From contig JBLDXI010000001.1 in NCBI GenBank assembly GCA_047495785.1, positions 2,108,001 to 2,172,000 of the forward strand: a stretch of 64,000 bases of DNA, given 5' to 3'. This document shows positions 1 through 64,000 of the stretch, piece after piece. The stretch's first letter is position 1, and each line of letters opens with the position of its first letter. This DNA is from Lepidodermella squamata. Lineage: Eukaryota; Animalia; Gastrotricha. The position numbers and the translations under genes are program-made. Under the pieces are notes generated by a model, which ran no database searches, was not told the DNA's origin, and saw nothing but the letters and a program-made list of their open reading frames with translations.

Positions 1-1109
1 TGCATAGATCTTACCTTCGTATCACGGATCAATAATAATAAGCTGGAGTATATACTTATATTTTATGCGTGTTGTAGAGTGTTAGTCAAATATCGCTCAC
101 TTTCTGCTTTCTTGCTTTTATTTGAAACTATGACAAGTGCAAACCGGTACTTCGGTCAGATCCTGGTCATTCATAGCTGCTTATTATTTTTCAGTGACAT
201 GCTATATTATTTGTTTAGCATGTTTTTTCCCGCGTGAAATATTACCACGGATGCCTTGGCTTGTAAGATATGCTAATTTCTTGCTGATAACAAAATATCA
301 ACGATTGTGCCTTTTTGAAGAGAGTAATTCCTTACTTTCCAACAAAGTGTTGTCCATAAATTGATGTGTAATCATCTATATATTGTTTTGCTAAATGTTG
401 CCGTTTTGATTTGGTGCCGTGAGAATGAAAACTAGTAAGGTCAACTTCAACTGATGTAATGACATTGAAGGTATCAATAAACTTTGCTTGAAGCTACAAA
501 ACCCGATGTCTTAGTTTTAATATGCAGTCATAGTATCGTAATAATGTAGTAAAATGGCTTGTGAGTTTCCCTAATATCCCACCATATTTGATAGCTACTT
601 TGAAGCGAATTGTTCTTGGTTCCTGACTAATTACCGGCAGATTATTGTATTTCGTCGTTTTTATCATATCACGTGTGTCATTCCAGGTTCTAACTCAGCT
701 GATAAGCCACGATTTTTTCATCGAGAAACGCGTGTCTCCATTAGCATGCACGTAGCGAAGGTTAACGACTGTACTCACGCATTTTGCTCTATTTCAGTCA
801 TCCGAACCACACCAGCCACGTTTTCATCATTTTTCAACCCTAACCCTAGCGGCTTTTCGTAAAGCTTAAACAACCTGAAATAGAAAAAACGAATATCAAA
901 AGTTGGAATAGTCGCGTTTTACTTCTTCACAGTCGTTAAAAACGTGGTTCACCTCTCTCAACAAGAATATTCGCTGTTCGTATAAATTTTGACGTATATA
1001 ATAATAAATATTATTATTGTAAACAAAAAGGATTGAAGAGACCGGAATTATAGCAAAAATTGTGGATAAATAGCACTTTTCAACATCATGATATTGCATC
1101 ATAGAAATT

Positions 1110-4100
1110 TCAGGAAAGCTCGACAAGTAATGTGAACAGCAGCGCTGAAGAAACCAGCGTCGAAAATTGGAAAATGCTCATCGCGGAACTGTGTGCCTGT
1201 TCGTCCTCATCGGACCATTCGTACAGAGATATAGGAATTGCAACAGCATCAGATAAGGTAGTTGTGCTACTATGGCGCTTGGTCGATGAGCCCGAGTTGG
1301 TCGTGGTTTCAGGCTCACCTGAGGTCACTGTCGTCGAGGTTGTTGATTCTTCTTTCGCTGCCGTTGTTGTAGTAGTAGAGGGAGGGTTGGTTGTAGAGGT
1401 TGAGCTTGGCGTATTGGCGCCGGGGGTTCGGATAGGAACGGCTGGAGCAGGCGGTTTTGTCGATTGCGCAACCGCACTGGTTTTCGTTTTCAAATACTCA
1501 CTTTCAGCCGCATCAGCGTCTGGCGGCATTGAGCAGGGAGGTTCATTGGTCTTGCCTTGCATTTTCGAGACTGAATACATAGCTTCAGCTAATTTCTGGT
1601 TATTGCACACGTTTTTGATAGCCGAAGCCATACAGCCCGAAGATAAGGCGAACTGTTCGCAGTTGAGAGGCTCCGGGGCTGAGTCACCCTGTTTGCCACC
1701 CCCGCCGGGTATCAAATTGGCAAATTGGCCGAAGGAGGCGGAAAAGTCGCCATATGCAACGTTTTTGTAACCGCTGCAGTATTGCTGGTGAATATTGATG
1801 TCGTTATTATTACTCAGGCAATCAACGTATTGACTCAGCGCCTTGTCGACGCACAGGGTTGAAAGCACGGCTGCCCCGTCGCTGATAAGCTCTGGTAGAT
1901 TGGCGGGCAGTTTGGCGCCACCAGTTAGCCCGCCGAGCATACTCAATACACTCGGGCATTGCTGTAGAAGCTTGAGACACGCAAGAACTGAAGTGCTGCT
2001 TTTGCATAGAGCTTCGGTATTTCGGCGTAGCTTGGCGATGTCGTCTTTAGAGTAAGATCCTGTTTAGAAAAAATGGTCAATAGTTTTGATGGAAATTCAT
2101 GTAAAAATCGATATAGCACATAACAACCTACTAAGAATAACAACGCTCTTATTAGATTTCATCCATAAAGGTTTATCTAATTTTAGAGTTTATGCAAATA
2201 AAGCGGGAGTGTTTATTGGAATAAAAATAGAGAATCATCGATCCAAACCTACCTGAGAGAATAGCAATGAAAAACAAAAAGAGGCTACTTAAAGCTCTGA
2301 ATCTGATTGTACAAGGTTTAGGAATTATAGGAATAGGATTCCATAGGTTGTAGGAACTCGGTGATTTTTACATTTTCTACACGTTTTCGGAGGTCAAATC
2401 GGGTTTCAAATTGTGCAGAAAATAGCGAAATTTCTAAATCTAACCTGTTTTATCTTGCTTCGACTGAATTGTTGCCGTTTCATTCATCAAAGCTAGCAGA
2501 GTAGGAAGCTGACTTTGAAGAGGGAGACACGTCGATGCAACCTTGATCATTCCATCAGCCGGGCAAGCCGCCGGCTTCGTCGTTGTAGCCGATGGCGCTA
2601 CAACTGGCACAGTTTGAGGAGGACGAGTTGCCATTGTTTCAGCAGGTCTCGTTGCCACAGTTTTTGGTTTAGTTGTTGTTGTTGTTGTCGGTTTCGTAGT
2701 TGTCGTTGTCGTAGCCGCTTTGGTTGTAGTCCGCTGGGTAGTTGTTGTCGTAGTTGTTGGCTTCGGCGTTGTAGTAGCCGCAGGCGCGTTTTTCAGGTAA
2801 TCAGCCTCAGCAGCATCAGCAGTAGCCGGCAATTGGCACGGCGGCGTGTTGCCCTTGCCTTGAATTTTCGAAACCGAGTACAACGCATCGCTTATTTCTT
2901 TACCACACGTCTTCTTCACGGCCGATGACATGCAGCCGGAAAATTCGGCGAATTCGCGGCAATCAAACCCAGGCTTCGCCGCGGACGATCCTCCCTTTCC
3001 AGCGCCTGGTATCAGGTTGGAAAACGAGGAAAACGATGAGGAGAAGTCGCCGAACGACACTCCCTTATAGGTACTGCAATACTGGCTGCGAAAGTTGACG
3101 CCGTTGTTGCGGCCAATGCAGTCGACGTAGTTTGACAGGCCCTTTCTGGTGCACATGGTTCCGAGCAGCTCGACACCGTCCCCGATAAGTTCGGGCAAAT
3201 TGGGCGGTAACTTAGTGCCGCCGCCCAGCCCACCGACCAGACTCAGCACGCTTGGGCACTTTTGCAGCAGTTTCAGACAGTTCAACACCTGATCGCTGCT
3301 TTTGCACAACGTGTTTGCGCTGTCTTTCATTTGAGCTGGAAATAGAAAAGTAAGTCAATAAAGTTAAAGTCGCAACCAACTCATGTCAATTTTTCGGTGC
3401 GAAAGCCTAAGAATTTGAAAATTTAGCATAATAATCGCATCTACCATTAAGTGTCGAAATTACTCTAAACGTGATCGACTTTAATATCCACTTAACGATT
3501 TCTCTCATGGGCTTAAAGGAGGAACAAATTTTTCAAATTTTCAATTGTTCCTCTCAAAATCGAATTATTTCAACATTTTCGAGGATTTTATGATCATCTC
3601 ACGGCATTTAATTATCATCGTGATTAAAAACGATTCGAAATCTAACACTTTTACGATTTTCGAGCTTTGAGTTTTGTAGCAAGTTTTTGAATTCGGTTCC
3701 GTAGTGTTCAATTTTGGTTCCGCAGCGGGTTTTTTTGTCCCCGTAGTTGCGTCACTCTGGTGCACCGGGCTAAAAGTATATTTGCGAACCACTGGCCTCA
3801 ACTAAGTGTTGGGCGACTAAATCAATAAAGCAAACTAAGCCAATAAACTAAACCAATAAACTAAACGCACGGAACTCCAAGGAAATTATCATTATTTTTC
3901 AAAAATAAAAACTCACATATTTCACTTGCGGTGAAAGTGCCAGTTTTGTCCTGGATTCCCGATAATATCGACATTTGCGTCAACAGGCCCGGAAGTTGAT
4001 TTTGAAGTGGAAGGCAAAGACTGGCGACTTTCATGAGACCATCCGGCGGACACCCGGAATCGGCAGCTGATGCCGAGTTCAGTGAAATTAACAAAAACAA

Positions 4101-4166
4101 AATCTTAAAAATAGCCGTTGATGTGACTGCCATCCCAACATATCGTTGGGACTCCACCGTCGGCAT
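1110..4166 (-). CDS. Secreted, probably GPI-anchored surface protein with two tandem Cys-rich domains and Thr-rich stalks (about 696 aa; exons 4166-3917, 3335-2445, 2059-1110)
   Basis: Three ORF-track pieces join in frame across two phase-1 GT-AG introns. N-terminal hydrophobic signal (ILFLLISLNSASA). The domain CPxDG..VASxCLPLQ..LP/LCKS..CL.LL..CPS..LPxNLPELI..C occurs twice. Thr-rich linkers and a C-terminal hydrophobic tail (SSAMSIFQFSTLVSSALLFTLLVELS). Confidence 0.8.
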
Positions 4167-7100
4167 TTCTGATCCCTATAAACAAATAGCAATGGTAAAA
4201 ATAAATGAGCGTAATTACTACAACTGATGAATCAGTAATTAATGAAATGGAAGAGAGACTGTCCTACAATGGCTGGTATAGACTAGGCCAGCACTCGGAG
4301 ACAATAGAAGAGCAAAATCTGCAGCGGTGATGAACGCGGAGGCGGTGCACTTGTTGAGCACGCATTCATGAAAGCAGAAGCTTGAGACGAACACCATCAA
4401 TAATATAGCCCGATATCGGGTAAAACGGAAGGAGGGTACATCATAACACATCGGTAATATCCAAATGTGTTGTCTTTATAGCCCAAGGTAGCAGACGATG
4501 ATGATGACGTCGCATCAAAACGTGCCGGGCGGTTTTATATTATATGCGAGAAGATGAAGAGCTAGCCTGGTACCTGTATATATACTAATTATTCTGATGC
4601 GCCAAGCTGACATGTATTTTTGCATGGTTACGCTGCTACGGTGGATGGGAAAAAAGCTGATATCAAGCAGTAGTGTGCCGCATCTTGAGCCGCAATCGTT
4701 CGTAAGTAGAGTGTCTTGCTGGCAAGTAGGGGCGGCCATTTCTACTGCCTTATATATCACAAGTAGGCGCGCGTGCTGTCGCGCCAAAATGCGCGCAAAC
4801 ACGCCAGGCGATGACGAGTAGAAAAAATAGCACACGAAGATACAAAACCAAGCGCGGAAAAAAATTGGCCGGTGAACGTGCATTATAATGCGGCTAATAA
4901 TAAATAATCTCATGACAAATATTTGCGATAGGAAGTGACGATGGTCGGCCATCATCCTGGCGATTTTTTCAACGACCAACTTCATCATTTTACACACTTA
5001 TTATAAAAAGCTAGACAGGAAATTGTAATTGCCGCGCCTTGAAGAGAAAGCAATCTTCATTTTTACACCTCTTCGTTTATACTTCATTTTTCATTAGTAT
5101 TACATTATTACTAGTACAGCCGCAAGGAAATTTGAGCCGTGCGTGTGTTTACTCGGATATTTTTCATGTCGATTTCGGTTTCCGTGGGAGAAACGATTGA
5201 TTAAATTTTTTTGATAACTTGCTAGACGCCTCAGGTATACAGCATGTTTTGAGTGTGATGAATCGATAAATAAACGTTCACTCAGCGGCATCGCTTGCCA
5301 GCTGTGTCGACAATAAACTCCGGTTAGACGATGATGACCTATGCAATACATAAACAGCTGCAGCTGTTGTAATAATTATACGAGCTATAAATGTATTATT
5401 TTACTTCACGTCATACAACTTGGCTTAGCTGATCCTGCCTGAAACAAGTCATTTTTATTTCATCTGAAATGAATTTAAATAAGCACTTGAGCGGTATCAA
5501 AAATGGCCTAAATATCGGTTTGACACCATTTCATTTTTATCGCTAATTTTTGTGTTTATTAAAAACAGCCCACTATGCGTAATCTACAAGCAGCCTGGCC
5601 GCTTTTATCTCCGTTTTTCAACAAATGTTGATACAAGTTTTATCTATCAGACCCAATACAGGCTAAATATTGATAGCGCAAAACTATTACGCACCGCCGG
5701 CAATTTTTCAGAGTAGAAGTCGCGCCCTCTTGCTTAGTCACGCCGCGTCACGGGAATTTCGCCTCTCAGCTCTACCTTTCAGTAATCTGAGCTGCATTTT
5801 ATAGTCTTATGTACATAGCAATATGGCGTAGGAGAAAAGCTAGATTCCACCCGTGCGAATCGTTTCAACATGTTAGCAACTGCCTATCAGTATAAAACAA
5901 AGCCCCGACGTCTGTAAATATTTAACCTAAACAACAAAAATTAGGCCGAAAAAAGTTGCTTTGGTAATCTCAAATGGGCTGCGCATTTTCATACACGGGT
6001 AATTTTAATTGATACTCATCGCGCGATTGTCATCAGCTTTCAAATTTGGTTTTTACTCCGTTATGATAAATAAATCACAAGATAAATATTATTCGGCAAT
6101 AATTTATTTAGCTATTCCTGAAGCCTAAATTATGCACGGTTGCCGTGTTCATTCACTAAAAAGTGTCACTGTGCCAACACTGGGTTGCGCATATTTCTAG
6201 CAAAAGCTACATGCGCTAAAAACTAATATAGAAATCCAACCTTAGAAATATTGCCTACGACTTGAACACGCTCGAAAATTTTCTATATAACAAAGGTATT
6301 TAGGGTTATATAATTTATACACTGACGCACGCCCTCATTTTTTCACTCAGCCTCTGATTCCGATTCTTAATATAAAACTGGCTTGGTTTAGCATAAACTC
6401 GTCGTCAGCAGTTCGTAGACATGAATCATATTGATGTAGTTCCGATGAATAAGCACTATTTTTCATAGTCTAATTGAAAACCAGTGTGTTCATATATAAA
6501 ATTCGTTGTCTTCGACAAGTGTTTTTCTAGGCCAAAGCACATGTTCGTTTTTTATATCCAATCACTGCATCTGCGTCTCAAATTTCTTGCCGCAGCCCCT
6601 AATGGCAACTCCCCACGCGTTTGTTCACGCGGTTTCTTCCGACACTAGGCTATTTGTTTAAAATCGATGTAAATTTAGCCGTTCAAAGATCAAACATTTC
6701 AAGCTTGATTAAAAAACGTATGTGTCGGCTATATCATCGCTTTTTTACTACACTGGAAAAGGTGTTGAAAGCTTTTTTATAATAATTTAATATTTAACGG
6801 CAGAATCCTGATTTTTAACATGCCGCCTTCTTTGTCCCAACATTTTTTGAAGTTAAACTATCGTCTGATTGAATTTCTCCCACACGACCGGCGTTAGAGA
6901 TTAAATTTCTTATCCGCATGCAGTTGATTTGTTGATGTATACGGATGGCTGAGTGCTTAGTATTGATAATTTAATCGATAAAACTGTTTTCATTTCATGG
7001 ACATCATCGCGGTATATACATTATATACATCTCACAGTCGCCGCCTGCTATTCTATCATCGCGCTTGAGCAGAAATTTTAACCATGTTTACAATTCATTT

Positions 7101-7179
7101 CATCCGCGCCTCTCCTCTCTCTTCCAGTGGCAGCAAAATCTACTCTTTGCTTTCGATGCTTCAATCGACCGATAGGTTT

Positions 7180-8030
7180 GGTAGATGGTGACATGCGCCC
7201 AGAATTTTGCGCCCAGCGTGTTTGCGCCCACAAAAATGCGCCCCGACTTTTGCGCTCTGACTACTGAGCCCATAAAATTACGCCTTGACATTTGCGCCCC
7301 GACCTTTGCGCCCAGTGTTCTTTCCGCTTTGCCAATGGCAACTGTTTCATGGTGCTCATATCTTCGAGATGTTAGTTAATTTCATGTTACCATGGAGGAG
7401 TACAATTTTGAAAGGTAAACGTTTTTTCCACTACATGGCATACCTGCGGTTGACTTCCTAAAATTCTGGAAAAATATCTAAAAAGTATCTTGGCTCCTGT
7501 AGAATAAGGCTATCGATTTTGTTTTCCCGGATTCGATTCTATTATTGACAGCTGATTTTTTGGAATCGAACCTTCGATAACCCTAAAATCACCTCTCTGG
7601 ATCCCTTCACCTGGGTGGTTTTCTATTAAATATCTGAAAAGTCTAATACAAAAGTCATAAAATGACTGCGTTTTCCATTAATGAGCACGCTTGAATGTGC
7701 ATCGACTTTTCGCCAACACAGAACTATAGAATAAGAAAATAATTTTCAGGTATATCTTCTTTAATCACAGATCAGGTATTTGGGGAACAGCCAGTTCATA
7801 TTAGGATCTATATGATTAGGAGAACAAAGTTATCTTCCAACAAACAAATCTCGGGGCGCAAGTGTCAGGGCGCAATTATCAGGGCGTAAAAATACGGGGC
7901 GCAAAAGTCGGGGCGCAAATGTCAAGGCGCTTGAATCTGGGCGCAAATGTCGGGGCGCCAAAGTCAGAGCGCATTTTTGTGGGCGCAAACACGCTGGGCG
8001 CAAAAAACTGGGCGCATGTAACTACAATTC
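7180..8030. mobile_element. Non-autonomous Mutator/foldback-like DNA transposon
   Basis: Long terminal inverted arrays of TTTGCGCCC-like units (7190-7315 vs 7852-8020), G...C ends, and a perfect flanking direct repeat GATAGGTTT (7171-7179 and 8031-8039). Confidence 0.8.
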
Positions 8031-9130
8031 GATAGGTTTAATTGTGTTATTGCATCATCGTAATATTGCAAATGGGACAATGATTTTATATCGCCCATGC
8101 GACTTTCTAGGATAACTAATGTCTTATATATACGATAATGCATGACCAAGAAAATGTATACATCTGCTATATCGCGTGTTGATGGCTGCATATAGTCGTC
8201 GCGCAAATATCTGCTCCTAAGCTATTTAAGCGAAAATAATATATTTTATCGGAAATATACTGCATGCGGCAACTACTGGCTAATAACATGCTATAAAACG
8301 AGACATCTGCGGCACACACACACTCGCGCAGACTCCGGCTTTTTGCGGATTCTACTCGAGTTCAGCGTTTCTATTATACAAGTTGGCGTTGGCTACCAGA
8401 ACAGCACTCGCCTCATTGAAAATTCCTTGACAAGAACGCGGATCGATACCTTTTTACGCATTTTCGCTCAAAACTCAAGAAGTGGTTGAATGTTATATTA
8501 CAGTTTTAGTAATGCAAATGATCAGCATTATTACTCAGACATAAAACTCGCTAAATGAGAAGACCAAAGTCTATTCTCGAGCTTAAAATTGCATGCTATT
8601 CTATCGCGCGCTGGCGACACTTTCGAGCGAACGCCACCTTGATATAAGTAGCTCGTCACGATTATTGCCATGCTGAAAATTCCTCCTTAATCATTTTTTT
8701 TAACCCAGCAATTTGTCCAGTTTATTTCATTTGCTTGGAGAGCTGATTCGCTAAGAGAAGCTAACCGGTGAGAAGTCCTTTATTTACAAATCGTTATCGT
8801 GTTGTTAATTGTTAGCACATCACCATCAGGGTAGGAATGGTTCCAATTAGTAGTGACCGATATTCCTCCCTTGCTTTATCCGCAGTTGTTTTTCATTCAT
8901 GTGCACGTCATGAACAACTATGCCAATGGCGGTTTTTATTACACGTCATGCATTGCGAATGCGTGCCAATTACATTCATTGCTAAATTTATTGCTGCGCT
9001 TGTCGAAAAAACGCAAACCTCACGTCGATTAAAATTTGCTACAAAGTAGAACGTGTGCTTCCATGTCGGCTTTTAACTGTATGATTTCTTGTGATTTTAT
9101 AGTGTTTATTATACGAATTGTCTTCATCTA

Positions 9131-10783
9131 ATGACTGTGGACAAGGGTGGCGTGCGTTACTTCACGCGTGGTGAAATAATTGCATCGCATGCAAAACAAG
9201 GCAAGTACTACGTGATCAATGACTCGAAGGTTTACGATGTCACCTCATGGGTTCCCCACCATCCTGGCGGTGAACTGGTCCTCCGTCACATGATCGGCCG
9301 CGATGCGACTGATCAAATCATGATTAGCCATTCCGATGAAGTCATTCGTAAAATGAACGCCTTCTGTGTTGGGCGCATCGTCGAAGACAACGGCGAGACG
9401 ATAAATCGGCCGCTATCTCTAGCTTTCCGGAAACTGAACGAGGAATTCAAGCAGAAGGGTTTCTATGACACTGACTATTGGTTCTTCGCCAAGCACTACG
9501 CCCGCTTTCTATCACTTATGGTGCTTTCAGTTTTGACGTTGCTCAAGTGGGGCGACTCGTTTGTCGGCTGTACAGTAGCTGCTTTTCTCATGGGTGCATT
9601 TTGGCAGGTACGAGATTCGTTAACAAAGCCCTTTAATTTTTTTTTAAATTTGTCCTTTCTTTCCACAGCAAATGGCGTTTGTTGCCCACGACACTGGACA
9701 CAATGGCGTTACTCATGTACGGAAAATTGACGGACTTTTCGGTATTATACTCGGTAATTGCCTCGGCGGCATTTCAATCGGCTGGTGGAAAGGCTCGCAT
9801 AACGTTCATCACATCGTCACGAACGACCCCGAGCACGACCCAGACATTCAGGTACGCTTTTATTGGATTTTCCCGCTATTTTTATCCGGCATAGATATTA
9901 TTGACCTGACCCAATTCCTAGTTGGAGGACAATTTTTTTTTGGCATTGATCCATCTAATATTTATTATTATCATGGCGATGTTGATCAGGAAATCATGAA
10001 TCAGATTTCCGCAATATAATCCACATTTAAAAATAACACAAATTTGAAGATTTTAACCTTTTATTGATTTTATAGCTGATGCCGTTTTTCATGCTGTCTG
10101 AGCGATTTTTCGAACCAATATACTCGACATTTCACCGGAAACAGTTCACTCTGGACTGGTTCTGCGTAATTCTCGTACCACTGCAGCATATCATGTACTA
10201 TCCACTCCTGATGATGGGTCGCTTCAACTTGTACGCCCAGTCATTCATCTACCTCTACAAGAACAAAACTTACTTTCGTTCGCTGGAAATCGCCGGCTTG
10301 TTGTTTTTCTGGACTTGGTTTTTGACGCTAGTCACTTCAAGCATTCCCGACTTCTACAGCCGCATCTATTTCATTTTGTTGTCACATATGGTTACATTTA
10401 TTTTACACGTGCAAATCACTCTGTCACATTTCGCCATGTCGACGGAGCCGCAGAACGATGACGAAGAATTCGTCCGATATCAGTTGCGAACGACGCTTGA
10501 TGTCGATTGCCCGGAGTGGTTCGACTTTTTCCACGGCGGTCTGCAATTTCAAATGGCGCACCACCTTTTCCCGCGGATGCCTCGCCACAACCTGAGACGG
10601 GCGCGTGATCGTATTGTTGAGTTTTGCAAAGAACACGGCTTGACGTACAACATAAAGACATTCTCCGACGGTAACATGTTCGTACTTCGCCACCTTAAAG
10701 CAATCGGTGATCAGGTGAAGTTCTACGCGCATGTTGCGACGAAAAACATGGAACTCGAGATGACGCATCAACATGAACAGTGA
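9131..10783 (+). CDS. Cytochrome b5-fused front-end desaturase, Delta8-sphingolipid desaturase-like (about 455 aa; exons 9131-9607, 9669-9851, 10076-10783)
   Basis: HPGG haem motif and three His boxes HDTGH, HNVHH, QMAHHLFP. Two phase-0 GT-AG introns restore a continuous frame. Confidence 0.93.
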
Positions 10784-11293
10784 AAATCGCTTATATTCTC
10801 GAGTATTTTCGACGATTGCTGTGTTCTTGTGTGATTGATTGTATTCTTTTATATTAGCTAAATAATTATAAAATTATTACTACTGTAATAACTTCTTTGA
10901 AAAAAGAGACCTTTTACCAGTGTATAATGTACAATTCAAATGCCGATGCTCTGAAAATTGTGAAGTGCCTGGTAAATCGCGCTTCCTTTTTTTAAAAACT
11001 TCGTCACGTAAACTATTATGATAGTGCTATTTTGATGTCATACGAACAGGTGAGAAGAAAACAAGGCTTTCTATTTTAAGATGAACTGTGCAGCAAGAAT
11101 TGGCCAAAAATGCTGATTTTCTATATATTACGATATATACTATATGCTATCCTGTAAATATGTAAACACAGCCATTTCTACGTCAATATCTTCTTGTTTC
11201 TGATCATTTTGGAGAAATGCTTATAAATAAAAAGCTTCTGTCTGGTCAGCAGAAATGAACTTTTTAACGGTCAATTTTTTTCGAATTCAAAAT

Positions 11294-12578
11294 GGGTCTG
11301 CCAAAGTGCGCACCATAAATTGAGGTTCCGAGCACCAAATGTGAGACTCCAGCGCAACATATCCCCAACATTTGGTTCTTCGAATTTCACGTCTTTAAAA
11401 GCATCCAGCTTACGAGTTCGATTCAACCTGCGAAGCCAATATCGATTCCAAGAATTGATTTCACAAACAAGTAATTTTTCCGATATTAGCCCTAACCGGC
11501 CTGGAACCCAACATCGATGTAACATAGGGCACCAAGTTGCTGAAGAAGAAATCTCTGGCTTCGGGAGGGCACCAGTATCGATAAAGAAAAAAAAGCCGAG
11601 ATCGCAAAGATGAGGAAAATACGGTGCCGGTTACTTAATGTTAGCACTGGAAGTTCATTTTTAATGGCTCCAAATATTTCCACCACTAAAATGAGGTTCC
11701 ACTGCGCTCTGGCAATACATTTTTCAGGTTCTTTGCGATTCCGGCGTTTTCGGTTTTTGATCAATACTGATACCCTCTCGGATCCTAGGATTCTTTATTT
11801 TGGCCACATGGGGCCTTATAAGCTACGTACAAAGTTATGTTGGTTCCAAGGCGGCTGATATCGGGTAAAACAATGATTTGTAAAATCGATACTTGGAATC
11901 GATATCGGCTCTATAGGATGAAGTATAATTCGAAAACTGACCGCTCATAGCGCGTAATATGAAGGTCTATCAGTTAGGCATGATAAAATAAAAGGGTGCC
12001 AACTTTCATACATAAATATGTATGAAAATTTTAACTTTCATACATAATTATGTACGACAAAATTAACTTTCATACATATTTTTTTTCATTAAATTCAAGC
12101 TGAAAACATTAGGGAGATGCCAGATGACTAGTTTTCGGTTTATGTGAAAGGAGAACGGGGTTCGGAAAGCGCAGTCAATTTTTTCCGCATGAAAATGGTT
12201 ATTGGGGAAGCGCAAGGGCCCAAAAATCGAGCTTCGTAGAAACCCGAAACTCGAACTACCCTAACCCTAACCTTAATCCTGAACACTAACCAAACCCTAA
12301 ACCTAACCCAAACCCGAACCCGAACCCTGGCACCTAACCCAAACCCCCAACCCCAATTCCTAATCACAGTTTGGCTAAAAAACACGATTTTATGAAAAAA
12401 AATATGTATGAAAGTTAATTTTGTCATACATAATTATGTATGAAAGTGCACTTCGAAAATAAAATTGGGATTCCAGTGAAGACTAGAAATTCGAAAACCA
12501 TACTTAGTGGAAATCGTGTGCTGGAATCTCAACTTTTGTGCTGTAACCCTAAATTTAGGGTGTACACTTGGCATGCCC
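11294..12578. mobile_element. Two inverted adjacent copies of a dispersed ~400-bp MITE family; the second copy is interrupted by a nested element
   Basis: Ends GGGTCTGCCAAAGTGCGCACC and GGGTGTACACTTGGCATGCCC are inverted. The core (AAATCGATACTTGGAATCGATATCGGCTCTATA...CTGACCGCTCATAGCGCG) is shared with the copies at 36.4 and 47.7 kb. Confidence 0.75.
11994..12455. mobile_element. Nested Mutator-like MITE carrying a degenerate (CCCTAA)n tract
   Basis: TIRs built from ACTTTCATACATAA units. Direct repeat AAAATAAAA at 11985-11993 and 12456-12464. The insert is absent from the uninterrupted host copy at about 36745. Telomere-like repeats at about 12258-12362. Confidence 0.75.
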
Positions 12579-13367
12579 ATTTTTAATTGTGCAAATATGT
12601 CGACCCTTTTGAAAAATTGTGTAAAAAAAGTTAAGAAAAATCTCTCTCTCTTTTTATTGTTTTGCTTTCAGATTTTCAGTCGCTCATTTCTTTTCGTAAT
12701 TAAATTGGTTGAAAAATTGTTATTGACAATATAACGTTATATATGATTTACATACCGTATAACAATATATCGATAAGATTCATAAATACGTAGCAACAAT
12801 TTTCATAAGATATAATTAAGAAGAAATGCGATGGATTTCGCATTTGATATTATTTACGTCAATTTTTGAAATATATTAGAAAAATTGAGACACAAGTTTT
12901 TTTTTTAGCTAGGCATAGGCACATGTTGTTTTCGCGCGCACTTTGGTGGAGATAATCAACAAACGATCTAAAAATTCCAAGAGGTTTGAAAACAGGTTCC
13001 TCCAGGGTATAACACAAATGCAATAAGGTGATTGATGTTATAAAGAAAGAAGCCTGCTGTGCTTTGTCAAAAAAACCAATCAGCTAGATATAAGTTCATC
13101 ATCAGCTATATATATTATAATGTTTTTTTTCGCGCGAGTTTTCGTCATCAACAAATTTTATTATAAAAGAAAAACAATAATTGAAGCAATAAAACCAAAA
13201 TGTGTCGATGAGTAAAAAAATTGGCGGATCTTCTTGCCATTATTTCATAATTAATTTTATGATTTTTTCTTCCAAGGGGAAAGTATGCGAAAGCAGCCGA
13301 TTTTTGACGTTGATTTCAGGATGACTGTCGTAAAAGTTTGATTGTGGTGCTAGTTATTCAACTAATG

Positions 13368-15525
13368 TTACAACATATTTGTATAATGAATAACAGAAAG
13401 CGCGATTTGGAAAATAGTGATAATGAGGAAGGTATGAGATGTTGCTAGCAGCGGCGCCGAATTTTCACCCCGCCGACCGCCATATTGCGCACCCTCGTCG
13501 TCCCAATCCAGGGCGTTTTGCCGCTGTTCGGACGATATTTTACTGTTACCGAACCCGTCAACGTCCATTGGGGTTGTAGCTAGTTCTAGCACGATCACAT
13601 TTTTGCCACCCGGGGTCGGTTGCACCTCTTTCGGGTTGAACCACCACGGCTGATTCTCGCTGGTATCTTCATCGGGATCCAGCTCCATCTTAGGCCGTTT
13701 TGTTGTCTGTTGGGTCCTTAGTCGACTCGGCATCCACAGGGTGGAGTCGGTAGGCGGGTTCGGCCATTCCGAGTCGCTAGGAGCTGGCGGGGTTGATACA
13801 GGCCGACCCCGGGTGGGTTTCACCCGTGGGGCCCGGGTCGGTGCCACGTTGGAGCCAGGTGTCGTCACTGGCACCGCCTGGGTCACTGGTCGATTCGAAG
13901 ACCCTTGCATTTTGTAGAGGCTTTCAAGATAGACAGCTTCAGCTGCTTCTGGCGTCGCTGGCAGTTTACACGAATCAGACCCGGTTTTCGCCTGGATCTG
14001 CGACACGTAGTACATAGATTCCGACTCGTCTTTGCCGCAAACTTTCTTGACCGCCGAGGCCATGCATCCGGAGAATAAAGTGAACAACGGGCAGTTGATG
14101 GTCGTTTTCGGCCCGTCTTTTGGTCCCATAAGCCCGGCAATGCCGTTCATCGCCGCTGATTCACGCTCGTTCAACCCGGCGCCATCAGCAGTCAGCATGG
14201 ATCCGAATCCTTGGAACGAGGCGAGTGAGGAAATTGTTGATTTTATCGAGTCGCCTTTTTGGCTCGCCGACTCGAGCATAGTGTAATTGCGGTAGTGTGA
14301 GCAGTAGCGTTGGCGGATGTTCATGCCGCCGTTGCGCTCGGTGCAGTCGAGGTACCGCTCCAGCGACCGATTGACACACATGACTTGCAGCACGCCCCTC
14401 GCATCCTCGACGCCACTGCCTAACGAGCCTAGAAGGCTCGGGCATTTGCCGAGCAGGCCGAGACACGACAACATGGGATCTGCCATTTCGCAAAGGCCAG
14501 TGGAAGTTTCGCGCATCTTCGCTAGAAAAAAAATATAAAAAAATGAATAATCAATCGAAAAGTTCCAAGTTCGCAAAAATCATGTTGAAATCTCGAAACA
14601 CATCAAAAGGCTGCTTGATGATGGGGAAGGTAGAAGTTGATAATTTTAATTTTGCTTTTCAATTTTTCATGTTGGATTTTTCTTTCAAGATTTTTCACCG
14701 ACAAACTTCCAAGTTCTGATTTTTATAAGAGATTAGATCCATATTTTTTTCCAGTTCGAAGATCCCCCAATTATCGAAATTGCTAATTAGCACTCTGATT
14801 GCGATTTCATTCCTCGAAATTCGAGGTATCGCATCCTCAGTTCAAACAAGACATTTTTGCTTTTTCTCAGCGGTATTCAGGAGGGTCGTATTTCTGTCAA
14901 TTTTGTAAATTGAAGCCCGAGCTCTAATTTTTGACCAGCGAAAATAGGTAACTTGTTCCGGATAATATTTTGAGCTTCGAAATTATTTCCACGAATTCTT
15001 GAGAATTTCGTGATTGTTCAAGAAAATACGCAAAAATATTCCCGAAATTTCCTTTGAATTTTCGAAATAGTACTAACTTAACACTTTGCAAACCCTACTT
15101 TCATCTGATTTTGAAATACGATTCAGTAATTTTGTTTCTGCGAAATGTTTTGGTGAATTGATGAAGATTTAAGACCTTTTTGAATATTGGGAAAATTCGG
15201 GAAAATCTGTTTGAGATATGTAAAACTTGGCCTTACCGATATCTGAAGGAGAAAAATCGTTAGGATCCTCCTGAATGCGGATGGCGTCTCGAAGACGCTC
15301 GACCAGAGTAGGCAGTTGGCTCTGAATACTCGTACAAGTTGCGACAATACTGAACAAAATGTTAGTCGGGCAGTCTTGGACGCCAGCCATCAGCCCAGCC
15401 GGCATCATGCCTGTCGGCACAACGCCGTTTTGAAATGACGGCTGCTGGGCGGTTGCTATCGCAAAAAACACTGCGGCCAAACAACAGCCACAGCGTATAA
15501 GTAAAGACTTCATCTCCCTAGACAT
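13368..15525 (-). CDS. Paralogue of the 1.1-4.2 kb surface protein, single Cys-rich domain, Pro/Thr stalk, GPI-like tail (exons ~15525 or 15513-15237, 14521-13368)
   Basis: Signal peptide; CPT..SIVATCTSIQSQLPTL matches the paralogue's first exon. Same phase-1 intron position. Shared LC..CL.LL.KCPS / FSGCMASAVKKVCGK / CKLPAT..AAEA.YL. Hydrophobic C-terminus. Confidence 0.82.
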
Positions 15526-18500
15526 AAAAAATTAAAAATAGTAGACAAAAATTAGTAACTGATATTTTTTGTCCGATCGCATTATCGTGTATATAATAAT
15601 GGCATATTAATTCTGTTAAAAACGAGCTTTGCGCTCGTTCAAGTGCGATGAGACATTAAAGTTTAATGGCATATGTTAATTCGTTGCATACGGCTTAATA
15701 ACAATGCGCTAATGATCGAATAAAAAGTCATCACCGGCAAAAACTTGAGCGCAGGCCAGGCCTTGTTTGTTGAAAATTAGCGCGCGCGCGTAATAAGGCA
15801 CACAAAAAACAACGGGTCGCGTGCCGCGCCTCGACGCGCGTGTTTTTGTTTGCGGTTTTTAGCGCTCGCTCGCTCACTCGCATGCCCATATCCTTACTAG
15901 CCTCTCCTTCTGCTTGCTGCTTTTTAATAAAATATAAACGATCATTAACATGATGATATAATGCGCGGAAAATAGGCGCGCGTAAGACCTTGCTTGAACC
16001 AGTCAACCTCGAATAAGTGCATTAGTATATAATAATCATGCACGTCTTCGCTTTTAATTTCAATAAAACGAATATATTTTGCGTAGAAACAAACCATTCA
16101 GTTTTCAGCATTCAGATTTTTTGTGGGGCGAACAAATTCAAGGCGCTGGCCGGAGCCAATTAACGTCGCCAGTATGAAAAAATTGCTGTGGTCTCTGATA
16201 TTGTCTGAGAACTAAAACTTGAGTCGATGGCCTTTCCTAATCAACTCAAAGTGCGATGAAGTAAAAAGAAAAATTTACGCATTTTTCCCTCATTGCGGCG
16301 AAGAAAAAATGCGTCGAAAAAAATCCATATAGCCTATAAATATTTGGGAAGCCATCGAGCGCTACTTTATCGCTGATAGCAAGCAGTCGACCCCACTCCC
16401 TTGGGACCTGAATTTCCGGTCTGAGTCCGTAATATACTAAGTGATAATAAGATAACACCCGTTTTTTGCATTCTATATATATCTATAATATATATCGAAT
16501 CATCTAAATATCAAAGCCACAACTATTGCTATCGGTCGTCAAGTCATCCGTTAATTTTTCGATTTTTCTAGGCCTGATGAATTCCAGGGGCAACGGTAAT
16601 TGCTCTATAAATCTGTAAATCTTCTACAATCGCAAAAAGCAAGAATACGGAAGGGCCATAATATTATTTGGCTGTTAAATGCTCGGGCATAGGTACTTAA
16701 TGTAAACAGGCGTGTAAAAAATCGAATCGATGTGCGTGTGTTAATATAGTTTCCATGTTCCCAGCGCCCCCAGGCTATAAATTCTGGCAGAAAAAATGTT
16801 ACGTAGTGCCAGACTCTAAATCATCAAACAATAGGTACGCCGGTAATAAAAATACTCCCAGACTTTCGCAAAATTCCAAAAAAAAAATAGGGAATTTGGT
16901 GAATTTTTCGAAGACGAATGTTTAGTCTCGACTGATGAATCTTTCTTGCCTGTTGCGTTCTAGCTGGGGCAAGGCGTAAAAAGCTTGTGAAGGGCGCGTC
17001 TTTTTGTTCATTGATGTTACGAAACGTGTTAAATGGAGTGTCAAGTGTTTTGTTGATTCGCGCCTGCTTTTCCCGATGCAACAAAGGTATCAAGGCAACA
17101 ATTATTGTAACACATAGCAACGGTAGTCGTCTCCTGGGCTAAATTGGGCGAACAAACGCAAAATACAATGGAAGCGCCTCTACCTCATCATCGTTAGAAA
17201 GAGTGGTAGGCAATTTATATTATCACAGGTACGCCGAGTGGGTGGCTATTATTATTTGCGCCTAGATTTTAGCCGTCGTTATTTGTCGCCGCTCAGGATA
17301 TAATAGACGCGCATCATCGGACATGACCTGCACATCCTGTTTGTTGGATGGCCATTGGCCGCGTGGCCGACATACAAAAGTGGGCCGTATTAAGACGCGC
17401 GAAAAACGCGCGACACGCGTCTGCCTTAATAACAAAGGGGAAAAAAGGGACGGACAATGAAAATGGTGCGTGACAAAACACCGCGACCGGTTATAATAAT
17501 TATTATTATACCTACCTACCGGCGGAGTGTAAGATATAGCAAATATTGAGGTTATAAATTCGTCGCGAGAATTGGAATCGCCGCAACAAAACAATAATCA
17601 TGATATAATATTAAAAACGCGCTAGTTTTGTCAGCTAAAAAGGTGCGGCGCTTTTGCAAGTGCGCAAATATTTACGGTGATGATAGTAGTTGTAGTGCGC
17701 TGAAAGGTGAAGAGATTCGTATCCAAAGCCCGCGCACACGCGCGCACAAATCAACAAAACAACACGAGCAAAAATTACTCGCCGAAAAAATCGCATATTT
17801 TCCCTCTCATTAAGGCGGATTGATATTATTATATATATATCTATTGCAAATATGTTATTATTACTGCTGCATCGCGAGAAAATAATGCATTCACATTCTA
17901 ATTAGAAATCCGCCTACCTGTTCGTGCGAAAATATGCGCGCTATTTGCGGTCGGTTACCAAGCGCTCTCGGCAGGAAGCGACGCTAATATCGAAAAAATG
18001 ACAACCCGAGCCTCAAGGGAGGTCGTTTTTTCTTCTTCGCCAGCCACTCCGGCCCCCGAAAAATTCCGCGGAATCAAGAGGGTATATAGTAAAACGTCTG
18101 GGGCGATTTATTAGGTATGCAATAAAACGTAAGGGAAGTAATATATGGTTTCGGCGTAGTTGTTCGGTCTTTTGGTCGCGCTGTGAATGAACGAGTGTCA
18201 TGGACTTTACGGGCGCTGGAGAGGGAGCAGCGACTCGGTAAATATTTGTCACTCATTGGCTATGCGCCTTTTCGCCGGTGCACGTTCCGAACAGGAAGAC
18301 ACTTGTATGTGATGTCTCCGACACATCATCGCCGCCCCGCAGGGTGGCCTGTAACGCGGAAAGGTAGTTAGTTAGTTAGGTAGGTAGGTATAAGTATATT
18401 AACGCAGAAATAATATGAGCAACAATATAACTGATATACCCACCTAATAACTAATGTGTACATAACGGGACGCGCGATGATATATATTGGACGGCAGGGT

Positions 18501-20288
18501 GGGCACTAGAAAACTGCAAATAACAACAATAACAGAGTGACAACAATAACAAAGCAAGGGCGGGTTGTCCCGCCCGCCTGCCGTCAAACAAAAATTCATA
18601 ATTCGTGGGATGCGCTTGCTCAGACAACACATGTCGGCTCGTTTTAATGGCGAAATCGTGTTTGGACCAGGCATTATTTGATAAGTGCGTTGACCCTGAA
18701 AATTAGCGCGCAACAAATCACGCAACACCATACCTCCGGTAATCGGTATGATTAGTGGTATAAAAATAATCGCGCGATATTATTAGCGATAAATATTAAT
18801 ATCAGTCATAACAGCGTTTAGCCCGTCGTTTTGTTGTTGTTGTTGTTAAATCGCGGTGATGATGAGGCACGCGCTCGCAGTTAATGGCGCCTGGGCCCGC
18901 TCGCACTCTTGACGTCTTCCTGCCCGATGGCATGCCTAAACACGTATTATTTTATATCGCGCGAGGTATCACGTATCGAAAAATAAACGAGCGCACTTTT
19001 CACATCAATCACCTGAATAGCAATAAGCAATAATAAATAACTATAAATGCATGAAATATGGCTCGAAATTATAAATAATACCGCGCTTTTGTATTATTAT
19101 TTTATTTTTGAAAATTATAATAATGAAAATGCGCTCTTGACTTGGCGTCTGGGCCAAATAATAGAAATTACGTTTCTCGAGTGCTTTTCGATATTATTGT
19201 TTTACCTAAAATAAAAGTAGAAACTTCCGCCTATGAAAAGCCGGCGTGGGAAATGAGCGAAAAATTGGATACAATATTTCAAAAATCACAAACAAATCAC
19301 TCGATTTGTATACTATATCGCGGAAGTTCGGTTAATGAAAAGGCGCAAAAAAGTTGATAGTGGGCAGTTTGTCCCCTACTTTGGTGGGGGGTATTTCTTC
19401 GGCGCAGTGATGGTCACCGCCCTCGCTTATGATAGAGGCAATTAACACTGCGCCTCGCATATATTCAAACGCGGCGACTCGCGCCTCGTTCGCCGAACTT
19501 GCGAAATAACCTATCCACATCAGCGCCTGCTTCTCGCAATGATGCAACTCACGCCCGTTTCAAGTGCGTGCGTGAACTCGGTCCATTTAACATAAATTAT
19601 CACATGATGTGCAAAAGACAAAATTTTCAATTTCTTCAAGTCGCTTTATTTCTTGTTTCTCAACTCCTATATGCAGTTAATATTATTATTATTATCATAC
19701 GATGACGTAGAAAGAAAGAAGTTTTTACATTTGTTGCAGATTACCTGAGCCGTCGAACAGACTCACACGAAATGGTAAAAAATGACAGTAATAATTGGCA
19801 ATACAATAATACATTTTCCACACGATTAGCCTACACGCGCTTCATCGATCAGTCATGCGAGTTCTTATAATTTATCTCATTTCAATCGCATGAGAACACA
19901 AAAGAAAACAAAAATTGAAGTACTAAATAAACAACAGTAACAACTGGTCGAAGAAAGTCGAAGCAAAACAATTGTTAAGGTGGAACGACACTAGTTTTTC
20001 TCTCGACTGCATAGAAGCGAGTTTTGCTTACATTTTTTTCGAGTTCATTTCAGAGAAGGAAAATTCGATGAAGAGAGAGAGAAAGGCACCTTGCTAATTA
20101 AAACAACTAGCTTATATGGCTATTTAAACCATTAAAGCGTTGGAATTTTCAAGCCCAATCGATAGAGAGGCAAATCAACTTTATCATTAAAAGCTCCATC
20201 TTAAAATAATTTCAAATTTTAACGATGAGGCTTGAAAATTCAGTAACAATTGAAACTGTAAAACGAAGTGGCTAAAACGATTTTTTTC

Positions 20289-23200
20289 TCAGACTTTTGC
20301 GGATGAATTGACAAAATTGAGGAACGCGTTGCTGAAAGCAGTTGTTTGATGGCCCGAAGACGAATTCGACGATTGATTGTTGCTAGCCGATGTTGTCGGC
20401 TGTTGTTGTTGCTGGGGCTGCTGCTGCGTTTGAACCGTGACAACCTGCGGCCGTGGTTGTTGCGCCAACTGCGCGACATGAGCCACCCTCGCCAGCGAAA
20501 TTTGCTGACCAGCCGGTTGCAAAACGTAGACGCTCGGTCCTTGCTGCGAATTCTGGGTTAATGGTACGACATACGCGTTCGGAGTCGCCTGGCCCTGCGT
20601 CACCTGAATAGTTTGCTGCGTGACTTGAGGCTTAGCAGCCGCGACCAGTTTGATGCGAATCGCCGGCGCCGGGGAGGAAGATGCAGCCGGCTGGTGGATG
20701 ACCGTGGCGGGGCTCGGAGCCGGGTTGAGCAAGAGACTCCGAATTCCGTTACCAGGACTCGCTGTTATCACAGTACCGCCCGCCACCTTCCGAACAGGAG
20801 GCGGCAACTCCCCGATCGTAGGCCGGTGATACCCGGCCGGGGCTGTTGTATTCACCGTTAATTGCGGCCGTTGAGGTGGCGGGGTTTGAAATTGAGGCGG
20901 GGTAAACGACGATTGTTGGTGGTAATTATGCGGGGCCGGGTTCGGGGCGGGTAACCTCGGCTGTTTAGCAGGCCGAGGGGCGGAGTTGACCTGTCGAGAT
21001 CTCTGCTTTTCACTCTGCGCCGCTTGTTGCTGATAGCCGGCCATGAAATCACTCGGTTTCGGCTGCAACGACGGTCGCCGTCTGTTCGGCGAGCTCTTCG
21101 CGCGAATCGACACCATCTCCTGCACGGCGCTATTCGCGATTTGCCCATCTACGTCTTGCCCGAGCAATTGGTCTAGGTTATTGCAAAACTGCTCGTATTC
21201 CGGCTCTTGGTTAGTCGGCTCGGCTTTCTGAGCCCTCCGCCTCGCCGATTTCGGCGGTCGTTCTGACGGGCTTTTCTCGCGTTTCCTCGGCGTCCAATCT
21301 TCGTCATCAGCGCCGCCCCAGACTTGCTCGAAATCCGGGCTAGACAACTCACTGCCATTTGTGAATGCGCTGGAGTTAAGCTGGCCTTCTTTCTGCTGAG
21401 TTGAGCTCCGAGTGTGACACGCCATTTGACCGACGAAGCCGCGCTCGTTTCGCTCTTTCGCGACTTGCGGAAAGTTTTGCCGGAGTAGACTTTGAAAATG
21501 ACGAGATAAACGGCGAACTTTCGTAGAATAAGCTGAAAAATATATACAAGATATGAATCAATTTGTCGATTAGAAAGCTGGAAACAAAGTAAACTGAAGT
21601 CAATATATGTCTCATGTTCGATTTCTAATAATTTTTGTAACTGAAGGAGGTTCTGAAGTACGAAATCGTACCTTGTCACGCGAGTTTTCTCAATTTACAA
21701 AATTTCGAACAGGATAGAATTTATGAGCCATGTGAACAAAATTGTAGTTTAATTCGTCAAGAATTTCAGAAGTGTAAATTAGGAAAATTGCAGCTAACAA
21801 ACGCTTTTTATTCTAAGGTAGCGCCAGAAAACTTCGCGTTGACGCGAATCTACTGATTCCAATTTTTGATGAGTTCACGTTTCGAAGAGCTGATACGTGA
21901 GTCGGATACATCGCAGCATCTCGTGAACAATGGCAACCTCTTTGCTTCACTTCTAACTTCTTTGGAGCTTCCAAAGAAGTGCAATACCAACTGTATGGCT
22001 AGGCACGATTTGCACCGAAATTCACTAGGATAACGCTCGTGGTTAAATGAAGAGATCTGGCAAACCTACTAAGCTTCGTCAATACGGCTTCAACTGCGTT
22101 GAAATTAAGCGTTCCTGAATAATGAACGCAATATTCGATAAGGGAAATAATTCCCGAATTTTCCCGTGTTGCCTAGCCTCAACTTTTCTCTGCCAATTTT
22201 ACACAAATTCACAAAAATTTATCGGTTTCCAACTAATTTCGGTTTTAAAGATTCAATCGAAATTCAATAATGTTATATTTAATTACTTACGATTAGCATC
22301 GCCGTTGTAAGTGATGCAGTTTCTACAAAGTTGATCGAAATCAGCGGCCAGTTCCCGAATATTCGCATACAACCGTTGAATTAGCTTCCGCGACATCGCA
22401 TCCAAATCCATAGGATTCTAATATCAGCAAGGTAACAAATAAAAATAATCACTCTACTCGAAAATAACCCACCTTAATAACATCGTAATAATCAGGAGCA
22501 ATCGATGTTGGAACAGGGTCGATAAACGGCGCTGCGTCTTGATGTTTAACGAGAGCAGATAGAATTTCCTGCATTCGATACTGCTCTATTTCAGCATCAT
22601 CCTCCTCTTCAGAATCGTCCCGATAACCGTCGCCATCTTCGCCGTCTTGCGAGCTATCAAGCCCAGTAGCCGGCAAACCCACGGCTCGACGATTCGCCCG
22701 GTTTGCTCGAGAGGACGCGGCTTCCAACCGCCGCCTTTCCGCCTCCTCTTCCTGCTGCTTTTTCCGCTCGAGGGCTTCTTCATTCGTCATCGGAGGTCGG
22801 CGGAATTTTCGCTTTTGGCCATCGCCGCCATACTCCGAGCCTTCGTGAACGCTATCGTTACCTCGCGCTGGTGTGCCATTCATGGTCTCGAGACCCTCGC
22901 CGTTATCAATCAACTGGCCATCACTCGCTATGTACGAAATAAAGCGACCGGCATCAACGAAAGCCTTCCGTTTACTGTCCAAGCGGTTAGATTGGCGGCG
23001 AGGCAGCAACATTAAAGCCCGCTTCTTCATAACACGTTCCTTCTCGGCGAAAATTTCTTGAAGGATCGGTAGAATGCGCTCGGTCATAACCGCGTACAAC
23101 TCGACGTCAGGCGTTTTCTTTGACGATGAAATCTCAGCGAAAAATGCATGCCATTGATCCTCTGTGGTGGCAACTATCTCCCATCGAGCTTGAGGAGGCT

Positions 23201-24147
23201 CGACTGGTTTTTCTCCGTCCTCCATCGAAGAATCTAACGCGCTGGTATCAGCAGATTTTTCAGCTTTTACTGGGCTAGCTTTCCGTTTCCTAGAAAGGAG
23301 AGTTGAAGAAACGTTTCAGCAATATTGTTCAACAATTACCCTCTCTTTTTGCCTCTGCCAAACGTTCTTCTGGATTTCGCTTTGCTTTTCGCAGGCGGTG
23401 CCCTGTTACAGTAAAATGTGAACCTAAACGCAGCAATATTAAAATAATTACTTCTTTTTTGGAGGAGGAGGCGGCGGCGGAGGAGGTATATCCCGATATA
23501 AACGGGTGTCACCGAAGTGCCAATAAATCTGGCCTTTCGAGTCTTCACCGAGCGGTTCCATTCGGATCGCATCCGCATCGATATCTTTTAATTTACTTTC
23601 GGGTGAGTTTACATCAAGATCGATTCTGGCCATGCATAAGGCCATTAATAGCTCCAGGCGAGATGACGTCGGTAAAGCCCAAAAGCTTTGATCGGCTAAG
23701 TTCGACAGAATATCTCCTTTACCTGCCTCAGCAGCTATCCGAGTCAAGTATTGCTGGTAGTTATCACGGCTAAAATTTTTAAAGTTAACATCAGTATGAC
23801 AACATAAAATTTATAACCTACTTGATTTCGACGCATTTCCGAAAGCTTTGGAGAAGCGCGATGAAGTAATCAAGAAAGAACTGGCTTGCCATATCTTCGC
23901 ACAAGGCGAGGCAGCCATCTTCGATATCCTCCGCGTACACGTTGGGTAAATGCCAGATTTTTTGGAATGAATTCGCATAAAACGTGATAGCAGCGACCTC
24001 CCATCTTGTTGATAAATCGACAGGTTCAGCTGCGGGCGGTGCTGGCTTTTCTTCAGCCTTCACAGGGTTTTCCGAGCTACCAGATGGAGGTTCGCCAGGA
24101 GGCTGCTGCTCTAAAGTAGCATCGGCATTTGATACGCTTTCCTCCAT
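20289..24147 (-). CDS. CECR2: CECR2/dikar-like chromatin-remodelling factor (DDT, WHIM, bromodomain, Q/P-rich tail; about 964 aa; exons 24147-23822, 23769-23452, 23402-23340, 23289-22473, 22417-22291, 21532-20289)
   Basis: WEVAAITFYANSF (DDT-like); DADAIRMEPLGEDSKGQIYWHFGDTRLY (CECR2 WHIM2 signature); WEIVATTEDQW (WHIM3). Bromodomain AAPFIDPV..APDYYDVIK|NPMDL...NCITYNGDAN|PYS is reassembled in frame across GT-AG introns. Confidence 0.85.
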
Positions 24148-26244
24148 ACTGCCGCAGCAACGATCAGTTCATGAAATGCGTTCAAAGCTTGGAATAATAC
24201 ATACTAAACTGGAATAAATTTTCAATAATTAACATGATAAATAATTATTTCTCTTAGGTCAATAGTGTAGCGCGATCTCTGCACGTAGCAAGCAGCAACC
24301 GAGAGGAAATATTCAGCTGTTAATAAATCAAAATAGCATGGATACGAGACATAAGGCGCTCATTAAATTGAGACGGAGGAAGCAAACGGTCCAAAACACA
24401 AGGAAAACGCATCATCAGAGCGCCACAGCTAGGTTGGGAAATCTCAACTGTGATCACTCCCATAACCTGAAATAAAACCAAAATGGCATCTTTAACTGCA
24501 ATTGTGACCAATGGGTTTATACCCAAAGCATTGCGCATTTCCCAGGTAACTTTTCACCTTCAAAGATGAGATTAAACCACGAGCCGGAGCCTTTCTTATC
24601 GCAAATTTGCACTCATCGGTGTTATAGAAATAATACTTACTACACTTTCCAACGAGGACTGAGGGCAGGTACTCCCACCTGGAGCCTAACGTCTAATAGA
24701 AGTCTTGACAGCTGTGGCTAACGATTTTTAGCTAGCACCCGTCACTGGGCAATGTATATTTTCATCAGTTCCATGAATACTGTACGAAGGTACCGCTCAT
24801 CAAAACGACGAATAATGAGCTGCTGAGAAAGAACTTTGAACTTGACTTTGAGATGAAAAACTACGCAATCCTGCATCTTGCGACCACCAATTATAAGCAA
24901 TGTATGACTTCATTGAAGACAAAAGATAAAAGCTGATGTTGCGGCAATAATTGACGGGCATCGAAAGCAATGACTACAGTAAAAGACATAGCGAGATGTT
25001 TCAGATAGCACTAAAAACTCAAAACGCTGCCCCAAATCAAATGGAAAATCGTGAGACCAACGACCAACATTGAATCAACGGCAGCGGCAGGAAACAGAAA
25101 GCGCAAACACGCTCGGCTCTTGGCCGTTGGCAACGTTTCAACAAATTGAAAGGCCCGCCATACGACTACCGCGACGACTCAGATGAGAGCTGTTGTTTTC
25201 CAACCCAAACAGAAAAATCATTTCGAAAGCTTTTCTTTTCATTCAAAAATGACACTTATTCTGAAAACAAAAAATATGATTTCGATAATAACTTAAACCA
25301 AATATTATTTTTGATGATTTTCAAATCGATATATTAATTTTCTTAGTCGCAGTATAATAAGAGTGATTCACTCGTTCCACGTTCGCTGTTCGCTGCTTGT
25401 TTGCAGCTGGCTCTCTGGCTCTTTACTTATTCACTCGACGAGCGGTTGTCTGATATCCCACGCTGAAAAGTGGCTCATAGCAGCATCACAGAACAAACAC
25501 AAAGCACATGTCACTGCCAGCCTTGGTCTTTCCAAGGGGTTTGCTTCACATGACCCGGCTGGGTGACCCCGCTATTCGGAGACCCGAGGCCCTGAATCTG
25601 CTTATGGATTATTCTTTATTCATCAAACCGTAGCCAGCAGGTGAGAGTCGGCAATATCTCGTCGCCACTATTACTGATATGAGATTGTTTGAAGAATCGT
25701 GTTGTAGACGCGACGCGTCAGCTTCAACCGCAATCGCAGATGTCGCAGATCATTAAATGAGATGGTTTATTTTTAATGCCTGATGATGGCCTCTGTGTCC
25801 AGCATCTGCACTTTGTGGAAACGATTACCATCAAATGGAACGTTATAGCTCACTATCAGCGATTCGCAGCAACTTCAAACTATACCGGGCGCGATCAAAG
25901 AATAACAGCTTTCTTTGAATTTTATTGCAATTAAAACTTGGTGAGTTTTTTCAAATCTAACGTTGATTTAATAGTTTCACACGCCACTCAAGACTTACTC
26001 AGATTTATGTTGACGAAGTATGCAGTAGAGTCAGATTGAAAACATGTTATTCTCATACTTCTCAGGGAAGGAGATTGCGTAGCGAAATGACCGCTAATAA
26101 TCTCTTTCGATTGACGAAAAAGTTAATTAAGCAATTAGACATGTCATGTGCTTGTGATATAAGTACCTAATGTCATCGATTCTAAGATGGGCAATATTTA
26201 AGTCGTACCAGAATTTCAGTCGTTTCAAAACTTCAATTGCAACA

Positions 26245-28716
26245 ATGAGCATAGAAGGCAGACGCCGTACTCGTTCTATTGCTAGCATTAGCAGACCACC
26301 AAGCCCTTCCATAAAAGGAAAACATGGAAGAAAGATCTTCAAAAATTTGATAGCAGATCCAGTTGAAGTCATCGTTGACAAGGTGCAAAGTATATTCCCC
26401 GCTGATTCGTGCTGCAGAGTCGACGACTGTCTATACGTAATTTGAATCGCTCTCATTCCATTTTCATCTACTAAATGCGGATTATCGAATAGGTCATCAA
26501 GCTGACATGGGTTCCCCTCACAATCCTGCTAATAGTGTTCATTCAGCTCGGAATAACTGGCCGAGAAGTCGAGGATTTGAGATACGCTCAAGATGATATA
26601 AAGGTAATATTAGTCCAAATAGTAACAGAATTGTATATTTTCCATTTTTGCCACTTAAAGTCTGCTGTTAAACAGCTCAGTGATCTCGATGAGCTGAGCG
26701 ATACGACTAGCAAGGAATTGAGAGCGGTTTTATTGTATACTTTATCGACAGACGATAGAATGGCAACACGGCAACGAAACCTATGGATCCAGACATTCAA
26801 TAATTCTGTAAATGAGGTACTATTTTTCTTATTTTGTCCTAGTTTTCACCATAGCTGACCCGTAGAAGCTGCGGGGCTTCGACGAATGGCCGATACCCAG
26901 CGGTCCGTCAATTCCCAGTTTTTCAACAAGTGCCGAACGCTGGATAAGCGAAATTGAAGCTCATCGTCCTCTAGTTTCACGAGAATCTCGTAACTTCAAA
27001 TGTTTGCGAAACAATATCGGTTAAAATTTCACTTTCTTTGCAGCTCTCGTCGAATTCGATTATTTCACCAATCTCGAGGCTGTCATTTACAAATCACTCG
27101 GGTTATTTCTGCGCAATGTTGACGCAGAAATGAACTGGCCCAATTTCCTGGGATATTGCATGCTGCTGAGCACTCGCTATCGCGTGAAATATCGCAACGA
27201 TGCCTCACCGCTTGGTGGATATGCTGGAAATTTCGGCGGTTCAGGTTTGAGATAGAAATTGCACGCAGCTGTTACAATAGCTTTTTTTTAACAGAGCCGA
27301 AAGCCAAGTCAGTCCACAAAGCATATCAGAAGGGCGTCGTCTCGCCGAAAATGCTACGCGTAGCCGAAATTTTTGATGAAGCAGCTTATGGTTCCGACAA
27401 AAACTACCAGAGCATTGAAGATGGGCTGTCTAACTACCTAAAAATTGCTGAATGGCACTCGAAAGTTCGACCGCAAGAAGCAGTTGAGACCTTGGGGGTA
27501 GTCGACGACACATTCAAGGTTTGGGACGCGCTTTCTTATCGAAGTCTAGCTAGGATTGGAGATGAGTTGGTGAATCATCTGAATTGGAAAAACGAAGAGT
27601 TGGCCAGCACTTATGCCCTTGGTGAGGCTGAAAATTATTATGGAATAATATTACTGCCATGTTTCCACAGACATCGCGGTTGCTGTAATCGCTGTATTTG
27701 CCTGCATCTTCGCTATCATCGGTATGATCGGAATCGGTCACTTTTTCTACACAACTGATGTCAAGAAAAAGATTCTTCAGGTATTATCATTAGATGAGGA
27801 CATTTTTCAAGCATTAAAATCTGAAATGTGAAAATTCAGAGAAGAGCGGAGGAATGTGTTGCTATCGTAAGGCAGAAATCAGAGCACGGTGTGATAGCGA
27901 CGGTTCAAGAAGGGCTTTCTTCCCCGCCGGAGGTTTACGAAGACATCGCAGCTCTAGCTATCAACTTAAAAACGTTCAATGTATGAATGCCCTATTTGCT
28001 TGATTTCTCTGTTATGCGATTATTTTACCAATAGCAATTCATTTTGGACTCGATACCTCAACGGGTTGTCGATCTTCTAAACACTGTGCATGCCGCCGTA
28101 GACAAAGCGGTGAAGATGTACGGATGCCACAAAGCTGAATCCATTGCAGACTGGTATTACATAACATCATTCAGCGAAACCAGTTACTTGACTCTCTTTT
28201 ATCAAGCTTCATTGCAGTTAACTTATCAAACAAATCCGACAACGCTTTGGCGGTAGCTCTCATTGCCGTAGAGGTTGCAGATGCAACGAAAACGGCATTG
28301 ATCGACTGCAGACTTGACGTGCAAATGGGTATTCATTGTGCCAGCTGTTTCGCCAGCTACATCGGGGTCAGAGATTTGAAGTACGAGTTTTTTGGACCAT
28401 CAATCGCCGTAGCAGTGCGCTTGACACAGATTGTATCTGAAGGTTTGCAATAATTTTTACTAAATTCGCTTTCGTTTAATAAGTGTATTACGTAGCGATG
28501 ATTTTGGTAAGCGAGGTAACAAGGGACCGCCTCAACGCCCTGAGTGGGTTCAGCTTCACTTTCCAAACTCACGGCACCATTGCAATCGATGACGACATAA
28601 TGAACGTCTACACTCTGGTCGATGCTCAGGCCAGGCGCACTCCGACGCCACTCTTTGCTGGAACGCCAGTTGGCACCCCTCGCATCATGCGATCACCCTT
28701 TTTCTTCAGCCAATAA
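26245..28716 (+). CDS. Two-TM receptor-type class III nucleotide cyclase with NIT-like extracellular domain, catalytically degenerate (multi-exon)
   Basis: TM1 (VIKLTWVPLTILLIVFIQLG), helical ectodomain with EWP and W..FLGYCMLL motifs, TM2 (IAVAVIAVFACIFAIIGMIGIG). Cyclase motifs VVDLLNTVHAAVD, HKAESIAD, VQMGIHCASC, KYEFFGPSIAVAVRL, ILVSEVT. Some internal exon edges are approximate. Confidence 0.75.
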
Positions 28717-28906
28717 CTCAAAAGCACTCGCATAAGACTCTTTTGTGTGAAAATATGGACTTTATTGTATTTTCTCGTGTTTAGGTGAAACTTATAAACC
28801 ATTCACCTTCATCGTCACAAATATTATTCGCACAACATTTAAGCACTAATAAACAAGTTGAACCACTGTGTGTAGCAGCCGAGTCCGTTCAAAATAAATG
28901 GTTGCA

Positions 28907-31217
28907 TCAAGCGCTGCCCGTGAGCCAATAATGCTGATCCTATTAAAGAGGAAGTCAAATTAGGAATGAGAGATTTAATGTTAAATTTTGGTCATACATC
29001 TCCCAGAATAGGACAGTACTTTCGATCGAGCTTGAACAAGTTTATGGAGTGGATATCGTCCATAAGTTCCTTATAGCAGATCTCATTCACCAAAATATGA
29101 CCGGCTGAAATTCAGATTCGTTGTAGTACACGTGATTGGAAATGATAGGATATATCTTACGTCTAGAACGGCCTCGCACTTCAGCGGATTCGGATAAGGC
29201 ATTTCCAAATATTGTGTACGAGCTAAAGGCCGCGTTGCAATTCAACCCAATCATGGCCGATCCTTTTAATGATCATACTGATCCCAATCCTAATATTCTA
29301 GGTTAATTTCATACCTGTCGCAATCCCGATGGAGACTCCTATCGTGACGTCTTTACCCGTCAAAATCTGCATAGAAGTGACGTATTCCAGCAGAGCAAGT
29401 GCCAGGGAGCCAGCTTTCGATGCATGTTCAAAAATGCGTTTAGGGGCGCCAGCCGCTGCGACGAAGGAGTCGCCATCATTATCGAACAAATGGCAAGAAT
29501 ATTCTTCGCATTTGCTTGTAAAAAGAACGCCCAATTGGTTTATCAAAACGATGCCATCGAGGGCATTTAAGCTGTAGCGCATCATATCAGCGAGGCCAAC
29601 AAGCTGGCAATTCACAACGGTAACTCTACTGTAAAACTCGGTGTAAAGCGGCATGGGATCGCCCGGAGATGTGAAGAAAGGTTTAAAGGCCACAACAGAT
29701 ACAGTCTGGAAAGAATGGTAAATTGAACGAGATCAGTTGTGATTGAACAAAATACCTCGTAGGCCTTTTCGAACTCAAACATTTTGTCGAGCAACTCGTT
29801 ATTTGCGCCTCGCTTTCGATGTAATATCGTTCTAGCATGAATTATTAAGCCGGGCAGCAGAAGGACAAGTAGAACCAGTAACTTAGCAATTTCTGCAAAT
29901 TAACCAAGTTTAGAGACAATTTAATTTAACAGGGAAAGAAATTACCGCCTCCTATATCCAACATCGCTTCATAAATAGCATCTTTTCTCTTCTTCTCAAA
30001 ATCTGAAAACAGCAACTGAACTTCAGCTTCAAGCATATCAATGATCATCGGAAGATCAGGGAGTTTAGCGGATTTGTTGACACCAGAGAGCTGAATATTG
30101 TAAGCATTAACTGCATCCGCAATGGCTGCCTCTTCGGTGTTGCCAATAGTCACAAATTGACCAGCTTCTCGGAAAAATTCTAGCCCATAGCTCAGATAGT
30201 TTGCCGACTGCTCCCGATAATAGACTAGCATTTCATCAGTCCAAGGATAAGTATCAGAGGTATCATCTATACATCAGAGCGTAATCAGAAAAATGGATTC
30301 AAATTGGAAATTCATACTGATCTGTTGTAAAGTGGTGCTCAGTAACTGCGCGATGTTGAAGTATCGAAGCGATCGCAGTGCGAAATGGTAGGCCACTGCT
30401 TGCCTCCAAAATGGTTTCAAGCTGCTGTAAGTGGATATGATGTGCTGTTGAGCATCTAACATCAAATCTGTGAGGCAAGAGTAGAAGTTGGTAATATTGG
30501 AAGCTACAACAACAACAATTCATCATCAGGGCGATTAATTATGGGAAATCCTTACGTTTCAGCGTATTATCTGGAGTACTTCGGAAGGCGAGAATCCTAG
30601 TCGCATCTTGCCGTTTGTTGTTATTAGTAAAAACGAAGTCTTCGATCGCGCATTGATAGAAACGATAGTCAGGCACGAAGTACTCGTACTCAGGAAAATT
30701 CGCGCTTTGATCCGAATAAAGCCACTACGAATCAGAAATATACGACAGTTGAAACCTAGAAAAGCTTATTTACTTGATCGAATTCTGATTGCCGCCATTC
30801 CACGTTTCGTTTGAAATAACCATCCTGAGGGTTGAGAAAGCTCTGAATTCTCGCGTTCATTTCTTGGTGCCCGAATGCGATCAACGTCTCAATATCTGCT
30901 AGAGCTGTTTTCACTTTCAGCGTGTCAGTCCAATAAGTCCAGACTAAGCTCCGATGACGGTCCAACACTATTGAAGAGCGAATTACAGCGATTAGCAGCA
31001 TCACGGAGATCGAGAGCAGTAGCAAGTGAAAAAAGACGACGAAACGCGATTTCGTCGGAACACGATCGTCGAGCTCGAGAAAATTCGGCTCCTTCCTCTC
31101 GTTATCTCTACATGGCAGAGCAGCTTGAATGGTATCAAGTGGATGTACGGAACAGCACGTTGGTGGGGTGATTTTCAGTTTTTTCTGCAAGTGTTTTAGC
31201 AGTTGTGTTCTGTTCAT
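28907..31217 (-). CDS. Second two-TM NIT-like receptor cyclase, catalytically degenerate (multi-exon), convergent with the first
   Basis: TM1 (FVVFFHLLLLSISVMLLIAVI), WRQAVAYHFAL ectodomain motif, TM2 (LLVLLVLLLPGLII). Cyclase motifs EFYSRVTVVNCQLVGL, DNDGDSFVAAAGAP, SIGIATG, YTIFGN, PGHILVNE. Last exon DQHYWLTGSA*. Confidence 0.75.
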
Positions 31218-31363
31218 GATTATAACTTGAAAGATTTTCGATTATGCGAAACGCTGAATCTTTCTAATCGCTATGCTGCAGAATGCACCTGGACGTGGAT
31301 TACCTCGACTAATTAAGGTTGGCCATTTTGTTATATAAAAACAAAAACACGTTATTTTTATTG

Positions 31364-31966
31364 CTAATCAGAGTAATATCTTCTCTTCGCTTCAATAATG
31401 CGGTTTCTTATAGCTTTTGTGTACGCTAGATCAATGGCAGTTTTGCCGTCAACATTTGCCAGGCGAAGGTCGGCGCCGAAAGAAATTAAAATATCGACGG
31501 CTTCGTAATAGCCGTTTTGAGCCGCAAACATGAGCGCTGTAAAGCCTGTTTGCGCTATCTTGGCATTAACATGAGCCTGGCGCCGCAACAACACCTCGAG
31601 AACCTCGACATGGCCACGGGAAGCTGCAGCCATAAGAGCTGTATTGCCGAATTCAGTTGTAGCATTGACTTTCGCTCCAGCATTGATCAGCATTTCGCAG
31701 ACGAGAGAATTCCCGTTGTAACTTGCAGCCATGAGTGCTGTATAGCCTAGGGTTTCGACCGATTTGTTTGGATCGACGCCATCCGCCAACAAGTTAGCGA
31801 CTCTGAGACGATCATCCGAACTTGCTGCTGTCCATAAAGAAGCTAAAGGGTCTACTGGTTGCATGACGAATGCAGAGTCTAACGTGGTGTCTTCATATTC
31901 ACGCTGCTCCCCTCTGCCAACGCCAACGTCAGTATGCAACACAGATTTTGCCATGACAAGTAACAA
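31364..31966 (-). CDS. Small ankyrin-repeat protein (3-4 repeats), single exon
   Basis: GYTALMAASYNGNSLVCEMLINAGAKVN, GNTALMAAASRGHVEVLEVLL, GFTALMFAAQNGYYEAVDILISFGAD, GKTAIDLA. Confidence 0.9.
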   Translation of the reverse strand: MLLVMAKSVLHTDVGVGRGEQREYEDTTLDSAFVMQPVDPLASLWTAASSDDRLRVANLLADGVDPNKSVETLGYTALMAASYNGNSLVCEMLINAGAKVNATTEFGNTALMAAASRGHVEVLEVLLRRQAHVNAKIAQTGFTALMFAAQNGYYEAVDILISFGADLRLANVDGKTAIDLAYTKAIRNRIIEAKRRYYSD

Positions 31967-32064
31967 AGCATAGTTCTTTCGTGAATAATAACCCGAGCAC
32001 GCATAACAGATGGTTTTCTTATCGCAAGCAAAACATGTGCACTCGAGATAAAGAAATTAATATA

Positions 32065-32622
32065 TCAACCACGAGGCCTTTTCTTCTTCTTCACTCGAGC
32101 TGCTGGTTTGGTAATAGTATTCGTTTCGTTGAACAGATTATTAATCGAATTGATAACATCGGTAAGACCATCAACAATGTCTAGAAAATCGTTGGTTAAA
32201 AACGAGCAAGCATTAACACAGATTGTTCTGTTTTTGACGTGATATACTTTGATGCCAATCATTGAAATTAGCGCTGAAGCTATGAAGAGGCTACAGCTCG
32301 AAAGAATATGAGCGGTTCGATTGTACTTTTCATACGTGGTCCAAAGTTTATTTTTGTATGCTCTTTTCGCTTTCCTGGCGAAAATTACAGCAGGTATTCC
32401 GAGAAATGGGTTGACTATTGCACTGATAAGGCAAATGCAAAGGAAAGCGTTGTCGTAATCAGCAGCTTCTTGCTCGAAATAATCATCGGTTTCTTTCATG
32501 ATTTCCACGGGCTCGGCATCTCCTAAAGATCGCGGGATCGGTAATACAGGGTCAGACTTGGATCTGACGAGTCGAATGGGCACTGAATTAGTCATCACTG
32601 AGTCCCTGTGATGGAGTAACAT
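32065..32622 (-). CDS. CD225/dispanin (IFITM/PRRT-like) membrane protein
   Basis: YDN..CICLISAIVNPFLGIPAVIFARKAKRAY..K.W...A.ILS pattern followed by a TM helix. Paralogue at 33.8 kb. Confidence 0.75.
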   Translation of the reverse strand: MLLHHRDSVMTNSVPIRLVRSKSDPVLPIPRSLGDAEPVEIMKETDDYFEQEAADYDNAFLCICLISAIVNPFLGIPAVIFARKAKRAYKNKLWTTYEKYNRTAHILSSCSLFIASALISMIGIKVYHVKNRTICVNACSFLTNDFLDIVDGLTDVINSINNLFNETNTITKPAARVKKKKRPRG

Positions 32623-32645
32623 GGATATCAGATGAGCAGACAGTT

Positions 32646-33596
32646 TTAAGATTTCAACCTTGTCGGAAGTTGAGCTGCACTGTTAGTTTTCTCCGCCTTC
32701 CGCTTGTTATACCTCAGACCAGTTTGGGATTTCGTAGACGCTCGGGCTCTGGAAAAAGAAGTAAATTTAGTTATCATGCGTTACAACCAACTCGAATACC
32801 TTCTAGAGCGCTGGAATAAAGTGGCCCTCGCCATGGGAGTCTCATCATCGATATTCTCCGTGCTTTCAACAGCTGCTCTCTGGGAAGTTGAACTGCTGAA
32901 TCTGTCGTTATGGTTAAAAAACCGATCTAAAAGGCATAAGTATCGTTACCTCAGGGATTTCGCACGACGGAAATTTTCAGAATTTGGAGCATCCGTTGAA
33001 TCCACAGAAGAAACATGCGCACTCGCGCTCCGCGACCTGTATAGTCCAGTGATACGGGAACCTGAAGAGCTCGGGGCGAATCCCTCGTCATCCCCCGTCC
33101 TGGTTACATTAAAGAACATCAGATGAAATAAAATCGACGCAGGTGGCATACTTGGATCGGAACGTAGGACTCGCAATTTTATCAACCAGATCGTACATTA
33201 ATAAGAGTGATGACCACCTATCTTGCGTTACACAGGGCCTGAAGAATTCAGTCCTATAAGATAAATTGTTAATTGGATGGATACATCTTTTACTCAGCTT
33301 GCTACCTGTAACATCGGTTTTCGTTAATTTCTCTGGACGACAAGGTGCGCTGCGATAGCTCAGAGTTGAATGTTCCAAGAATAGACTCGTTCTCTTTTAG
33401 CAATCTTATTTCGGAACCACTGAAAGAAGCTGGGAAATCTTGCCTGGTGATTTTACCAAATTTAGATCAGGGATTAAAAAGAACAACTGCAAAAATACTT
33501 GTGTGGAGTTTTGATGGGTGTGACTGTTGTGTAAGAAGTACTGTAGTCTATAACATTGAATCGAACTTCGCCAAATCGTTGCAGAGGTGTTGCCAT
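32646..33596 (-). CDS. Orphan Ser/Arg-rich multi-exon protein (about 217 aa; exons 33596-33499, 33443-33306, 33253-33152, 33099-32950, 32895-32800, 32748-32713, 32679-32646)
   Basis: Six GT-AG introns, all phase 2, join into one open frame ending SAAQLPTRLKS*. No recognisable domain. The start is uncertain and the last intron is only 33 nt. Confidence 0.45.
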
Positions 33597-33833
33597 TTCA
33601 GGGACGACATTAGAGTTCGAAAACTACGCAACTCAAGTAAAGAGGACAATTTTCGACGCTGGAGTAAATTAATTCTCCTGTTTTCACATCCACCATCTTT
33701 ATTATGATAACAATGACACAGTTTTTCGTAGAAAAAAACAATCATCACAGTGTTCATATCGCGTTCCAACAGACAATAGTGTAAGATAATACGTACTTAT
33801 AATTTCATCATCTATGAAATTGTCCCTAGTGTC

Positions 33834-34352
33834 TTACTCATTTCGTTGTTGTTCAATTTGCCTCTGGATATCCTGCATATGCTTTTGAAAGTCAAAAACT
33901 TCATTTGTAAGAAATGAGCATTTCATTCCACAGATGGCGCCGCTGATAACGTGGTAAAGCTTGATGCCAGCCATTGCTGCAGCGAATGAGCTGATGAAGA
34001 AGCCGACGCAGGTGAGGACATGAGCCCCGAGCGCAAAACGCTCAAAAGTAGTCCATCTTCTTTCCAAATAAGCTCTTTTACTGCGCTTAACCAGAAGAAT
34101 CGCAGGTATCCCGAGAAAAGGGTTGACGATTGCGCAAACTATAGAAATAATGAAAAGACTGTTGTCGTACTCCTCGATATCGACCTCCGTTTTCGAAGCA
34201 GCTTTTGGTATTGCCAGCTCGTCATAAATCGTCGATTTGGAGAGTAAGGCAGAGTCAGATTTCTGCCGCCGAAGACGAGCAGCATCCGACTTCTTTGCAA
34301 GCGGCTGAACCGGGGAACTTGCTGAAATAATTTCCTCAGTCTTGTCTACCAT
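33834..34352 (-). CDS. CD225/dispanin membrane protein, paralogue of 32065-32622
   Basis: EYDNSLFIISIVCAIVNPFLGIPAILLVKRSKRAYLERRWTTFE; shared GIK.YHV...IC...CSFLTN tail. Confidence 0.78.
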   Translation of the reverse strand: MVDKTEEIISASSPVQPLAKKSDAARLRRQKSDSALLSKSTIYDELAIPKAASKTEVDIEEYDNSLFIISIVCAIVNPFLGIPAILLVKRSKRAYLERRWTTFERFALGAHVLTCVGFFISSFAAAMAGIKLYHVISGAICGMKCSFLTNEVFDFQKHMQDIQRQIEQQRNE

Positions 34353-34533
34353 TTTTCATGAGAATGCAAGCCATTCTTTTAGAGACGGCAACACGGCTCG
34401 GAAAAACCATGTTTACTCACGTTCAAACTTCACATTTCATATGCATATTTGGCTTTGTTACGCAAATATCACGCCGCATATGAAAAGAGCGTTTACTCAT
34501 GCTACAAAATGCGAGGCGCTTTTTATTATAATA

Positions 34534-35030
34534 TCACAAAAATTTCATCGCAGTCTCTAAATGCGTTACAGCGGCCTGAAAAATCTGAAGTTTAGCATCT
34601 TCATCGCCTATGTGGCCGTGCTCAAAAACGACAGTTTTCGCACTCAACAATTTTTGCAAGCTCTTCCTGCTTTTTTTCGGGGGATCAGTTTGTCCTTCTT
34701 TGTAACATGTACTCTCGATCACCGAATGCCCGCCGCGAGTCGTAGTGAGCCAGCCACATATGAGCACACATTTCGCTTTGAGTTTTCGGGTGAAAACGAG
34801 GCCGGTAGCAAAACATCACGAACCATTCCTTCTGGATTAGATTCGATAAAGACCGGCATTCAGGTAGACCAAGCTCTGGTTCCTCCGAGAATTCCAAGCG
34901 GTCGAAAAGCTGAGCCTCGTGAGGTGACAGCTAGATACAGTGATTTCAAGCGATTCATCATAACTAGTTTGGTCGCGAACTGAAGGGCGATCATTCCACC
35001 CAGACTGGCGCCGTAATGTTTGCATCGGCT
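34534..35030 (-). pseudogene. Alpha/beta-hydrolase pseudogene fragment
   Basis: Nucleophile elbow YGASLGGMIALQFA..RLKSLYLAVT, an in-frame TGA at 34860, then frameshifts, then a C-terminal LQKLLSAKTVVFEHGH (catalytic His region) in another frame. Confidence 0.6.
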
Positions 35031-35746
35031 TCGTCTTCGGTATGTCAGGTAAAGGCGGTTCTCAATGAACAATCACCAAAATTTTCGGCTGCTTACTTTC
35101 TAATTCTTTGGAAGCCACGTTTGCAAGTATTTGCGCCAGAGGAGTAAATTCTTGGGAAGATGACGGCAGTTCGAAGGATTGTGGTGTTGGAACGTCAGCT
35201 GGAACAAACTGAATGGATGAGCCCTCCAAACTTTCAGCTGCAATTTCGACTTCACCTTCAAAATCAAAGTTAAACAATTTCTTCCAGTAGGCCGATCGCT
35301 CTTCGTCTTTCAGGTGGTCATACGCTTTTGCGGATGACAAGGCTAGCTTACGCGCTCGAACCTGAGTGGATCCATTTCGGATAATACGGCGGTTCTGCTT
35401 CCAAGACTCGATCAAATCGAACTGTTGAGCACTACTAACTTTTTTAGGCCTTCCTAGAGTCTCAAGAGACCTTCTTCATATGGAATTTTCAATATTTTAA
35501 AGCCCGATTTGCTTTCTCTATCGAAACGGCCTATTGGGAAAATGTTCTGAGCAGCTTAAGCTATCACCCTATTTTCAGAATTCGGAATTCGTTTATGTCC
35601 ATCGATCGATGAAAATAAGACAAAAGACGCCACAACTGGAGTGAAAGAATGGAATAGAGATGTTTTGAGGCTAGATTTTTTATTTTTGCAAAGTTTTAAG
35701 GCTGGAATTCTATCGGAAAATTTCTAGACTAGTTACAAAGCTAATT

Positions 35747-36142
35747 TCAGATGTCACAAATATCTGCATCTCGCAGAACTTGGTTGAATTGTTTTCTCTG
35801 ACTAGCGGCACTGCTGCGGATCTGAGGCGACAATGCTTGAGGAGACTGGTAGATCAGCTTGTGCTGCCATGTCGGCGTAGCACAAGGCGAAGCGCAAGCA
35901 GCTTGAGCAGCTCTTCGATCCAACTTTTCCATGATCCGCCGTTCAAACGTGCATTTCATCCAGGAAAACAGCGCGATGAGGAGGCCTAACAGTACCAGCA
36001 GACCGACGACTATAGTCAACTGAAAAATCAGCGTAATGTCCTTGCAAAATAGGCTCAGATCGAACGAGGAAGTCGCATTTGTTGAATTGATGCTATCAAA
36101 GGTTGAATTTGTCAAGTTCAGGCTAATGTGGTAATCAGCCAT
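35747..36142 (-). CDS. Small single-pass membrane protein (N-glycosylated N-terminus, no signal peptide)
   Basis: Four NxS/T sequons (NLT, NST, NST, NAT), a long hydrophobic helix (LIFQLTIVVGLLVLLGLLIALFSW) and a cytoplasmic tail. Confidence 0.65.
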   Translation of the reverse strand: MADYHISLNLTNSTFDSINSTNATSSFDLSLFCKDITLIFQLTIVVGLLVLLGLLIALFSWMKCTFERRIMEKLDRRAAQAACASPCATPTWQHKLIYQSPQALSPQIRSSAASQRKQFNQVLRDADICDI

Positions 36143-36427
36143 TTCGATATATGTGAGCTATATCAGTAATGAGGAAGAGTGGAACAATTTATAAATTATT
36201 TAGAGCCAGAGCAAGTACAAAATACAAAATGCACCTGTTGTAATAATGACAGCTCATCACACTAAAAGGATCATTAGTATTCACAAAATAGACAAGCGCG
36301 ATGGGAAAGCTAAGGATGACACATCACTAACTGCGCTATGATCTAATATTAGTCATTCGAATTCGGTTGAAGTTCGAAAAATACTTGAAAATTATGAAAA
36401 AAAGTTACATTTTTACAGGATATTAAC

Positions 36428-36838
36428 GGGTCCAAATATTTGCACCCCTAAAAATGAGGTTCCATCACTAAATTTGTCAGTTTCTTAGCGATTTCGGCGT
36501 TTTCGTTTTTTGATACTGGTGCATTCCCTGAACCTGGGATTTTTTAGTTTAGCTACCTGGTGCCTTAAGCTACATAGAAAACTTATTGATGCTGGGTTCC
36601 ACGACGGCTGATATCGGGAAAATCACTGATTTGGGAAATCGATACTTGGAATCGATATCGGCTCTATAAGATGAAGTATAATTCGTTAACTGACCGCTCA
36701 TAGCGCGAAATACGCGTATCTAATATGAAGGCCTATCGGTTAGGTAAAATGAGATTCTAGTGAAGACTAGAACCTCGAAAAACCATATTTAAGGGCAATC
36801 TAGTGCTGGAGTCACAATACTGCGCACTTGGCACACCC
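36428..36838. mobile_element. Copy of the ~400-bp dispersed MITE family
   Basis: Colinear with 11666-12578 (minus the nested insert) and with 47687-48130 in reverse; GGGT...ACCC ends. Confidence 0.75.
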
Positions 36839-37426
36839 GATATTAACCAAATTTCATTACTCTGCGCCGAATCCTAATAAAAAATTGAATAATTTTGAAA
36901 TATTTTTCATCTTCATTACTATAATGTGAAATAATGAAGATCAACAGGTAACGAAATGCTGGATTTATTTCGAACCTGGATTTGATGAAAGTCTATAATT
37001 AGACGAGTCGAAAAAATCCTAGAAAAATTGAAATTGCCATGTGAATGGTAATCAAGCATGCGTCACTTGTCAATGCGAATCCGGAATCTGAAGATACTAG
37101 CTTCACGGGCTGGAATACCGAAAATTACCGGGGTTTTCCGTGTTATTTTCCGTTGCGTTTTAATTTCTTCATTGAAATCCCGCATTATTTTTGCCGTAAT
37201 TTAAAAAATTCAATAAATACCTACTTGTGTGTCATTATGCCATAGAAAATACAGCTTTAATAATGCCGTTTAATGCCGCATCACAGAGGTTCTAAAAGCT
37301 GGAAGTTCGGGAATACGACAAAAAGAAGTAAAACATCTTCAAATGTTTTATTTTATATGGCAACAAAATTTCTTGCTGAAGGACTGAGATAGATAAAACG
37401 AATTCAATTATATATAAACAAAAGTT

Positions 37427-37885
37427 CTATTCACTGGTTATTCTGCTGTTGTTCAGGTAAAGACAAGCATCCGAGCCCTGGCTACAGCTTGTGAGCTGAG
37501 CCCGCCAACAAGTTCCGGCGCATTTTATGCCGCAATTTCGCATCAAACACACAGATGTACAGCCGTTCCAACACGGCGAAGAAAATAACGCAACCGCGTA
37601 GAAGACAACAAACATGACCAGAAACGATAGACTGAGGCAAAGCGTTAATTTGAAACACCGGCGCGAAGGCGGAGGTCGGTGAAGCTGAACAGCAGGATGT
37701 GCCTCCCGAAGCCATAATACTTGATCCGATTCTTCGTCGTCACCGCCGAGATGATTGATTTTATCGCTTTCGATTGATTTGTTAAGGAGGTTTTGCTGGT
37801 TGAAGGATGGCTTGCGTTTTTTCCGCGATTTTTCATCCTCCAGGAGAGGCTCAAAATCTTCATCGCCATTAAATGATCGCATCAT
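37427..37885 (-). CDS. Small type II membrane protein with C-terminal 8-Cys domain (family member 1)
   Basis: Cytosolic N-terminus with EDFEPLL, one TM, then SPCWNGCTSVCLMRNCGIKCAGTCWRAQLTSCSQGSDAC. Homologous to three ORFs at 59.6-63.1 kb. Confidence 0.75.
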   Translation of the reverse strand: MMRSFNGDEDFEPLLEDEKSRKKRKPSFNQQNLLNKSIESDKINHLGGDDEESDQVLWLREAHPAVQLHRPPPSRRCFKLTLCLSLSFLVMFVVFYAVALFSSPCWNGCTSVCLMRNCGIKCAGTCWRAQLTSCSQGSDACLYLNNSRITSE

Positions 37886-39455
37886 TTTATTATCAACCTA
37901 ATATTGAACAATTCAACAGTTTGAGAAATAATATAGTGAAATGGGGGAATTTTTCTGAAATTTGTTGCATGAGTAACATGAGGATCACTTGTGACTCTTG
38001 ATGCTATTACGCAGTTTTGTAGTTAAAAGCGAGTTTGAATATAGAACATGTGTTGAAGGTTTACACTAGCACGGTGCTTTAGCTCAATAATAATACGTCA
38101 AGTGTCAATGTAAATTCGTGTTCACGTGGAGAGGTATAACAAAAAACGATAATATTTAAAACAGGTAACGGCTAGAATGTCTATATACTAATAACTGAGA
38201 CATTTATAATTAAAAAATGACATAAGGCATAACTTTGATTGCTGTGTCAGAAAACAGAATAGCTTGAAAAAAAACACGCAGATAACTCGATTTTTTCCAG
38301 GTGTGACTTTTCCCGCAGAACTCTTTCCCGGAACCGTCGAGGAGATAAGGCAGCTAAAACACATAAATAAATAGCTACTGATAACGAATGGGCGTGGCTG
38401 GGAAAATAATGGCAATTTTTTCATAATTAAAAATAGCTTAAGTCTAAAGGAAAATTCCAGTAATATACATGAAAAATATGGCTCTATTTTATGAGACATC
38501 ATTTACCAGTATTTTATAATCCCTGGGTAACCGCAGGCATTGCTTCATCTCATACTTGCATTAATCCTATACTCTGATTTCTCAGACACCTATTCAAACA
38601 TATAATAGCATGATGACGAGTCTGGCTTATATAGCTATACTTTTGGCAAAACGGATGGGTTAGGGAAAAAAGTGCGCCACATGCATATATTCACATCGTG
38701 AATATAGCACTGAGCTTTTTATTACAAAAAAGGAAATAAAATATCACGTATCTTTTACGCGTTTCCGCTTTTATATATAAAAGTCAAGGTATATAAACGG
38801 CCTTTCATTTCATCATTAAAATTTGCGAAACGTCAATAAAACCCGCAAATTTCTTTGTCCTTCAACTGTCAATAAAAAGAATTTGATCGCGAATCTGCCC
38901 CATGGCTTGTGCGGCTCGATGCGAAGTGGATTTGAAGCTGATTCGAACTGAAGTTAACATCCGCAGATAAATGAAGATTAACTCAAAATTATTGCTTTAT
39001 TTATATTTTTGACGCCGGCATGTCAAACATGGAACGACTGAACACGTTTTTAAAATTCAGCAACAGATTTGAAATACAAAGAAATGCGTCCTCTAGGCTT
39101 ACTAGGATTCAGATTGATTTGAGGATGAAAAGGCTTGAGATCGGCTACATAGAGTAATGGAAATTACCAAATTTTTCTCATTTTTCTCTAAATTTTAGCG
39201 AATTTGGGAAGTTGAAGAGGGGCTCGGTGACCGAGTCATTCCAAAATCGATGTTGAATCGGCTAATGGGAAAATCGGCAATGGGGAAAATCTTAACGCGG
39301 TACGGAATTTTAATTCAATACCCATCCATTTTAACCAATTATTTAAATGGTTCGGTTAGGTTAGGGTTCGGTTCGATTCGGGGTTCAAATCCCTCATCAC
39401 GCAATTTATCTCTTTCTTTTAAATCTGTCTGCTCACAAATTTTATCTCGCTTTAA

Positions 39456-40921
39456 CCCTACGAGGACTGAAATCTGGGCTCACATTCTAAGCTGAAGGGG
39501 CAAATTCCAACCCCGAAAACTAGGAAAGAATAACCAGAGAAACAGCATATTGTTCATAGGTTATTGTTGTTTTTAGATCATTATGAGGTAAAACTACGAT
39601 AGCCAACAATTTTTTGATCATTTTTAAATGCTCAAAAAGGGTAAAATCTTAATATAACTGGGAATGGTTACTATGGCAACAAAGGATATGTCCCGATGTT
39701 CTTGACAAGTAAACTCGCTGCAACTGAAGCACCGAATGACTGAATTTCGGTCCATTTTTCAAGGGCAGATGATTTATCGCCCGTTCTTGGGCCATCAACT
39801 TCGGCAAGTCGCGGCTTCTTGACGAGCATTTTGGTGCAATTCAGGTAAATAATACAGGTACGCGATGGCTCTTGTTAGACCAATGTACATCAACTAGCAA
39901 AGGCAATCCATTCGATTTCGTCGGCTGAAGTGTGATCGCCTCCGATGAATCGATTGTCCCGCGAACGAACAGCAATACGATCGATTCATGCGGCATATCG
40001 GAGGCGATCCCACTTCAACCGACGATACCGAAATGATGACCTTTCTTTGCTAGTTGATGTCGCATCCGGCCCGCTACCCGAGTTCCTCATCGCGAAAAGC
40101 CGCCAAGCATCAACTAAACAGGCGCCTCGTGGAAAACAAGCAACTCAATCTGATGCCTTTTGCGTAGGAAACGTAGCCCAAAGCCGACTCCTCATTACCG
40201 CCCACGGTAATGAGGAGTCGGCTTCGGCGTACGTTTAGTTCCACGAGGCGCCGGTTTAGTTGAAGCTTGACGGCTTTTCGCGAGGAGGAACTCGGGTAGC
40301 GGGCCGTTGATAGCAGCTGGGCCGTCGCTAGGATCGTCTTCGCTGTCGCAATCCGAACCTGACCCGGTATCGGTAGTACCATCTCGGCGTTTGCGTCGTT
40401 TGAGTACTCGATTTGAGTCGGATCCGGACATCTTGAAGTCAGAATCCGATCCAGAATTGGATGCAATTTAGTAGCCGTGTAAACCAATCCCGTAGAGACA
40501 TTTTGTAATTGGTAAAATTTAGTCAACTTGAAGGATAACATTTTCGGTAAATTAGTAAAACTTCAAGTTGGAATGGTAATTTCGGCATGTCTTTGACGCA
40601 TGTTCATCGTTCTGGTAACCCAGTAGATGTCGCTGCTGAATGGTTAACGTAATTATTGAGCAATTTCCAATACTATCCATGATAAACGCACTGAAAATTA
40701 TGGGGTCGGGTTTAGCCCCTTCAGCTAAAAACGTGACCAAAAATTAAGACTCAATTTGTGAGAAAATTATCAGCGGTAGATAAATGACATTTTGCAGAAT
40801 TCTTTCTCATGTCCTAACCTCCCTAGATCTGAAAGGAATTGGCTGAAATCGATAAGGTTGCTGAACTGTAACAAAAAAACGCGTTTTTCTCTCCTGGTTA
40901 CCCCAATTAGTCCTCGCAGGG
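39456..40921 (-). mobile_element. Non-autonomous piggyBac-like element with internal fold-back hairpins
   Basis: TTAA at 39452-39455 and 40922-40925. TIRs CCCTACGAGGACT / AGTCCTCGCAGGG. Subterminal inverted GCTGAAGGGGC / GCCCCTTCAGC. Short acidic ORF 40431-40195. Confidence 0.75.
39724..40305. repeat. Three tandem long inverted repeats (hairpins 39724-39844, 39887-40060, 40068-40305)
   Basis: Read directly. A 67-bp arm with 4 mismatches plus a perfect 20-bp stem (40181-40200 / 40205-40224, loop CCCA). ACATCAACTAGCAAAG / CTTTGCTAGTTGATGT closes the second hairpin. The first hairpin is more imperfect. Confidence 0.85.
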
Positions 40922-41120
40922 TTAATGCGAACGTTGACCCTAATCTGCATATTCACACTGAGCAGGTCGAAATTACCCTCGAAATTCGCCGAGTCATTTA
41001 CTCGTGAATATCTGAGCAGGAGAAGGTATATTTTTACCGTGATTAACACTAGGATATGCAGTTTCGGCGCAAGGTACGTCATCAAATTCATGCACCTCAA
41101 AAACGAAGCCCGAAAAATTA

Positions 41121-41931
41121 AGGAATTCTTCCCGGTGTTGAGGGCAGAACCGAGAATTCTGCCCGCTGAAAATGCCCGAGGGCGTAGCGGAGCGCAGCGA
41201 AGCGAAGCCCGAGGGTATTTTCAAGGGCTGAATTCGAGGTTTTGCCCGAGACACAAGGGAAGAGTTCCTGTTCCTTCCCAGTTGGTTATTTTCGTTAATC
41301 CGACACTCGGACGAGTGAAAATGGGGAATGGTGTATAGTGCGTATGAAAGATGACCGTTGTTAATAACGAAAATAAGAAATCCAGCTTAAAATTTGTAGC
41401 AAATTTTTTTTTTAAATTTTTTTTGTTCGTTGTTCATTTCCTTGTTTTATTATCAATTGAATATTGCGAATTTCCGTCGAATTTTCAATGGAGATCACTT
41501 TTGATATTGGCGACCTGGGCCTCGGTGCTCTCGCTGACGGCTCCGTGGAAGTGAAACAGCGCGAAGAATCCGATCCAATTCGACTTCTCGAACGAGAACT
41601 TGATGCTGATATCGAAGAAGAAGAATCCGATGAAGAGGGTGATACGTCGGAGTTCATTCAAGAAGTCGAAAATTTCGTGGCTGGTTTTGAAGCAAACGGC
41701 ACAGCTCAGAAAACCAAGCAGCACTGGAGCCGATTTGTCGCATTTGTCGAGCAGCGATTCCACATTTCGGAGCAACTATTAGTTGAACTTACGGTCAAGG
41801 ATATGGATCTCTATGTCGCTCTTTTTCTCAAGCAGTTGACGAAGACTGATGGTAGCGCGATGGAGCCGACAACGATTCGAGGCATTTATTCCTCCATCAT
41901 TCGCCATCTTGTAGTCGTTATTAACAATTAA
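41121..41931 (+). mobile_element. Crypton-type (tyrosine recombinase / DUF3504-related) transposon remnant with upstream palindrome; truncated ORF 41488-41931
   Basis: NGTAQKTKQHWSRF...MDLYVALFLKQLTKTDGSAMEPTTIRGIYSSIIRHL matches the Crypton/KCTD1/ZMYM N-terminal pattern (L..F....K.DG..YEP.T). The ORF stops before the catalytic core. Imperfect palindrome at 41121-41269 with a GCGAAGC core. Confidence 0.75.
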
Positions 41932-43662
41932 TCCGGCCCAAACACTTGTTTTAAAGTTTAAACATTCTAATAAAGGTTATTCACTTGTTCACTCGTTTGG
42001 TCAGAGTCTGAAGGTTGTAGTAAAGGGACTGGGAACGGAAATTGAAGTTGTGCAACATTATTTCAGGTGAGAGGTTTTCCCGAATTTTCGAGAGCATCAA
42101 TTGATTTTCGAAAATAAAAAATCCACCCTAATCGTTTGAGCGGGCAGAAACAGCGGGCAGAAACATCGGGCAGAATCACTTTTTCCGTCTAGGCAAAAAA
42201 TAACCAACTGGGCAGGAACGCTTTTTGTTGTCCGAAATAAGACCAAGTCTGATGAAGTTTTTTTTGAAAAAAAACCGAAAAGCTTAAATTTTTCTCACTC
42301 ATATATATTTTCAGGCGAGTTCTGTTGAACTTCGAAATTCACCGAAATCATGGCAGAAATAATTCTGCAAGGCTTTTCTTCTGCACAGTGCGAGGGATAT
42401 GGAGAAAAATGTGACATTCGCTGATTGCCGCTGTATAAATATTTCCCCCAATTTCCAATTCCCTATCGAGCCCTCGGAAAAACGTACGCAAAAAAGACGC
42501 AAATCACGCCGATTTTTTACGACTTTACAGTTGTACTCGAAATTAGATTATCATATTACAGCGCTTTCAAGTGGATGTCTCTCTCGGCTATTAATAACAA
42601 TATTGACATGGACACTCTTGAGATCAGCCATCGTTCGGCGGCACGGCAGAAAAACTTCAGCAGGCACGCGAAACAAGTGTCTCGCGTCATCTTCCCCAGG
42701 GATGCAACAACCATGTAAAACATCCGCCGGGCTTCGCGGCGCAATAACTCGGCCATGCTGCTCTATCATTACAACGATCATATTATTATACGAAATAAAA
42801 ATACATGAATAAAAAATTCGCCTCAAATGACCGCGACCGTTTATAGCATACACAATTTTTTGGCGCGCATATATTGGAAAATGGACACCTCTTTTTCTCA
42901 AGTTATTTTCTGTACATATGATAATTTTCGCAGTTCGTTTTTCACTGTAATCATTAAAAAAAATAAGCAGCGTTCTTGTTATAAAATCATTATTTTTCGC
43001 GTGTTGCGCTAATTTTTCAAGATAAATATTGCGACTTCCGCGCCAATTTTGCGCTTGAATAGCGCGTGTCGACACGTGTGTATGATATGCGGATGTGCGT
43101 CTTAATTCGCGAGACGCTTACGCACCCAGGCACATGTTTCCCCCAAGTCGCAAAAGGCGAATGATACACCCTACTTATTTTGCTTTATTTATACAAATTG
43201 GCGTAAATACTCCGCGTATAAGAGTCCCTGTTTTAGCCACGCCATATTCGCTACGTCATAATATTATAATATACTATGTATATATCGGTAAATTACAATG
43301 TTTATGCAGTGTGTGTATGTGTGTGATAATACGAATTATATCGGCGGCGCGTTGTTTTACGTTCCGAAACACGCGAAACATATATTACGACGGGCCAAAA
43401 TCTAGGGAGCTGCTACTTGCCTCCGAGAAATGTAAATAGCGAATCATCAAACGATATGATGATTATTCCCACCGCGGCCTAATAATGGCTACCTATTATT
43501 ATCTGTTGCTTTGTTCCTACATACATTATTTTTTGCGTGTTTCATCCGCCATAAAATAATATAGCTGATTTTTATCGAAAGATAAAGATGATCTTTGATG
43601 TTAACGCGGTAATTGCGATGTTATATACTAATGGCGAGTGCATCACCTGGGAAGGCTGAGCG

Positions 43663-46600
43663 ATGAGAAAACGCCAATGTTACATTGTTTTCATCACAAT
43701 TCTTTCATCGGCGTTCTTTCTACATTGTCACCACCCGGTTCTTGGTGGTAAGTTGACTTGGATGTTGTAGTAACCGCAACGAGCTTTATCTTTGGTTGCT
43801 TTTATAGCAAATCAAATCGGCAAAGTTTGTAAAGATGACGACGAATGCGGAGAAAATGAACACTGCAGCGTTCCGCGCCTTGTCAAGCCGCCGTGTACCC
43901 GGGGCAACTGTGTTTGTCAACCATGTTTCGCGAACAAAACTGCTACTTCGAATTGCGAGCCAAGTAAATTTCATAGTTCATTTACTAATTTGTAAATTAA
44001 TGCTATTTTAACGGGCAAAACTAGCTGCGGCTGTGTGCACCCTAAATTTAAGGTTCCAGCGCTATATTTGAAACTCCATTTGAGACATTTAGAAATTTAG
44101 ACCAGTTTTTTATTGAGTTCGATTGGAATAAGGAATAACCCATCGAATTCATTCGGCCCTGAGTTCAACTGGTATGAGATCGATTCATTCGGTCCTGAGA
44201 TTTCACATTGGAAGTCACTTTTCATCTCTGAAGGTACCAAATCGCTACCTAAATGAAAAGGTTAAATTTAGGGTTCCAGTACTAAATTCCAGTCAAAATA
44301 TGGTTTCCCGAGTTTCTAGCTCTTATCTAAGCTCCAATGTTTGATTATCGGACCTAACTGATAGATTTCACTTTCACAGTCAGTTTAAGAATTACACTTT
44401 TCTGCTGATTTAATTGCAAAATCTCGAAGTTAGGGTGAAATTCTTTAGTTAAGCGCTGAGTTAGGATTCATTTTGGAGTTTTGATCGATTCATTGTCTAA
44501 CCATACCTTATTTTCTGATCTTTTCAAAGTTCACTTGGAAAGACCATGTGATCTAGCGTGCCACAACGGAACGCAGCCGTACGAAGAGTGCGACGATTGG
44601 TGCGAAGACCAGCCACCGCTGAAAATGCTGACGCCCAACTCTTACTGCCAGAGCTTCAACCGCGGCAAGCTATCACGCCGCACACTCTGCATCGGCTGCT
44701 ACGAGTCGCGAAACCGGCGCTGTGTGCCGCAGTTTGAACTCGACTTTAAGGCGGAGTGCGACGCCGACTGCGCGTGCGCCAGTAACCTGAAATGCAACGG
44801 CAAATGCATGTGCTTGACGACGAACGAACATTGGGACCCGGTGAAGTTGACATGCGTTCGGCGCGAGCTCGATGACAAGTGCCTCAACGACAGAGATTGT
44901 GATGTTGACCCGGGTGATGCTGAGTATGGGCCATTCTATCGCGGTTTAGCCTGCGTGAAAGGTCATTAACATCCATCTCTTTTTTCACAAATTTCAATTA
45001 ATTGTCTTTAATTAGGTCAATGTAAATGTGCGGCGAATTTCACGGCGACGCAGGTGACTTATCTGGATGACAATGGGGCGCTGACCACCCGGCTGATTTG
45101 CGTCATCAACACGGCTAGTGTTAAGCTGACCGAGCGTGAAAAGTGTACATTCAAAAATATTTACGATGGCAAATACGCGTCGACGAAAATCTGCGCGCCC
45201 GGCCTACTATGCATGTCCTGTGTTAACAACCCGACAAAAATATGCCGTAAATAGTTGGAATAATTATTTTCAAAAAATTTACACCGTTTCCCTTTCAGGT
45301 AAAGTCATTCCTGGTGGTACCAATTTAAAAGGTAAATTTCGATTTTTTGAATTCAGTGAATTTTTTGGATTTTTCCAGATTTTAAAATGTGCGACAATAA
45401 TTTGACTATCGAGGCCGGTCCTATAGATTATATGCAGAAACCTAAAGTTGGAAACGGTTAGATTTCTTTGGTTTCATGATAAGCCATTGTCATTTCGGGT
45501 TCAATTTTCAGACTGTGGTAGAGATTCTCACTGCGGGCCGAATGAAATTTGCCACAAGACAAGTGTGACCCCGCCGTGCCTTGAAGGATCCTGTTCGTGC
45601 CAGCAATGCCACGCAGTTGGACCCGATAATTATTGCATTCCAGGTTTGTCAGTTCTATTCTAAATTCCATTGCAGATCATCAGGGGTTATTTTTGATTTA
45701 AACAAAAAACCATGAGCCAGTTTCCAGTTTCAAATTGCTCATCATTAGCCGTGACCTACTTTTTACCAGCATCTATTATTGCTATGATTCATTATACAAT
45801 TAGGTCAACAAGTGTTTTTGAGGTCAAAATGCTCGATTTCGGACAAAAATCGGCCGTTGAAGTCGACTTTATGTTTGCGAGATCAAGCCGACTCTAGTGA
45901 AATAGAGTTGCCCTTTTGTTCGAGAATCTTACCGACATGATAAAGTTAACTTATAAAGACAGCTTCGAAAATTGCCCTCTTTCATGGCTTACTTTTTTGC
46001 TATTTCAGTTATATTCGGGAAATTTACTCCAAAAAGTTTTCTGTTTTAGAATGCTATTGATTTTAATTTTCCGAATTCGATTCGATCAGCGATAGGTTAA
46101 TAGGCTAGCGATTTTGTAGTGGTTATGGAGTATTTCCTTGGAAATTGACCTTGAAAGAAGTTGAAATTTAGGTTTTTTCCAATTTTATATTAGGAGGAAT
46201 AAGCACTTTTTAAGTAATCATATAATTCTCTCCCCATTTTTAGTTCAAATATTACCGCTCGGTGCACCGTGTAAAAATTGGCTCGGAGTTGAAATTTACC
46301 CGGAAAATGCCGGTTGCAAAAAGGGCATCGTTGCCTGTAACATGTATTACAAACAAGCAGCTGATGATAACAACAAATGCGAACCCGATGCCGAACACTA
46401 CGCCATGCCGGGCGAGGACTGTACGTCGACAGCCAACTGCTTTGGCGTCCTCATCTGCTCGGCATCAGTCGTCATGACAGCCTCGATGAACAAACAGCCG
46501 CGACAATGCGGTTGCCAGATCGGTGACAACCAGCGGTGGGACCCCAAAGTGCGCAAGTGTGTCGGGCCGAAATTGGGTGATTATTGCACCCGCGATTCGG

Positions 46601-49165
46601 AATGTACAGCCTACGAACTTTTGCCACCATCGGCGCAAAAACGCGTGTGTATCGACAATCAATGCGCGTGCGGCCCGGAGATGGCTGAATACAAGGGCCA
46701 ATGTTACGCGCCAAGTGTGTCAGACACGTGCCCCCACTGCCCGGAGGATCCTAGAAACGCACCTTGCAGGGGTAAGATATATCAGGCCTGAACTCTGAAC
46801 TATATTTCTAAAACTATCATTTTATGTTAAAAATTTCTCTGAAACTATGTATAGAAGGTAAAAACAGTCCGCTTTTTCTCACGCTTTTTCTTCGACAAAA
46901 TCCACCTTAAATCACGCTTTTCTGTTCTGAGCCACTTTATAGCTCATGAGAATCAAGCGTATTTTTCCAGTTTTCTGAGATTTTTCCTCTATTTCTTCTA
47001 ATATCAAGCCTCCTTCATCATCGAAGATGATAAAAGCGACCATGATCAAGGTAGGTTGCATCTATCCTGAATGTCGTCCTCTGACTCTATATGCCTCCCC
47101 TTGAAAGATTCGTGTTTAGCGGAATTATCAAACGCCTTGATCAAAGCCGAACGAGCCGCCAATCAAACGACATGCGTGCGTTTTTTGGAGCTTAAAAAAA
47201 TGTTCAATATTTTCTCTTTACTTCCTCGCAGAGTGCCAGTGCAAAACCTCCAGAGGAAAATAAGCTAGATCAATGTTTGTCGCGTTTTTTGATAGGAATC
47301 AAATGTTCAGGTTTCAATTTTTTAGTTTGCCTCGCTGATGATGAATGTGGCCCAAATGAATTCTGTCGTAAGGACGATTTTATACCGCCGTGCCAGTTTG
47401 GAAAATGCACCTGTCGGGCCTGCTACGACATCGGTTACAACAATACCTGTGCTCCAAGTTAGTTTTTTGTTGAAAATGCTAAAATATAAAATGCACAAAA
47501 AATATTATGGTCCAAAATATAAATTAAACTCCAAATTAAATTCCTCTGATTAAATTAAATTTAAGAAAGAAATTAAAATTGAAATTGAAATTATATTTTT
47601 AAATTTTGTGCTATTTCATGAACTTCTCATTATGTTGTGCAAATGTAATTTTATTGATTTTTTGGAAGTCGTCGTAATTTTTAAAAGGGAGTACCAAGTG
47701 GGCCCCCTAAATTTAGGGTTCCAGAACTAAATGTGACACTCCAGCACTAGATTGCCCCAAAATAAGGTTTTTCGAGTTTCTAGTGATCACTAGACTCTAA
47801 TTTTTTGCCTAACCGATAGACTTCATATCAGGTACGCGTATTTTGCGCTATGAGCGGTCAGTTAACGAGTTACACTTCATGTTATAGAGCCGATATCGAT
47901 TCCAAGCATCAATTTTACAAATCAGTGATTTTCCCGATATTACCAGCCGTCTTGGAACCCAGCATCGATAATTTTTCTACGTAGCTTAAAGGGCACCATG
48001 TAGCTAAAATTAAAAATCCTAATATCAGGGAGGGCATCAGTATCGATCAAAATACGAAAACGCCGAAATCGCATGGAGTCTGAAAAATTTACTGCTGGAA
48101 CCTCATTTTTGATGGTGCAAATATTTGTTTCTTTTAAAAATTTAAAATTAGAATTTAATCTTTATTTTTTCAATGAATTTTTCTATTTTATTTTTACACA
48201 AATTCCTGCCAATTTTAGCGACCATAATGACGGTTGGCTCGATGTGCTTCAATCGGCCAAACGAGCTCTACCAGCAGACAGTCGCCGACGTAGAAAAAGG
48301 CCTCACGCCTCTATTCTGCGACGCCGGCATCGTCCGCTGCAGCCCGTGTTTCAACTACGAAGAATCAACCGGTTTATGCAAATTGGCGCAAAAAGCGACG
48401 CAAAAGGAGGGTGAACCATGCGAGACATCATGCGATTGCCTCGGCCAGGGCGCTATGATATGCGGCTCCGACAGCCTGTGCGCGTGCCGCAGCATTAGCG
48501 AGCTGTTCGACGAGGCAACGCAACGGTGTAAACCCCGTGAATTGTGGACACCCTGCACAACGCACGAAAATTGCAATAATTCAAGTTTCACAATCGACGG
48601 CGGGCTGTGCGCGAATGGCTACTGCGCTTGCCGCCAGCTGTACCAGGTAACAACGACGGGCATCTACGACGGCATGTCGATATCGACGAAACAAATATGC
48701 GTGACGTCTCAGGCGAAGAGCCACCTTAATCGAAAACTCGGCGCAAATTGTATCCCAGAACCTATGCAACACGCTAGTGCTTTGTCGCAGCTTCAAGGCG
48801 GCGTTTGTAGCTCAGGATTAGCCTGCATCGCCTGTGACGGAGATTACGAGCCGAAACCGACGAGAGGCTATTGCCGGAAATTTACCGAGACGAGATCGTG
48901 GCTATCGAGTAATTTACGCACGAAAACAGAGTGCGCACTGGCCCTTGTTCGAAGTTATTCATCGAATTCCGCCCCGAAACGAGCTGTTGAAAAATCTCCT
49001 GTTAACCCCTTACAACCGTCTAAAAGCAAACAGCCATCTTATAGCATTAACGACGCAATTTTAAATGGATCGAATCATTTAAGGACAGCTAGGCTAACTA
49101 GTTTTCTTTCCTTGCTAGGAATGCTCGGTTTCAAAGTTTCAGAATTATTCTGGTACCGACTATAA
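43663..49165 (+). CDS. Secreted, probably GPI-anchored protein with three Cys-rich (EB-module/EGF-like) repeat units (about 890 aa; exons 43663-43747, 43808-43963, 44530-44961, 45016-45246, 45299-45331, 45512-45643, 46244-46771, ~47326-47457, 48219-49165)
   Basis: Signal peptide exon. Phase-1 GT-AG introns keep the frame. Each unit opens with C..D..CG.NE.C......PPC..G.C.C..C and contains C....DC/NC..L.C...C.C....WDP....C...L...C..D.DC. Hydrophobic C-terminus. The 46.8-47.3 kb junction is uncertain. Confidence 0.72.
44030..44400. mobile_element. Degenerate intronic copy or copies of the dispersed MITE family
   Basis: CACCCTAAATTTA(A/G)GGTTCCAG motif at about 44038 and 44265, plus internal family sequence. 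Confidence 0.55.
47687..48130. mobile_element. Intronic copy of the ~400-bp MITE family (reverse orientation)
   Basis: Reverse complement of 36428-36838 over most of its length. Confidence 0.75.
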
Positions 49166-49624
49166 AACTTCAGATAAATACTCCCTCTTACCTCTTGGCA
49201 TGTAATTATTTTCGTCTAAACCGTAAACCAGTGCTATAACATTTCAATTTTAGCCTCACCTTTGTTTATTGTCGTAACTAGTTTTTTTATCGCTTAATTG
49301 CAATCAAAATATCACAAAATTTCTATGACCTATGTGAAATTCGATTTTTATTACGCTCGAGTGGGATTCATTCAATTTTTTCTACACAATAAAATAATCG
49401 CTTTTCTTTTGTTGTTGTCGAATTTCAGCTTGTTTGGTATATAACCCACACGTTATGTTGTGGCACCTACTCATTTTGAAAAGGAGATGAAGATTAATTG
49501 TAAAGAAGACGTGATAAAAGGTGTACTACATGCGTAGGGCTAAACGTGTGGGTATGTTAATCACCGATGATGGCTAAAGTTGTGGAACCAGAAACTGGAG
49601 TTGTATCATAAATTTGTCAACAAG

Positions 49625-52422
49625 ATGCTTGGTTTAATCATAATTTTCTCAATAATTCTCTCGGTAAATGCTGCAGACTATCAAGCGAATTATTTAGCGA
49701 GAAATAGTGAAGATTACGCGGAAGGTCTAGCGAGGCCGGCTGTTTCGGCGTCAAAACCTGTAACTATCACCGAAGCAGAGCGAATTTACAAAGAAATTGC
49801 CGGTTCGAGAGCGGCGTTGAGGCGTAAAATTCCTGCGCCCAATGTAACATTGGCGTTTGCTAACATCTCCCAGCCGTCAGTTAACGATATCACCGGCGTC
49901 TCTGGTTCGGATTCAAGAGTTATGGTTGAGGAAAATTTTTACGAATCTGGAATTGAATTCAAAGCTCCGGATGGTTCGATTGTCAAACGAGTCGATCATA
50001 CAATAAAATCACTGCCTGTTTGGAACAGTGGTAAGCATATTTTTTATACATTTTTGAAATAAAATTATGTCCACAGTTGATACATTTTAATTTTTAATTA
50101 CAAATGGAAAAATCCTTTGTTTCAATTCGTTTAAAAATTTCAACTGTTTGAAAAAAAAATAAAAAATTGAAATGAAAAAATTGAAATTCGTAAAAAAAGT
50201 TGAATTCGTTATACCTAATTTGTAAATATTTTAAATAAAATTACATAACATAATTTATTATTTTTTTAAGGTGGAGTGGTTGCCCAGTCTCCGTTTGGTA
50301 TACGATCCATATCAACTGGTAGATCTAAAAAAAGCGACTCATTGGTTGGCGAAAAATTTGCCCGAGGTCTAGCTCAATCTGTCGCACCTCAGAAAACCGT
50401 TTCCGTCAGGGTTTGCGCCACCGAATTAGGCACCTTGATCACCGGTCTGAACGTAGTTACAAAAATCAAACGATACATCTATGATCGCCAAAAAGCTGGC
50501 GATGACGTGGTCTACGCCGATTTGGTTGAATTTCGAGGTACGTATCGCCGGAATGACGAGCAGTTTGTGTGGAACTGCCTGGTTGACACCGCGGCTGGAA
50601 AAGTGCTGAAAAAATGGCCGGGCATTCATGGCGCGATTATGGGTGGCAATTTGAAAATAGGCAGTCGCACGTTGACCCTTGGAACGGCACGAAATTTGAA
50701 AAACGGAACTTGCCAGCTGACATCCGGCGATCGCGTCATTGCAGTTTTCAATAAAAGACAGCAAAATTCTACGCTTAACGCAAAAATCGAGACACCGGCC
50801 GTTTATTCTTGCCAGAACGGGCCGCAGGATGGCATAAATGGTAATAAATTTTAGCGAAATTTTAACGATGTTCAACTTGATAATTTTTAAGGTGGATATG
50901 GTCCAATGGCCGATGCCTACTGGAATGCGGCGAAATTTGTCGAGATGATGCGGCATTCTGATTGGGGAAATTTCAAAAAAACTGCAAAATTAACCCCGAG
51001 TGGTGTTATAAACATGGCGGTTCATTTCCGATCGAACTTTGACAACGCGTATTGGGACGGCGAGCAGTTATACTTTGGCGACGGATCTCAAAATGTCTTC
51101 TACCCATTATCAGTAAATACAATTTTTTTAAATTAAAAATTAATTTATCCCTAAATTATATTAAAGACTTGCTTGGACATTGTCTCTCACGAAATTTCTC
51201 ACGCGATTACAGCTCTAAAATCGCAACTAGTCTACGCTGGAGAGTCAGGGTGTCTCAACGAGGCCTTCTCAGATGCAATGGGGCAGATGACGGAAAATTT
51301 CGCCTACGGAACAAACACCTGGAAAGTTGGCGAAAAATGCTTGAAAAGAGTATGCCTACATTTTTTTACTAATTTCAAAAAATATTTTTTCGAATTTTTA
51401 GAGGCCGAATTTGCGCGACATGTCCATGCCGGCTAGTTATGGAGATTATTTCCCTGACTCAAATGCAAACGCTTGTATTTTCGGAAATAATGTAAACAAA
51501 TTTTAGTTAAATTTTTATACATACTACAATTCGAAACTTTTCCAGAGTTGTCAAGATCCCCATTACTGCAGCGCAGTTCCTAATTATATTTTCTATAAAA
51601 TGGCAACAGCACCTGGGTGGTCGACTCAATTAGCCGGCCGAGCTTGGCTCATGGCCAACATGCTGTTCTGGCAGTCTGAAACCTCACTTCACGACGCTGG
51701 GTGCGACGTTATTCAAGTCGTTCAACAGTTCGAACTAGCCGATAGCGATACTGACTCGGTCATCGCCGCTTGGTCAGCCGCGGGTATCGATATATCTGAC
51801 TGCCACGCTCCTTCCGAGGATGAGAATACCGACTACGACTACGAGGCTGCTGATGATCAAAGAAATGTCGCTGGGAAGAGCCGAAATTCCTTGTCAACTA
51901 CTCCCCTTAGTACGACTATTAGGGGTAAAAATAAACCTCCAGGCGAGCAAGAGACAAAATCACCCATTTCCGGTTCCGGTTTGCCTAGTACAACACGGCC
52001 AGGTAAGGTCGAAGGTGCCCCGAGACGGCTGCAAAATTGCCTGGCAGTGCCGGGTATATCGGCGAATACTACTGGTCAAATTTTGAATTTCGTTATCCGA
52101 GTGCCGAAAAACGCGACTTATCAAAGCGTTGAAATTTACGGCGAAAATGGCGATGCAGATTTGTATGTTCGTAAATCGCAACTACCAACCGAGGTAAAAA
52201 AATTACAGAAAAATTACAGTTCATTTTTAATATTTTTGTTTTTAGAATGTATACGATTGGGCACCCTACTACAACGGCAGTCATGAATGGGTGATTGGGC
52301 CGGTTGACAGTGCTCAATTTAGCGAACAGGATGTTTATATTATGCTTCGAGCTAGCCAACCATTTTCATCTCTAACGTTAAATCCGTGTTTCTTCAGGCA
52401 TGACTCTGCTATCTTATCATGA
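49625..52422 (+). CDS. M4 (thermolysin/vibriolysin-like) zinc metalloprotease 1: signal, propeptide, catalytic domain, S/T linker, PPC domain (exons 49625-50030, 50271-50840, 50892-51112, 51167-51349, 51402-51491, 51546-52193, 52246-52422)
   Basis: DNAYWDGEQLYFGDG, FYPL, HEISH, GCLNEAFSD, DPHYCSAVPNYIFYKMA and the PPC motif GENGDADLYVR. Six GT-AG introns. Confidence 0.92.
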
Positions 52423-52686
52423 TTTCCCTAAAATAAAAACAGGAAATTCAAATTTAAACCGATGAGTTCTATCGAAAGCGGACGTGAAACTACTGAATTA
52501 CTCATATTAAATTTCATCCTCCGAAAAAAAACTTGGATTTGAAAACAAAGGTAACGCAGAGTTTTATTTCACTACGTCATGGTATAAAAAACGTGCTCAG
52601 GTGTTTACTTGGGCTGAGTTTATTGCAGTAATAAATCTAATAGTAAAATAGATAACCATCTTTTAGCAGAACTTGACAATTTCAGA

Positions 52687-55600
52687 ATGAAATCGATCTT
52701 GTTAGCTTGTTTATTCGCTTCTGCAGCTCTGATTCTGGGGTCAGAAGCAGCAGGCGCCGAGACTCGAAATAATTACGACAACTATGGAGACAGCGGTGAA
52801 AATTCAGGCCCAATAACAGTTCAAGGAAGACGAAAACAGCAACGGCCTGATAAAGGTGAAAAATCGCAGCTAAAAAATATAAAATGAAATAATTATTAAA
52901 TGTCTAGATCAATCATTTCAAGGCGTAAAACAACCAACTCAAACTCAAGTTTTCGGCCTCGCTGCTGATCCTAGTGTTCCGACGAGCGAGGGGGTTCGAG
53001 ACAGCGGTATCGAGATTGAACTGCCCGATGGTTCGAAGATTAAACGTGTCGATCATACAATTAATTCAATGGAGGTTTGGGGCAGTGGCGGGGTGATTGC
53101 AACGCCGTCTAAGAACCAAATGGGTCTCCGAGCTCTCGCCGTTGTTTCAAACGGCTGCACTGGCAAGCCTAACGTGCAAGCTGCTAAGAAGTACAGCTTA
53201 GGCATAATGACCAAAGGCATGCCAGTTCCTGATTATTCTGTTCGAGAATGTGCAACTGAGTTGGGTAGCCTGATTCGCGGCGTTGAGGTGACTAATACGA
53301 CGAAGCGATTCATTTACGACAAGAAGCTTTGGAATAATGCGAGTGACGTTATCTACGCTGATCTGGTCGAATTCCGCGGCATGTATCCGGCAAATGCAAC
53401 GTCAAGAGAGACGACGCCGTTCATTTATCAGTGTTTATTCGATGCAACCAACGATGAGGTGTTGAAATACTGGCCGGGAATTCACATTGCCGGCCCGCAA
53501 AGCCCACCTGACCTTGGCCCAATCAATGGTGGGAATAAAAAAATTGGCCGGTATCAATACGGAGGTGATAGGCCGCTTCCGGTAACTAAACTTCCGAACG
53601 GATTTTGCCAGGTAAATAAACAATTTGAAAATTTAAATTGATCCGTAAGTAGCACAAGCAAAGAAAATACTCGGAAAAGGGTACAGAAACTCTTAGAAAA
53701 ATTCAAAGAAATCACGAGAATAGTAATCAAGTATGCCACTTGTTAATGGGATTAAAAAATCCGGAGAAATGCGGTCCAACCGGGTAAAATACCGAAAATT
53801 ACCGAACCAGTTACCATCAGATTTGACCGGGTTTTCTTCTGTTTAATCGCGGATAAAAGGTGGAATATTCTCTCGGTATGTTTAATTAAAATTAAAATTA
53901 AATTAAAATTAGCGCCAAACATTAGCGGCGTCCTAGCTATCACCGCTTTTGGGATACTTGCTCAGGTGTATTCATTTAAGAGGCAAGGTCACATGACCAA
54001 CTTGACATTGCAATTCCTCCATAACTATTAGTGATAAAAGCATGGGGGTTTTAATGTTTTATTCCCCTATTCTTTCTCTACCGAGATAACGCATGCCAAT
54101 AGCGTAAATAAAAGTGTGAATTTTCTCGATAAATTCAGGCCTGGCTATTCAGTTTCTGTATGTTTGATTTATAGCTTCAAAGCGCTGACGGACTGGTCAA
54201 AGTTTATGATATGAAGTTCGGTGCACGTCCGCTGGATATTTACACCCAAAAGCCTCACGTTTTCCAATGTTCAGCTGGCATTCAACTCACAATAAATGGT
54301 ACATTTTTTTTTACAAAGTAGATGATATTGACTGATAATTTTGTTTCGGTGTTTTCTAGAGGGATATGGACACTTGGCTGGTAATATTTTCCTGCTCACG
54401 ACCGCCTTCTTAATATTTGAATGTAAATTATTTTTCAGATGCTTTCTACAACGGGGTACAGGTTATTCAAATGCTTCGCGATCCAGAATGGGGCGCAATT
54501 CCTAATACCACGCGGCTGACGAATTCTGGAGCTATGCATATGGCCGTTCACTTCAAAACTAGCTTCGATAATGGTTAGTTTCCCCCCTGATTAAAATAAA
54601 TTTTATATTATTTCTATAATCTAATAGCCTACTGGGATGGAAATTATTTGTATTTTGGCGATGGATCTTCAAGAGGATTCTATCCGCTTGGGGTTAGTTC
54701 TCTAAATTTGCAATAAATAAATATAAACATAAAATCCTATTTTCTAGACCTGCATTGACGTAGTTGGTAAGTTCAATTTAATATTGGAATAACATCAAAA
54801 TTCAAGGCGGATTCTAGCCCACGAATTTGGCCATGCAGTGACGAGCATCAAATCAAAGCTAGTATATAGGGGTGAATCCGGCTGCTTGAATGAAGGTAAA
54901 ATATGACGAGTCGATATCCGATGTCAGCAATACGTCCTATTTCCTCAGCTTTTTCGGACGCTCTTGGTGAAATGGCCGAGTTCTACGCAACTAAGACAAA
55001 CGATTTCAAAATTGCGACTTCTTGCTCGAAAAGCGTTCGTTATTTCAGCCGGACGTTATTTTTGGTGATTATTCCTGTTTTTCATTATAGGGATATCTCC
55101 GCGATATGAGTATCGAGAGAAAATATGGCCAATATTTCCCTAGGTCTGATCCTCAAGTTTGCTCCGGTGGCGACCAGGTATTTCTCTCTTTAATTTTGAA
55201 ATTATGAAATTTTACGAAATTGTTAGACCTGTCAAGATCCTCACTATTGCAGCGCCGTGCCTAACTACATCTTCTACAAACTGGCAACTGCCGAGGGATG
55301 GAACACCCAAATGGCTGGACGTTCTTGGGTCCTGGCCAACTTGTTATTCTGGCAACCGGAAACTAGCTTATATCAAGCCGGATGTGATGTCGGCAAAGTT
55401 GTGAAACAGTTCGAAATCGGAGATACCGACGCTGTTATTGAGGCATGGCGGGCTGGCGGAATCGAAATTTCCGACTGCGTCGAATCAAGTAGTGGAAGGT
55501 GCGATTGTCCGAAACTAGGTCATTATTTTTTATCAAATCGTCTTCAATAACAGATGCGCTCCGGTGGAAGTTACGGCGCCTGGTACAACACCTAGTAGCC

Positions 55601-56095
55601 GAACCACACCAAGGCGGACTACAACAACTACTACAGCCACAACTGCCCAGCCGATCGGCGGTTCTCAAGTGATTGAGAACTGTGAGCAAATATCAGGAAT
55701 TGCGGCTAGAGCCGGCGAGAAGAAGTACTACGTTGTTCGAGTTCCGCCAACTGCCACCTATCAAAACGTACAAATCTACGGCGAAAATGGCGATGCTGAT
55801 TTGTTCATTAGAAAGAACCAAAAACCGACTGAGGTGACATTTTTAATTTTGCGGAAATTTTTTTTATCAACTTTTACTATGTAAAGGATGATTTCGACTG
55901 GGCACCTTTTTGGGAGGGTGAGTTTTCTTGTTCAATTGCCGAAATTTTTTTAAATTTTGTGTTAAATTTCTGTCAGGCTCTGATGAATGGATTACCGGAG
56001 CTTTGAAGCGAGCTGATGCTGGAAGAGATTACCACATCATGATACTGGCCAGCGCAGCATTTACAAATCTCGAACTATACGCCTGTTACTATTGA
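52687..56095 (+). CDS. M4 metalloprotease 2 (about 13 introns, including 19- and 21-nt micro-exons)
   Basis: Signal peptide; GGNKKIGRYQYG; AYWDGNYLYFGDG; AHEFGH (54818 onward); GCLNE|AFSD; DPHYCSAVPN; Thr linker; GENGDADLFIR. Confidence 0.9.
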
Positions 56096-56336
56096 GGATT
56101 TGAATTTTTCACATTAATATTCGAGAAAAAACCAGAATTATTCCAATAATAACAGTTTTTGTTTTAAAACATGATATTATCAAATGCATTGCCAACATCC
56201 GAGTGAAAAAAATCCGCGTTTTAATCTCTTGAAATCCTGGCGAAAGAAAGCTGATGTATAAGGCTGTACGGCGTGTAAAGTTTTTTGCAGTTGAACGTCA
56301 TTGTCGTTGAAGTGTTATAATTTCTCGTTATAAAAA

Positions 56337-59195
56337 ATGCTACGCCTACTACCTTTCGCTATTATTTACGCCATTTGTTTGTTTCCGCTCATAACTTCCG
56401 CTCAAAGAACAAAACTGCGAACGTCAACGAGGCCAATTGCTACAACGCGCCTTGTAAGGACTAGGCCGACTACAACAGATGCCCCAGAACAGTTCGAGAT
56501 CAATTCACCTAACTCTGGTGATTTGATCGAAACAAGTTCTTTCAAGGCCCCGAGTGGAGAAATTGTCAAGAGATTCGAGCAAAAATTAAATTCCTATCTC
56601 GTATGGGACAGCGGTAAATAATCACCAATTACGAAATTTAAGCTGCATTTTTTCCTATTAGTTCCGGTAATTTCTTACGATCCAACAATTCGATCAGGCC
56701 TAACACAATCGGTTTCATTCTGCAACGAGCCGACTAATGTCGAGTCCATCGTTGAGAAGAATAAGGCCAACGGATTTCATTCGCTTCAAGGCAGCAATCA
56801 GCCGGACGCCGAGCAATCTAAGCGAGATTGCTCAGACCAACTTGGCGATTCGGTAGACTCACCGGATGTAACTGTTGAATCTTCGCGATTTCTTTACGAT
56901 CGCAACAAGTTGAGTGAAACAGCGACCCAGCCTGATGTTGTCTTTGTTGATTTGGTCGAATTTCGAGGCGTTAAAGATGATACTTTCTTCAAGCACTTCT
57001 GCCTATTCGATACCGAGGCTCAAAAAGTATTAGAAATATTTTAAATTTTTTTTGAAATTTTATCTGAATTTTTCATCTAGGTTATGAAAACCTGGAATGG
57101 ACTGCATGCTCAGATGGTAGGTGGAAATCGGAAGATAGGTCAATACAGTTATTCTGGGGCTAACAAACTACCCGAGAAAAAATTAGCTCAGCGCCAATGC
57201 GAGGTGATTTTTCCACTAATTCTGACTCATATTCATTTATATTTAATTTAAAGCTAACCAGCCCGGATGGATTTGTAAAAGTTTATAATATGAAGTTTTC
57301 GCGACTTCAATTGGACCCGGAAAACGGCGGCCAACAATCAGCTAGATACCTATGTTCAAGTGGACCTGAAGATGAAATTAATGGTTAGGAATAATTGATC
57401 AAGATGACAGATTTTTTTTAAATTATTTTTTTCTTTTCAATAGAGGGTTATAGTCCATTGGCAGATGCCTTCGGAAATGCTCTGAAAACGGTTGAAATGC
57501 TGACAGATCCTAAATGGGGTACAATAAATGTTTCGTTCATTTTATCGATAACTTTTCTTTCGTATTTTTCAAGGTGGATTGAGTCAGGTCAATATTTCTA
57601 CAATTGGTGAATTACGATTTGCTGTTCATTACGGCACGCAATATAGAAACGGTTGAACAACTCGCATTCAATATTTTGCGTTGTTCATGACTTGGGACTT
57701 TTCTTATTACAGCCCATGCTGATGGCCCCACGAGTTATTATGGCGACGGTGACGACTCTTCGTATCCCCTCAGCGTAAGATTCTAGCCATAAACAAAACA
57801 AGTTTAGAATTTCGCTTTTTTAATTAAATTTGACAATGGGGGAAGAAACAAGTCAGGGGGTTAAAACAATAGGTACCTCTTTTGTTTACATTTTTTATTT
57901 GAAATTTTCTGGGTAGTCTTGCTTGGACATTGTCGCCCACGAAATTGGACACTCAATCACAAACGTTCAATCGAAACTAATTTACACAGGCGAAGCTGGA
58001 TGCTTGAACGAAGGTACGAAATAACTTGCGAAATAATCATTAAGAAAATCACCCATTTCCATCAGGTTTTTCGGATGTTATCGGAATAATGGCTGAGCGA
58101 TATGCCAAGAAGCAAGAAAACGATTGGTTCATAGGCAACGATTGTACAAAAAAGGTAATTTTATCGCGGAAACGCGAAAACCTTTTTACAGGCTGATTAT
58201 TTTCCAGGCTCCTTTTCTTCGAAATATGTCGCAACCCGTCAAATATTCCGACTATTTTCCCACGCCTAATCCTACTAAATGCCCAATCCCAGAGGTTACC
58301 CATCTAAACTTTTAAAGCTATAAAAAAATTTGAAATTTTGATTTGAAAAGAATTGCTTAGACCCGCATGAATGCAGCGCGATTCCCAACTACATTTTCTA
58401 TAAAATGGCAACGTCGCCAAGCTGGTCTGTTCAATCTGCTGGTCGAGCCTGGATCCTGGCAAACCTACTACTATGGGGCCAAGAGACGACGATTAAAGCA
58501 GCCGGGTGTGCAGTGGCTAAAATTGTTGACAAATTCGAACTGGGAGATGTTAAGGGTGTCATCGGTGCTTGGGCCGCGGCTGGAGTTGATATTCGATCTT
58601 GCGCCGACCCGTGCAGGCCAAGGGCGTACAATGAGAAGGTCGAAGATGAAGGTGAAACTTCAACTTCAACGATGACAACGAGAACGACAACAACGGCTTC
58701 AACGACGACTCGGTCGCGTACTCGGACTACGACGAGAACAGTCCCGAGCCGGGCTAATAATCCAGCGAGTCGGCTTGTTAATTGCGAACCTAAACAGGGC
58801 CTATCAGCTACGAAATCGCAGCAGTTGAAGTTTTTTGTCACCGCGCCGGATGGAGCTTCGTACCAAAATATCCAGATAAATGGAGCAGATGGTAAATGTT
58901 TTCGACGGATTGAAAAATAACATCAAGGTAAATTTATTTCAAGGTGATGCTGATTTGTATGTTCGACGGAATGAAATGCCAACCAACGATTTGTATGATG
59001 AAGCTCCTATTTGGGAAGGTTTGGAAATAGCTAAATTTAAAGATAATTTTGTCACATTATTTGGTTTATTTTATAGGCAGTAGGGAGTTTGTTAGCGGTT
59101 CCATTGATCCTATCGTAGGGACCGCGAAATTCTACATCATGATCGAAGCGACCCAGCCATTCACAAATTTGACATTATTGGCGTGCTTCTATTGA
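56337..59195 (+). CDS. M4 metalloprotease 3 (about 12 introns)
   Basis: Signal peptide; GGNRKIGQYSY; YYGDGD..YPL; AHEIGH; GCLNE|GFSD; DPHECSAIPNYIFYKMA; Thr-rich linker; GDADLYVRR. Confidence 0.9.
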
Positions 59196-59575
59196 ACCTT
59201 CATTTGATCCTGGACAATTCTTTCTACTATATTCAAGGCTTTGATAAATAAATTTCTAAACTTGGCATGGATGGTCCAATATTCCGAATGATATCCCGAA
59301 AACTTGGAAGTTGGATTTCAGAAAAACAGAGTTATGAATTTCGCTGTTTATCAAACATTCACACAAAAATTTCCCTTCATCGGATATCGGTTTGCAGCAA
59401 AATTTTCGTATTGGGAACAATTTTTCTGTTCAAAAATCTGTAGATAGTTCTAGAGTTTATGATTGTTCTCCAGAGCACGAACTAATTGTTTTATAACCCT
59501 CTCATGTTGTTTCATTTTTTTTGCAAAAAATGGCAATAATCACCAATTATAATTAATTTTATTGCGAAGTGATTA

Positions 59576-59875
59576 TCAGCCGAAATAATTATCAGTTTTA
59601 AAGGCGACTAGGGCGGCACACGCCTGGGCGCTGTCCTCGCATTCAGTCCAATGGCCGCGCCAGCACGTTTTCCAACACGACTCGGCGCATTCCGAGATGC
59701 AAAGCTTCTGGCAGCCGTGATAACAAGGCGAGGATGCTACGACTACGACATAGGCTGTCCCGGCGACAATTAACACTGAAATTAATATGGCGAATAACAC
59801 GCAGACGGTTAGACAAATGCGCCGGCCACGTGACAACCGGCGGCCCCGAAGCAGGTCAATTTCAGCATCGTTCAT
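59576..59875 (-). CDS. Small type II membrane 8-Cys protein (family member 2)
   Basis: DAEIDLL, TM, then SPCYHGCQKLCISECAESCWKTCWRGHWTECEDSAQAC. Confidence 0.75.
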   Translation of the reverse strand: MNDAEIDLLRGRRLSRGRRICLTVCVLFAILISVLIVAGTAYVVVVASSPCYHGCQKLCISECAESCWKTCWRGHWTECEDSAQACAALVAFKTDNYFG

Positions 59876-60037
59876 GGTTCAAGCCTAAAATCTATATCAA
59901 ATTCTATGAGCAAGGAGCAAGAAGGAAATAATTTAACAAAGAAAACATAATTTAACAAAGATCAAAATTCAATAAAATGACTGTGACTGAAAATAATTGA
60001 AAGGAAAAAGTATGTAAAATAAAAAAATCGTTTTATT

Positions 60038-60220
60038 GGTACGGCGACAAAACAGCAACTTCGCAGAACAGCGAATGCGACAAACAGCAAATTTTTTATT
60101 TTGCGACAAAACAGCGAAAACTTCGATGCATAGAGTTTCTGCTGTTATGTTGCAAGTTGAAAAATTTGCTGTTTTGTCGCGTTTGTGCTGTTTTGGATAT
60201 TTGCTGTTATGACGGTCTGC
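60038..60220. mobile_element. Small palindromic Mutator-like MITE
   Basis: Inverted arrays of (CG)ACAAAACAGC(A) units; perfect 9-bp direct repeat CGTTTTATT at 60029-60037 and 60221-60229. Confidence 0.75.
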
Positions 60221-60825
60221 CGTTTTATTAATTAGCTACTAAATGTTGCAAATTTTTGAAAATTCGGGCTTTAATTATGAACGAGTTTTCCAACTTGAAA
60301 GCAATTTATCATGGATTTTTCTAGTGAAAGCAAAGACTAATTCATCATGCTTCTGGCATCTTGAAACCGTCATGCCTGTTTTTCAGGCAACGCTTGACTT
60401 GATGCCTATACCCCGTGATATAATCGCTGGCACACTCTGTGCAGAATAACATAGGACATAAGGTGGACTTGAGTACAATACTCAAGTATCTATAACGAGC
60501 GGGTGGGTTAGTAGCTTGAATAAATATGTGTGAGATGATAATGGCGTGATTCGACGTGAGGATTCCTTATATAATAACGCATACTCCAACAGGTGCGCGT
60601 TAAAAAATATGAAAAAAAAACGTATAACAGGGTCATGATAATTGCTTATAACAAAATATTTTCAAAAGTGTCTTGAGATTAAGTTTATTTACATGATAAT
60701 TACAATATTTAACAATCGTCGATTTATACTTCAAATTTCAAGTTGGAAAATAATCTGTATATATATTTTGATATCAACTTGGCAAAAAAGACTCAAACAA
60801 TTTTATATTAGTATTTTTCACTGAG

Positions 60826-61501
60826 TTAGGAGTCATTGCCCCATTCGTGTTTTTTGAAAAATTTCGCAATAATTTCCAACACCTTGCTCATATCTCCGCC
60901 GTATTCATTGCGCAATTTTTCCAGCACGTCAAAAAATGAGGCCTTGGTCTGGCTGTACTCGGCAACTGATAGCAACAAACAAGTGATTTCTCCGTCTTGT
61001 GGACATTCGTGCAGACTAGCTTTCCAACACTCGCCGAAGCATTTCAGGGCCAGATAATTCGGCGTGGTGATGAAGCGTCGGTAGTGGAGGAACAAAAATG
61101 GAGCACTTCTCGCCAGCCTCTCGCAGCCGTGATAACACTGGGACTGGGAGACCAAGCCGGCATAGGTGAGGGATAAGGTGAAAAAGGCGATAACCAGGGC
61201 TGATACGATTATGCGGCAACAAATGACCTTCCGACTGTAGTAAATCGGTATCACAAACGAGGCAACTGTCGCCGATACAATACTGCATCTATAGACAAAA
61301 AATAAAATAGAAAATTTTAAAATATTTAAATTTGATAAGGAAGATTCTCGAAGTTCGAGAATCCGAAATCCATACTAACCTCGGACTATACCCGATTGCT
61401 TTTTGATAGGCGACTGATAGACTCGGTGATATTTCGTCATCTTCAATAAGCTGTTCGGCGTCACGAATCGGATGAACTTTCGGGTAGTATTGCTTATCCA
61501 T
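60826..61501 (-). CDS. Small type II membrane Cys protein (family member 3; exons 61501-61380, 61288-60826)
   Basis: A phase-2 GT-AG intron joins two ORFs. TM, then SQCYHGCERL...KCFGECWKASLHECPQDGEITC with a C-terminal extension. Confidence 0.72.
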
Positions 61502-61954
61502 CTCTTGATAATAAGTAGTCGATAATATCGATAAATTACACCCAACAATGATGAGGGATAAACCACAAAAATTGCATTAGCGTGTTGTGTTTCGGACTAA
61601 TTGGTTATGAGGACGATATTTTTTCGGCAGCGTTATAAATCATGTTGTGCCATTCATGAAGCAAAAAAACGATCAATTTCTTTCATATCGGATCGGCGGT
61701 GTGTATCAATCAACAAATCGCGTGAAAAAATCTGGAAATGAAGGCACGTGGAGAAAAAAAATAATAAAAAATCAGTATGGCAATCTGGGGCGATAAACCA
61801 ATTGTCGGCTATTGTCACAGAATTAATGAGCCGATTAATTTATCAATTTGACAATAAATTCTTCAAAAATATTGCTAGGATAAAATGTTCACATTTCAAG
61901 AAGTCCGGCTGCGTTCTTTGATTCAACATTTTCAACCTTATCATCTTCAGAAAT

Positions 61955-62054
61955 GGGTGTGCCAGGTTGGCACCCTCAATTTTAGGGTTCCAGCGGTAAA
62001 TCTGAGGTTCAGCCATAGATTTTCTCACTTTCAGTCGTGCAAATATTTCGACCC
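61955..62054. mobile_element. 100-bp internally deleted miniature of the dispersed MITE family
   Basis: Retains both family ends (GGGTGTGCCAGG...CACCCT and GTGCAAATATTTCGACCC), flanked by AT on both sides. Confidence 0.6.
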
Positions 62055-62731
62055 ATTTTATTAATGCTTTCTTTCGATGCTACCTCCAAGAAAATAATCA
62101 GAGGCTTTTAACTACTATCTCGAATGATGGTAAATGGTAATCAGCTTGCGAAATAGCAGCCACGTGTCTTACAGCCGGTGTGTGCGCGTGGCATGGCGCA
62201 AAAAACAACCACACTAGTTTCGCGCGCGAAATCTGGCGACGACACATGACCCAACAGACAAAGCAGGTCGCGCGCCAACCTCTCCTATATAACCCGACGT
62301 TAGGTTAACGCTAAACTTGTCGGCGGCAAAGATCTCAATTTTTCACTCTTTCTTTCATCGTTTTACATATATAGTAGCATGTTTTTTCGATAAAAAACTC
62401 GATAAAAGCTTCGATAAAAAATCTTTTTATCAACGAAAGATCTCGCTCAGCTTTTTCACTGGAAGAAAAATCAACAAAAGTCTATAAAAAATTCTACCGA
62501 CCAGCGTTCGATCGCACTGCCTTCGATTGGAACGGGCGATTTTTTACCGCCCCACTTCCATTCTGTAATTTATCCGAATTTTATACCACCGCCAGAAAAA
62601 ATCGATCTCCGATTTGCCGACCGGTCCTTTTTAGGACCACAAGTTTTGCAAAAGTGTGCTATCTATCTAGCAAACCGATATTTTTTATTATGAAATAAAA
62701 TTGAGTGTAAAAATATTTTTGAATAATTTTT

Positions 62732-63070
62732 TCAGCCGTTGAAAACATTTCCGATGACCTCGCCGACACGTTCCGCCTTGTGCGCAGCCAACGAGAGACA
62801 AACGTCTTCATTATCGGCGTTGCACTCGGCCCACCTCGCCTTCCAGCACGTTTTCCAACAGCGGGTGACGCATTTTTCTCGGCAAATGATGTTGCAACCG
62901 GTGTAGCAATCGCTGGTCAGCACGAGTGCGGCGTAAACAGCGGCGGCGATGAGCAGGGCGAGGATGAGGAGCATGATGAAAACGAGGCAACAGCACCGCG
63001 AACCGGCTCGCCGCGGCTTTTTCGGCTTCACGATTTGCTCGGTGCGATAGTACGTTGGCGGTGGAATCAT
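62732..63070 (-). CDS. Small type II membrane 8-Cys protein (family member 4; an upstream exon is possible)
   Basis: Basic juxtamembrane CCC, TM, then SDCYTGCNIICREKCVTRCWKTCWKARWAECNADNEDVC. Confidence 0.75.
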   Translation of the reverse strand: MIPPPTYYRTEQIVKPKKPRRAGSRCCCLVFIMLLILALLIAAAVYAALVLTSDCYTGCNIICREKCVTRCWKTCWKARWAECNADNEDVCLSLAAHKAERVGEVIGNVFNG

Positions 63071-64000
63071 CGGCTGTCGCGATGCGTCATGTCTAGTTAT
63101 TTTTTCAAATTTAAACTGTTATTCCAGAGAATTTTTCCGAAAATTTACTTGGCTGTGTATCCTTGACCACGGTAAATTTGATTAGACATCTTTAAAAAAC
63201 TATTGCTATATGGAAAAAATAAAATATTCAATTTGAAAATTAATCGATGCACCTTTTTGGTGGAATAAATTTCGGAAAATCGATTATGTGTTATTCAATA
63301 TTTCGTGCTATAATATCCCGTAAAATTCCTGTATTACGGGTTAGTTCAGTTTTGAAGCTGAAGAATGGTATCCAAAAGGTCTTTGAACCATGAATATTTC
63401 CAACTTTGATGTTCTTGATAAGAATTTGTACCTTCAATGCTGTTTTCCCGAATTTTAAATTTAAAAAAAATCCGGAAGTTTGGGATCTCGCCACTTCAAG
63501 TTTTGAAGCGTTCCAAGCTAATTTAAGTTGTTTCAAATGAAACCTAAAGCGCGCGTAAAATTATTTAATTTTTTTGCATGAAAATCCCACCTTAAAATAG
63601 ATTCATTATTGTGCATCGCAAGCTCAACTTTTCTCTGACTAAAAAATGGTCATGAAAATTGGTGTAATTACCTATAATTACCTCTCGGGTCGAGAAGTGC
63701 AAAATTTCAGTAACAAAATTGAAACGTAGAAACATGAGTTAGCTAATAGTTAATGGATATCAGAGTTCATAAAAGTCACGAACTCGCTTTAGATTCACTA
63801 CAGAAGTTTCACTATAAGGTGTTGTAAAACTCAGCGCTTGATACTAGGTTATAAAGATGAAAACGATCCAAGTTTGTACTTTTTGGCATTCCATTGACAC
63901 TGCGCATAGAGATGAGCATTACAGATTGAAAAGTTTAGGGCAAAGTAGTAAGTAGAAAAAATGATAATAAAAACATTATGAATACCTGTGAGTGAGTGTT

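Follow-up and report, generated by a model that had tools for sequence, protein, structure and literature searches.

Paired internal hairpins in a non-autonomous piggyBac-like element of Lepidodermella squamata as a probable trace of snap-back repair

Structure and class of the element

The window analysed here, a stretch of 64,000 nucleotides from the gastrotrich Lepidodermella squamata, carries at 39456-40921 an element that, judged by its structure, is a non-autonomous piggyBac-like element. A search with this element of the animal's own assembly (121 Mb in 151 contigs) recovered four dispersed copies and one fragment of 165 nt on contig 32. The four are the window copy (1466 bp) and copies on contig 20 (1447 bp), contig 23 (1286 bp) and contig 50 (1146 bp). 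The features of the window copy are as follows.

39452-39455: left TTAA target-site duplication
39456-40921: the non-autonomous piggyBac-type element, 1466 bp
39456-39468, plus strand: left 13-bp terminal inverted repeat starting with CCC, identical in the contig-20 and contig-23 copies
39471-39514: left sub-terminal inverted repeat, partner of 40702-40745; its core is kept in all four copies
39887-40060: hairpin 2, with left arm about 39887-39957, apex loop about 39958-39976 and right arm about 39977-40060
40061-40066: 6-nt joint between the two added inverted copies, common to the contig-20 copy
40067-40306: hairpin 1, made up of an added left half and an original right half
40067-40204: added (left) half of hairpin 1, with outer arm 40067-40134, inner arm 40169-40200 and 4-nt loop 40201-40204
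40135-40168: 34 unpaired nt of hairpin 1, kept in the single-arm copies and gone from the right arm
40205-40306: original (right) half of hairpin 1, with inner arm 40205-40236 and outer arm 40239-40306
40431-40198, minus strand: ATG open reading frame of 78 aa with an acidic low-complexity start, open only in the window copy
40702-40745: right sub-terminal inverted repeat, 163 nt inward of the right end
40909-40921, minus strand: right 13-bp terminal inverted repeat, ending in GGG
40922-40925: right TTAA target-site duplication

A preliminary description of this DNA had bounded the element by TTAA and by 13-bp terminal repeats that begin with CCC. Both are present at these ends, and the repeats are complementary at 12 of 13 positions in the window copy and at 13 of 13 in the contig-20 copy. 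Terminal inverted repeats in the piggyBac superfamily measure 12-19 bp (PMC5381638), and asymmetric sub-terminal inverted repeats have been described for piggyBac itself (PMC5381638); the sub-terminal pair found here spans 44 nt at 75% complementarity and is likewise placed asymmetrically. Membership of the superfamily is thus indicated by the TTAA duplication, by a terminal repeat within the 12-19-bp range and by insertion at multiple unrelated sites, while a sequence link to an autonomous piggyBac, in the form of shared ends or a transposase remnant, was not found in the animal's own genome. The same features, together with the lack of a transposase and the presence of inverted duplications, bear out the earlier view of a piggyBac-like derivative with internal fold-backs. 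With non-autonomous PBLE and piggyBac MITEs the family shares the TTAA, the 13-bp CCC...GGG terminal repeat, the asymmetric sub-terminal repeats, the lack of a transposase and the several dispersed copies (PMC5381638). It differs from them in that no autonomous parent can be named, two of its four copies contain long internal fold-backs, and one copy is bordered by TTAG on both sides. On the left, 16-nt short tandem repeats (39349-39380 and 39256-39287) adjoin the insertion site of the window copy.

All full copies lie in unrelated flanking DNA and each has its own 4-bp target-site duplication, which is TTAA in three of them. Around the contig-23 copy (C23:956918-958211) the duplication reads TTAG rather than TTAA on both sides, which suggests either a non-canonical insertion site or an improbable pair of identical mutations. 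Pairwise K2P distances over the flanks that the family copies share are 0.055-0.18; the copies are about 5-18% diverged. The differing insertion sites, the separate duplications and these distances together indicate a small, old, mobile family. No transposase domain was detected in any of the four copies; elsewhere in the genome there are at least 78 matches to PF13843, the piggyBac transposase family.

Internally the element had been described as three tandem long hairpins. Two of these stand, with stems of about 100 bp (hairpin 1) and about 75 bp (hairpin 2). In hairpin 1 the outer arms (68 nt) are 94% complementary and the inner arms (32 nt) 91%, and the last 20 bp of the inner arms pair perfectly and close the 4-nt loop, in agreement with the arm of about 67 bp and the perfect 20-bp stem reported before. 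This hairpin folds at -190.6 kcal/mol (z -23.3), and its right half has the orientation of the single copy at the contig-23, contig-50 and contig-32 loci. The stem of hairpin 2 consists of 16 perfect bp followed by 48 nt at 83% and 13 nt at 92% (-101.5 kcal/mol, z -13.1). Collinearity with the single-arm copies extends over its left arm and loop; its right arm is the added copy, which we read as a snap-back product. Folding of the whole of 39700-40450, a check proposed earlier, gave -390 kcal/mol (z -20.4). The third proposed hairpin, at 39724-39844, was rejected: the segment has no inverted repeat and folds at -33.8 kcal/mol (z -1.96), and 7 of 200 shuffled sequences were equally stable. Neither strand matched Rfam 15 at gathering score; only generic hairpin matches of at most 32 bits were obtained, against cut-offs of 58-77 bits for the miRNA families concerned.

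The minus-strand reading frame that was said to run into the fold-back does exist (40431-40198) and is overlapped by hairpin 1, which may thus cover a 5' coding remnant, but in its present frame it is not the remnant of a conserved gene. It is open only in the window copy because a deletion of 1 nt between 40378 and 40379 fuses two frames there; in the contig-20 and contig-23 copies, which do not have the deletion, the reading is split and stops fall in frame. Compared at the protein level with the animal's own genome, the 78-aa frame matched family loci only, and so did an open frame of 132 aa from the contig-20 copy. A phmmer search of the 78-aa frame against 1.84 billion representative proteins yielded no genuine match. 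The single sequence listed, a 925-aa tandem-repeat frame hit 13 times by one 19-residue stretch, was set aside as a chance match inflated by repetition. Pfam found nothing in seven reading frames of the family. The suggestion that the frame encodes a transposase N-terminus therefore gained neither a phmmer relative nor a Pfam domain. Since the N-terminal 130 residues of piggyBac transposases are unalignable (PMC5381638), that identity cannot be shown by such comparisons, and it is plausible from position and composition.

Hairpins across the copies and the order of events

Self-inverted matches were found in the window and contig-20 copies, and none was found internally in the contig-23 and contig-50 copies, which carry each arm once. 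On folding, both long stems reappear in the contig-20 block (z -20.9) but not in the equivalent contig-23 block (z -2.1). In the two single-arm copies the left arm and loop of hairpin 2 come first, followed by a junction and by the right half of hairpin 1, in which the 34 nt are still present. The junction lies directly after an inverted repeat of 8-13 nt in the hairpin 2 loop and within a couple of bases of the hairpin 1 apex. Because each arm is present once in these copies, the hairpin copies can be described as the single-arm form with a single insertion of about 220 nt at the junction. This insert is composed of the inverted left sequence, a 6-nt filler (40061-40066) and the inverted right sequence, so that in the hairpin copies the two hairpins stand back to back around the junction position, with the segment order A, A-inverted, R-inverted, R. 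Such an order would not be expected from an inverted copy of one contiguous segment; it would be expected if two broken ends had each folded back and copied themselves and had then been joined.

The window and contig-20 copies have in common the 6-nt joint, the 34-nt asymmetry and all four mismatches of the outer arms. Between the two copies the right arms are 96% and the left arms 90% identical, compared with 85.5% for arm against arm within the window copy and 78.6% within the contig-20 copy. The arms thus group by orthology and not by copy. Together with the common joint, asymmetry and mismatches, this grouping indicates that the duplication occurred once, before the two copies separated, and that the rearranged element transposed at least once afterwards. 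The claim that the hairpin form is mobile is accordingly upheld by two loci that share both hairpins and the 6-nt joint.

A stretch of 15-32 nt bears on which form came first. The single-arm loci on contigs 23, 50 and 32 have it and both arms of the hairpin copies lack it, as would follow most simply from one deletion and a later duplication. We therefore take the single-arm form as probably ancestral, with moderate confidence, the polarity being based on this one indel argument and the contig-32 fragment in a set of four copies that has no true outgroup. The reverse order, in which the two-hairpin form was ancestral and gave rise to the contig-23/50 form through cleavage of both hairpin tips and loss of what lay between the apexes, appears unlikely. 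It agrees with the position of the single-arm junction at or near both apexes, where cleavage of the tips and joining would yield the form seen on contigs 23 and 50, and a single event would suffice since these two copies share the junction. However, to be absent from both arms the 15-32 nt would then have to have been lost twice in parallel or removed by conversion, and in their flanks the copies on contigs 23 and 50 (K2P 0.13-0.16) resemble each other no more closely than they resemble the hairpin copies.

Decay of the arms and search for a target or parent

Between the window and contig-20 copies the arms have diverged by K2P 0.04-0.12 and the flanks by 0.055-0.104. The earlier proposal to look for compensatory changes between copies gave a negative answer: in hairpin 1 none of the 16 variable columns was compensatory, 11 pairs were lost only in the contig-20 copy and 3 only in the window copy, and pairing of the contig-20 hairpin 1 has fallen to about 79-85%. 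In hairpin 2 the central 33 nt of the contig-20 copy are inverted relative to the window, contig-23 and contig-50 copies (31 of 33 positions agree after reverse complementing). The arms of the contig-20 hairpin 2 are nearly identical, and one change is present on both of them, a double change that points to conversion between arms. The flipped loop and the homogenised arms argue for recombination between the arms of a DNA palindrome and not for selection on an RNA stem. Maintenance of pairing by compensatory change, as looked for in hpRNAs and other selected structured RNAs, was not seen in this comparison of two copies, which has low power. The arms appear to drift as fast as the remainder of the element, without maintenance. 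Nothing in their sequence argues for constraint, and a selected function is probably lacking.

We compared the whole element, both of its ends and the hairpin block with the 121-Mb genome at the DNA level and obtained only the four copies and the contig-32 fragment. It had been proposed that the arms would lead to an unrearranged source, namely a full-length piggyBac or a host gene. Unrearranged relatives were indeed found, namely the single-arm copies on contigs 23 and 50, both of which are non-coding, but neither a full-length piggyBac nor a host gene was among the matches of the arm sequences in this genome. The proposed target in trans, whether the element's own family or a host gene, likewise failed to appear, the arm sequences occurring only in four dead copies and one fragment; the search covered one assembly, and a target could have existed in other individuals or in the past.

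No recognisable autonomous partner was found in the genome. The comparison with possible parents covered 20 piggyBac transposase loci of the same genome. One of these, on contig 7 (C7:1017000-1026999), contains a degenerate piggyBac transposase with in-frame stops at locus positions 4088-5666, flanked on its 3' and N-terminal sides by two weak, collinear, same-strand DNA matches to the element (43 and 47 nt, about 81%). At the protein level the comparison of this transposase with the window element gave no support. This transposase may be distantly related to the lost parent.

A pattern search for the terminal repeat that allowed 3 mismatches returned additional sites on contigs 4, 21 and 55. 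At C4:2675285 and C21:445787 a TTAA is followed by a terminus that differs from that of the window element at 3 of 23 positions. We rejected these two elements as relatives: they have about 220 bp in common with each other, resemble the window element in the terminus only and contain no transposase reading frame. Probably they represent a separate family of short piggyBac-type elements whose ends are related.

Origin of the hairpins and the silencing hypothesis

From the structure, the distribution of copies, the orthology of the arms and the absence of targets, all observed in the assembly, we infer that the window element is a decaying non-autonomous piggyBac-type element which underwent a double snap-back at one break, later moved and has since decayed neutrally. 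We give this reading a probability of roughly 0.68. The ancestor would have suffered an internal deletion and carried each arm singly, much as the copies on contigs 23 and 50 do today. A DNA break at or beside the internal deletion junction would have followed in the line from which the window and contig-20 copies descend. Each broken end would then have folded back and served as the primer for synthesis on its own strand (snap-back synthesis); for hairpin 2 the priming was presumably done by the 8-13-nt inverted repeat that abuts the junction. Each end would have copied 70-135 nt of itself before the two were joined through the 6-nt filler. The rearranged element would have been mobilised at least once and would afterwards have been subject to drift and occasional arm-to-arm recombination. 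That the break fell exactly at the old junction because a short palindrome is fragile is our guess.

A precedent exists in Drosophila, in which snap-back synthesis from short inverted repeats beside a break produces longer inverted repeats (PMC5728401). The likeness to the snap-backs of synthesis-dependent microhomology-mediated end joining lies in the role of a short inverted repeat beside the break as primer for synthesis on the same strand (PMC5728401). The insertions of that pathway are mostly a few to tens of nt, in contrast to arms of about 70-135 nt in the window element, where moreover both ends of one break appear to have been copied. If the reading is correct, the window element would offer a clean natural example of the birth of an internal fold-back in a cut-and-paste transposon, from two snap-backs at one break through carriage by transposition to decay and flip-flop of the loop.

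The preliminary description had viewed the locus as a silencer. On this hypothesis it is a working or former locus of the Mu killer or hpRNA kind, whose transcription, starting in a neighbour or at the 5' end of the element itself, would give hairpin RNA; Dicer would cut this RNA into endo-siRNAs that silence the family's transposase in trans. We consider this quite unlikely. Several observations are consistent with it. The two long stems are very stable and occur in both the window and the contig-20 copies; the hairpin form has moved; hairpin 1 overlaps a possible 5' coding remnant; and the autonomous partner is missing, as would be expected after successful silencing. The genome also has an RdRP: a cellular RdRP domain (PF05183, E 5e-115) lies in an uninterrupted frame of 912 aa (C14:268123-269604), so that hairpin transcripts, if made, could be processed and amplified by the host. 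Transcription of either strand would give a two-stem dsRNA of about 420 nt that Dicer could cut, with the other dead copies as its sole match in the genome.

Against a silencing role stand the lack of a target sequence in the genome, the uncompensated decay of the arms at a neutral rate, which has reduced pairing in the contig-20 copy as given above, and a reading frame that is not tied to any transposase. Comparison with Mu killer itself is also unfavourable. In Mu killer the duplication takes in the terminal repeat together with much of a live transposase gene, and the locus, which is fixed in place and transcribed by read-through from a flanking gene, has live targets (PMC3440606). The window element is likewise an inverted duplication of part of a transposon, but its terminal repeats are not duplicated, no recognisable gene was identified within about 5 kb of it to supply the read-through that Mu killer needs (PMC3440606), and in the animal's own genome the duplicated part was found neither in a live transposase gene nor in any other genomic target. 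Its arms are about 70-135 nt of unidentifiable sequence inside an element that has moved, and they decay neutrally. The likeness to Mu killer (PMC3440606) and to the Ac/Ds cases (bioRxiv 10.1101/2020.01.07.897926), in which siRNA silencing is triggered in maize, extends only to the presence of inversely duplicated transposon sequence, from which transcription would yield a long hairpin RNA. Because the arms and the reading frame occur nowhere else in the 121-Mb genome, a Mu killer-like role would be left without a visible target, and the window element should not be filed as a Mu killer-type locus. Drosophila hpRNAs, as outlined in PMC10317233, are long inverted repeats that Dicer-2 can process and that are born by inverted duplication of their targets. 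The long inverted-repeat hairpins of the window element resemble them in this respect, but the Drosophila loci are transcribed units with recognisable target genes, and no such target was found for the window element in its own assembly. With no gene or intact transposon to silence, and with hairpins that look like inherited scars of DNA repair, the element is probably an ordinary one.

Repair and silencing might also be combined. A hairpin made by repair could have turned the element into a mobile source of dsRNA whose spread, with RdRP-assisted RNAi, helped to extinguish the autonomous parent. The window copy and the others would then be fossils of a self-propagating 'killer' transposon, and the missing parent would be explained. 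We regard this as very unlikely. To our knowledge, no mobile hairpin-bearing element that silences its own family has been shown in animals, and for this reason small RNAs from the arms together with a target, if found, would raise the importance of the locus. As it stands, the window element gives no evidence for a new silencing system.

It is highly improbable that the arms are a fragment of a host gene captured by the transposon in the Pack-TIR manner, with the hairpin directed against that gene. Animal DNA transposons do take up host fragments by template switching, as outlined in PMC8277862, but in the 121-Mb assembly the arms have no further match outside the family, as DNA or as protein, and the search of the 1.84 billion representative proteins also speaks against capture. 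The chance that the fold-backs are an assembly artefact is negligible: palindromes can come from chimeric long reads, and a perfect one on contig 73 is a candidate, but here two unlinked loci, about 5-12% apart (K2P 0.04-0.12 by region), carry the same two hairpins, the arms are imperfect and the decay is specific to each copy.

The contig-73 palindrome (C73:518991-522929, reversed) covers a piggyBac transposase copy with a perfect inverted repeat whose length is 1.3 kb or more, a lower bound since one arm reaches the start of the extracted locus. Its arms, at locus positions 1-1329 and 2013-3339, are 100% complementary and 683 nt apart. The transposase family concerned has four near-identical full-length copies, on contigs 55, 44, 67 and 73. 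Either the palindrome is genuine, a very recent inverted duplication whose targets are live, or it is an artefact of fold-back in long reads. As a young transposase sequence with live relatives, it is a much better candidate for the silencing idea than the window element. The genome seems to hold several transposon-derived palindromes.

In the wider neighbourhood of the window element, the nearest reading frames with Pfam support are an ankyrin-repeat frame (31364-31966, minus strand) and an EB-module frame (46342-46791, plus strand). About 190 bp to the right of the element, 41111-42226 is a very young dispersed repeat, 96-100% identical at no fewer than 25-30 loci among the matches listed. 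Pfam gave no match for its reading frames, and it appears to be internally deleted relative to copies of about 2.1 kb, such as the one at C31:923790-925912.
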